Program-made: the position numbers and the translations under genes
NCBI GenBank assembly: GCA_037447605.1
Contig: CM074805.1
Location: 2,203,361-2,267,360 of the forward strand
Reading direction: 5' to 3'
DNA length: 64,000 nt
From: Zygnema circumcarinatum SAG 698-1b
Taxonomy: Eukaryota; Plantae; Zygnematophyceae
In this document: positions 1 through 64,000 of the stretch, one piece after another
How positions within the stretch are numbered: position 1 is the stretch's first letter
How the letters are laid out: each line of letters begins with the position of its first letter
Notes under the pieces: generated by a model
The model's database searches: none
What the model saw: only the letters and a program-made list of their open reading frames with translations
Told to the model about the DNA's origin: nothing

Positions 1-354
1 TGACAAAAGCCGTGAAACCCAAACAAATACGAACAAGAAAAAGCACAATCACCTCATTAGAACCATCACATGGCGTCACAGGCATGAAGTTCAGAGCAAG
101 ATGCACATCAGACAGAAGTGAAGTGTAATTAAAAGGCAAAGAATAAATCCCTCCCACCAGCCCCCCTCTAACTGACATCTCAATCCACCCTAGAATTCAT
201 ATGACAACTCTAGAAAAAAACCAGCAAAACATGAAGTTACAAAGAATCCCGCGTCTAGAATAAACCCAGCAACCGGTTATTGGAACTCGCAGGTAGAGGG
301 GCAAATCATTCAGCCAGCACTTCTGAAAATAGGACACATTTGAAGTAAGCTGAC

Positions 355-1681
355 CTGGCAGAACAATCTTGATCGCATGTGGGCATAATATGTTCATGAG
401 CGCCTTCGCAGCGTTCTCTGCAGCTAGTTTCACGGGTACCACTTTGTCGCCTATCCTCTCGAGAAGCATGGGCAGCAACTGGACCAGATGCGGCTCACAC
501 GTGTGGCCCACTTGTTCACAGAGCGTCGCATACAAAACTAGTGCGCCTTCTCGACCAAGGGCACTTTTTTGGTCATCCATGGCCGCTCTCATTTTGTCAA
601 AGAGCCCAGACGACTGCAAAAGAAAGCATAAAGAACAACTAAAAAATAAGAAATAAGAACAGAGACAAGGTGTTCAGAAAAAGAAGCTATATCAAAGGAA
701 CTTGCTGTCCAAACGACAATAACCTAACCGTCCCACCAACCGCCTTCACTTTTTTTTTGCGAATAGAAGATTAGAAGGGACTTGCTTGCAGAGCTTGCTT
801 CGGTCCCATGGACACATCCGGTACTGTATACACATGCCCAAAGGCAACGGTGCATACATGCCCACAGACAACGGAGAGATCCAGCTTTCAACTGGAACAT
901 CAAAACACATAGATCTGTATGCAAGCAACTAGAAATTCCAGAGAAGGGTCTGTGATGCATCTAACGCGATCAGTACAGCTTTCTGATCAGTCACGGCTGA
1001 CTTTCAACCATGGCCCAATCATGGCGAAGCTTCAAAAAAGCGTTGACGATGCTTTCGAGGAGACGAATCAAACCCATTAGCAGGCACGGACCCGCCTATA
1101 CACCTTACAAAACATCGTGAAAGCCTATGCTCGCAAAATACGACTGTTTGAGATGAGAAGCTAAGAAAGTCGTTTGAAACTAAAACAAGCATATACACGG
1201 TCGTATTGACGATCACCAACACGACGGTACGACATACGTAGCTGCAAGACGATCAACCAGAGTCAACGGCACTTGACTATAACATGTGCGTGCTCTTGTT
1301 TAAAAAACAGTTGATGAGCAGTGTATTGTAGAGACTTTAAAAGGTTACATCCGCCCAAGACAAAAATAAATCCTTAGAACGTGGCAGAAAAATCTCTTGC
1401 AGGTTATCCGGAAAAAAACTACTGCAAAATATCCAGCCAACACTCTTCACAGTTTTCATCATTAAGATTCTCAACCACCAAACTCCAAACCATCCCACTA
1501 TCCTCTCCAACGAACACGCCCTACTTTCTCCACACGCCCTCCGCACCTGCAAAACTGCAACGCCGCTTGCTTTCACAGCCGCAGTCAACTCCATGGACGC
1601 GACCCTCCGCTCAGGTAGCGACTGCGCGGCCATGACGCTCTGCCACAAGTCGCCGACCTTCCCGCTGCCATCGCCAGCCAT
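355..1681 (-). CDS. eEF3-like translation elongation factor 3 (ABCF family), N-terminal HEAT region; 5' part only, gene continues beyond the left edge
   Basis: Exon 1 1681-1547 (MAGDGSGKVGDLWQ...VAVLQ, GT donor) and exon 2 613-355 (REGALVLYATLCEQVGHTCEPHLVQLLPMLLERIGDKVVPVKLAAENAAKALMNILCPHAIKIVLP) join in frame. This resembles the eEF3/GCN1 HEAT repeat. Its position ~50 aa from the start Met favours eEF3 over GCN1. ABC domains are not in the window. Confidence 0.7.
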
Positions 1682-2433
1682 GGCGGATTCGCCTGCGCGA
1701 AACCCTAGCAGAGAGGAGCGGAACAGTCGGCCCTGCAGCAGCAGGCAGGCAGGCAGGCAGGCAGGCCCTCCCTCCCTCCCTAACTTGGAGCGCGAGGGGC
1801 GAGTCGGCCGCTTGCAGCACAAAAGGGCAGCCTTTCTCCCTCCCTCCCTCCGTGGGCCCGCGGACCGCAGGAACCGCCACGTGGACGCGGCCAGCGGACG
1901 GCCCAGCGCCACCGCCCGCGGATCGCACGGCTGGCGGCGGCGCGTCAACGCGCAAGGGGCGGGCGGGCGGTGGGCCCGGGGGGCGGCGCCGGCCAATCGC
2001 ACGCCCCCGCGAGGGCGCGAGCCAATGGCGGCGCGACGCGGCACGCGGCGGAGGCCCGCCCGGCCGCCCGCCCGTACGCGCGCCGCCTTTGGGGGCGGGG
2101 CGGCGGGCACCACCGGCGTCGGCGGCTGCTCCCGCTCCGCCCCCGCCCCCGGCCCTCGCCGAAAGGGAAAAGTGTGGAAGGCGGCCGTCCGATCCGACCC
2201 GAGGCGCACCCGACCGACCGTTCTATGCTCGTCACCTGCGACCGCTACTTGCTGCGTCGCACCGCGCAGTTAGTCTCACGTGAAGGCTGAGCGAAACAGG
2301 GTTTCCGTGTACTGTATCCGTATAGCGTGACGCCGCGGATGTACACAACGTTACGCTAGACTGCTACATTTGAATCATGGCTGGAGCAAAAAACAGCGCA
2401 TGGCGCATGGCAGTTATCTGTCATAAACTCATA

Positions 2434-2728
2434 ATGAAGCATGGGTATGTGCATGAAGCATGGGTATGTGCATGAAGCATGGGTATGTGCATGAAGCATG
2501 GGTATGTGCATGAAGCATGGGTATGTGCATGAAGCATGGGTATGTGCATGAAGCATGGGTATGTGCATGAAGCATGGGTATGTGCATGAAGCATGGGTAT
2601 GTGCATGAAGCATGGGTATGTGCATGAAGCATGGGCATGTGCAGCAGGGGGGCATGTGCAGCAGGGGGGCATGTACATGAAGCATGGGTATGTGTCACCT
2701 GGGCATGTGCATGATGCATGGGCATGTG
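2434..2728. repeat. 19-bp minisatellite (ATGAAGCATGGGTATGTGC)n
   Basis: Ten perfect units at 2434-2623, then degenerate units to ~2728. Lies between two divergent genes. Confidence 0.95.
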
Positions 2729-2942
2729 CGCACTGCCCTTGCCCTCCCGGCGGTTCGCAGACGGGGAGGCAAAGGCTTCCTCGACCTGTCGCGGAGGCAT
2801 CCATGAGGGCTGGCGCGGACCGGCAGAGGCCGGGAAGGCCGGCAGTCGGCAGAGCTGGAGCTGGCTCTGGGAGCGCGGGTGCTACGTAGCGCTGGCTCAA
2901 TAACTCCGGGAGGGCGTCGCAGGAGGGAGCGAGAGAGGGGCG

Positions 2943-4463
2943 ATGGTGGCCCTCGCCGGGGCCCGTCAGGGCTCCCGCCTCGCGGCGGTCCTGCTGGTCG
3001 TGGTGCTGCTGCTCTTCGCGCGCAACGTGCAGCTCGGATGTCGCCTCTACTGGGGCTCCAAGAGGAGGGCTGTGCCGACGCCGCGCTCTACGATAATCCA
3101 CCGGCATGAGACGCCTGCAGGGGCGTTGCGGAGGTTGCCAGTGGAGAGCAAACTGGCAGGGCCTCAAGTGCCTGAGAAGACTCTCAAGGGCAAGCTGGCA
3201 GGGCATCGAGTTGTGCCTGAGGAGACGCTCAATAGCAAACTGGCAGGGCCTCAATTGCCTGAGAAGGCGCTCAAGAGCAAGCTGGCAGGGCCTCGAATGC
3301 CTGAGAAGACGCTTAAGGTTGCGGTAGTGAACAGTGTGGCGTGGCATCACGAGGTTGTGTTCTGGCTCGTGTATACTCTTCGCCGTATTCGGAACTTGGA
3401 CCTTGCTGTCTACATTTTTTGGAACCTGTACGGCTCCGAGGACTTTTTGAAGAAGCTCGACTCGCCCGCGATGTTTCAAAAGTATCGGCTACGGGACTTC
3501 AAAGCCAATGGCACGTCAGAGGAAAACCCTGATGTTGTGTTCCTTGCTACCTGCAGTGACGACGTGCTAGCTAGGAGTTCTGACCTTACCAAGATGCTGG
3601 AGCTGAACCCTAATTTCAAACTTGTTTGCGTCGTCCATCATCCTGAGCTCATTCTTACCATAGCCAAGAAGCTTTTGCCCTTTGCCAAGGCCAAGTCCCT
3701 GACATTCATCAGCCTGGCGCCTCACGTTGCATCATTCGTGCAGTCTGACATCATTCCTGAGCTCTTACAGCACTCTCGGATGTTTGCTCGTGTTCCAAGC
3801 CTTTGGTCGGCAGCCACCTTCCTGTATGAGCCTAACTCTTCCTGTCCTCAAAGCATGTCGGAAATAAATTCTTCCCCTCCTCAGGATTATCTACCTTGCT
3901 TCAATGACTTTGTCATTCAAGGGATGGTTGTCCTCTTCCGCCGTAATTATTCTGGAATATTTGACATGCTGAATGAGAAACTGAGCAAGGATCCGGCAAG
4001 CTGGGGAAACTTTCACCTCAACGTCTTGGGAGCCAACATGGTTAATCTCACATATGCTGAACCCTTAGGTAAGAGCTTGCGGTTTTTCAACAAGATATGG
4101 TACTCTGATTTTTACGAACGAATGCACCATAATGTTGCTTTATTGCCCGCCTTCGCCTCCGAAGGTTACTACCGCAACATCTCTTCCTCTTCAGTGGCTG
4201 CTGCGCTTATTGCCGGCGTCCCAGCCATAGGAACTAGAAAATTTCTTCAGGCTTACAGCTTTTTTGAGGAGGATACAATCTATGTGCAAATGGATGGTGA
4301 AACAGAAACGGATGTAATAGATCGCATTAGGAGATTAAGTACGGCTGAGATAGTGGCGAAGAGACGAAAGTTGGCCTCGTTGAACACTAGATTGATTGCA
4401 CGGAATGTGAAGCTTTTCAGGTCTCTTATTAGACGAAGGAGGCGCAGTCAAAACAAACACTGA
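2943..4463 (+). CDS. Intronless type II membrane protein, putative glycosyltransferase
   Basis: 506-aa ORF with an N-terminal signal-anchor (RLAAVLLVVVLLLFA), a repeat-containing stem, and a globular region with FVIQG..RRNY and SSSVAAALIAGVPAI resembling a GT-B C-terminal lobe. Family assignment is inferred. Confidence 0.55.
   Translation: MVALAGARQGSRLAAVLLVVVLLLFARNVQLGCRLYWGSKRRAVPTPRSTIIHRHETPAGALRRLPVESKLAGPQVPEKTLKGKLAGHRVVPEETLNSKLAGPQLPEKALKSKLAGPRMPEKTLKVAVVNSVAWHHEVVFWLVYTLRRIRNLDLAVYIFWNLYGSEDFLKKLDSPAMFQKYRLRDFKANGTSEENPDVVFLATCSDDVLARSSDLTKMLELNPNFKLVCVVHHPELILTIAKKLLPFAKAKSLTFISLAPHVASFVQSDIIPELLQHSRMFARVPSLWSAATFLYEPNSSCPQSMSEINSSPPQDYLPCFNDFVIQGMVVLFRRNYSGIFDMLNEKLSKDPASWGNFHLNVLGANMVNLTYAEPLGKSLRFFNKIWYSDFYERMHHNVALLPAFASEGYYRNISSSSVAAALIAGVPAIGTRKFLQAYSFFEEDTIYVQMDGETETDVIDRIRRLSTAEIVAKRRKLASLNTRLIARNVKLFRSLIRRRRRSQNKH
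3145..3318 (+). repeat. Coding tandem repeat, 4 x 42-45 bp (xxKLAGPxxPEKxL)
   Basis: ESKLAGPQVPEKTL / KGKLAGHRVVPEETL / NSKLAGPQLPEKAL / KSKLAGPRMPEKTL. Confidence 0.9.
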
Positions 4464-4757
4464 TTTGTAGAGTACTAGCTTTCACTCAATAATTCAGCAC
4501 CGTCAGTTTGGATGGCGTAGTTTCAGTTCATGGAATACTTGCTGATGCTCTGAAATAATCATGAGTTTACCCTGTTGAATGACTGATGTTGAGTAAACCA
4601 TAGAGCTAGCAATGTTTGCACTGACTAAGGGTGGCTGGACTTCCTTTCTTTGCCTACCTTTTCCCAGAGGACGTAAGGATCAGATGTCTTTCTGGAAGAG
4701 GGTCTGGGCTTCTCGGGACACTTGCTTGTTCTCATGCAGCAGACTGGCGGCTAATTA

Positions 4758-5318
4758 CCGTAAAACCGAACAGGTTGAGAAAAAAAGAGATGCAAGAATT
4801 TAGCTTCTCAAAAAGAAAAACTTTCAAAACCAGTTTCTCAAAAACAAACCCTATATTTGTGAACACGATTCGTTTTGAGAAATGAGAAATGAATTCCTAA
4901 TTTGTTTTCTCAATATAGTTTTTATGGCGAACCAATTAAACTATGAACAATGAATTATCGTTCGTGTTCAATCTGAGCTTTCCGTGGGTCCATTGATCAA
5001 CAATGAGATTTTAGCGGATCGCCAAGCGCGTTGACCCGGTTTTTCGTACAGAAATTGTTGATCGGCTCGCGGGAAGAGTCGTACGGCCAAACTGGCGCCC
5101 GGGTTAACCGGATTCCTCGAACCCGTGGCAAAAACTGGAATCCACACGTGTGACCGAACCAATTGAGAGTTTGAACTTTTCTTTTAAACTTTTCGCTTTC
5201 TTGAAATCGAAAAAGTTTCGACCTCGAGTGTTCAAAGTTCAACCCTGTTCAATAACGTTGAGAATTGAGAAATTAAGTGAACTCATTTCTCACTTTCTCA
5301 ACCTATTCGGTTTTACGG
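4758..5318. mobile_element. MITE (non-autonomous Tc1/mariner-pogo-like element), 561 bp
   Basis: 25-bp terminal inverted repeats CCGTAAAACCGAA(C/T)AGGTTGAGAAA (24/25 identical; 4758-4782 and 5294-5318), TA on both flanks (4756-57, 5319-20), AT-rich non-coding interior. Confidence 0.85.
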
Positions 5319-5688
5319 TATCCACTGATTGGACGGTCACAAAGTGCATGGAGCCAACAACATGCAAATCTTGAAAGATGAGGAAATGCTTTACCACACG
5401 ACAACGATAATGCAAGCGCTAGTTTTTATTTGAGGGTGTAGATAAATGAACGTGAAATTGTCATTGCTTCAAGGTTTTTGGTTAGTTGTGGGCAGATTTT
5501 TTGTGAATGTATAATAAGATGGCCTTTGAAATTGACATGGTGAATCCAAGTTTTTGGTTGTCCTCTGTACTAATGAGCGGTGCTATCGCCTGCCCATGGA
5601 TGCGAAGGTGCAGTACGTGGCCCCAACCTGTTTGTCCATAAATATGACCTTGATATCCCTTTTTTTTTTTTTTTCTAAGGATGTGGGT

Positions 5689-5879
5689 GATGTGGCATTG
5701 ATCTCACGATGGCGATGCCATCAAATGTACATGGAAAAAATCATCATGGGGAATCACGAGGAACTGGTTGCAAAGGACCTAAGAAAAATGCGGTTTTTTC
5801 CATTCTGCAAGGTTATGGCACAAGCCATGAGCGGAACTTTGGTTCTAGGCCCAACAACAACAACGCGGCTCTAGAAGCA
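5689..5879 (+). repeat. Dispersed repeat family X, copy 1
   Basis: GATGTGGCATTGATCTCACGATGGCGATGCCATCAAATGTACATGGAAAAAATCATCATGGGGAATCACGAGGAAC... recurs at 15524, 36041 and on the minus strand at 40323. Confidence 0.85.
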
Positions 5880-7341
5880 CCCCCAAGGCCGCCCGCCGAT
5901 GTGGGCCACGTGGCGCGGAGTGGGCCGGGCCGGAAGGGCATCGACGGTCTCTAACAACCGCAGCGCGTCGAGGGAGCATGGAACTGAAGCGTGAAACGTT
6001 CACAACACGCTATAGCGCGACACTGATCAGCAGTTCCATCTTTTGGATCTAAGCAAGGAAAGGGGTTCGGCAGTTTTACGACAGTTTAACTGCGAAGTAA
6101 ATATTTTACTCATTCCGTCCTATGCATATCAACACTTTGTCGTTCCGCAACTGTCGGCCCAACGACAGACATGAAGATGGCTCGCCAGGGGACGAGAGAT
6201 GGGCGGGGTCATGGACGTATACTGCAGACCGCACCTGCTTCCGCTTCACTACCGAAGGGATGATTTGATCGGGAAATTTGACTGTGTTGCTAAAGACGGT
6301 TGGCATCTCTAGGTCAGCAGGGACTCCCATGTGAATACTGAGGGCTCCTTGATAGTCTAGATATTGCAATATCCGAGTTAAAAAAGAGTGTTTGTGGAAA
6401 TAATTTGTTGCGACTACTTGGCTGCCCAGTCTGCAACCTTTCGTATGCTTTTGCGTTTTTCTCAGGGATCTCCTTTGTATGGAGGGCTTGGGGAAACGTG
6501 AAGAAGGCTGATTGTTCTGAATTATTGCTTTCGTAAGAGAAATGGATCGCATGAACACTAGGTCTTATTGTGGGGCTAAAATGACGAAAAGGGTCAGAGG
6601 CAGATATCATCTGATTGCTTGTCGTCGCGTGATTTCATAAGTATCCAATCTGGACTCGCCGGCTGCCTAGACGTATTGCTTAACATTTTATTCTCAATAT
6701 TGGAGAAGGTCCGAGGTGTAAAAAAATTCTTTCAGTGCTGGAAAAGATAGTACAAGCTGTCTTGGAAGAGTCTCGTATAGTCTGCAAGAATCCTGCTTGA
6801 TATTTTTTACTCATGATAATCTTCCAGCCCACACCATTTTGAAGTAGAGTGAATCACTTTTTGTTAGGTCTGCACAACGCATTCACTTCATCTGCTGGAG
6901 TGCATGTGAGCATTGCAAACGCACCAATTTACAAGGCTGAGGATGGGAAATTGTGCAAAACAAAATCTGCAAACGTCGTAATTGGTAGGAGACCTCTAGG
7001 TGGAAGCATTTCAGACAGATATTTCTTATATTTTAGCCTGTTTGTAACACAACCACTGTCCTTGAGGACCTTAAGGAGATGCAGCCAGATAAAGTAGGTT
7101 CTGAAACGACTGTTGCAAATGAGCAGGCAACACCGTGAACTGTAAATCACAAATGGTAAAATTTATGACGCTTTGATTAGATCATGTTTGAGGACCAAAC
7201 ACCAAACCAATGCACGCTTATTTTATGTTGCACTTGTGCACATGTACAGAGAAGGGCTTTACACTTCTGCTTGGGCAATTTGCTTCTAATAAATCATTCA
7301 GAACAGTAGTGAAACCTGATGATATCTTTCTTTGGACAGGC

Positions 7342-10300
7342 ATGCCAGGAATTGATACAGACCGAGTGGTGCACGGAGAGCATTTGGAGGATGAACTTCG
7401 GGAGCTCATTTGCGTCTTTTGTGAAGATCTGGTGGATCCCACTGATGCTGTTCAGGTGAAAAATATACGGCTTTTGTGTTCGTTGTCTGGCATTTTCTGC
7501 ATTTCAGTGATTTCTGCTGAAAAGTTCACCGTTTGCCATTCACCCGAGAGCACTCTTTTATATTATTTCTTCTGCCAGTGTGAAGCGTTACTCTCTAGCC
7601 TTTGTATGAGTTAAGCTGGAAGGCATTAGATGCATGGGAATGCTTTCGAAGCTGATGAGAATTTTTGTTACTGCAGACGCCATGTGGTCATGTGTTCTGC
7701 CATGGCTGCATCGTGAAGGCCATTGATACTGTAGGGCCAACCTGCCCAATTGTAAGTCAAAGGAGTATCAGGTTGGCCTGGAGCTTCTCAAACTCTTAAA
7801 CTGAATTCAATTTATTGATTTTTCGAGGTACAGATGCGCCGTTGGAATAATGGTGCATAGGTGGCCGAGCTGATTCAAGCTGCCGCATCATTGAATTGTG
7901 ATTCATGGATATAAGCCCAACTGCGCAAATCCTTTCGCAGCATGATGATGTATGATGCATGATTTGATTGATGTCATAATGCAGATAGTTAAACTTAGCT
8001 TGTTTCATTTCTAGACCGCGTTAGAGCAAGTGAAGTGCGATATGACTAGCAGTGAAGTTCAGGCACGTGTGCCACTGCATCAATAAAACCGTGGCAGGGA
8101 ATCATTCCGCTGCCCAACAAGACCGTTAAAATCCTGCACTCTCGGAGAGGTCAATCGCAGGGTCCAAAAGGATCTACGGAGACTGGAACCTTTTCGAAAC
8201 TGCTAGATGCGCTTCTATGATCACTTAAGTTTTTGACTTTGCGCATGTTTGTGAATATAGGACAAGTCAGATGTTGCAAAGGACCAGCTGATACCACTAA
8301 AGGAAGCCAATCGCATTGTATACCGCATGCTCGGCAGGTATGCCTTCTGCCAGCTCAGCGCGTTGCACCTAAAGCAGTGGACGCCTTTCAGGAGGAAAAA
8401 TACATGTCCATTTTTGGGTCTAAAAATCTTCTGCCAGGAAGCAATTTAGAGAGAGAACAGGAGCTTATTTTTATTATCTTCCACTGGTCCTTGAACTGGA
8501 AATGCTGTTTCAGCTGACCGCTGAACAAATTGCTTTGGAAGGTGTATTTTGATGCCAAACCCCTCTCTTCTTCAACAGAACAGTTGTTCGCTGTTCAAAC
8601 TTTTCGGATGGCTGCAACTGGCGTGGTGAACTGTCCGAGGTGGATTCCCATTTGCAGAGCTGCACCAAGGCGCCCTCTCATTGCAAGGTGTGGCAGCTAA
8701 TGACTGCTCATTTGCGAGTGTTCATAAAGGATAGGCAAGTTTTGTTGTGTTCATGGGGGTTGGATTTTTTCCTTGATAAAGTTTACCAATTGGCTCTTTG
8801 TCAACATGTTGGTTCTTTGCAGTGCTGCCAAGAGAATGTGGCAGATCTTACAAGAGCGAAGGAGCTTATTACAGGGTTTGAGCGCCTTGTCACTGGCTAT
8901 GAGACGAAGGTCGCAAGGTTGGAGCAGCAGCTTGCAATCTACAAACAAACTATTGGCGAACAAGCAGAAAAAGTGGCCTCTTTGGAGCAGCTTTTGTCTG
9001 AAAAGGTCTGGATGGCAGTGACCACTTCTTCTATCTGTGAGGAATAGCAATTGTGTTGTGTGCTAGCAGATGAGCTTTGTATCCCAGAATCTCCTCTTTG
9101 CTGATGTCTTACATACATGAGGTACTTTTGCTATGGACTGCGGTGCAGGGAACTTCCGAGCTTGTGGCGCCTATTGCTGCACTGGATGAAGACATGCCAA
9201 CATCTCCTGTAAACTATCCTTTAATTGCCGCAGCTATAGAGCCTGGACCCCGGAGGTGAGGCATCTATACATTCCTTTGTGTGAGCATTTTTCAGCAGGG
9301 CTTTCGGCGCCTCTTGGAAGTCCTCCGAACTATCTGTGTCCATATGTTGAAAGGTGGACTGTTATGGATAACTATGTTGGGGGCATCTGGGACATCCCAC
9401 GAGATTGCTTTTGTAAAGCGTGCAAAGCAATGGACACAACTTAACTCTCAACTCTTTACAATTTTCAATGCTGAGAATAAATTGTTTCGGACGGTGCAGA
9501 AATCATAGTCCTCCTCGAGAGGCTCAAGTCTCTGGTGATGTGAGCCAATCACTGTCTCCGAAAATTTCGTCACCTCGTTTAGCCTACCCCCAGCCTTGGA
9601 GAGGTGGCATTTTTGTCGCAACTCTTATGGGTCATACAGATGCAGTGAATTCCATGGTGGTTGCTCCAGATGGCACTCTCTATTCAGCAAGTTGGGACGG
9701 TGGCATAAAAGTTTGGCAGAGGCAAGTTTGTGTGGCGACACTGACAGGGCATAAGGCTTCGGTCAATAAGCTCGCTATGGGCAAGGAAGGAACATTGTAC
9801 TCTTGTGGAGATGACAAATCCATTCGAGCATGGCAGGACTTGCAGTGTGTGGCGATCCTGGAAAAGGGTGGAGTCTTGGCCCCAAATCCCGTCAAGCTTG
9901 CGATTTCAGGAGACGCGCTATTTGTTGGGTACTACAAGGGAGGAATCTCGGTTTATGAGGATTTTAAGAAAGTGGCAACGATCAGAGAACATAATCGGGG
10001 CTCCTCATATATGGACTTAGTCGCAGCCAATGACGGAACTGTTTATTTTTCAGGAAATGCGGACAAGACCATTGTTGCATACAAAGGAGGAGCAGTCGTT
10101 GCTACACTGGCGGGGCATACTGGGGATGTCTACTCTATGACCGTCAGTAACGACGGCATGCTGTATAGTTTAGGCACCGATGACAGCATTCGGGTGTGGC
10201 GAAACCATGCATGTATCGCAGTTTTCAAGTGTGGAGCACGGGGCGACCTACTGGTTGGCCAGGACGGAACGCTGTACTGTGGACATGTGAATGAACCGGT

Positions 10301-10445
10301 GATCAGGGCATGGAAGGGAAAGGAGTGTATTGCGACCTTGCAAGGTCACCAGAGCGTAGTCGTGGCTCTCGCACAAGCTCCTGATGCCACTCTCTATAGC
10401 GGAGATCGAGATGGGACAATCAAGGTTTGGCGAGGTACAGGATAG
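7342..10445 (+). CDS. RING - TRAF-type zinc finger - coiled coil - WD40 protein (TRAF7-like putative E3 ligase)
   Basis: Seven phase-consistent GT-AG exons: 7342-7455, 7677-7751, 8261-8337, 8579-8687, 8823-9005, 9149-9255, 9500-10445. RING CVFC..CGH..CHGC..CPID, zinc finger VRCSNFSDGCNWRGELSEVDSHLQSC, coiled coil, then WD40 repeats (GHTDAVNS..SASWDGGIKVW etc.). Confidence 0.8.
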
Positions 10446-11307
10446 AGTCGGTGATTCGATATGGGGAAGCCTATGTGCACTACAAGGAGAAGTATTTTAA
10501 GGGTTTGGCGGCTTGTCAGTGCTTTGTGTTCATAACTTTGACTATGTCATTTTTTCGGCATCGTTGTCCTGGTCCTTTGGGAAGTGATGATTCGGCATTG
10601 CTGCCTGTCTCTCATGTTGCCTTGCAGTGCTCAGTGGTATGTAGTACAAGGCATAGAACAAGTTGTGCAATGTCCCAACTTTGTACGTTTCACGCCACTA
10701 TATTTCGTAAAAAACTGCTTTGCCTTTGTGGGCGAAAGTTGCACTGCCAATCGCAAACCTACGCGTAACTTTGAGAGTCATCTCCCCCGGCAACCATGAG
10801 ATCTGAGATGCGGTTGCTTGCTCGCGACGATTTCCGTTCCTTTTTCATCTCGAGGTTTGTTAGAGCACTCGAGACCCGAGAGCACATGAGACTGCTTCCG
10901 AGGAAGCGCTTGTCCCAGAAGTGCTGGACGCACATGTCTTTTGCCGCCTTCTTCGTTATGTACTCAATGTCAGAGTCACCACTTTTTCGACTCCCAACTG
11001 AAAGCTCATCGTGCTTGGCATCGAATGTCAAGAATTCCTGTCGGTAATAAGATATGAGGATGTCAAACTAATTATGAGGATGTCAAACTAATTACAACGT
11101 AACGCCAATAGCATCCACGTACGAACACAAATGTCATATTCCAAAACCAAAGGCGTTTTCTTGCATGTGATGTAGGTCCTATGCAACAGTTTGCTCTGTT
11201 GCTACTATTCCTGGATCACGTACGGCTCTAGAGTTGCACAACAGATCCTTAGCCGTTATTTTCGCATATAGGAGTGCCACTGCTGCCGGTGTTGCTACCT
11301 ATTGTGC

Positions 11308-12153
11308 TCATAGTCTATTAATTTCTTGAACAGGTGGTAAGCTTTGCGGATCATGGTGGTGGTGTTCTGTCTCCCCAGGGACCGGCGATCCAACAGCATG
11401 CTCTGAATACCTTTTCAAGAAATGGTCGCAGCCATGATGTACTTCCTCATCATCGTCGGGATTATGGGCAGGCACTTCAGGAGGGGGTGGAACTTCAAGC
11501 CCGGCGATAACCTCTACCATTCCAAACTTCAACTGGCGAGCTTCTTGGCAGAGGGCACATGGATGGTACCAGCGGTGGGCAGACATGTCGTCAGTGGGCT
11601 CTTCCCTCAGATGAAACTTCTCTCTCAGTGTGGCTCTCTGCCTCTCTCCCAAGGCTGGCACTCCGGTGCAAGAATAGGCGAGCGGCCCCAGGAGGAACTG
11701 CAGAGGGCAGCCAATGCAGCCTCCAAGGCAGATATGCTTCAGGCATGCACCTGCAGGATTCCAAGGAAAGTGTTCAAACTCAGGCAAAGAAAAACGAGTT
11801 GCGTATGTGATTTCATCATCATTCAGTCAGAGAAATGCATTGCGTAGAATTTTTAGACGGACGACCCGTAATCGACTCGTACTTGTTTGAATGGAGTTTT
11901 AGTCCCAATTAACTTTATTCCCAACAAGCTTCAATGCTGTTTTTCTTGATCCTGCTTGCTCACTCGCTGTTTCTTCCTGACCGCCACTGAGGTCATGCGC
12001 GTTCTGCCCGTAGAGCAGGCAGGGGCAGCAGAGGCCTTCGCAGCATATCAGCCAGTTGCTGTACCAGCCCTGTAGATCCGTCGTCCAGCCATACTGCTGC
12101 TGCGGCGGTCCCTCCGGCCCTGCAGGACTGCGCTGCTCCCGTGCCCTATCCAT
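11308..12153 (-). CDS. PLAC8 family (PCR/FWL-like) Cys-rich membrane protein A
   Basis: Exons 12153-11964 and 11750-11308 (phase 1 intron). Motifs [39 protein letters not shown]. Confidence 0.88.
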
Positions 12154-12954
12154 GGCAGCGGACGCCCACCTCCTGCAGCGCCAAAAGGGCCCCTCCCCAC
12201 CCCTGCATGGCCGCCGTTCGGCGCATGCGCGCCACGAACCACGTGGCGGGCGGAGGGAACAGAAGCCTCGAGGGAGCAGAGACCACAACTAAGCAGAACG
12301 AGAGAACGGAATTGCTCTCAAGATTTGACCACTCTAACTTCACTCAACACTTTAAAATTTTGGTCAAAGCTTATGTCTAAATTTGAGTCATGACCTTATG
12401 GAATTTGTTGAGGAAGAGATGGAGTCGCAACTCAAGGAGTATGCGAAAGGAGGATAAAGAAGGGCTAATGAACGAGACGGATTGGGCTTCCATTGTACAC
12501 GAGTTGGGCTGTAATTGGATTCATCGGATTCCAGAGATTGTTTGTGGACTGGTGTATGCATCCCCAACAAGCATTAAGTGACATTCGTAGTCCTTCCAGA
12601 CCTCTCTGCCTACGGAGGTGAAAATAATGCAAGCCGGTGGAAAAATAGGGTACATTTTCTCTTTTTTTAGAACAAAAACCATTCATAGAATGTTCAACAA
12701 AGCGCGAAGCCTTATTCCTTTATGATACATGTGGCTGCAGTTTTGAAGATATACGATAAAAACCCTGAGCCCTAAACCATACCCCCCTCCTCTCTCTTAA
12801 TCTCTCAAAATTTCAGCTTCAGCATTTACTATCATTGTCACACTCCCTAGCCACCTCCCCCTTAGCATAAAAGACCCACATCTTAGCATGACACCCCCGC
12901 TGTCAAGAGACAATTTCTCGACCTTTTCCCCTAACACCCGCCTCGCATATCTCC

Positions 12955-13974
12955 CTAACGATAGGTTTCCATACGCTGCCCCGCCGGAGGGATCCCTGCT
13001 GCAACCCCCTGTTGTTCCTGGAACCCTGCAGGTTCCACAACCCTAAATGTGTTGTCCACCACCACCCCCCCCGGAGGAGCAGTCGAAATCGGAAGACCGA
13101 CGGCGTCGGTCGGAGGGCCCAACTTGAGCTGGCGAGCCTCTTGGCAGAGGGCGCAAGGATGGCACCAGCAGTGTGTGCAAAAGTCTGAGCAGGGCTGCTC
13201 CTTCAGCCCGTACTTGAAACGCAGAAGGCGGCGATGGCGAGCACCAAGGCAGGGATCGCAGGTGAACCAGTAGGCCAAGGGGCCCAGGATGAAGTGCAGG
13301 GGGCAGCCGTACCAAGAACCGAGCATGCAGTGCGTGAGGCATCCAGCTGTACACACAACACCGGGGTGAAGTGAAGCGTGAGGAACACGAAAGAGAGACA
13401 CAATTCCCGGAGGAGCAGCTAGTTACAGAGAAAAAATACGTAGTTATAACTGAAATGCGTACAAAAAGCGAGTTGTAACATGCTACATGACGTGGTACAT
13501 GCATTCAAACGATGACCCATGGCTGAGAGAATGCTCCTGATTGTCAGAGCACCGATTGTAAGTTGATTTCTGCGCTTCACACCAAGTGAACAGAAAGAGG
13601 AACGAGACTTGCAAGCATGAAGAGCAACAAGAAAAAAAAAGATAGAAGAAAGAACCAAGAAATAAAAATCAGGGCAATACACGATAGGAAAAAGCTCATG
13701 CAGACTACTCCCTAAGAAGATCGAAAATTCTTTCAAAACAAACTACCAGCCGTCCATTACGGTTTATTGTGCTACCTTTTGAACTGTCATGGCCGTTTCC
13801 TGTGTTCTCAATGTTGTGTCCAAAAAGATCACAGGGGCACCAAAGCCCTTTGCAAAAAACCGGGAAGTCACTGAAGCAGCCGCATATGCCTGTGCTCCAA
13901 TCATTTATTGGTGGCAACTTTTTTGCTCGAAGGCCCTGAACAGGCGAAGCTCCAACTCGTCGACCAGCCTCCAT
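12955..13974 (-). CDS. PLAC8 family Cys-rich membrane protein B (tandem paralogue)
   Basis: Exons 13974-13776 and 13346-12955 (same phase 1 intron). Motifs [39 protein letters not shown]. Confidence 0.9.
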
Positions 13975-14626
13975 GGCAGAAAGCAAATCAACGGCGAATG
14001 AGATATAATAGTTCGGTCACCTGCAAAGCGTCAAGGGTATCAATAAACATGAAACCTGCAACATGCCAACTCTGTCTGAGACATATATTCAAAGTGGTCT
14101 GCAACAATGTAGCACAAGCCGGAGGGATAGGTGCACCTGCTTTTTTAAAGTACGCTATGGAAAATTGTTTGAACCAACTTGCTTTACAAGATCAATATAA
14201 CAGCAAGTGCCATCTCCTGCCCACTCGCTAAAATAGCTCTATTCCTGTACCTAGACGCCTTGAACAGCCAAATCCTCGCTCGATGCATGTGAAGCGTAAT
14301 TTATAAGAGGATTTCAGTTAACGAAAAACTTGGCATGCCAATGAAAACTTTTGAAACCTCCGAATACCACCATCCAGCTTTTTCACAACACACGTCCTCT
14401 ATAACTAGCACGACTCTGAATAGAGATCCAAAATCATCATCTCTGGATCGAATGTGCCAGGAACGGGAACCATTACGTATAATAATAATCAACAGGGAGT
14501 CTAGAAAATAGGAGTTTGTCGACTATGGTCTGACCTCTTCCAACAAAAAGGCGTGTTTGCCTTCCTTGCCCTTCAACTTGACCTCCCTCCCAAGCAGCGC
14601 AGCTGCAGCTCGCATGCGGCAGCCGG

Positions 14627-14662
<36 letters not shown>

Positions 14663-15523
14663 AGAGCGAGCACGAGGACGAGGAGGAGAGCGCGGGGCAG
14701 CTTCTCTCTCTCTCTCTCACTCTCTCCCTCCCTCCCTCCTGCAAGCCCCGCCGAGCTTCCACGCGGCGGCGCCTGCCTGCCTGTGTACGTGGCGCCCGCC
14801 GTGGGAGACACGTAGCGATGACGTGGCCGCGAGCTCCCTCGCACGCGCGAGGTTGGCCCTCGCGGGCGCTGGCGGTCAAACGGCGTCCGCCAACGGGATC
14901 AAGCCACGTGGCGATTGCCTCCTGCCTATGTGGCGCCAATCTCGTTCCATGTCAATGCTACTGCGTCGCTGTCTCAGTTTCAGCTACGCTGCTGAGTCCG
15001 TCCGTGCTCCTCACGCTGTTCTCTGACAATCTGCACTGCGGCGCGTAGTTCTCGTGCAGTCATGCTCGCTGTTCAGTGTGTGGCGACGGTCAGTTTCCCC
15101 GCGATAACTCGACACGGAACAGCGCATGGAACCGTTGCCTGCGAATCGCTGCCCGCGATGTCCGAAGTCCAGCGGGCGGCGGCATCCCAACGGTCGGATT
15201 CTCTGCCCGCTCGCCCGAGTGGCTGCCCGGCCCGGTCCCGTTCGCCCTCGAACTTCGCCGCCGGACGGACTCCGGTGCAATATTCGAAACAGACCGCCGG
15301 CCCTGCCTCGCTCGGCGCTGGGCCGCTGGCAAGGGCAAACTCCGATAGCGCACCGTACCGTACCGCATCCCCAAGTTCCAGCCGCAGCTGGAACGGGAAA
15401 AACGTTGCCAATCCCGCCAGTTGCGCCTCGCGGTCGCAACACCCCACGGGGAAACACGGGCCTCCGGGCGGTGACTGGCGAGCTGGATGGACCTGCTTTC
15501 CTGAACTCAGTGAACTGGGGGAG

Positions 15524-15643
15524 GATGTGGCATGATCTCACGATGGCGATGGGGTGAATGTGTGGCATGATCTCACGATGGCGATGCCATCAAATGTACA
15601 TGGAAAAAATCATCATGGGGAACCACGAGGAACTGATCGCAAG
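15524..15643 (+). repeat. Dispersed repeat family X, copy 2 (5' ~27 bp duplicated in tandem)
   Basis: Near-identical to 5689-5775. Confidence 0.85.
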
Positions 15644-15658
15644 CATTAAATAAACTCG

Positions 15659-15689
15659 TTTCTCACTTTCAACCTGTTCGGTTTTACGG
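15659..15689. mobile_element. Solo right terminus of the 4758-5318 MITE family
   Basis: TTTCTCACTTTCAACCTGTTCGGTTTTACGG followed by TA. The terminal 21 nt are the exact reverse complement of the left TIR start. Confidence 0.75.
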
Positions 15690-16319
15690 TAGCGCATGGC
15701 CATGGGCTGGGATAGCTGCTCCAACAAGCTCTCTCTCGCACATTATAACTATCCATCCGTTGGCCGGCCGGTCCCCGCTCCTCGTGCTTCCCTCCGATCC
15801 GACAACAATATCCTCGCGCGCCGAACCAAACAAACAGACCCGCCGTCCGTACCGCGTACGGCACTTCACTCGCTAAAGGCCGCCCGCCGCCAAATATCTA
15901 TCTGCGCAGCGTCCACTGACGTCATCATCCTTGTCCGATATTCCTAAATCCTTCCCTTACCGTACCGTACGGTCATACCTTTTCCCCGCCGCCCCGCCGC
16001 CCCCTGCACTTTATGGGCGGTTACGCGCACAGCGGCGTCCGGCCAAAGCCCTGTCCCCGGCAGGGGCCCGCCCGCCCGCCCATCCGACGGCCCTCCGGCC
16101 CCCCCGCCCGCCGCCGCATCCTCACGCGATCCCCGGCCGCCGCCCCCACAGGCTGGCGCCCTCCGCCCGCGTGGGCCCGGCCCTCCGCGGCCGCTGCGGC
16201 CTTCAATGCGCCCCCGGGGGAGGAGGGGCGGTGGGACCGCAAGGGGGGGGGGGGAAGAGCATAGCGCGGGAGGGAGGGAGGACCGTGGGGAAAGCGTGTG
16301 CTGCCGGAGCTCGGAAGCC

Positions 16320-17781
16320 ATGGCGGCCATGACTCCTGAAGGGGCCGCGCTCATCAAGGAGATGTGGGAGAAGCGGATTTCTCTGGACGTGGACCATTAT
16401 GGGGTCGACTTTTTTCTCGCGTGCGTGATTTGTAACGGGGATGGGCTAGAGGGAGGGCGATGCTGCTTGCGGCTTGGAGACAAGGAGAGTGGGAGGGGGC
16501 TTAAGGGGCGGGGGGACGTAGCGTAGGGAGAGGCTGCAGAACTGGACAGCGGGATGGACTGTGTAGACACGGGTTTGGCTGGGTCCAAACTGGCGCCAAG
16601 GCTGCATGTCGGGGATCTGCGGATGCGTCATTGCTGCATGAAGCCTTATTAGCTGAACAATCGCTGCAGGATGCACTTTTAGGCATGAAAAGGGGTCAGC
16701 CATGCCCGAGGAACAGCTGAGAGGTCGGACGAGGGGGACTGTTCACGAAATGCTTTGCTTTGAAAGGGAAAAAACTCCTGAAAAGAGCAGCTTTTCCACA
16801 TTCCCATGCATGATTTTTGACCCGTTGTGTTAACACATGTTGAATATCGTATGGTGATACGGATGAAACTGCTCACCTGCTGTTATCCGCCTGTGCGTCT
16901 TCAGCATTTTCGCGCGGGCCCCGCACGTGAAGTACATGTTCTCTTTCATTCAAGAAAACCCCACCGAAGCTGATCTGCGAAAGAACTACTTCCTTCAAAA
17001 GCACTCCAGCGCTGCCATGCAATACGTAAGCGCCTCAGAATCCTGCACGTGTCAAGTTTTCGTTACTGGTAATATAGGAAGGACAAATGGCTGATGCATG
17101 TAGAGATGTTGTAAGTCGGGGAGAAAGATATCCTCTTGTCGGAGGCAGTACTTGTGAACACTGCCGATATGACGTGATTCAGGCGGGCGAGTGCATGTCG
17201 CTATTCGGTGACAAAGCGGGAACAGTGGAAGCATTTGCTCGACTGCGCAAGCTCGGCAAAATGCACTCCAAGTACGCGGTGGTTGAGGCGGGCTTTCCGG
17301 TAAGGGACCAGCCTTTTTGTGTGGAAAGGATGTGTGTAGACCTCCTGGTTCAGTAGATGATGATAGTGCGGTCAGAGGCGTGAGCAAATGTTCCTCTGCA
17401 TTTACTGTCAGCTACAAAACGACCTTCTTTCATATGCTTTGGCTGAGAGCTTGATGCTCAAAATGTGCTCAACATTCTCTGGGTCAAATGGATGGGTTTG
17501 ATAACCTTTTGCAGGTGGTGAAGGATTCCCTGCTGGAAGTGCTGAGAAAGAACCTCGGTGATGAGTTGAAGCCAGACACTGAGGCTGCCTTTGCAATAGG
17601 CATTGAAATTGCGGTCAAGGAGATGAAGGCAGGGCTTCAGGAGGGTTACTCAAGGAGGCACAGACGATCTGGTATAAGTCTATAGAGAAAAAAAAGATTC
17701 TAACTTGAGGAGGTTCAATGTATAATACTGATTCTTTATTATGCTTCAGCGCCAAGGGGAGTTCTCCTGGATGATGAGTAG
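16320..17781 (+). CDS. 3/3 phytoglobin (non-symbiotic haemoglobin)
   Basis: Exons 16320-16420, 16905-17025, 17183-17299, 17515-17671 and a probable 17750-17781 (alternative stop at 17685). GVDFFLAIFARAP..MFSF (B10/CD1 Phe), LQKH (distal E7 His), LGKMH (proximal F8 His). First three introns fall at plant B12.2/E15.0/G7.0-like positions. Confidence 0.85.
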
Positions 17782-19937
17782 AAAGCCTGAGTGGATCTAT
17801 AGAAAGTGGAGAGAGGTAGTACGGTTACTGGAAGCAATCAGGGGTAATGCATGGTTTGTAATGTTTCGCTTGGAGTCGTTTGGCGCTTAAGCCACCAGGG
17901 GCAGAAGACAGTATGATTCCAGAAGTACTGAAAGTTGGGACACCAGAAGTCCGTATGGCTTCTCGGGAGGTTTTAGAGTCTGATATCGTCAATGGAGTTG
18001 ATACTTACTGGGGTGTGCCTCCAACAGAGTAAATGATTGGGGCGCCCTAACAGCTCTATTTTTAGCTTTCCACGTGGAAATGAATATCTAGGCCATCGCA
18101 CTCAGTTAAGGTTTTTCTTCCTAAGCTACAGGAATTGCTTGTTGGCGCTCCGTCCCGCTGAGGATGGAACCAAACTCGTCATCTCTGGCTTCGCCTGTAT
18201 GTATCGATGTCATGCGAATTCCGCATGCGCTTTTGCAGATTCCATTTTGCGCTATTGCATCCGCTATGGTGATGAATAGGTTTCGGAGGTGAAGGTCGCG
18301 GTTCCTTCATGTCATGAATGTTTCTGAAACCGTTCTTGACATTGAGTCCTGTACCAAATTTCTAGCCAATCATCTCTTTCCGAAAGTTTGGTGTTTTTGT
18401 TCATTCCCCTTCAAGGTCCCGAGCATGTTCGCTATGAGCCTATGAGCCAAGCCTTGAAAAGAGACGACGTCAACTGTATAACAAAAATAGTAGCAGTTCC
18501 TTGTGATTCTGTGCATTACTACTTCACGGGTAGTCTAATTGGGGCATTCGAAAATTGGCTGTGAATATGTTGTGTCCATGACCACTGTGCATACATTGTC
18601 TGCATCGTGCTTCTCTCCTCGTCGAGACAGGTCTTGGTCTTGGCCACCTTGTCCTCTGTAGCTGGACTGAATTCGTCACGAAGCCTTAAGCGCTGGCTTT
18701 TGGGATCTTTGCAAGAGCCCGATCTATGAATGGCTGTGGATGAAAACTGTGAAGTCCGAGTGAGCGCATACCCAACAAACGCCGTGGCACGGTTAAGCCT
18801 TTGGGTGCTGGCTGATGACAACCATCGGAGCAAGGCGAGGCAAGGTTCGACAAGGCAACAGTGCCAAAAAATATTCGCGAGCGCATTTTTTCTTCTGTTT
18901 CTTCCGCAGTGCAATCATTTACTGTCAGCAGTGGAAGGGACTTCAATGAAAGTGAGCAGTTTTCCCTCCACCCCATATCCATCATGAAGGCATGCGACGA
19001 GAGTCCGCGCAATACAATTTCGTATTGAGAGGCAGCACTCCGACGCAAACAGGTGCCTTGTCAAACGTCTCACTGATTGCAGTCAAGGAAGTGAATCAGA
19101 CTTGTCTACAAAAGCGAGGCAATACATGCAGTGCGGAGGAGAATGGAAGACATACAGAAGTTAGGTGATAAAACTTCCGGAAAGGACGAACGTGACACAA
19201 GAGCAGTCGAGTTTTTTAAAATAATAGCTTAAATATAGGTGAGAATGAATTCGAGCAGGGAAGAGACAATGAGCAAGGGATACAGAGTAGCGGAATAGGA
19301 TCGGATCCTTACGTCCCTATCAAATAGGATCGGAAATTGGAAAATTGTTCGCGCTAGAAGTTGAGAATTGGGGAAGAATTCTGTTAATAAACTCACCTCC
19401 ATCTGCGGAATCACGCCCTTTTCCACAACGAATTGCAACAAGTCCCGCACATCAGAAGGACCATAAAAAAATTGGCAAGACCTACTCTAAACCTTACACA
19501 CGAAAAAAGGCAGGCAACCCTTCAGGCCCATTCATCACATTTTCTGAAAATCCAACGACAGCTTAATTTGAATCATCTCTGCCGTGTCTAAACCAGCAAC
19601 CTGAAAAAGAGGGCTCCACTGGCATGTATTTCATGCAAGATAACACATCGTGGTTTACCGTCGGTGAGTTCTGTTAACATTTGCGGTCCTCAATGTCTCA
19701 AAGTTCCTCTCTTTTTGTGGTTTATTATTGTCGTAGCCAAGCTGTCCACATGAACCAAAATGTTTAGAGATGCTTGACAGAAACCACCAATGCAACCTTA
19801 ACTTCTTTTCATAGCATTCAGACAGTCGTGAAAATGTGACAGTTGCACAGGCGATTGGAGCATATCATTGCGATTTCAATAATCGTGCCAATCCATTCTG
19901 AAAAGTCCGCAGCATGTCATTGCTTAGAAAACTATTG

Positions 19938-22900
19938 TCAGATTCCAGCCTCCTTTAGCAGCAGCGCTGTGCATGGTCGAATGCCGCCCTTATCAGTGCC
20001 TCCATGGAGCACTGCCTGCGGCACAACATCTCTCAGGATAGCCGCAGGGTCGCGTGCGCCCCCGTAACGTAAGAGCTTGGTACGAAGCCGCTCTCCCGCC
20101 TCAAAGTTAAGAGGGTCTTCGGCAAAGTGCGTGTCCCATATGTAAGCCGCAAAACACTTGGCATATAAGTAGCTGTAATAACCTGCATATTTCCGAAAGC
20201 GCTAAAGGTCACGAGTGTGATGGAATTTGAATCTTCAAGTGAAGGGGAGGGGAGGGGCGGGGGCGCTCTGAAAGCTTCAGGAACGGTCACACTCACCTGC
20301 GCCATAATTCACAAAATGTGCAAACCGAGTTTGCCAATGAGTGCCCTCCACGTGGCGCTGTTGGGAGTGTCTGCTCTGTATCCTCGCAATGACAGCTGTC
20401 GTGTCCCCCTCTAATGTTTGCCGTCCAAAAAGGGTCAGGTCAGATAGAGCATAAATCACCTGTCCGTATCAATTCCCTTGTAGCACCCACAAGAAAAAGT
20501 CGTCGTCATTCATGCTGCCATGACCACATTCAAATTTGAAGAGCTTTTTATAGACAGATTCGAAATGCTGAGCACCTTTCCTACTTTCATTCAGGTGTAA
20601 TGATCTCTTGAAAGCGTTGGAATTGGACTACAGCTTTGATGCTGCGTATCTATGTTTGCAACAACACCACCTTGCTAACGTGAAACGCGTGACAACACAG
20701 CCGCAGCTTTGTGCCGCTTGGTGTTTCCCTACCGATAGAAAGGACGTTTCAAAAGAGAGCTAAAGAAGCCAAAAGAGTGATTTAGGTAGAAACGTTCTTG
20801 ATACGTTTTCCGGTTTTCACCAGCAGCCTACCATAGTGAGTACAAGTGGGCATTAGTAGTTTGCCTTCCCAAGGACATCACTAAACTTGCAACTTTCTAT
20901 CTCCTACTCCTTGCCGGCACTGCTATCTTTCCTGGCGAAGGCGACACTGTTCACATGTCTTGCAGAGGGAAACGGAGGGAAACAGTAGTGAGGGAGGTAT
21001 GCCGCCCACCTGGTTCTGAAGGTCCCGGGCAGCAAACATGGATTTTGCATGATGCAGGCCGTCCACGATTTTCTTGGGAATGACTTCATTGGTGGAATAG
21101 TGCCGTGCGAATTCTCGGAGGACTCGATAATCCCCAGCAAAATATCTGCCAGCCCCAAAAAAGTAGAAAGTCCAGCAAAACTGAATCCATGATGCATATT
21201 CATCCATCGTAACGGAGGCCAAGGAATGAATCTACTTGACTTCGGCTCACGCCATTCCCTTCTGAGCACCATCTTGATTTGGAGAAACCGATCTTAACAC
21301 ATCAATCCTTTCATTTTCTCTCTTCTCCTAAATCCACTTTCTATAGCGCTCCATTAAGGTGCTTTCCAACTTCAAAAATCTTGAATGGTTTTTAGGGAAG
21401 AGGAATATATTCGTACTCGAGGAGATTTGAAGGGCTCTCCACAAAGTCAAGAGCTGCCCGTGTTCCTGACAAGTGTTGGTGAGCCTGCACCCCCTTCACA
21501 TCACCCATGAAAATTCGAAAATACCTAACAGAACAAACTTGCTAGCATCAAGCTTGCTGTGTGTCCTTAAGGCTCGAATGAAGCGCTCTTCATCACCGAA
21601 AAGTCAAAAAACTAGATACGTAAGTTTCTTTCTTCCCAACAGGTCAAACTAACTGGTTAATAGTAGCGCGTATCGATTGAGGCAGCGAACAGTTACAATG
21701 TGCAGTATGAGCCCACTAGGCCTCCCAAAGTCGCCTTCTCCAGTCTTAGACACCAATACAATCAGTTACAAGCACACGAGGCCAAGAATAAAGGTGGCTG
21801 AAGGTTTAACCCAACGCTTAGGATAAGCATCAGATAGTCGCCAGCCAGCAAAACTCACGACGAGTGTCCAACCAATTCTTCTATGATTGTGCACGCATAA
21901 CAATGAATCGATCCACAAAGCCTATAACTCGGCAACCCTTAAAAAAATGATCCTGCAGCCTAGAAGCATCCTCCTTGTAGCTGATTACATTCGACGACTC
22001 GTCCTCAGCATCATTGAGTTGCGCGACATTCCACCACTATGTTTAATAGAGAAGGAATGTTATAGCAGACTGCCTTCTCCGCAGAGGGATAGGGGCTTTA
22101 CCGTGCGGGAGAGCAGCGAGTGAAGAGCGTGACCGAACTCGTGGAAGAGCGTCTCCACATCGCTGTGCGAGAGGAGACACGGGGCAGCACCCTGAGCTTT
22201 GGGGAAACTGCAGACGAGTGCAACCACCTGCCCGCAAGAACAGCAAGAAGAAGAAGAAGAAGGAAGCAAAGAGAAGCTTCAGAGACGAGTTTTCAACAGC
22301 CTAAAGAAGACGTGTACAGCAAGGAAACAACCCGAGGTGCCCACATGGCATTGTTGGGAAAAGGCACTGAAGTGGCAGTTGAAGTACAGCTTCATGAAAA
22401 GTGCTATTGATTCCTGTGTGGGCATAGGGCCCCTGCTGCAACTTACTGGCAGTTGGTATGATCCATCGGAAAGGAGACGCCCACACTTGAGTGTGAAATG
22501 CGCTGCGTGCGCATACTTACGTGGCCGCGGGTACATATCCAGATATATGTGACCCAGTTCCCCCTGCAGCACCCACCAATTGTGAGCTGAGCAACATGAA
22601 GCAGGCACGCATGCTGACAAAAAGCAATCAGGCAGCGGAGAGTGCACCATACCAGCAGGCGTGAGGGGGCTCACTGCAAGCATCCATCCATCTGCTTAAC
22701 GAGGATCTTACCTTAGTCTCTTACGATGAATTAAAATGCCAAAACGTAGTAAGGGCTGAATTGAGTTTAGGTTTTGTTATGAATTATCGCTTATCCGTAA
22801 ACCCCAGTCAATGCATTCGTCACGTCCACCGTCAGTGCAAGGGAAGCCCTGCGCCCACTACCTCTGAGTGGTGCAGGAGAGTGCACTTCTTCACGTGCGG

Positions 22901-25900
22901 AGCCCATGCCTCGCCCTCCGCCATGGCCACTTCTCGCATGGTAGCTCCGAACACCTTCTCTGTGAGGGTAGCGAGTCCCTCCAAGCAGCGCTCCATTGGG
23001 AAGTAAGCCGCCACCACCTGCCACGGGCATCGCCCAGTCATCCTCTCCCGCGTCCATCACATCCCCATACATCACAAAAGCAGAGCCCCTTGATCCTTGG
23101 ACGTAGGCAGAGGCCGTCCGAGTCAATAGATAGTCAATAGTCAACAAATTCAAGTATAGAAAACGTTGGAGCCAGTCTGTGGGCAAAGGAGAAGGATCGT
23201 GGAAAGAAAGAAAGGCAGAAGAGGCGGATCTTTGTGATTCGGTGAGCATGTTGGCATAGGATGCAAGAGAGGAGAGAGAGACGAGAGAGGGAGGGAGAGA
23301 GCAACCCTCGCATCCAAGCTGTGCGCTCGGGCCTTAGCCATCCCCGTGTAGTATGCAGAGTCCCAAGGCTCCACTGCCCCCTGTCCGCCATGGGACCGCT
23401 TGCATTCCTCCAAAAGCAGCACCTCCTGCAGCACCCACGTGTGAAATCTCAACTCTCGCCGAACAGGAACATCACATCACTCTTGCCAAGACGCACAAGA
23501 GGACATTCTCAGGTGCAGATTCAAACTGTAGAAGGGCCCAGTTCAACAACAGGCAGAAGTTCCAAAACATGTAAGAAAAGCCCCAAGAGATGTAAGTTGC
23601 ACAGTCATCGACCCAAAAAGCTGAATTTCATATACGTGCAACAACACTAGGAGCACATGCAACAACACGGAGAAGAAGTTCATTATTCGCTTCACGTTAG
23701 GGATGGACTGGACAGTATTACCATCTTCAAATTCAAACAGCCTCTTCGGAGCAGCATGCCATACCCGGTCAGCCTTCTCTCTGATCTGCGCTCCGAGATC
23801 CTCGAGAAAGTTGATGGCTACATCAGGTGAGCCTGCCATGAGAGGGGCGGTTTGAAACTCCGCATACGACATCCACCCCAGCACCTGCACATCGCCTCAG
23901 ACAGAAAGTACGCAATGGTAAGGCTGCTAGGCTTAGGTGGGATGGTGTTTATAACTCATATGCACGTCCACCTCTCGGTTTATCAATGACCCATCTGCAG
24001 GGATGGCATTATCTGATCTCATCTCAATCAAGACGAATCGCCAGATGTGACGAACCACCATCGCAAAAGGCTCCATTTCAGAAGATTTGAGTCTCATAAC
24101 ACTCAGCTACATGGTTAGTATTTAGCCATGCCGACAACGAAGTGTAATAGTGGATGAGTGAAAAGGAGAGGAGCCATCCTGCACACATCAAATATGCCTC
24201 AGCGGCTTGTAAAATGCAACCAGAAGTCGTCCGTCACGAACTCTTGATTTCAGACTCAGGCTTCCATTCCCTTTCTGGTAGAAAAGAACCTTAAACTTAA
24301 CTGTTTCCATTGTACCAAGCCGAAAAACAAGCACAGCGTGCATCTGCAAACCTCCAACAAATGCGTAGGTACAGTGCAAACAAATATCAATCCCGTGGAA
24401 TGCTGACCTCTGCCAGGTGATGCCGCGTCTGAACAAGACGGTCCAGAACCGCAAGGTTGCTTTTGGGGCTGCTGTTGGCTGCCATGAACACCGACCTTCT
24501 CACCTGCACATTACATGACACCACATGACACCACATCACATCACACCACATCACATCACATCACACCACTCACATCACGTCGTTTATCGGCAGCTCTCTC
24601 CTCGTCCGCCCCCATTTCCGCCCCCTCCCTTCCTCCACCAGCCCTCCCCCCTGACTTCCTACCGGAGAGCGTGAAGCAGCGTGTGATATACATACCTCGG
24701 GATCGGGCACCCACTTGAGCACTGCGTTCTGCACCATCGCCTCCGACCCCACCCTCAGCCCTTGAGAGAGAGCCCTCCCTCGCCCTCCCTCCTCCAGCAC
24801 TCGCCCGGAGGGGGCTCGCCACACGGGCCGTAGGAGGGCACGGAGAGGGTCCGGCACTGCACGCAGGCGGGAGGGGGGGAACACGTCCACATGCGACTTG
24901 TCGGCCGCAATGTTGTGAGTGAATCTGTTGGGGGGTTGGCGGCGCACGGCAATCAGTGTGCAGGTCATGGGTTTTTCGATTGTAAGGAGAAAGAGGGGGA
25001 AGGGGGGAAATTGTGGAAAGGGAGGAGTAGGGAAGGACGAGAAAGCTAGTGCAACGGGTACAGACGGGGAGAGTGAGAGAGACAGGGAAGATAGCAAGAT
25101 GGTGATGGAAAAGGGAGAGGTCGTGAAGAGGAGGGGAGAGAGAAGGATTAAGGTATAGATTTAGCAAGAAGTCCACGAGCCTGTAAGGAGCTCAGCTCAC
25201 TGCATTCCAAGCTGTGTGATGTCGTGGTTCAACTTCGCCACAAGCGCCCGCTTATCTGCCAGCACAAACCACTGCTAAAGTTCAGACACATGTTTTTATA
25301 GATTGAAACGATGGACATAAGTTGATAACGAATAGACCTGCCTCTTGTCCAGAAGCAAGATCTGCTAGTTACCGACCCCGGCTTCTGATTATTCAGGCCG
25401 CAGTGGTCTTATCACGGCCTAAACGCCGGTCTATTATCACATGAAGCCCGGAAGAACCCTGGCAACCTGATCGGTGCTGGTGACCGGTGGTCCATGCCCC
25501 CCAATCCGTCACTTTTAGTAATCACAACAGCTATTGTCACATAAAATTTCTGCTTCCGCTCACTCCCAGAAACTTGAGAAATGCTCGAAAATAGATCACC
25601 CATCAATCAATAAAGGCGAATGAAAATTATGCAAAGCACCACATCTGAAAAACACATCCCAAACAGTATGGAGATACAATCTGAACTCTACTCTCTTACC
25701 CTCTGACAAGTGCACTCCCGCGCGCTCAAAGTCCAGTCGCAACATGGCAGCGACCCGGCGCGTCTCCTCCGGCATCTCCACTCCCGAGTCTATGGCAGCT
25801 TTCAGCATTCCATATAGCTCAGTGCTTGTGTTCAAGCTCTGACCAAAAACAGACAGTAAGAGGCGGAAATACAGACAATCAGCTGATGAAAGACCGCCAA

Positions 25901-28415
25901 TGCTTTTTCAGATACTCATAAAAAAGTTTCAAGTGAATTAGGAGTACCCCAGAGAAACAAACAAAATAATTAGCCTAAAGCAATCTTAGTATTATCGAGG
26001 TTCACTTCCCTTTCTATCGACGAGATAGTAGCAGAGGACGATAACGACAAGAACCAAGCAAACTGTAGAAGCACAAAGACCAACCTAATGCCTTTCACCA
26101 AAAATTATCCGTGAAAAGTAGTCTGGCTGCTTCAGGCACAATATGACGGTGGTAAATGAATAACATAATAACATAATTTTTTTCTTCCTTCGGATTGCAA
26201 GACTAAAGAGCGGCAACATTCCCGTTCCCACAAAATCCCTTCTAGAGAAGTTTCAGACCGCACATGGACATATTTTGACAAACGCATAAACGCATCCGTT
26301 GCTGCCGCAACATATTCCCTGCATCCCAAATGCCCCACCCAAGTACTTATTTACATATAAGACATCTCAAGTTGATGTCGTCTGTGAAGCAAGGGAGGGA
26401 GAGGGGAGGGCTAAGAGTGGGAGAGGAGAGGAAGAGAGGCAGAGCGGGAGAGGGGGAGAGAGAGAGGGAGAGGGAGAGGGAGAGGGAGCAGGGTACGAGA
26501 GAGGGTAAGGAAGAGGGAGAGGGTAAGGAGTCTCGAGTATCATGCGTGTACTTTGGGTTGTTAAAGATTGTATTGAATGAAAGTGAAGTGATGAACACAC
26601 GCCATTATCTTCAGGAGTATGATCTATGAGGCATTGTAGGGATCAGTCCCTTGAATTGCAAGGCGGCCAGATACGCTCAATCTTTCTCGGTTTTTAAGAC
26701 TTGTTTGCTTGCATGAGAGGTCATAGGGAGTTTGATTTCAGCATAATTCAATATGTGCTTTCCATCACGGATTGGAATTTGGATTGAGAAAATGTTGCCA
26801 CCTGTCTGGATGTGTGTTTCTGCAGAGTTCCGCTGCATCAAGTGCGGTGCAAACCTGCAAGATTAGCCTGAAGCCAGTTAATCTCAGATATGATTTGCAG
26901 TCGAATAATCCTAGATACTAAAGGTAGAGAAGCCTATATGAGGATTCTTTCGGGATGTACAGGTTATAAAAAAAAAAAAAAAAAAGCATTTATTCTCCAA
27001 GTCAATGTCCAAAACGGAGCAATGGATAACGTGACAGGCAAGGGGACTACAGCACAGAAGAATGAAACAGATAAAATAACAGAAAGCACTGAGGTTATTT
27101 GATAAAAGTTGCACATCGTTCACTTGCTGTGCAACAGCGGGTTCCGAAGTGCTCACAACTGAACATCCTTTAGTCCCACTAGCAACCTTTCCTTAGGAGC
27201 CGCCATGACGCAAAAGTGAATGAGCAGATCGCCTGCTTGCTTCGTATCCACAACCATCCAGGATGCAACGAACTGGAGTGCGTTCAGCAGCATGGACTTC
27301 TTTTTCAATTCAAATCTTATGCTGAACAGTGCGAGTGCCTCCATCTTAGAGCATCGCAATCGCGAATGGCGAACTTACCACATCTGAAATATCGTCTAGG
27401 GTCAAAATTGTTTTAAGGGACGGTGGGATAAGCCGTAGCTCATTGATCAGGGCATCGGACCTGGCGGGAAATTACAAAGGTGAGAAAGCCCCGCCGACAA
27501 TCCCAAGAAGGCATAGTTAAAGCCTGAGAGAAGAAGCGACCCAGAAGTCAAAGCTACATGCAAGTTACGATGACTTCGACGCCATACACACTTGCATCCG
27601 CCATCTCCACGCACATAGTGCAGCAACTGTTAGCCAAATTGTGCAATGTTTTTCGTCAACCACGCCTCTCTCAGCGATGCAATTGCGCAGGCAGACTCGC
27701 TAAAGACTTTGCATAAATGCCACGCAAGAGCCTGGCTTTACGAAAGTAGTTATTGATGGATGACGAATGCGAGACCAACTGCACCATTTAGCAATGAATT
27801 GTTCGATAAAGCCTATCTTAATTCTTCTTGCAAAATTTCAATAATTGTAATGGCGATTTTTCCGTTTAGTTCAAAAACTTCAAAGTTTTAAGGTTTGCTT
27901 TTGTCTGGTTACTTCCCCAACAGGAATATTTGAGCTCAATCCAGTTCTCTAATTAAAATTAACTCGAGCATAAATTGAGTTTGGAACAACAACGAATTGC
28001 ATGCAGACACGAACCTCGCTATTGCTTCGTCCGCCATTCTATGGAACCCGCCAGCTGTCGTCAGCTCTTTGTAGCCAAACAGCCCGACAGACCCTCGTCT
28101 TCGGCACTCTGCTGCTGGGCCATAACTCTCACGCACTTCGTCAATACCTGTTACATTCTGCTCCTCCGCTGCCACTTCCTTCTCGCCCGGAGGCAGAGCG
28201 CCATTCCGAGAGCTTATCCAAACGGATGACTCCACGCAGGGCTTCTCCACTTGACCCGCGGCGATTTGAAACGCACTTCTCGGGAGACAAAGAGATGCCC
28301 CAACCTTCCATGGATCGCCCCAACAGCCATCGATACCAGCTGCTTTTGATATCGGATTGCAGAGCCTACCCCTAACACTCTGCATGAGCCACAGCCCATG
28401 AGAATACACGCGCAT
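19938..28415 (-). CDS. Mitochondrial intermediate peptidase (M3A metallopeptidase, MIP/OCT1-like)
   Basis: Many exons. Motifs VGLFGY..L....GF, LRLDFERAGVHL, YAEF..APLMAGSP, EPWDSAYY, YFPMERCLEGL, LGHIYLDMYPRPRKYAHAAHFTL, zinc motif ETLFHEFGHALHSLLSRT (~22100-22160), last exon ...GGARDPAAIL...EAGI*. The start codon is uncertain. Confidence 0.88.
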
Positions 28416-28556
28416 CTCTGAACCATGGCCGACTGCCAGTCCTCTTTCCTTCCGAACCCTGTCTTGCCTTCCAGCAGTCCCGCGGTGTTGCAGGGAGCTC
28501 CAGCACTTGGAGCTCGGGTCCTCGAGCTCCCCCACCCCGCCCTCACCCCCGTCCCC

Positions 28557-28582
28557 AACCCTAACCCTAACCCTAACCCTAA
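28557..28582. repeat. (CCCTAA)4 telomere-like/telo-box tract in the MIP-UMPS divergent promoter
   Basis: AACCCTAACCCTAACCCTAACCCTAA. Confidence 0.8.
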
Positions 28583-28623
28583 TCTGCTCTCCCCCCGTGG
28601 CACGCCAGGCTCGCCTCGCTTGC

Positions 28624-28748
28624 GCCACGTGGCGGCTCCCCCGCGACATCCGCACAGCGCGTTCTCGGCCAGCTGCTGCTGCTCTCGCCCTTCGCCGATG
28701 GCCGTGCCACGTGGCAGTCCGACGCGGCACTTGGAAGTGCCACGTGGC
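28624..28748. promoter_or_regulatory. Cluster of three perfect palindromic G-boxes (GCCACGTGGC)
   Basis: At 28624, 28706 and 28739, between the divergent MIP and UMPS starts. Confidence 0.6.
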
Positions 28749-29230
28749 GTCGCGCCGACAAGTACGGCCTTAGTTGTCCGTATGATTACGGCTGTGGAGG
28801 GAGCGCGTGGTTCGGCTAAAAGTCCAAAGTCTAATAAAACTCTAAAAGTCCCTTGTACGGACTTTTTGTCATCCCTAGTTGCGTATCACTTATACTGGTG
28901 CCGGTACGATACGATACGATACGATACGCTGTGCGCGGAGGACGGGAGCCGGCCCAGGCTCAAGAGGGAGGGGGGTTCAGCAGGTCCATGGCTGCTGCGA
29001 CGCTGCCCCCCGCCTCGCACGCTCTCCGCCCCGTCTCGCAGAGGGAGACTCGCGGCATTTTGGGCATCTCCTTGAGGTGTCATTCAGAGAGGGACAGCGC
29101 GCAACGGTGCTGCGCTTCTGCAACCTCCCGTCCTCCCAAAGCTGAAGCGCGCGCTTCCAAGTTTGCGGCTAGAGCTGCTTCCGCTGCGGCGGAGGAAGCC
29201 ATCCCTGCCGTCCATTTTAGGGTTCCAGCC

Positions 29231-32200
29231 ATGGCGGACCCAACTGACCAGCTTGTGCTCGCCCTCCACGACGTAGAAGCCGTCAAATTCGGTGAATTTA
29301 AGTTGAAAAGCGGAATCATGTCCCCTATTTACATAGATCTTCGTGTTATTGTCTCCTATCCTTCGCTCTTAGAGCAAGTTTCCGACGCCCTCTGGGCTGT
29401 TCTCCCCCCTCCTTCGTCCTCCTCTTCGGCCTCCTTTGACTGCATTTGCGGCGTTCCATACACTGCTCTCCCGATCGCAACCGCAATTTCTCTCCGCAAA
29501 AACGTTTGCATGTTGATGCGGCGAAAAGAAGTGAAAGATTACGGTACAAAGAAGGCGATAGAGGGAGCGTTCAAAGCAGGCCAGAAGTGTTTAATCATTG
29601 AGGACTTAGTCACTTCTGGAGCATCCGTGCTGGAGACGGCCGAAGCCCTGCAGGCTGTGGGGCTGGATGTGAATGATGTTGCAGTGCTGATAGACAGAGA
29701 ACAGGGAGGAGGTGCCCACCTGGCAGCTCGGGGAATAAAGCTGCACGCGGCTCTTACTCTCACGCATGTCGTGGAGGCGCTCGTGAAGCATGGGAGGATG
29801 GAAAGGGAGGTGGCGGAGAAGGTGAAGAAATTTGTGGCAGAGAATCAGACGGCAGCTCCTCCGCCTGCTCCTGTGGCAGCAGTAGGAGCAGGAGGGGGAG
29901 AAGGGGGAGGAGGGGGGAAGCGGAAGAAGAGATATGGGGAGAGGGTCGCAATGTCGGAAAATCCGACGGCAAAGAAGCTGTTGGCGATCATGGAGGAAAA
30001 GAGGACGAACTTGTCGGTGGCAGCAGATGTTGGGACGGCGGCGGAGCTGTTGAAGCTTGCAGAGGAGGTACGGTGTTAAAAATTAAGGTTGTAGGAGGGT
30101 TTCAATTTCGATGCATGAAGACTTCATGTGACATCAACTCGACAATTCGAAAGTTGAATCGGTGTTCTCATTCTCACCTGAAAGTAAGCTAAAGAAGGCT
30201 AGCTTCTCTTTGCAATATCTCATGCTTGTAGGTAAACAGAAGTCTTGCTGTTTTTAGTGCAGGAGCATGTGACCTTGAGCGCAGAAGCTTGTCCACCTCA
30301 AAAGTCCTATTTTTTCATTTCATTACCATTGCCTGCTCTGGACAAGTATGGGCGAAGAATCGATTCGGTATACACATCATAGGCGTTCTTGTACGCTTTT
30401 AGGTCGGCGTTGTTCAGCTGTCATACGGGAATACAACAATTTTAATCGAATATGTTTCTATGCCTTCAAAAATTTTGCAGGTCGGGCCAGAGATATGTGT
30501 ACTGAAGACCCATGTGGACATATTTCCTGATTTTACGCCCGATTTTGGCGCCAAGCTTAAAGAGGTACATTCCCATTATCATTGCTATTAACTATTCTTT
30601 TTCTTCATTCGCTCTAAGAAGAGGGGCGTGTAGCTGGAATGGCAATGGCGCTCTAGAGCTCCCAAATATATCATGACTTGTTCAGAAGTTGAAGGTTAGG
30701 GGAGCGAAGTTTTTGGCCGGAGCCTGCTCGTACGCAAACGGCCGTCCTATGTGACGAGCGTACGGTTACTCCGTATCACCTTACTGCGCGTAAAGTCGTG
30801 GGGCTTTGAACCCTGTCTGAAATTCGAGGCTCGAGACTCGGGACTCGCTCTGTCTTTTGAGAAAACCTTGTTTTGGAGTTGCAGCATATGAGGCTTTTGA
30901 CTTTTTTCCTTTTCCAAACGTTGCTATTTGGACTAACGTTTTGTGACTAACGGCATTTAGAAGATTCAACCATATTACTGGAGTTACTGCATGAGTCGCA
31001 CTAGAATCAAGCAGATAAAGAAATTGCACATGCAAATCATCCTTGTCACGAGCGTACTGCGCATCACAGCAATAGTGAATTACCCCCTCCCGGTCCCACC
31101 ACTTATGAGGATGTTGAATTGTTATGAGCAAAACAAGGCCCAACCCATAGATATTGTCGTGGTTTTTATGTCATTAGCAGATTCATAATTGTTTATTCAA
31201 CGTGTTGTTGGGGGACAGGTAGCCAACAGGCACAACTTTCTCATTTTTGAGGATCGAAAATTTGCAGATATCGGCAATACGGTCACTATGCAGTATGAAG
31301 GGTATGTGAATAGAAGCCCAATTTCCCAAATTAATATTATAATAATAAAATAGTATTAATATTATATTAATAATTTTTATCATTGAAGATAACAAGACTG
31401 AATGCAAGAATGCTACAAAGTTACGCATGAATGCATACAGGAAATCACCGAAACAAAAGAAAAAAAAAAAAAAAGGCAAATAGGCGGTTGAACGTCGGCT
31501 TTGCTTATTTTGTTCTATTGGATCTTACTATTTTCTGCTTACAGTGTGCAAGTGGGGCATTTGCAGGGGAATCTTTAAAATTGCTGAATGGGCAGACATT
31601 ATTAATGCGCACACAGTCTCGGGACCTGGTATCATAGAAGGCCTCAAACTGAAGGTAATCTTAAGGGCCACTATGTGTAATTTTCTAAGTCGAAGTTTTG
31701 ATATGGTGGGTAATGATGCTAGCTGATAGTCGTTGGGAATGATCGTTAGTTTTCCCCCTACGGACAAAATGGGCGGAAGGAAAGGCTAATACTGCAGGTT
31801 CTAGAGTTTTCTTTGGTATTTTTGCATGTATGGGAGAGCTGGATGACTTTCCCTGCCTTTCGTAAGCAGCGCTTAAGTGTTCTAGATATTAATTCATATG
31901 AATCTTTCCCAATCAACCCCCCTACTTCCATCCTTCCTTTGCTTTCCTCCTCATGTTAATTGCAGTCAGTGGATCAATTCATTCAGGACCCGTTCACTTC
32001 AGTTATGGGCGAAAATCAACCTTACAAAGCTGCATATAGATAGGCCTTGTCCTTGATGTGTTTCTACCTATTTTCCAGCTTACTTACTCCACCCCTTCAC
32101 TAACTATTCTTGCGCAATCCGACCTAACTTTCGTCCCTTTCGTTTTTACCATTGGGAATGCAGGGCCTGCCCCAAGGCCGTGGACTTCTTCTATTGGCTG

Positions 32201-32841
32201 AAATGAGCTCGTCAGGAAATCTTGCCACGGGGGAATACACGGCGGCGACAGCAAAGATGGCTTTGGAACATCCGGACTTTGTAATTGGGTTCATTTCAAT
32301 CAACCCTGCTGCATGGAAAGAGGGGCCGTTAGACGGAGCACTGGTCCACATGACTCCCGGGGTGCAGCTGGCGAAAGGAGGCGATGCTTTAGGGCAACAA
32401 TACAACACGCCTGATTCGGTAATTTAAGACGCTTTCCCTCTCTCACTTTCTCCTCTTCACTCCCCTCATTTCTCCTCCTCTGCTTCCCTCCTTTTTCCCT
32501 CCCACTGCTCCCCTTCTCCGTACCCTCTCGCTTTCCGAAACTCCTCTTGATTATACCCTATTTACAATGCGGTTTGTCCGCTATTATTACTTTGGAGAAT
32601 CGTAGTTTAATGAAATTGTGGTTTGTTGAATCACCGATGTGAATGGGAGGAAAGGGTTTGGGGCCACTCCGTTGTTCATTAATGATTTTTTTTTGCTTTG
32701 TGTGGTCAGGTGCTTGGTGAGAGAGGGAGTGACATCATCATTGTGGGGCGAGGCGTCATCAAAGCCAAGGATCCCGCAGCTGCGGCCAAAGAGTACCGTC
32801 TTGCGGGATGGGCGGCCTATGAAGCAAGTTTTGCCGCATAA
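29231..32841 (+). CDS. UMPS: UMP synthase (orotate phosphoribosyltransferase + OMP decarboxylase)
   Basis: Exons 29231-30067, 30481-30564, 31219-31301, 31567-31654, 32164-32418, 32710-32841. Motifs [58 protein letters not shown]. An in-frame upstream ATG lies at 28988. Confidence 0.95.
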
Positions 32842-33498
32842 AACAAACAGCTCTATTGTAATGTTTTTTTAATTTTTTCCATCAATTGGAGTGTCCAAGG
32901 GCACAATTCCCTTCACATGTCAATTTGCGTTTATTGAAATAAAACAGAAAAAGCAATACAGTACGCTGACATTGGGATTGACGTGTGTCTATGGACCTTG
33001 GTTTCAAAAAGCAAAGCGATCATAGAAAGGGAAACACCAAATTTAATTTCCAATTTGTCAAAATTTCATGCGACCTGACATAGAAGGCCGCAAGAGCTTT
33101 GAATATTTCAAACTTTAGAAAGTTAGAAAATGAAAGATACTATACGGTGGAACTCAACCAACAAAGGTTGCTCTACAGACGTTCTCAAAAAGTGCCAACC
33201 CTCGTCCAAATATTTACAATGTATCACTGGCTGAACCATCGCACTACTCACTTGCAAAAAGAAGTGCAAATTCGTCACCCAACCATGTGAACGGCTAATT
33301 ATTGCTGACCGGTCGACTTTCCACTACAGCTGAACAAGGAAATGTACCGTCGGGTTCAAAACAAGCTTCTGATTTGGGGTCTCAAGACCAGAATTGGTTT
33401 TTCTGCGCACCACGGCCTCCTCCCCCTCTTTGGAAAGCTCGGCCACAAGAACGATTCTCCCAATGACTCAAAATGTGAACTCCCGAAAAGGATATTTC

Positions 33499-35449
33499 TC
33501 ACACATTGCTCTCTTGAAGCTTATACTTGTCACAAAGAATACTCAGAGTGGGCTCCAAAGCGCTGCCCACAACATCAACCAATTCGTAACACATGAGTTT
33601 CAACCTATATCCAAGGGTTTTTAGGGTTTTTCTAATGCACCTAAAGCTTACATTCCTCAGGAGAAAGGCAAGCGAATAACCGAACTTATTAATGATTGAA
33701 ATGATTAACAGGCGAAGGATGATCGAGTGAGAGGGACAATCTTTTCATCTCATCCCGAAGAGACTGCATGCCCCTTGATTCGACCAGAACACTCACCTTC
33801 CTTTGCGCACTACGGAATAGCACCCACTTTTTGTAAGGTCAATAATGGTGGATCCCGCTCTTCCACCTCGCAGTGGACCTCCATCAAACACCGCCGCGCA
33901 CTTGTTCCAGAGCTCCTTGAACTCGCCAACATCCACTGTTCCTTCCCGTCCGCTGATGTTCGCTGATGTCAGTGCCAAGGCTCCCCGAAATTCTCTTGCA
34001 ACTGCCCGAATAAAATAGGCATCAGGAATCCGTATTCCAATGCTTGTGGTTCCAGGATTGAGAGATTCGTGCAAAGGGGATTCTTTTCCTGTAGAAAAAG
34101 TTTGAAAAAAAGAGGCATATTAGTTCCTTGTTTTCAGAACAGGTGTAGAAGGGGGACGAAAAAGGGTACTCTTTAGTTATCTGGGATTGCTGTAACAGCT
34201 GAAAGTATACCTCTTGGAAGGATAAGAGTAACGGGCCCTGGAAAGAGACCCGAAAGTAGACCAGAAGGCAGATGATCGACGGTCGCATATCGTGCCACGT
34301 CATCAATGTCTGCTACACAGACAGCCAATGGTTTATCCAGATCGCGATCCTTAATGTGGTAAATTCGTTGAATAGCTTTCGCTGCGCTGCATTTACAATA
34401 ACACCAACATTTGAAGACTGTAAGACGTTAGGACTTGAAAGTAACAAAAGAAGAGGGGCAAAAGGAACAAAAAAGATGGAAGGAGCGTTCGAGGACGAGA
34501 GGGAGCGAGAGGTAGAGAGGGAGAGAGGAAGAGAGGGAGCGAGGGAGCGAGCGAGGGGGAGCGGGGGAGAGGAGGAGGGGAAGAGGAAAAAAAGAGGGAG
34601 AGGGGAAGAGGGGAAAAGAGGAAGTGGGGGAGAGAGGGAGGGGGGGAGAGGGAGAGAGAGAGAGACGGAGAGTGGGCGACAGGGAGAGTGGGAGAGAGGC
34701 AGAGAGGGAGAGAGAGGGCGATGGGGGAAAAGGGAGAGGGGGGAGCGAGGGAGGGGCGAGGGGGGAGAGTGTGGTTGCATTGTCTAGGTTCCTGCAATTT
34801 TAGCGAAAGTGCGGCGAGCGTGGTACATGATCAGAAGTGTAGCGCTTTCTGCCTTAGCGATTTATGTGTTTTCACTAACCAAGCATCTGCAGCGAGTCCG
34901 TAAATTGTGTCTGAAGGTAGCGCGATTACATCCTCACTCCTTAAAGCAGCTACTGCCACATTCACATGCTTCGTTACAGCTGGCAGCACCGAACCCATCC
35001 ACGAGCTCAATGGCTGCAACGATGACCCCCTGCATGCACAATGTGGGGAGTGCGGGGTACAGAGGCAGGCTCAGTTTCTCAATTCTGGGAGAGGCTGCTG
35101 GCCACCATTCTAAGATTTTATGAACTTTCGTGTAGTCTTAGAAGTTCAAGCATTAAATTTACAACCTTCAAGCTGATAGACAAGTTATAAGTTTAAAAAA
35201 CCATAGGCGGAACTAGAGAAAAACGCCATGTATAGCATCAGCTTCATTAACAACTGCTCACCCATCAGCTCTAATCGCGTGAATCCTCCCTGGCACTCTC
35301 CCGATGGATGCATCCACATCATTCAGCACTGCCAGACCCTTTTCAGATGCTCCGAATCTTGCTCTCCTTAATGCCGATTCCTGTCGCTCGATACATGCCA
35401 GATCAATATGGCAAGCTGCTGTGTTCGCTATACCTGTCACTCCGCGCAT
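33499..35449 (-). CDS. YrdC/Sua5 (TsaC) threonylcarbamoyl-AMP synthase
   Basis: VIALPSDTIYGLAADA, IKGRDLDKPLAVCV, LLPGPVTLIL, IGIRIPD, LALTSANISG, GSTIIDL. Start uncertain, taken as the ATG at 35449. Confidence 0.88.
34490..34770. repeat. Long GA-rich polypurine/polypyrimidine low-complexity tract (intronic)
   Basis: ~280 bp that is almost entirely G/A on the + strand. Similar tracts at ~24980-25150 and 26390-26530. Confidence 0.8.
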
Positions 35450-36040
35450 CTGCAAAGTAATTCCATGTGTTGATCAAAGGAATTGGGGGCTGAAGTCAGT
35501 TTTAAGCGTTCGTGACGATTTGGGGGGAAACATCGCTACACCTCCATAGAGTGTATGCATACATTTACGATTCCTACAGTGATTTGTAGACATACAGATA
35601 CACATCCAATCACTCAACTATAACCATCCATGGACATTCACCAAGACACAAACACGCTCGTCATCTTCTCCTGTCCAAACCACGCTTATCTCACCTCCGA
35701 GTGTCCTCTCCAAGCTTCGACTTCGATCTTCGGTGGTCAGCTTCGCTAGAATTGAGCAAAAACTGCAACCTTGATGCTGCGTTAGTCTGCTAACCCTACT
35801 TAACTTTGACTTCCCCAAAAAAGCGCTGGTTGATGATGCCAAAACCGCAGAATACTAAATCAGCGCCGGCCGCTCTGATGCGCTGATGCGGCCATGGACG
35901 GCTGCCGACGCCCACAGCAGTTGGCGGCAGGGAGGTGCGGTGAAAGGGCGCCTCGAGCAGGCCATGGCTCTCGAGCTGCTGCTTGCACTCGTCTTCTCGC
36001 TCCAAAATCCTTCAGCGAGGCCAAGGGTTCAGATGGAGCT

Positions 36041-36266
36041 TGGCATTGGTCTCACCATGGCGATGCATGGCATCATCACATACATGGACGTTAGGTAGCA
36101 CTTTTTGGGCTAACTCTTTATTTACAAATGCAACATGGGGAACCACGAGGAACCAGCCGTCTCAAAGGAAGAGAAGGCCATGCGCAGGCGTGGCCGCAGT
36201 GGAGCGATCAGCACCAATTCGTTCGTCTCCGCCTCCAAGCCCAACAACAACACGGCTCTAGAAGCA
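36041..36266 (+). repeat. Dispersed repeat family X, copy 3 (diverged)
   Basis: TGGCATTGGTCTCACCATGGCGATG...ATGGGGAACCACGAGGAAC...CCAACAACAACACGGCTCTAGAAGCA matches both ends of copy 1. Confidence 0.7.
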
Positions 36267-37011
36267 GCCACTTTCATGGTTCAACCTTGTCCGTTCATTG
36301 AGCAGAGTCGAAAAGTTTTCGTTTGCGGATTGCCATTGCCTTCTCCACCAAGGTCATTCATTGCCTAGAATTGGGAGACCCTTCCCACGCGCTATGATGC
36401 GCCACCAGCCTGCAACATGAAGTTGTCCAACTCCATGGTTCCAAGCTTGAAGCCCTTCAACCGTCCGCTGGGAGGGGGCCGCTTCGAGACCAGTCTCAGA
36501 TGAAAAAGTAAGAGGGTCACATCCCTTCAGGGTACAAGTCAACGGCATGACCCAATTACTGGCTGCCACGTGTGCAGTAAATCCGACGTGGAGCCACTAA
36601 AAAATTTTGGGTCCAGGAACGAATGGTATGACTACACGTGGCACATCTAGCAGTAGTTAAACGCACGAGAGGGACAGGTCGCCGCTGGAGGGCGCACCTG
36701 CGGGAAATAGGCTCGGGGACGTCTGGGAGGACGCACCGGATGCTTCAGTACCTTAATGAAGGACGCAAACCTGACGGTTGACGAGGTACCGTTCTCGCTG
36801 GGGTACAACCGGATGGTGTTGCCTTTGAGGACACCAGTAAACGAATAATAAGCGGAGTATGCTTCCAGAGGACGTGCAACGGACGGCGCCATCGCTGACT
36901 TGCTCGCTTGTAAGCGCGCCATCACTGAGAGAGCCTTTGAGAGGACGGAGAGGTGCAGGGGGAGGGTGGGAAGGAAGGGAAGGAGTGGAGGGAAGAGAGA
37001 GGAGGGGAGCC

Positions 37012-38643
37012 ATGGCTTTTCTGGACCTTGAAAAGCACTATGCTTTCTATGGGGCCTATCACAGCGAGCCGAGGAATAAGCTTATCCACATTCTCTTTGT
37101 TTGGCCAATTCTTTTTTCCGCGCTCTTGCTGCTCGACTACACTCCGGCATTGCTGCCTACTCCTTTCTCCTTTCTTCCTGGGCAGCAATATGTCGTTCTG
37201 AATGCGGCGTTCCTGGTGGCGCTGTTATACTCTATCTTCTATCTCCTTCTGGAGTTTAAGTCCGGGCTTGTTGCAACGATTCTCATTTCCGCCTGTCTTG
37301 TTGGAGCGGAGGCATTGTTTCAAGTGCTGGGCAGAGGAATGGCTTGGAAGGTAATGGAGAAACAGAACTTTTCGAGGAATGGTAGGAATGTTTTTTAGCT
37401 AACTCCTACCATCCGCCGGAGGACCAGGTGGCAATATCAGCAATACCGAAACCACTTTTTTTTAGTACTTGCAGCCCTTTGTTGTGGTGTTTAGATAAGG
37501 ATTGAGCCGATTCTTACAGTTTGCTGCTTGTTGAATTTGGTGTTCTTAATTCCCCCTTCCCCTCTCTGGCTCACTCCCCCTTCCCCTCATTCTAGCTCTC
37601 TCTCCCGTCTCCTTTTTATCTCTCTCGTCCTTGCTGTAACCCTTTCCCCTTCTTTATCACATTAGCGTGAGGAGTGGGCCTTGAGCACGTGTACTCATCC
37701 TCTGGCTCTCTCCTTGTTTTGTTTGTGGTAGAAACATGATCTTTCCTGCGGCGTCTATGTACACATACGTGTAAGGGGTAGATGCCGTGTGACATGTTTT
37801 TTTGTGTATTCTGTTTTTATGTGCAGGTTGGTCTCGGAATTCAGTTGGTTTCATGGACTTCGCAATTTATTGGCCACGGTGTTTTTGAGGTGAGCTAGAG
37901 CCGACTTTATTCTTAAGACCCCCAGCCTACTGTAATGATGAGCATGGCAAAGAAATGGGCAAGGGAAGGCCTAGTGAAATGAGGGGAGGGCGGCTGAAAT
38001 GCCGGAGAATGTGAGATCGGAGAGGAGAGGAGTCTAGAGTGGAAGGTAAGGGAGATGGATGTCATTTTGTGCTGCGCAAGGGAGAGGAAATCTCAGGGAA
38101 GAGAAGAGCGATGTAGGAGTTTAAGACAGGAGGTAAGAGGGGTGTTTAGAGGAATGGTGTTGCACCATACTGTTGACTTCTCCTACTGTGTATGCTTGCA
38201 GAAACGAGCTCCTGCATTGCTAGACAACCTCCTGCAAGCGTTTCTCATGGCACCTTACTTTGTTCTTCTTGAGGTAATCGTTGGCTTGTAATTTTTTGCT
38301 CCTTCTTTCGATTTCTGTTAAGTAACGTGCGCCACTTCCTTTTGCTAATAGCATGGACGTCTGTATTTGATGTCGTACTATCCTCGATCCTGCTATCCCT
38401 TTCTCACTCGTTCTTCCACTGAGAATGGATTTTTTTTTTTCCTTTCCCATCCTTGTTGATTATAGGTAGAACCAGTGGCAGCCGTCTGGATGCATAACTC
38501 GAGTTATTCACTTTTTTCTATTGTTCGTTTTACAGGTGCTAGACAGTGTATTCGGATACGAACCCTGCCCTGGGTTTCATCAACGGGTACAAGCTAAAGT
38601 GGTGGAGGACATTCAAGCCTTTCGAATGAAGAAGGAATTGTGA
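37012..38643 (+). CDS. DUF962/Mpo1-family ER membrane protein (2-hydroxy fatty acid dioxygenase-like)
   Basis: Exons 37012-37350, 37827-37889, 38202-38273, 38536-38643. Motifs [51 protein letters not shown], FGYEP. Confidence 0.92.
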
Positions 38644-40227
38644 GCCTCGATAAGCTCACTCTGTTCCATGAACTTGTACATATTCAATTTTGACAGCTGG
38701 AAGGACTTCACGGTATTAGGCCTTGTTAGTAGGGATAGGGTCGACTAGCAATTTCTACATCTTAGGGCAAACATTTACCGAGTTTTTTTTTTTTTTCCCG
38801 CACGATCCTCCCTCTCATGAGGAGCGACCTTAGAACTCCTTCAATACACGCAAATATGCCCAATGATGAATTTCCGCTGTCTTTGTATCGCAAATGAAGG
38901 AGCTTTGAAAAACTTGCAATCTCCTAATCTCTTGTAAAGGCTTTCGGTTGTACTGCCTTGTTTCTGTTGATTCTTGCGTTAGTCTTTTAGTCAGTTTGTA
39001 GTTTGCTCGTCAGGGGATAACTTTATAATGGGAAAAAGAAAATGAGAAATGTCAACCTCGAAAACTGTAAACAGCATAAAAAAATTGGATAATCTGTGCG
39101 ATGGCCCTTCCTGATGATGGCTGCGTGATTTGGTGGATGGGTCCAGGCTGCTGTCGTAGGCAACGAGAACCGTGACTCTTCAAGCGACTTAAACTGACAG
39201 TGGATGATCTCAGGGAAAAGGTTTCATGGCTCATTTCCTTTTTTTGTTTTTGCTTACAGCAGTGTATCATACGTTATGGAGCAGCGAGAATCTCATTTAG
39301 TACTATTGCCATGGTGTAGGCTGTGTCTTCTAAGAAACAAAAAACCGACAGCAAAAGAGAGACGAGAGCCGTCGCAGAAGGTTTTTCAGACGACTTGGTT
39401 CTTTGTGCTGATCACCAAACTGCTCCATAATCAGTTGACACAGACAACATAGCATCATGACAATAGACGAGGCCGCCTTGCAAGTCATTTTCAGAATCCA
39501 GTGCGTACACATGTTGTCGTAATGACATGACCATTGCGCATGGTCACAACATGGCGTCGTACGGTAAATACCCCTCAACTTTATCAAATGCACGAATCGA
39601 GCCCGGGGTACATGTGCCCTTTTCCCGTCATAGGTCTGTTTCAAACTTCGAGAAAATCGGTATGGAATTTGTTCACAAGGGGGTTGCGATGTATGTCGCT
39701 GCTACTACCGATTTGCGGAAAAATAAGCTTGAATTGATTTCATATCCCATGGTGAATCTTTCTGAGACTTAACAACCGCCGTCTTCATGTCTAGCTTTCT
39801 TCTCTAGATTCTTCCCGAAGTTGCAAACGCTGCCCAATTCGGTTTTTTTCTTTTTTTCTTTTTAATCCCGACAAATAACTCCTATTTAGCAAGGATCTAG
39901 TGCTGGCTTGACAAGCAGCAAACAGAAACAAAAATTGTAAGCTTCAGCTTGAAAGCGGCAGGTAGACTGGAGGGGGGGTGTCGACACAAAGAAACCTTCC
40001 CATTATTAACACGGCACTCGCTTGACGAGTGGCCCCAGCAAATATTGCTTGCTCCAACTGTTCCCACTCGACAACACGACAACAGGCCAAGTCCTTTGCT
40101 AAGGTCGTCTCGTCTATTCAAGGTGTGAATACAGTCACAAGGCCAAACTTCGCGGCTGATTCAAGCGAGGGCTTCAAGCGCTGTGAAGCCCAGGCATATC
40201 TTTCCGCTCCTAGTTTATTTATTTTGT

Positions 40228-40323
40228 CCTTGGGTCTTTTGCGACAGTCCCTCGTGATTCCCCATGCTGCTTTTGTCCACGTACAATTTGATGGCCTCGC
40301 CATCGTGAGATCAATGCCACATC
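40228..40323 (-). repeat. Dispersed repeat family X, copy 4 (inverted)
   Basis: Reverse complement reads GATGTGGCATTGATCTCACGATGGCGAGGCCATCAAATTGTACGTGGACAAAAGCAGCATGGGGAATCACGAGGGAC. Confidence 0.85.
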
Positions 40324-41305
40324 ATTTCAACTCCCATGGCTTTCAATTGAAATTTGGGAGCCCAGCGAAGCTGACACACATGAATATCGAAAAGATTTAA
40401 ACATGTTCATATGAAAATGGGCCCTAAGATTGACCGCCCCCACCCCGAAATGTAACTTGGAATTAAAAAATAAGTAAAGCTGTGCCACTAAGTAAACAGT
40501 GAAAACAAGAATACCATTCTCAAGTTCCGTGACCCCAGATATCTCCAAGAGCAGCAATTTAATGACAAACTGATTTTAGGATAAATACAACAGAAAAACA
40601 AGAATTAATTGAGACACGCCGTTGTAGGGTGGCATTCAACACTGGGTTTGCCAAATCAGTTGTTTTTCATAATTTACATTGTCACAGAAACAATCGCACT
40701 TTTTGGATTGCTTCCACCTGATCTTACCACTTCTCTCAGCGCGCCAAGTCCTTGGAATTGGCTCCACATACAGTAACATAGATTTTACCATACACATCAT
40801 GGCTAGACATGGCTAGACTACTAACATGGTTAAGGGATGGCTAAGCTAAAAGAAGGCTTCAGTCTTGTCCGTACTATTTTTCTTGACTTACAGCTCGGCA
40901 AGGCATGGCTTTTTTCGACATAACCGGTAACCATATTGCCAAGCCAGCTACGTCACAATCTTGAAGCCATCTTTTAGCCAAGCCATGCTTTTAATATAAT
41001 CTAGGTAAGTAGCCAATGACTGGTTCGACAAAGTTTGACCGCTAATATGGCCTAGATTCCCTGTATAATGCGCAAGGAGCAAAACATTCCCATCCCTGTT
41101 TATCAAGAGGAGGCCGACAAACCATAAATAGAAGCATTCACAGTGAATTTCCTTTAACTTGTTGTCTACGCCTCAATGACAGTACTGTACATCGAACATC
41201 AGCTCTCACCATGCCGTATGTCCTCATCAGCCATCCGTTCCCATGCTGGCGGATGATGCAGACGAGCTGCGAGCACAGAACAGAGCAACACAAGCACAGA
41301 AAGGT

Positions 41306-41443
41306 GGCACACTCCCTCCGCAGGTGTTACCCTGGTCAGGTTCTAAGGGACTCTCTCAGCCTGCCACATACAGCCCCAGCAACATCCTGCCACAGACTGT
41401 GGTCCGGATGTGCTGCGCTGATGCAGCAAGCACCCCTGGTGCC
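41306..41443 (-). ncRNA. TPP riboswitch aptamer in the THIC 3' UTR
   Basis: Minus strand GGCACCAGGGGUGCUUG-[long P3]-CAGGCUGAGAGAGUCCCUUAGAACCUGACCAGGGUAACACCUGCGGAGGGAGUGUGCC. All TPP core motifs present, closely resembling the land-plant THIC aptamer, ~490 nt downstream of the stop. Confidence 0.97.
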
Positions 41444-41930
41444 ATCCATGTCAGTACACAAGAAGAGCAATATGTGGCCGACCATCCCATTCAACTCATC
41501 TGCATAGCAGATGCTCCTCACGTCGCGACGCTTACAAAGATGTTCCAGACACGACCATTTGCTACTCTAGGTGGACTCAACTAAAGAAAGATCCATGCAT
41601 GCTTTTTTACACTTGTGCAGAACAGCTGTTCACTACAAGCTTGAACTGCTATCCACGCCAAGTCTCCCGAAATCGCAGGAAGTCAAGTTTGCTGCATCCG
41701 AGCCATTGAGATGCGGCACCTCCGCTCTCCACCTCCCGATTCTGCAGCGAGGAGGACAACAAGACAAGCTTAACTTCAATGAAATGTAGAGAATGCACAC
41801 ACAATAATTTGTGGAACAGCAAATCGAAACACGCCTCTTTCAAATCCACTTGCAACCATGTTAAAGTAGGAGTAGAGCTCTATCAAAAGTTGGAATTAAA
41901 GAAGCCCCCTTTACCTGACACAGACTGTCT

Positions 41931-48762
<6,832 letters not shown>

Positions 48763-48940
48763 GAAAGTTATCCAGTAGTTGTAGATATTGTGAGATAAGA
48801 GCCGTTCGTTCGTAGTTTGTTGTTTTTGTTTTTGCTTCTGAACTGTGATTTTCATCCGGAGCATGAGGTAGTCCGTTCTTGGCCCATGCTCTATACATTT
48901 CTCCGAGGTTTTTCTTGCAATCACCTGTCCTGACTTGGTT

Positions 48941-49047
48941 GGCACCAGGGGTGCTTGGAACCCGAGCTCGTGTGAGCTGTGGTGCTTCCAGGCTGAGATC
49001 ATACCCTCAAACCTGAACAGGATAATACCTGCGCAAGGGAGTGTGCC
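48941..49047 (+). ncRNA. TPP riboswitch aptamer 1 downstream of THI1
   Basis: GGCACCAGGGGUGCUUGGAA-[P3]-UUCCAGGCUGAGAUCAUACCCUCAAACCUGAACAGGAUAAUACCUGCGCAAGGGAGUGUGCC. Confidence 0.96.
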
Positions 49048-49255
49048 ATGCTGCTTCCTGCTTTCTTTTGCTGTGGTTTCAGGTGGATTGAAGCTTCCCC
49101 GTGGAAAGTCTGAGGAAACTCAGCCATCCATTTAATGAAGTTGCAGGTGGAATTTAGATCTGCCCGGAAATCCCTCTTTACTGTGCCTGCTTCATTGTCT
49201 TTTCCTTCTTTGTGAATCGGGAACATTTCTCGCTTGATGATGAATGGATGTAACG

Positions 49256-49377
49256 TTTGTGGCACTAGGGGTGCTTGTCCTGGCGGGAAGGAGTGAACTT
49301 CTTTCTGTCAGGCCAGGCTGAGATTATACCCTCATCACCTGACCAGGGTAATTCCTGCGATAGGGAAGTGCTACAAA
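49256..49377 (+). ncRNA. TPP riboswitch aptamer 2 downstream of THI1
   Basis: UUUGUGGCACUAGGGGUGCUUG-[15-bp P3 hairpin]-CAGGCUGAGAUUAUACCCUCAUCACCUGACCAGGGUAAUUCCUGCGAUAGGGAAGUGCUACAAA, with an 11-bp P1. Confidence 0.95.
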
Positions 49378-49410
49378 GTGGTTCTAACCTGGGAGTGGAT
49401 GTGCTCAAAA

Positions 49411-49528
49411 GCATCGGCACTAGGGGTGCCTTCTCTGGTGGCAGCCTGTTGGCTAAAATCAGGGAAAGCTGAGATCATACCCTCAATACCTGAACAGGAT
49501 AATGCCTGCGCAGGGAAGATGTCGATGC
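49411..49528 (+). ncRNA. TPP riboswitch aptamer 3 downstream of THI1
   Basis: GCAUCGGCACUAGGGGUGCCUUC-[P3]-GAAAGCUGAGAUCAUACCCUCAAUACCUGAACAGGAUAAUGCCUGCGCAGGGAAGAUGUCGAUGC. Confidence 0.95.
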
Positions 49529-50752
49529 TAGTTTTGTTACAGGATTTTAAGAAAGATATGGCGCCCATATTTTACATGTGTACTTCCAATGTGAGATCTA
49601 TGATTAAACCTGCAAACCTGAGATGTGTGGTGACTTGCTATGAAATCGTCTTGGGGGAAGCCACGCTTGTATACGTACACATGCATTCCTAGTTCGTTTT
49701 GGATGTGTCGATTGAACAAATGACAGAGGATTTGTTAAAATAAGACGTAGGATAATTGGTGGTGAAATTTTTCCCATGGGAAAGCGAAGGTCGGAATGAA
49801 GGTTGGAAAAGTAAAAAAGAACGGATGTGAGAAGAAAGAATGTGAACGAACATTGCAAACATCTGTACCGACTATATTAGACCGGATAACTGCACCAATC
49901 ATAAATAATCTTTGAAAAACATGTGTACGTGTAGAGATTGAACACTTGGTGGTTTGCAAACCCACTACTTAGAACTCGTAAAGCAGCCTCACTTGTTGGT
50001 TGCTTGAGTGAGAGTAACTGTCGACGTTTTTAGATGGGGAAGAGGTTTTTTTGCTCAGTTGCGTTGGAAAGTCTTCTGTAACTTGTACGTCGTTCTTAAC
50101 GTCCCGTTGAAGAAAGTTACTTGTAGGTTTCTTAATACTGAAAACCTCAACGCGTCCTGACCGCTCTGACGTGACCTGAAATCGTTCATAGCTTCTATCT
50201 CTAGTACCGAATCGAACGGAAAATGTAATCACAGCGGGAGTTGAAATTGTAACTGATGACGATCAGATGGTTGTCTTCACTCGTTTCATACTAGAAGTTT
50301 CCTACTCCCTCTCTATCTATTTTCAGGTTATAGAAAGTTTTTTATATGTTATCGTTTGAAACGAATATGATATATATATTGTTGGATTACAGTCGTGAAT
50401 CGTGAGAAAGACAGGTAGCAAATGCATCGCAATTAAATCTTCTATTACTATGGTTTGTTAAGAGAATAATTCTCTAGTAATTAGATTACGTTTACAGACT
50501 TGGAAATGAGGGGGCATGCTGCGTAATTACTCACTACTAGCTGTCTACAGCAACGATACATGATTAGAAGGGTATAAGATGAAATGATTACCGGTCAATT
50601 CACTTCACCGCAGCGTACTTCACCACCGCTATTTTCGGTACAGTTGGAATACAGTCGATCCGGCTCTTTTACGAACCCTGTTATGCCCCCCCTCTGTAGC
50701 TCTGAAATGGTTTCATGGAGAGGTGACACGCAGTTCTAGCTTATGGAGGCTA

Positions 50753-50913
50753 TAGGGTTAAACCCTAAAAACCCTAAACCCTTACACATTTCTGTGCGTA
50801 TCAAAGGAAGGTTAGGCATTCGTCTGTTAGGTGTTTAGACAATTATTAACAGTTGTGATGGCTACAGCAGACTATCTGAAAGGTTAAAGGTTAAAGGTTA
50901 AAGGTTAAAGGTT
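50753..50913. repeat. Telomere-like/telo-box motifs and (AAAGGTT)4
   Basis: TAGGGTTAAACCCTAAAAACCCTAAACCCT at 50753-50782 and AAAGGTT x4 at ~50879-50913. Confidence 0.6.
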
Positions 50914-51942
50914 TTTGTTAGAAGTGCAGTGGTGAATTGAGCGTAGAGGGCATCCCTTGAAAGGAATTTGCTTGGGTAATAAGAGAATGGCGATATTCGG
51001 AATTGTGAAGGTGGGAAAACCTCCCAACCCAGTTCAAGTCTGAGGTCGCCCTGTTGAAAAACTTAGGAACGTGAAGGGTGGGTCACGGATGTGTGGGGGT
51101 GGTCTGCAAGGTTGTTGAGGCCTGCGTAATGTTTCGTTTGGAGGCTATAGACAGGTTTGTGAAGTTGGCATTGTTGCGTTGTGTAAGGGCAATGTGAAAG
51201 TGCAGCGGACGCCTGCTCGATTTGAAGTGAAGTTACGAGTGGAAGTACAGTGTTCAACGCGCTGTAAGTTGATAGCTCTCTAGCGCCCTGCACTCCCCTT
51301 CAACACCACGCGGGTCTCTAAGTCCGTTTGCCACCCGTATTTGCTGAGTTGCTAGTCACGTTTTCGGTCGTCCTGTAACATGCGCGTTGTGCATGCTGAC
51401 TTCCAACTCCAAACTTACATTCTGATTTTGACAAGCTGACCTAGGACACTAAGACACTAACTGCTTGTTTGCATGAAAGTTATCATTTATGCTTGAAGAA
51501 TCTTGCATCGGATATAAGTAATCTAATTGATGGTTGTTTATTCTAGCTAAACCAAGGCGTTCAGTTGACAGGAAGTGTCTAATTTACAGAAATTGTTAAT
51601 AGTCGGTAACTGGTTTAAGTTGCAACTATGAATACCTTTGCTGAGTGCCACTATCCCAAAAGGGATACGCTGCAACAGCAGCAGCCGGACACAACAGCGC
51701 TCTGGCTGCAGGACTTGTTTTGTTTCAGCGCGAATTTTAAATGGAAGGTAACGGATTATTGTAGATTGTGCACGCGAAATGGCGTCGTCCCAAACTGATG
51801 AATCCGAAGGGGCTGGAAGGTCTTGCATACATGGGTTCAATATTGAAAAGCCGTCAGCATTGACAGCGATTTTTTTAGCGTAGAACTAAATATATATCCC
51901 CAGAACTGGTCCAGGTCTAGCGGTTTATGACAGGAGATTGAG

Positions 51943-51982
51943 CAAAAGGCACGAAAGCGTGCCGCCGCTTTCGTGCCTTTTG
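51943..51982. other. Perfect 17-bp inverted repeat (hairpin) with 6-nt loop
   Basis: CAAAAGGCACGAAAGCG-TGCCGC-CGCTTTCGTGCCTTTTG. Confidence 0.9.
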
Positions 51983-52882
51983 AATATGGCGTGGTATAGG
52001 GAAGAAGGGCCCCTCATCAATGAAATGGTATGGCTTTTATGACTTTTATGTCTCACGGTTGTATGTGTTGGTCGTAGTTGAATGTCCACCTTGGAATTCT
52101 ATTGGGAGGTAGTCACAAGACAGTTGTTGAATTTTCCGAAGGATGTCTCCAGTCTGACAGTGGTTGGAGCGACTTGGATATGGCATCTCTACCCATGGTG
52201 AGTGAAGACTCGTGAAAGCGCACCTACATCTCAGGTAACTAGATTGTCTCGTCAAAAAACGATTGCATTCATTTCATTCTTAAGATTACCAACACAGTTA
52301 TTTTTTTCCTTTCCACCATTTGTTAGCTATCTAAACGTATCATTTACTGAAATAGGAGGTAGTGATCGTGCGTGTTTCTCATTGAACAGCCCTCGGCCCA
52401 CACTAGGCTTCCCTCTCCCTCTCCTTCTCTCTCCCTCTCCCTCTACGCTAGGCGTTCCCCACCCCGCCCCACTTTCCGAAATAGTCCATGTCGACATGAG
52501 CAGCACCACTTCCGTCGGCTTTGCAAGCGCTGCCTCTCTCTTGCCCAAGCACGGAAAGTCTCGAATGGCCGCCGTCCCATGTCGAGTCCGTCAAACACAT
52601 GCCATCCGAACATGCTCGGCCGAATCGACGCATGACGTGGCACCCTCGTCGCCACGTAGCCCTAATCGCGCCCGCCCGAGCTCGCGTAGGCCACTGGAGT
52701 TAGGAGATGCCCGGCCATGGCGGAGGCTGCCGCCCGGGCTGCAGCCTGTATGTGTTACCTAGGCGTATGCGGGGAGACGCCACGTGGAGAGCCTCCTAAT
52801 GTCTCGGTAGCCATGTCCTACGTTAGCAGCCGAGTAAAGGAAATAATACTCGGTAGCAGGGGCGCCATGGCACCTTCACAGG

Positions 52883-55800
52883 ATGGCTGCCTCAGAAAGT
52901 ATTGCGGATACGCAATGCAGGTCTGTAAAGCGAGCTTGCAACACGTGTGGTACTGCGGTGTTCTCTCCAGGGCGCTTGCGAGGAGCGCAGTTCCTCGTTA
53001 CTCTCTCGTTGCTAGTGAGCATGGGAGAGGGCCATCTGTCTGGCCCTGGCGTGACAATCGACTACGCCCAAGCTCTACGCAAGGCGCTCGTGTTCTTTGA
53101 GGGGCAGCGGTCGGGGAAGCAGCCGGAGGGTGCTGGCTCTGCACCTTTTCGCAATCTGGCTTGGAGAGGGGACTCTGGACTTGAAGATGGCCGAGAGCAA
53201 GGTATAATCCGCCATAGAAAGTCACCTCCGTATGTTGGGAAAGGAGCGTTTTTATCTGAGTTGTCTTAAAATCAGCTTTTGCCTTTTTTCACTCTTGAAT
53301 TCTTTGGATGTCGTTTTCTGAGGTGACTAGCCAAGCAAAGTTTTACCTCCTTTTAAGCGGACGTTTCTGTCGCTCTTTTTTATGAAGATCTCTCCCCTTT
53401 CAGCTCACATCAAGAATGCAAATGTGGCAAGGTTTCTCCGCAGGTGGTTGCTCGTGGGCTCAGTTGCACCCGCAAATGTAAGGTGAAGTCGATATCACTA
53501 ATTGTGAAGTCCTCTTCTTTGTTCCCTTCCTTCGGCAGGTGTTGATCTTGTAGGAGGGTACTATGATGCCGGTGACAATGTCAAGTTTGGGTTTCCCATG
53601 GCCTTTTCCATGACCATGCTTGCATGGTCACTCATTGAATATGGCGATCGAGTTCAGGCAATTGGAGAATTGGAGACTGCCCTCTTTCATCTGAAGTGGG
53701 GCACTGATTACTTGATTAAGGCTCATACGGCACGCACTGAGTTATGGGGTCAGGTGGGCTTTTTCCTTACCTGCAGACGTTCACTCCATAGCTCCTAATA
53801 GACTGCAGGCTAGTTGCTGATCTGCAAACGTTATGTTGCATACTTTAACATCATTAACTGCTCTCTGGACTATTGGGAGCTATGAGATAGGTGAGGCTTT
53901 TTTGGATTGGTCTGTAGATCTAGGCTCAGCAGGGCACGAAGTTCAACCTACAAATCCAAGTTACTTGTTTGGTTGCTTACATACCGTTAGTGGAAGTTCA
54001 GGACAGTCAATTCCTGAAACTCACTAAATTTCTTAATTTTGTGAGCAATCGGCAATGGGCATTATACGAGATTCGGCATCAAACCTTTGAAATTCGTAGA
54101 GAGTCTGCCGTGCATCAGTCCCACCTTGCATGTTGTGCCTGCTTCATCTGTCAGGAAACGGTCCACAGATTCAGCATTTCATCTCGCGCTCTATTGTAGG
54201 TTGGAGATGCGGTTGACGATCATGCTTGCTGGATGCGCCCTGAAACCATGACAACACGTCGCACAGCATACAAGGTGGATGCCGACAATCCTGGATCAGA
54301 CCTCGCGGGTGAGACAGCGGCGGCAATGGCAGCGGCATCTATCGTATTCCGCAAGGATGCACAGTACTCTTCTTTGCTGCGCAAACATGCTGAGGAGTTG
54401 TTCTCATTTGCTACTCAATATCGAGTGAGACTCGCAACCTCTACGGCTGCATTCATAAAGTCGTTCTCATCGAGTTGCTTTGCTGATCTCTTCGATTTCG
54501 AAGCTTAACAAAGGAAGGAGATTACAGTATTCACCAAATCTTAACATTCCTGTTTGAATTGGTCACTGTTTCTGTTGACAATTACGCTTTGTTGCATGCT
54601 CAAACTGGTCTTGGTCTGCGTCAACCATTGCGTACGTGCAATTTTAAATGCATCTGCCCTCTGCTTTTAGTGACTGTATACGCTTTTTAACCTAATGCCA
54701 TCGATGGACAGAAAATTCAGTTTAGTTTTTATAGATTATTAAGGTATAGGGCCGCACATGCAAAATCTCACTGTCATCTGTGGGTACGACTTTGTTAGAG
54801 AGGTTAGTGATGGCAGTTCTAGTTCTTTTACTTATCATGCATTGCTTTATGGGTACAGGGCAATTACAGCGACAACATGTTTGCAGCGGATGGCTTCTAT
54901 ACCTCTTCCAGTGGCTATGGAGATGAGCTTATCTGGGCTGCAACGTGGCTATTCCGCTCAACAGGAGCTCCGCGCTATCTAAAGTTTGCAGCGGGTGACA
55001 AATCGTCACAATGGGGCTTGCAGAAGCAGCTTATGACAGAGTTTTCCTGGGACAATAAGGACTCTGGTGCCCAAATTTTGCTCACAGTGGTATACATCAA
55101 TTTTTGCACTTAGTTGTTAGCGGTACATGCTTGATATCCTGCTTCATCTTGGCCTTCAGAACAGTGTTTCTTGAATTGTGACTCCTTCTAGCGCTTTTCT
55201 CCACATCGTCACAGATCCGTGCTCTTTCTAGAAGCCTACGGAAGCCACATCAGAAGCTGGCACATATTCACTGCATGTTCCCTTGCATGGTGTGGCAACA
55301 GCTAAAACTGCAAAACTCGGCAAGCATGGCCATTTACGATCCAGCATTGACCAAGTACCGTGCTTTGGCGGAGGGGTATGTCTGCGCTCATGTGGAAATG
55401 ACAGTACAACACACCGATGGTGAGGCACTTCTCGTGTTAAAGTGAATTTGTCTCCAGCTGTCTTGTTGCATTACTGGGATAATCGCCTCACTTCACAGAC
55501 GGATAGAATCACTTATGCACTTTAGGATGTAATTGACGTATCTATACCCTGCATTAGGAGAGGAGAAAGCGAGGCTATCATAATTACTGCTGGTTTTCTA
55601 TAGGGGGGGGAAGCAGTCGTCTACATTGAACGTTCAACAGGGTCATTTGCTGGTCGGTGAACTAGATCATGGTCTCTGACTTCTTGCACATAGTTTTTGT
55701 CCATCGCTTGGGCAAATCCATGCAATAGTGGCAAAAAAAGTGAGGCCATTTGACAGATTTTGTCCGGAAATTTGTTTCTGCCAAACCCATTAAAGCAACA

Positions 55801-58231
55801 GTGCTTGATTTTTTATTGACTTCCATTTCATTTACAATGTCACTACCGCAGGAATCCACTTCTAGTTTCGAGGGGATACGATTTAGAATTGGAGTTCCAA
55901 TTTATTTCGAAGGAGAACTTGTTGATCGAGAGTGCTATCTTTCCTTTGCTGGCCGACATCTACCTGAAGGAGTACTCTGCCCTAACGCATAGCACGGGAT
56001 TTTCCTTTGCAGATGGCCTCGTTTACGTCAGAGAATGGTTGCCTCTTCAATATGTTGCGACTGCAGCCTTCCTTGTGGTGCTGTATGGAGATTATCTTAG
56101 TCAAGCTGGCGAAAGCTTGACGTGTGGACATAACTCATACAGTTGGGAGAGCCTATATGATTTTTCAGCACGTCAGGTGAGTGCTGCAAGCTGTTTCTTT
56201 CTAGTGTAGATCAGGCTCTCTTTCCTTCCACCATACTCCTACATGGTAATTCTCACCTGGCCACACGTCTTCTTCTCGAACATGCTGGATTTTTTTTTTG
56301 TTGGCCAGTGAAACAAGTGTTTGTGTTTTGAAGAGGATGTGCGTGATAGAATAGTACATCTACTTAACTATTTAGAACGAATGTACAGCTTCATACTTCA
56401 CCCGAGATCAACAAGCAGAGTAACACTGTGTGATTTTCACTGTCTGTCACTTGTTTCGTGGGGGCCAAGGTATCGTACGTGCTGGGCAATAACACAGCAA
56501 GGCGGAGCTACATGGTGGGCTATGGACCTCTCTATCCCGAGCACCTTCACCATCGAGGTTCTTCCATTCCTGATGATGGACAGCTTTACACATGTAAATC
56601 TGGCTATAAGGTGAACACGGCGGCAGGCATGAACCTTCACTCTTGTATGTTTTTGGTGGAGTATGATTTCTTGATGGAGCAGCTGCGAAGGTGGAGATTC
56701 CTCACACGCTGTGCTTTCCAATGCTGCAGTGGGTATTCAGCAAAGCTGCCGATCCCAACATCTTAGAAGGCGCGATTGTTGGAGGACCTGATATAAACGA
56801 CAACTTTCAAGATAATCGAACGAACTTTGGACAATCCGAACCCACAACTTACATTAATGCTGCCTTCATTGGCGCGCTAGCGCGCCTAACTGCCGGTCGC
56901 ACCCGCTACATTCCACCTCCTACGTCCATCCCATCCTTCCCATCTACTCCCCCTTCTCCAGTTGAATTGCCTCCGTCTGCAGACAAATGCTATTCTGTGC
57001 AAGTGTATCACGATGAGGATTACGGAAATGTGTCGAGTGGGGGCTTCATATCTGGCCAAATTAGCGACGGGGCATCATTTCAATTGGCGACAATGGAGCA
57101 TCCCGCTGAGGGGTCAGAACGGGCGCTTTTGGTGGGGCCCTCTGATGCCCGGACTGCTTTCTACTTCTATCTCACGGTGAGCCCGTGTAACAGCAGAAAT
57201 GCGTCTTTGGAACAACGCACTTCACATTGTAATCAGCATAGCAACGAAGCTTCTATTCCTCAGAGAGTAGTTCTTCAGATTCCAAAGGGACGGATTCCAC
57301 TAGCATGTCATGTTTCATTAGTCTAGCCAAGTGTGCCATGTATTGAGAACTGATGAATATTTGCCTCAACCTGGTGCGACAGAGCTGGGCCCCACATGTC
57401 GTCATATCAGACGCTATGGTGGTCACTCTCCTCATGACAAGAGGCTGCATGGCCACGGCGGGCTTTGCGGGGCCGGAGATTGCGCTTCAACTGCTAACAT
57501 CAGAGGGGACCACTGAAGTGTGGGATGGATACCTTTGTGACTACATTCGTGCCGGAGATATACCACCAGACGGGTATCAGCGCGTCTGTCTGCCGCTGAC
57601 AGGTGGCGGCCTTGGAGCAACCCCAGGGTCCCTGCTTGTTGGCTTGCAGTTTTCGTCCAAGGGAGGAAACGACTTTCCTGTGTTTATTGACGAGATCAAG
57701 ATTGTGAGTTGTGCTGAGCCATGCGAAGAAGAACCCCGAATCCATCTCCCAGAAAGTGGTCCGCGAAACACCTCCGCACCTCCTCTGCTCTCTCCTGCTG
57801 ACAGCCCTGCGTTTTCCCCGCCTCTTCCTCAGCTCTCCCCCACGAGCCAACCTATTGAGCCCTTCCCTGCTCCGTTACCTCTCCAGACAGACTCCCTGCC
57901 GCAGGTTAAGGGTGCAGGACCTCTGGCCATGGTAGCTCAAGTACGTCCTATGTGGGCTGCTGGTGGTTCTTTGAGTGCGCAATATCAGGAGGTCACAGTC
58001 AACATCACAAACACCGACAGGAGGAGAAATGTTTTGGATGCGAGTCTTACATGCATCCACTTTGCGCCCACGAACTATTGGGGCATAGAGAATAGCTTGA
58101 GTTCTGGTGCATGCAACCTTCCCTCTTGGCAATTCCCGATCAGCCCCGGCATGTCTCGGACCTTTGGATACATTCAGATCCTTGGTACGGCTGCTACTCT
58201 CATTATTGACAGCGTTAAACTTGGCACATAG
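52883..58231 (+). CDS. GH9 endo-1,4-beta-glucanase with an internal CBM-like beta-sandwich and a C-terminal CBM49
   Basis: [111 protein letters not shown]. Pro-rich linkers. C-terminal W..G...YWGI...LPSW...FGYI matches the CBM49 pattern. Confidence 0.9.
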
Positions 58232-59844
58232 AACCAGCAAAGCTTGCACACGTGTCTTTACTCCGTACTGACTTCGCCCACTTTTGGTCGGAATGTGTTG
58301 TACGGATGTCATGATGGCACTCATTTTAGGTCGTCTTCTTTGAATTGTTTCAAACTTTTGTTATTGTAGGGTACGAGTCGAGTGGCGTTCTTGTTGGAAG
58401 ATTCTTATTCTTGATTTTAGTTTAATTCCCATTTGAAATTCGCTTGATTAGCACGTGACTCTCTCCAAGGAATATAGAGCTTCTGCGTGAGAGCCAGTTG
58501 TACAGTTGAACGTTGCAGCAACATATCAGAAACGCCATGTGTGTTGTCCATCCAGTGTGCAAGATTCCAAAAGTTTTTTCAAAAGTGCATCAGCATAGGA
58601 CCCTCTGTCAGCAGGGATTGTGCGGAAAATACCTTGAACCGTAATGTGATCGCCAATGAAAAAAATTTCATACTGAGCGAGCATGAACCAGAGACTTACA
58701 AGATCTCTCGACAGAATCCACACCCAGTGAACTCGGGATTTAATCTGAAAACCGTCAGCTGTCGGCATGGATCACAATTGGCGAGGGATGGAAGCGAGGA
58801 GAAGCCACAGGCAATGGAGCTTTGCGTCACGACATGGTGTTGTTGGAACTTCACGCTGTCCTTTGGAGGCTTTCTTTCTTTCCCGGAGACAGAAGGGTTT
58901 CCCTCGCCGCCCTCTCCCGCCTGCACGGCCGGTCCATGTCCAGGTCCAGGTCCAGGGCAGGCAGGCAGGCAGGCAGGCAGGCAGTGCCTCCCCTAGGTCC
59001 AGCGCCCCCTTCCCCTGGCTGGGCCTCCCTCGTCCGCCACAAGGCGAAGCACCGCCCGCCGGCAGCGCTACATGCTTCCAGGTGCGCCGCGACTGTCCGC
59101 GCCCCCACGCAGTTCCACGGTTCCATGCGTGAGACCTAACCGCGGGATCACGTCATCTAGCGCCAGCAAGTGCTTTGCGATGACGTCACACAATTTGGGA
59201 AACCGCCGTGGCAGGCGCTGGTCGTGCCGCCACGTGGCGCTCATCCGCGTTGCACGGCCAGCGGCGCCAGGTGGCAAGTTTGTCGGCTTGGCTCGTGGAC
59301 GCGGCGCCTGCCGACGTGGCAGCAGCCGCCCCCGCACCGGCGCGCATTTCGTACAATTCGTACATGACTTAACTTTGTCGCGGCCTGCCTTCAATGATGC
59401 CGCGGCGTGTCGTAATGGAAGTGCGCGCGCCACGTGGCAGCGGCGCTCTGGACCTTGTGCCAGGTCCGTACAGTGTCGCCATAATGGGCCGCGGCAGTCT
59501 GTACCATCATGATGGCCATGGAGGGAGGGAGTGACCTCTCATGCTGACTGTTCATGCTGCATGCATGGCATGGAGAATGGATGGGGTCATGCCGGGCGAG
59601 CTGTACGGATGGAGAGTTGCGGGGGCATTGGGCCTATGCCGCGGACCCGACCGCGGGGAGCGGCCACGTATGGCCAGGAGGGCCACCGCGTGGGCGCTAT
59701 TTCAAAACAAGTACTTCTGTATTTGGCACGGAAATATTTTTGCAGGGTTGCCGGGTACCGGGTTCGAGTCATACTTTGTCGGAAATGTGAAAGGTGACGC
59801 GTAGGGGAGGGAGGCAGCGGGTAGCGCGAGGCGGGCGGGCGGCC

Positions 59845-62800
59845 ATGGCTGTGGAGGAGGCGGCCATGGACGCGGAGGCGGAGTCGGTGAGTGTGGGCGC
59901 TCTTGCCGCCTTGCTGCGGCGCTCGCTGGCGCTGCAGTGGGTGCTGTGCGCCGACACGTGGCGGGTGCTGCACGCGTCCTGCGGCGCCCTGCGGCTGCTG
60001 GGCCCTCCGCCCGCGCACGTGCGGCAGCTGGCGTTCCTGCCCGGCAGCGCGGGCGCGTGGGAGCGCATGGCGGCGCCCCTGCTGCGCGGGGAGGCGGAGA
60101 CCGTCTCCTTCGCGGCGCAGCTGCGCTGGTGCGAGCGGCAGGACCCCGCCGGCAGACTGCGGGGAGGGGGCAGGGAGGCGGCCCGCGAGACGTGCGAGCA
60201 CGAGCGGCGCGTGCTGCAGAAGGGCGAGGGCGGCGAGGCGCGTTTGGGGGGGAGCTGCGGCGTGCCGGCGCTGGTGGACCTGCAGCTGCTGGAGCTTGAG
60301 GGGGGGCGCACCTACATTCTGGCCACGGGGCATTCCATGGCGGACTTGAAGCGGCTGCAGGTAAAGATCTTGCTGAAGTGCGGCTTGGAGGAATGATTAC
60401 CTAGTGTTCGTTCGCTGGGATGAGACTCAGCTGTGCCCGGCTCAGCAGCTTGCTTGGAAGAGCTTTCTGGACGCTACCTCTAGGGAGAGGAGGTAGACGA
60501 AAAGGGGAGTTTGTAACACTAGGTAATGTCATCCTAAGGCAAAGTGACAGAAATGGCAGATGACTGGTTTCTTGGTAGTAGATTAATAACATCAATGATA
60601 GTCAGCCTTGCCTATGAACGATTTTGCTGAATTGCGTGACTATTCGCCATCTCGCCTAAGCGTGCCTTTTGAACACCATCTGCACTAATTCACCTTACTT
60701 GAACTGGAAGGTTTTGCAAATCTTTCCCTAAAGACCCTATGCATCAACCGATGCATACGATCGTCAAATCGCACTTTTGATCTGCCATTCGATGGTCCAA
60801 GAGTTGGACCAAATGTAAACAACTGTACCTGCTGGTGGAGATTTGTCTCCATGGCGTCATCATGCATAAAGAGCTGCCAATTTTTTTCTGCCTTAAGGCC
60901 TCAGGGGCAGTGAGTTTTAAATAAGGAATAAATGAGTCATTGGCATTCAGTGAGGCCTAGCTGGGGGACTCACGTTTCGTGGATGGCGCGGGACTGTGAG
61001 AAGTACAAGATGCAATTCCGATTCTGATTATAGTTGTGTCATTCCTGGCATTTTTCAAGAGCCACGTCCAAATGTAGGTAATCAGCAGATTTCATGTTGG
61101 GAAATTTTGTATTTTGTATTCATCTTCGTCAATCCTGAACGATGTGACCATTCAACATTTGTATTTCACGAGGTGACTAAATTGCCAGTTGTCCACTCGA
61201 TTCGACGGTTTGTAAATGTTTGAGGACCACACTCCTAACATCCTGCAGCTAACCCTTTTTCTTCTTTGAAAGTGCAGGAGTGTGCACAGACTGCAGCGCA
61301 ATGTTTAGGCGAGGCGGAGCGCATGGATCCATTTCCTGCTTGCATTGGACGAGGGTGCGCGGAGGCCCCGACGACATCCCTTCAGGAGGAAGGGGCTGAA
61401 CGAAAGGGAGTGCGAACATCTCCAAAGCCACCTCGTGCAAGTGCGAGGTGAGGAGGGTTTCCAACGTGGTCCGCTCCGCGTTGCGTACTCACTTATGCTT
61501 TCTCGCTCTCTCACAATGCAGTACACGCTCAGTGCGGGAAACGTGGCTCTGAGGGTGGAAGCAGGACATCGAGACTGTGCAGAGGGTGCGCGCCATGTGA
61601 GAGAGCAGCTGCGGATGATCGCTGGAAGGCTCTGCGGAGCGATGAGCGGCAAAACAGCGTTCAGCTGAATGTCGCGGCGGAGTTGCTAAGCAGACGGAGC
61701 ACGAAGGAGGAGATGGAGAGTCTGCTGGACGCTGCAGGGCTGGGGGTGGTCAGGCTCGCGTCCCCGACCTCATGTGTTGCATACTGCAGGTGGGCAGAAG
61801 AGGAGAGCAGGGAGTGTGAATGCCCTTTCACTCAGAGTGACTATACTCGCTTGGCCTGAGCCTTTTTATCTGCTCAGAGGGGACCTCGGTGGGAGTCCTC
61901 GCGGTTTCAGCATTTAGCGTAAGATTGGAGGAGAGGGAGGCGGAGGTTCACGTAGCGTCTGACTGTGTTTTGCAGTGAAGGGGCAGCGAGAATGGTCGGC
62001 CTCCCGCGGGAGATGCTTCTCGACCGGCCCCTCCCGGACCTCATGGAGCCTGCATGTACGGCCGCCTTCCAGGTTGGCCCGAACTAAACCATAGACTTTG
62101 GGAGACTCACATTTTGGCATAGTGGTGAGGTGTGCGTATGGGATACATAGCCATCTCGAGCAATGCTGCCTCAAGGTCAGGGCTCATTCTTGAGGGGAGG
62201 GAGATGGGGCAGAGGGAGATGGAGAAGTGCGCAACGTCTGAAAGTGGGAGCCACGGCTGCGAAGTGCAGATGAGACAGGAGGGCGGGTCTTGCATATCCG
62301 TGTCCTTGAAATTCGTCCGCACGCCCTCACAAGGCAGCGACTCTGCCGCCTTTGTGACATGTCTGTTGACTGACATCACTGTGCAGAAGGAGCTGGAGGT
62401 ATGGCTCTCCTTCTTCACTTCCCTTTTGTGTTACATATTGGTTTTTGGTTTTCGTACTTGGGGCCTGTGGAAACTGGTGTGTTTGGCATTTTGGGTAGTC
62501 AACTATGGACAGCCGTAGCTCTTTCTGAAATAAGCGATGGAACACTATGAGACCGTTCACTGTAAGAATCGGTATGTCTAGCTTCTGTCTGTATGGCGGA
62601 TTGGCTTGAGCATGGCTGATAGTAGAGGAAGTTTTGGACGGCGAGCGCAGGCTGGAACGGAAGAAGCCTTAAGTCTGTGCAGCAAAATGATAGAACCTTC
62701 AAGAGCGAGTAGTTCGGAAGGTTTCATGGTGGAGGACGGTCTCAAGGCGGCGTTGAACAATGTGGGAATTTTGCTCGAGAGGTATCGCCAGCTTTTTGAG

Positions 62801-64000
62801 CTGTACATGGTGAGGAAGAGGGGCCCTGCTCTCTTAAAAAAGAAATCCCTGTTTCTAGTTAAAGATCATGATCATTTTTTGTAGAATTCGCTTTGTTTGT
62901 TTCAAGGTAGTCTATTCCAGGAGAGGAGTAGGCTATCAAGGTAGCTGTAACTATGTCATTCCATGCATTTCCCATTGCCTGAACGTCCTGCTGATGGCTT
63001 CACAACCCTTATACCTAACACGTCCATACGGTCAGAGTTATATGCTTCCCATAAAAGGCAAGCTGCGGATGTACATATGTAGGTGTTCAAGCCCTATGTA
63101 CACCGTTCCGTTAGATTCTGCCCAACTTATTCCATGCTCGTTCCCCAGGACACAGCTTAGGGGTTGGATTCTCCACGTTTTGTTGCTTTCGAGTCTCGTC
63201 ACGACCTACAAAGGGTGGGATCAAACCCACTAGGACATTGCGGATATTTCGAAATGGACTGCTGCGTGATGATGGGTTTAGCTTTGATACCAGTGTAACG
63301 AATCCTTCTCGCTGCAGCGGTCAAACCCAGATAGAGAAGCGTTTTGTGCTTGCAAGTGAGTCGCCTTGCGCTTGCTCTGATAGGGCCCCTTGTTCAGGCC
63401 CCCGTGCTTTTGTACGACGACAAGCGGCGCGTGTTGGACTGCAACAAGGCGGCGCTGCGCATCCTCCATTTGGAGAGCAAACGCGACATTGTGGGCGCGC
63501 CCAGCAGCAGCCTCTTCCCCCTCCGGCAGCCGGACGGGACCCTGTCAGTGGAAAAGTCCCGCAGCGTGCGCGACGCATACATGCAGCCTGGCAACCACTG
63601 CCAAATCGAGTGGACGTATCAGCTGAAGGATGGCACGCTCGTGCCAACCATTACGCAGGCTATGGTGGGTCGGGGTCCTTTCCTTATGAAGGCAATTCTT
63701 GGATGAAAAAGGTATTGCAGCAAGTCGTGCTTGTTTCCTAAGCGTCTCGATCAGCAAGAGGGGTGTCTCAGTTCGTGCTTCGGGATTTTTCTCTAACTTT
63801 TGACATGGTGCGAAACGTGTACAGTTTCTGCGGCTTCAAGGTAAGGAGGTGTACTTCTGCATTTGGCACGATCAACGACAGGCTCGCCGCGCGGAGGAGG
63901 AGCTGCGCGCCTCAAAGGAGCAGGCGGAGGCAGCGAGCCGCGCAAAGAGCGAGTTTCTGGCCAACATGAGCCATGAGATTCGCACTCCCATGAATGGTGG
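59845..64000 (+). CDS. Multi-PAS sensor histidine kinase (probably hybrid); 5' part only, runs off the right edge
   Basis: Several exons with PAS/PAC-like segments ([19 protein letters not shown]...FPLRQPDG...[11 protein letters not shown]; [10 protein letters not shown]), ending at the H-box [25 protein letters not shown] (63920-63998). Linkage of the first exons is inferred. Confidence 0.82.

Follow-up and report, generated by a model that had tools for sequence, protein, structure and literature searches.

The 3'UTR of the thiazole synthase gene THI1 of Zygnema circumcarinatum SAG 698-1b holds three matches to the TPP aptamer model RF00059 within 600 nt, all on a single transcript contig, together with the decayed 3' half of a fourth copy. 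The explanation that we favour, and to which we give about an even chance, is that these elements form a composite array, consisting of a THIC-type unit, a zygnematophyte pair and a relic with a real 5' splice site, which would act on 3' processing and read-through and not by way of nested introns. The original prediction, made for the same stretch of 64,000 nucleotides (hereafter the window), was a serial splicing cascade, in which the YAG inside each aptamer would function as a 3' splice site, units 1 and 2 would each possess their own donors and TPP would give rise to a series of 3'UTR isoforms.

THI1 lies on the plus strand and its full product has 359 aa (exons in Table 1). The exons were searched singly; the nearest relatives, 70-78% identical over most of exon 1, were those of bryophytes, Closterium, Mesotaenium and Spirogloea, and for the THI1 product the closest matches had an identity of 75-88%. 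With the stop codon at 48760-62 and the aptamers beginning at 48937, all three copies are inside the 3'UTR of this gene. Ten ORFs from 3'UTR sequence of the window were looked up by exact sequence in a public protein collection, and no record was found. Transcript evidence was taken from assembled contigs of four public runs belonging to four studies (X1, X2, X3 and X6). Since both GT..AG coding introns are spliced out in their contigs, the four runs represent RNA. Contigs of this kind omit rare isoforms and show no transcript ends, strand or local depth.

Upstream of THI1, on the minus strand, lies THIC, recognised by ThiC_Rad_SAM matches on its exons, with a TPP aptamer in its 3'UTR that was used as an internal comparator. 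Both genes are arranged head to head (window 41250-47300, the first THIC exons being found at ~46200-46700 at the latest), and TPP aptamers end both of them. The THIC aptamer shows the same CTGAC-15 nt-CAG module as aptamer 1, plus a U-rich CAG 3' of the aptamer. The first coding exon of the next plus strand gene downstream (window 53021-53201) matches Glyco_hydro_9 (35 bits), and, judging from a GTAAGT at ~51265 and a strong acceptor-like site at ~52970, this GH9 gene may have an intron in its 5'UTR. A short telomere-like AAACCCT run and an (AAGGTT)n microsatellite (50755-50785 and 50880-50915) are located in the 1.6-kb intron/intergenic stretch.

Table 1. Features of the THI1 3'UTR and of the neighbouring genes, in positions of the window
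Feature	Position	Strand	Basis or remark
Predicted TPP aptamer of neighbouring THIC	41295..41447	-	RF00059 56.1 bits; CTGAC 41454-41450; CAG 41438-41436; U-rich CAG 3' of aptamer 41269-41267
THI1 exon 1	47298..47912	+	ATG 47298-47300; Pfam Thi4 198 bits; exon end from GT..AG joint in contigs of four runs
THI1 exon 2	48084..48383	+	Pfam Thi4 148 bits; joints 47912/48084 and 48383/48598 in all four runs
THI1 exon 3, coding part	48598..48762	+	Stop TGA 48760-48762; sequence and joint 48383/48598
Proposed unit 1 donor GAG/GTAGTC	48868..48869	+	Score 5/9; no junction in RNA contigs
Candidate branch-point motif CTGAC, aptamer 1	48930..48934	+	Branch A 15 nt before G of CAG
Predicted TPP aptamer 1 (embryophyte/THIC type)	48937..49058	+	RF00059 53.3 bits, E 2e-9; internal CAG 48946-48948
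U-rich tract and CAG 3' of aptamer 1	49065..49082	+	CAG 49080-49082; acceptor-like; proposed donor 49083 is the adjoining GT
Second copy of U-rich CAG element	49131..49151	+	CAG 49144-46; direct repeat D7, spacing 64 nt, 76% identity; followed by proposed donor 49147
GTAAC at conserved branch offset of aptamer 2	49250..49254	+	Alignment; one mismatch to CTRAY
Predicted TPP aptamer 2	49257..49383	+	RF00059 60.5 bits; internal TAG 49266-49268
CTAAC in spacer of aptamers 2/3	49384..49388	+	35 nt before TAG of aptamer 3; off conserved offset
Predicted TPP aptamer 3	49412..49534	+	RF00059 57.0 bits; TAG 49421-49423; extended P1 49410-19/49520-29 (inverted repeat I4)
U-rich tract and CAG 3' of aptamer 3	49525..49542	+	CAG 49540-49542; element scan of 11 aptamers
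Decayed fourth aptamer, 3' half	49577..49639	+	Nearest to aptamer 1; local alignment; repeats D5, D6
3'UTR intron, GT..AG, 1597 nt	49591..51187	+	X6 unitigs; donor AAT/GTGAGA

Aptamers were called with the Rfam covariance model, whose gathering score is 54.3 bits. Aptamers 2 and 3 are above this value and aptamer 1, which has a long P3 insertion, is 1 bit under it. The ligand-binding core, made up of GGGGUGC, CUGAGA and ACCUGA...CCUGCG (P4-P5) and closed by a P1 that can be folded, is present in all three copies, and the minimum-energy fold of aptamer 3 is the aptamer fold with an extended P1. As judged from score, core and predicted fold, we regard all three copies as real TPP aptamers. The fourth copy gave an alignment score of 37 against aptamer 1, a value that was reached by none of 500 shuffles (18.9 +/- 3.3).

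The THI1 loci of five embryophytes (Riccia, Sphagnum, Selaginella and two further plant contigs) and of Closterium were each scanned with Rfam for comparison. One aptamer was found in each of the five embryophyte loci, and two in tandem in Closterium sp. (L004 7685-7931, GCA_949281275.1; 67.4 and 61.8 bits; spacing ~35 nt), the first of which begins 18 nt 3' of the annotated stop codon. For THI1 of Chara and Ceratodon no aptamer was detected within 5-6 kb. A tree built from 80 core columns placed the two Closterium aptamers with aptamers 2 and 3, apart from aptamer 1, the embryophyte THI1 aptamers and the THIC aptamer, with a moderate support of 87/87. This grouping points to two aptamer types within the array, aptamer 1 being the probable counterpart of the land-plant THI1/THIC aptamers and aptamers 2 and 3 belonging to the Closterium type. 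The arrangement of aptamers 2 and 3 as a pair separated by 28 nt seems to be of old zygnematophyte origin. In the literature searched, nothing relevant was found on tandem eukaryotic TPP aptamers or on riboswitches in Zygnematophyceae.

According to the original prediction, the YAG retained in every copy is a candidate 3' splice site. The three YAGs, read from the sequence, are indeed where they had been placed (Table 1). However, they represent positions 9-11 of the RF00059 consensus 'cacuaGGGGuGC' (Rfam 'cacuaGGGG'), and since the YAG belongs to the TPP aptamer consensus its retention gives no independent information about splicing. It was found in 10 of the 11 aptamers compared, the exception being the second Closterium aptamer, which has UGG. 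Upstream of the proposed AGs, U makes up 0.35, 0.30 and 0.15 of the letters in aptamers 1, 2 and 3, respectively, versus 0.50-0.65 upstream of the three confirmed AGs, and the AG of aptamer 3 is preceded by a purine-rich stretch. Moreover, the Closterium pair, which has no space for an intron 5' of the aptamers and lacks the AG in one of them, argues against a 3' splice site for each aptamer.

The branch-point-like motifs predicted upstream of the YAGs held up better. All three are at the positions claimed, and those of aptamers 1 and 2 have a conserved offset, but the motif of aptamer 3 is off that offset. The branch A of a CTRAY precedes the internal CAG by 15 nt in aptamer 1 and in the THIC aptamer of the window; of the five embryophyte THI1 aptamers, four show the same distance, and that of Selaginella has 16 nt. 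At this offset the alignment gave no CTRAY in aptamer 3 or in either of the Closterium aptamers. For the window as a whole, 8.6% of all AGs have a CTRAY 12-45 nt upstream. The offset shared by aptamers 1 and 2, THIC and embryophyte THI1 is beyond chance, and the alignment indicates that the motifs of aptamers 1 and 2 are real conserved features and that of aptamer 3 is not. The sequence module of a THIC-type switch, in which a candidate branch point closely precedes an AG located 7 nt inside the aptamer, is conserved in aptamer 1, weakened in aptamer 2 and missing as such in aptamer 3.

Three GTs, at 48868, 49083 and 49147, had been put forward as donors, with short complementarities to the aptamers. 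The GTs are present, but their fit to the consensus is ordinary: scored against MAG/GTRAGT (maximum 9), they reach 5/9, 7/9 and 6/9, respectively, and a score of at least 6 is attained by 9 of the 58 GTs of the THI1 3'UTR. The complementarities do not rise above chance, being matched or beaten in 191, 70 and 149 of 300 dinucleotide shuffles. In a sliding duplex scan, the segment over 48868 ranked first among 158 for pairing with aptamer 1, with a z of about -2 and a 21-nt internal loop, and the conserved liverwort donor GGTACAT also obtained the first rank in its own UTRs. We regard this modelled pairing rank of donor 48868 as suggestive, no more.

The GTs at 49083 and 49147, assigned to unit 2, turned out to belong to two copies of a 64-nt repeat that carries a conserved, acceptor-like element, a U-rich tract ending in CAG. 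This element is present 21-43 nt 3' of 8 of the 11 aptamers, versus a background of 4-8%. Its carriers are the five embryophyte THI1 aptamers, aptamer 1 (at a distance of ~30 nt), aptamer 3 and the THIC aptamer, and it is directly followed by GT in six of these cases and by other pairs of letters in two. In the embryophyte THI1 3'UTRs (L002, L003, L006 from Riccia, L010 from Sphagnum and L011 from Selaginella) it reads (T)GCAG/G, often continued by GTGGA, 21-31 nt 3' of the aptamer. Since these single-aptamer 3'UTRs possess the element without any second aptamer to serve, it should not be taken for a donor for the next aptamer. From its letters it looks like a 3' splice site and not like a donor, and it may serve as an alternative acceptor by which the whole aptamer is excised. 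No description of a U-rich CAG element 3' of a THI1 aptamer was found in the literature examined.

The contigs of the four runs were then inspected for splicing in the 3'UTR. In X1, X2 and X6, one contig extends from the spliced coding region through all three aptamers without splicing, and in X3 a separate contig that starts at 48662, in the last exon, likewise passes through the three of them unspliced. From 48597 on, the contigs reach beyond 50600 in X1 and X3, 50217 in X2 and 49591 in X6. None of the joints that the cascade predicts, ending at 48948, 49268 or 49423, was seen in the contigs of the four RNA studies, and no joint was found at 49082 or 49542 either. All three aptamers are kept in the mature mRNA, and no aptamer AG is used strongly enough to appear in the assemblies. 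Low-level or induced splicing at the AG of 48948 may occur; the spliced form of land plants is unstable and contigs omit rare forms. The X2 contig has adapter letters at both of its bounds, 47261 and 50217, which are likely to be transcript ends and would give a 3'UTR of ~1.45 kb.

Some contigs differ from the window in their flanks. Small contigs of X1, X2 and X3 (280-420 nt, depth 5-39) match only the aptamer cores at 48939-48957 and 49336-49360, and were rejected as spliced forms of THI1, their flanks being unlike the window. Since the flanks are foreign, there must be another aptamer-bearing transcript, and at least one further expressed TPP aptamer, elsewhere in the genome, also with CTGAC directly upstream. 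In X3, the spliced coding contig (window 47279-48691) has a depth of 1734 and the window's own 3'UTR contig one of 94; the letters adjoining the coding part differ on both sides, upstream of 47279 and downstream of 48691, which was not seen in X1, X2 and X6. This difference could be due to a second allele or copy, to another strain or to a construct. None of the six short transcript contigs of P0026 has an aptamer.

A single 3'UTR junction was found, in one of the four runs. The X6 contig forks at 49591, where a unitig of 59 nt with a depth of 66 joins 49590 to letters matching 51189-51208, and a second unitig of 1656 nt with a depth of 22.4 (49562-51217) contains the intron and 30 nt on each side. 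The acceptor is placed at 51187/51188 because the lengths of both unitigs fit. The exon from 51188 extends to the GTAAGT at ~51265 and may be part of the 5' portion of the GH9 gene that follows, whose first exon may overlap the acceptor of THI1 read-through transcripts; the junction may therefore be a read-through form or a chimera and not a regulated step. Its donor occupies the site of the aptamer motif GCUGAGA in the fourth copy, where a C-to-G change has produced the GT. The alignment thus indicates that the donor of this intron arose inside the decayed fourth aptamer. Pairing of the donor at 49591 with any of the aptamers was considered and discarded, the duplex energies being at chance level.

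Under the composite array that we favour, the 3'UTR would sense TPP and act on 3' processing. Aptamer 1 would make a THIC-like choice between 3' end formation and the use of a 3' splice site, its putative splice module being the CTGAC 15 nt before the internal CAG together with the U-rich CAG 3' of the aptamer. Aptamers 2 and 3, of the type shared with Closterium, would take part without a splice module, and the whole array would bias the transcript towards ending or towards read-through and downstream splicing. The only real alternative event seen in the 3'UTR concerns the intron 49591-51187, which is either spliced or retained. The claim that units 1 and 2 are complete switches is upheld in so far as aptamer 1 has the full branch/CAG module and aptamer 2 a weakened one, but not for the unit 2 donors and the pairings. 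Unit 1 as a THIC-like switch, the counterpart of the land-plant switch, is credible but unobserved. In a further-reaching version of the array, an ancestral THIC-type unit, namely aptamer 1, and a zygnematophyte-specific pair, aptamers 2 and 3, would jointly set THI1 read-through and the splicing of the 1.6-kb intron, with a 5' splice site derived from the decayed CUGAGA and a minor TPP-induced use of the AG as a variant; we consider this possible but rather unlikely.

The array could also regulate without any splicing at the aptamers, TPP acting on the choice of poly(A) site, on mRNA stability or on translation, and the three aptamers shaping the dose response as in bacteria. The presence of the aptamers in an abundant mature mRNA, the lack of splice modules in the Closterium pair and the ~1.45 kb 3'UTR suggested by the adapter-bounded X2 contig are consistent with this alternative. 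However, the entire conserved splice module of aptamer 1 is hard to explain without splicing, and no eukaryotic TPP riboswitch is known to work without it (reviews such as PMC10226581), so that we hold this reading to be tentative and rather improbable. Still less probable is that some or all copies are inert debris of tandem duplication that still matches RF00059. One copy has clearly decayed, and the 64-nt repeat in the spacer indicates that the region duplicates and decays; in addition, predicted riboswitches of diatoms are described as unresponsive to thiamine (PMC9544697). Against this stand the CUGAGA, the P4-P5 core and the foldable P1 kept in all three copies, and the Closterium tandem pair of the same type, which argues for long retention under selection. 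The serial cascade is very doubtful: although its AG coincides with the established 3' splice site of THIC-III, which lies 7 nt inside the aptamer (PMC5853225), aptamers 1 and 2 have branch motifs at the conserved offset, the segment over 48868 ranks first of 158 for pairing with aptamer 1 and spliced forms might be short-lived and too scarce for contigs, the cascade is left with consensus letters, pairings no better than those of shuffles, unit 2 'donors' that are parts of an acceptor-like element, an aptamer 3 without a branch motif in place and poor in U before its AG, and no junction in four RNA studies.

The composite array shares features with several known systems. It resembles the Closterium THI1 pair (L004, GCA_949281275.1) in that two aptamers of one type are close together, ~35 nt apart there versus 28 nt for aptamers 2/3; the Closterium locus is without the aptamer 1 type and without CTRAY, its first aptamer is 18 nt from the stop and the second has UGG for YAG. 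Eukaryotic riboswitches are few and, to our knowledge, those described have a single aptamer each. In bacteria, tandem TPP riboswitches exist, and a sharper or wider dose response is expected from them. As in the bacterial tandem riboswitches (Sudarsan 2006, cited in PMC5882874), several full aptamers for one ligand are found in one UTR; unlike them, where each acts through an expression platform of its own by termination or translation, the platform here would be a putative eukaryotic one of RNA processing.

The land-plant THIC TPP riboswitch is described as acting through splicing in the 3'UTR and alternative processing of the 3' end (Wachter 2007, Bocobza 2007, as given in PMC10226581 and PMC5853225). 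The Zygnema array is like it in the 3'UTR location of the aptamer, the AG 7 nt in, the long 3'UTR forms and, for aptamer 1 and the THIC of the window, the branch motif 15 nt upstream. It differs in having three aptamers and a relic instead of one, in that the contigs gave no sign of splicing at the internal AG, in that no donor pairing to P4-P5 rises above chance and in that the sole junction starts 3' of the aptamers. With the THI1 riboswitch of non-seed plants (Bocobza 2007; PMC11521341) it has in common the gene and the location, and aptamer 1, with its CTRAY and U-rich CAG, groups there; the difference is that each of the five embryophyte loci compared has one aptamer. None of the zygnematophyte genera looked for is listed in PMC11521341, and no mention of multiple aptamers was found in the papers searched for it.

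An array of three aptamers in an alga closely related to the land plants would provide a direct test of the origin of the land-plant 3'UTR splicing mechanism, and of whether multiple sensors alter the dose response of a splicing-based switch. It also appears to show the reuse of decayed aptamers, one of which would have become a 5' splice site. The expression platform of the THI1 riboswitches of mosses, liverworts and lycophytes was not found worked out in the literature examined; a branch point at a fixed spacing of 15 nt, together with the U-rich CAG, would refine the model of the THI1 riboswitch in these plants.

Follow-up and report, generated by a model that had tools for sequence, protein, structure and literature searches.

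The THI1 locus of the alga Zygnema circumcarinatum SAG 698-1b raises the question of whether a single nuclear gene can carry several complete TPP aptamers in its 3′ UTR and whether such an array could act as a switch. A TPP riboswitch is present in the 3′ UTR of THIC in all plants and in that of THI1 in non-seed plants (PMC10226581, PMC11521341). A first-pass annotation, made from the sequence alone, had described three aptamers past the THI1 stop codon and had given no expression platform, for which the splice-site anatomy found here offers a candidate. We analyzed the window that contains them, a stretch of 64,000 nucleotides from contig CM074805.1, and collected the coordinates of its features in Table 1.

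Table 1. Features of the THIC-THI1 locus (positions in the window) and the evidence for each; splice sites and branch points are candidates from sequence.
Feature	Position	Strand	Evidence
Single TPP aptamer, THIC 3′ UTR	41295..41447	-	Rfam RF00059, 56.1 bits
THIC gene	41931..46578	-	Pfam ThiC_Rad_SAM on two exons; ends read from sequence
THI1 coding exon 1, 205 codons, transit peptide and Thi4 domain	47298..47912	+	Pfam Thi4, E 1e-58; RNA contigs
THI1 coding exon 2, with sulfur-donor Cys motif (SCMDPN)	48084..48383	+	Pfam Thi4, E 3e-43; translation; joints in four runs
THI1 coding exon 3, stop TGA at 48760-48762	48598..48762	+	RNA contigs; sequence
Candidate 5′ splice site D0, GTGAGA, 27 nt past stop	48790..48795	+	Sequence comparison; low PWM score
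Candidate 5′ splice site; overlaps a stretch able to pair with P4/P5 of copy 1	48868..48873	+	PWM 5.4
Branch-point-like CTGAC, A 15 nt before AG 48947-48948 in copy 1	48930..48934	+	
TPP aptamer copy 1, bryophyte-like core, internal acceptor AG 48947-48948	48940..49048	+	Rfam, 53.3 bits; fold; core comparison
Pyrimidine tract and candidate acceptor A_out1, last intron base 49082	49058..49082	+	PWM 14.6, best of 57 UTR AGs
Candidate 64-nt cassette exon 49083-49146, donor at 49147, donor-like site at 49083	49083..49152	+	PWM 7.0 and 7.7
Branch-point-like GTAAC, A 15 nt before AG 49267-49268	49250..49254	+	
TPP aptamer copy 2, 11-bp P1, long P3 hairpin, internal AG 49267-49268	49256..49377	+	Rfam, 60.5 bits; fold
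Linker between copies 2 and 3, 33 nt, branch-like CTCAA at 49404-49408, without strong acceptor	49378..49410	+	
TPP aptamer copy 3, internal AG 49422-49423	49411..49528	+	Rfam, 57.0 bits; fold
Candidate acceptor A_out3, last intron base 49542	49529..49542	+	PWM 10.6, second of 57 AGs
1597-nt GT..AG intron, alternatively spliced	49591..51187	+	Loose end and 1656-nt contig

THIC and THI1, the latter searched against Pfam exon by exon, are arranged head to head with their start codons 719 nt apart, and four aptamers lie within positions 41295-49528. The sulfur-donor cysteine motif read from the THI1 translation is that of the single-turnover type of thiazole synthase, the enzyme for the thiazole half of vitamin B1, which has suicide chemistry (PMC3665906, PMC8454699). 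In a short and roughly supported tree of exon 1, the protein grouped with THI1 of Mesotaenium (support 98/87), in line with a zygnematophyte-like streptophyte source. The head-to-head arrangement was absent at the Closterium loci, where an asparagine-synthase-like gene precedes THI1. Downstream of the array, a GH9 endoglucanase gene begins at 52883.

The presence of three predicted TPP aptamers in tandem in the THI1 3′ UTR was confirmed. Matches to the Rfam model RF00059 covered model positions 1-105 in all three copies (48937-49058, 49257-49383 and 49412-49534), and the minimum free energy fold of each copy taken alone was P1-P2-P3 plus P4-P5, with z values against shuffled sequences of −2.1, −5.7 and −4.6 for copies 1, 2 and 3, respectively. 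The first-pass annotation had expected three separate high-scoring matches. All three were obtained at full length, with the reservation that copy 1 (53.3 bits, E 2.4e-8) fell 1 bit short of the 54.3-bit gathering score, which copies 2 and 3 exceeded; routine Rfam annotation would therefore give two aptamers, not three. Its placement of copy 1 on the sense strand, 179 nt past the stop codon, proved correct, as did the P1 pairings (with the P1 of copy 1 longer by one pair, 48940-49048) and the 15-bp P3 hairpin of copy 2, which was seen in the fold.

The TPP core, which had also been reported for each copy, was found with small deviations in copies 1 and 2. CUGAGA, ACCUGA, the P5/L5 hairpin, GCG and AGGGA are kept in all three, CUGAGA being the pyrimidine sensor and GCG the pyrophosphate sensor motif (PMC9544697). 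J2/4 is shorter by one nucleotide in copy 1, a 2-nt bulge lies ahead of AGGGA in copies 1 and 2, and L5 contains a U in copy 2 and a purine in copies 1 and 3, in Closterium and in the bryophytes. When P1-P5 were aligned for 11 distinct relatives, in an alignment fitted to the model, 96.8% of the cells were paired and four pairs had two-sided changes. Among themselves the copies differ at 8-10 of 67 core positions, and their P1, P3 and spacers are wholly different. Capture of the THIC aptamer by THI1 was considered and rejected, with 12-18/67 core differences to THIC against the 8-10/67 among the copies. A search for a fourth, decayed copy near 49590-49620, using a custom model with filters off, gave no match.

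RNA contigs from four runs, belonging to four studies, skip both coding introns and then continue through all three aptamers, matching 48597-49591 or beyond with zero differences. The array is therefore not an assembly artefact, in agreement with the claim made from the sequence, and not silent DNA. These contigs, which drop minor isoforms and are not equivalent to single molecules, extend past aptamer 1 and cross all three copies, and no joint into or across the aptamers was seen in those of the four runs. The only alternative intron observed starts 62 nt past copy 3. In run X6 it was spliced at a depth of 66 and retained at a depth of 22, as shown by a loose end at 49591 whose sequence resumes at 51188 and, for the retained form, by a contig of 1656 nt (1597 + 59); it was also retained in contigs of the three other runs. 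By rough arithmetic, RNA past copy 3 amounts in X6 to about a fifth of the coding depth, part of which could stem from another transcript, e.g., that of the downstream GH9 gene.

Several further observations were made in and around this region. Near 51265, a strong GTAAGT donor follows the exon behind the intron (51188-51270), contigs of runs X1 and X7 extend about 3.8-4 kb beyond 50200 towards the GH9 gene, and telomere-like short repeats (units like TAAACCC and GGTTAAA) occupy 50755-50915 inside the intron. Another TPP aptamer, with a CTGAC branch motif upstream of P1, occurs on a 415-536-nt contig in runs X1, X2 and X7. The sequences flanking this aptamer resemble neither those of THIC nor those of THI1 and do not occur in the window, and the organism thus has at least five aptamers, the fifth at another locus.

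A survey of THI1 3′ regions in related algae, which the first-pass annotation had proposed, revealed that the tandem arrangement is not unique to the Zygnema genome. Two tandem aptamers follow the THI1 stop codon in Closterium (NIES-53, two assemblies fetched with the NIES-68 protein, and Naga37s-1), a doublet newly found here and for which we found no earlier description. Between NIES-53 and NIES-68 the two aptamers are identical at 87/87 and 93/93 positions, against 80 of 100 third codon positions and about 60-65% of intron 2; the doublet is the same in the third strain, and the identity includes the P3 loops. Complete identity next to 80% at third positions indicates that both Closterium copies are under strong selection. 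In total, 180 of 180 aptamer positions are identical between these two strains.

Bryophyte-type THI1 loci (Sphagnum, Calypogeia, other mosses and a liverwort-like contig) had one aptamer in 12 of 12 cases. The core of copy 1 is nearest to the bryophyte cores (7-8/67 differences), and copies 2 and 3 have variant sites and close spacing in common with the Closterium pair. No branch of the aptamer tree was supported, so that shared ancestry of the 2/3 pair with the Closterium doublet is a lead and not a result. The exact tandem DNA pattern, which does recover the Closterium loci, gave 0 matches in JGI metagenomes, and 80 metagenome THI1 loci contained no tandem, only single aptamers in nine moss-like loci. 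The closest protein relative, the public transcript contig L008, ends 264 nt past the stop codon with no aptamer within that length and thus says nothing on aptamer number; the Chara THI1 flank runs into an N gap about 340 nt past the stop. Mesotaenium, Spirogloea, Netrium and Chlorokybus were represented by proteins without contigs.

The same comparison yielded some side observations. The Closterium inter-aptamer linker (L002:7777-7827, L004:9426-9474, L093:7175-7222) forms an 11-bp hairpin with conserved arms and a variable loop. A Ceratodon THI1 paralog (L001, about 5750-5830) gave no aptamer match and retains P5 and GCG remnants after a GTAAGT donor, which suggests a decayed riboswitch; the same contig has a U1 snRNA gene at 6797-6955. 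At Calypogeia THI1 (L011:5500-5775), the end of the last exon and the following donor are duplicated in tandem. Two proteins of about 550 amino acids, P0138 and P0139, scored as two Thi4 domains, and one of them is labelled amphipod.

In the THI1 UTRs of bryophytes, a GTAAGT donor is found soon past the stop codon, a CTAAT branch motif lies 14-15 nt before the P1/P2 AG, and a pyrimidine tract with CAG follows the AGGGA of the aptamer at 24-29 nt. The window repeats this splice-site layout in the form of candidate sites (Table 1). D0 (48790) occupies the position of the bryophyte donor, and branch-like motifs precede the internal AGs at 48948, 49268 and 49423 by 15, 15 and 16 nt, respectively. 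A branch motif lies 14-16 nt upstream of the internal AG in all three copies, in THIC and in 6/6 bryophyte THI1 aptamers, compared to a frequency of 7.8% among background AGs. Using a splice PWM built from 18 donors and 18 acceptors, all selected by eye, and a cut-off of 10.6 chosen after the fact, we detected an acceptor within 50 nt past the aptamer for copies 1 and 3, for THIC and for 6/6 bryophytes, compared to 1.4% of background windows. The PWM scan of UTR AGs found no strong acceptor directly after copy 2. Acceptors after copies 1 and 3 and none after copy 2 point to two modules, copy 1 and copies 2+3, each of which has donor and acceptor candidates; the top two donors by PWM (49083 and 49147) fall between copies 1 and 2. 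The THIC aptamer has the same layout of branch motif, internal AG and downstream acceptor as the THI1 copies. Past it, the THIC tail (41267-41209, minus strand) shows an acceptor, a 58-nt exon-like piece and a GTGAGA donor, in parallel to 49542-49591 at THI1.

In plant and green-algal aptamers the P2 AG is an alternative 3′ splice site (PMC9544697), and in the known plant mechanism a 5′ splice site is paired with P4/P5 (PMC10226581). As acceptors, the internal AGs have low scores in copies 2 and 3 (−1.7 and −6.0), and the aptamer consensus itself includes this AG. The best duplexes with P4/P5 overlap donor-like sites and reached −15.9 kcal/mol for copy 1 (p ~0.09-0.27) and −21.2 for copy 2 (p 0.03-0.05). 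The corresponding THIC control was not significant, and the masking signal at THI1 is marginal (p ~0.03-0.27).

Building on the directly observed sequence, fold, transcription, doublet conservation, splice-site layout and single downstream alternative intron, we propose with a probability of roughly 0.58 that the array is a plant-type TPP riboswitch expanded to a two-module splicing/3′-end switch that would shut off THI1. Copy 1 would form module 1, and the closely spaced copies 2 and 3 would together form module 2; both would be intron-like units, with an upstream donor, a branch point, an aptamer containing the P1/P2 acceptor AG and a second acceptor just past the aptamer. Binding of TPP would refold the aptamers in the pre-mRNA, and the choice of splice and poly(A) sites would shift to long, intron-marked 3′ UTRs, which would decay; in plants, introns far past the stop codon trigger mRNA decay. 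When TPP is plentiful, a costly single-turnover, Cys-type thiazole synthase would be switched off in this way, and RNA escaping the first checkpoint would meet the second, with less leak and a lower TPP level needed. TPP binding, the junctions used and the direction and size of the effect are what we infer here.

The first-pass annotation had suggested a steeper or layered shut-off. We calculated that, with three checkpoints acting independently, the 90-10% range would be 32-fold instead of 81-fold (Hill ~1.26), the EC50 would be 0.26 Kd (about 4-fold lower) and the leak at 10 x Kd would be <0.1% instead of 9% (about 100-fold lower). The relative EC50 would be 1, 0.41 and 0.26 with one, two and three copies, and each copy would lower the leak about 10-fold. 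For tandem copies that act independently, a Hill value of ~1.19-1.26 would be expected, and the gain would thus lie mainly in tightness more than in steepness. In a stronger version of the proposal, each of the three copies would work as a checkpoint in a single serial splicing cascade, for which there would be no earlier eukaryotic description, and copies 2 and 3 would form a linked pair that is cooperative or tuned to another B1 form than copy 1; this pair would date far back in the zygnematophyte algae, which are sister to land plants, and the array would have been reduced to one aptamer in bryophytes and to none in seed-plant THI1. We regard this version as doubtful. Aptamer-linked splicing as such has against it the lack of joints at the aptamers, the marginal P4/P5 masking, the weak AGs in copies 2 and 3, the Closterium doublet without splice signals and a precedent in diatoms.

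Copy 1 has the full bryophyte layout in addition to its bryophyte-like core, the stable THIC mRNA of Arabidopsis is cleaved upstream of the aptamer (PMC10226581), and low-scoring internal AGs are found in the other two copies. These observations are what would be expected if copy 1 alone were the working riboswitch, as in bryophytes, with on-state mRNA mostly ending before or near copy 1 and copies 2 and 3 serving as a redundant back-up that acts only on transcripts reading through and hardly alters the dose response. We consider this unlikely: copies 2 and 3 surpass copy 1 in both Rfam score and fold stability, Closterium keeps the doublet alone and perfectly conserved, RNA past copy 3 is substantial in X6, and AATAAA is absent ahead of copy 1.

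That branch and acceptor signals stand at fixed distances here and in bryophytes despite diverged flanks argues against sensing of TPP without aptamer-linked splicing, with control exerted by the choice of poly(A) site, by the 1597-nt intron downstream, or at the level of RNA stability or of translation. Nor did any copy show notable complementarity to the 49591 donor (just −3.9 to −5.4). Control of this kind appears rather improbable, even though the contigs lack joints at the aptamers and their sole alternative intron lies past copy 3, the Closterium doublet is located about 20 nt past the stop codon without splice signals, and many algal aptamers sit in unspliced UTRs (PMC4260697).

Diatom 3′-UTR (THIC) aptamers are conserved but not regulatory (PMC9544697), and with this direct precedent and no regulated isoform seen in the RNA contigs, the Zygnema aptamers might be conserved while THI1 is not thiamine-regulated by them. 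We judge this to be very improbable, as the diatom aptamers have no P2 acceptor whereas the Zygnema copies have one, the plant and green-algal versions tested to date do switch, and the 100% conservation in Closterium extends to the P3 loops. An assembly artefact or a recent neutral tandem duplication, for which no supporting evidence was found, has a negligible chance, being already refuted by the RNA contigs of four studies, which match with zero differences, and further opposed by the divergence of P1, P3, spacers and cores among the copies and by a doublet in another genus.

Collectively, the array is real and transcribed, a doublet is present in Closterium too, and the switch function is predicted. 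Zygnema THI1 has three aptamers where a single one is present in land plants and nearly all other eukaryotes. It may therefore be one of the few natural eukaryotic RNA switches with several checkpoints, tandem riboswitches having so far been described nearly always from bacteria. If it acts through splicing, it would show how the spliceosome and the 3′-end machinery can accommodate a series of ligand checkpoints, and could serve as a model for building protein-free gene switches of greater tightness in algae and plants. A step would also be added to the history of how THI1 is controlled: zygnematophyte algae with two or three aptamers, bryophytes with one and seed plants with none.

The Zygnema array shares with the plant 3′-UTR riboswitch the aptamer class, the gene, the position in a transcribed UTR and the orientation, and with moss and liverwort THI1 the branch motif, the internal P1/P2 AG and the downstream acceptor. 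It differs in having three aptamers instead of one, a further alternative intron of 1.6 kb and THIC head to head. The coding introns of Zygnema THI1 are at the same positions as those of Closterium, where the aptamers also lie close together (about 35-50 nt apart) and, as in copies 2 and 3, have GAC-CAGG-G as the variant of the first and GAA-CAGG-A as that of the second. In contrast, the Closterium doublet has no equivalent of copy 1, begins much nearer the stop codon, contains the linker hairpin and does not adjoin THIC. It has neither branch motif nor downstream acceptor, and its copy 2 is missing the internal AG; the doublet may therefore work differently.

As for the rarity claimed by the first-pass annotation, no eukaryotic triple and no green-lineage tandem TPP riboswitch was reported in the literature searched, which covered few subscription papers; a eukaryotic multi-aptamer gene is nevertheless known, NMT1 of Saprolegnia, with two TPP aptamers thought to derive from duplication (PMC5882874), beyond which the same literature gave nothing on tandem TPP in eukaryotes, Zygnematophyceae or Closterium. 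Both are eukaryotic thiamine genes with more than one TPP aptamer. In Saprolegnia two copies are located in 5′-UTR introns of an oomycete gene of the pyrimidine branch, whereas in Zygnema three are located in the 3′ UTR of a green-lineage gene of the thiazole branch. In bacteria, 213 tandem TPP cases have been recorded, one of them a triple, with pseudo-cooperative behavior (PMC9481103). Like these, the Zygnema array places several complete aptamers of the same class serially on one RNA as possibly independent checkpoints; unlike them, it lies in the 3′ UTR of a spliced nuclear gene without terminators or ribosome-binding sites, and its platform is probably splicing or 3′-end processing.
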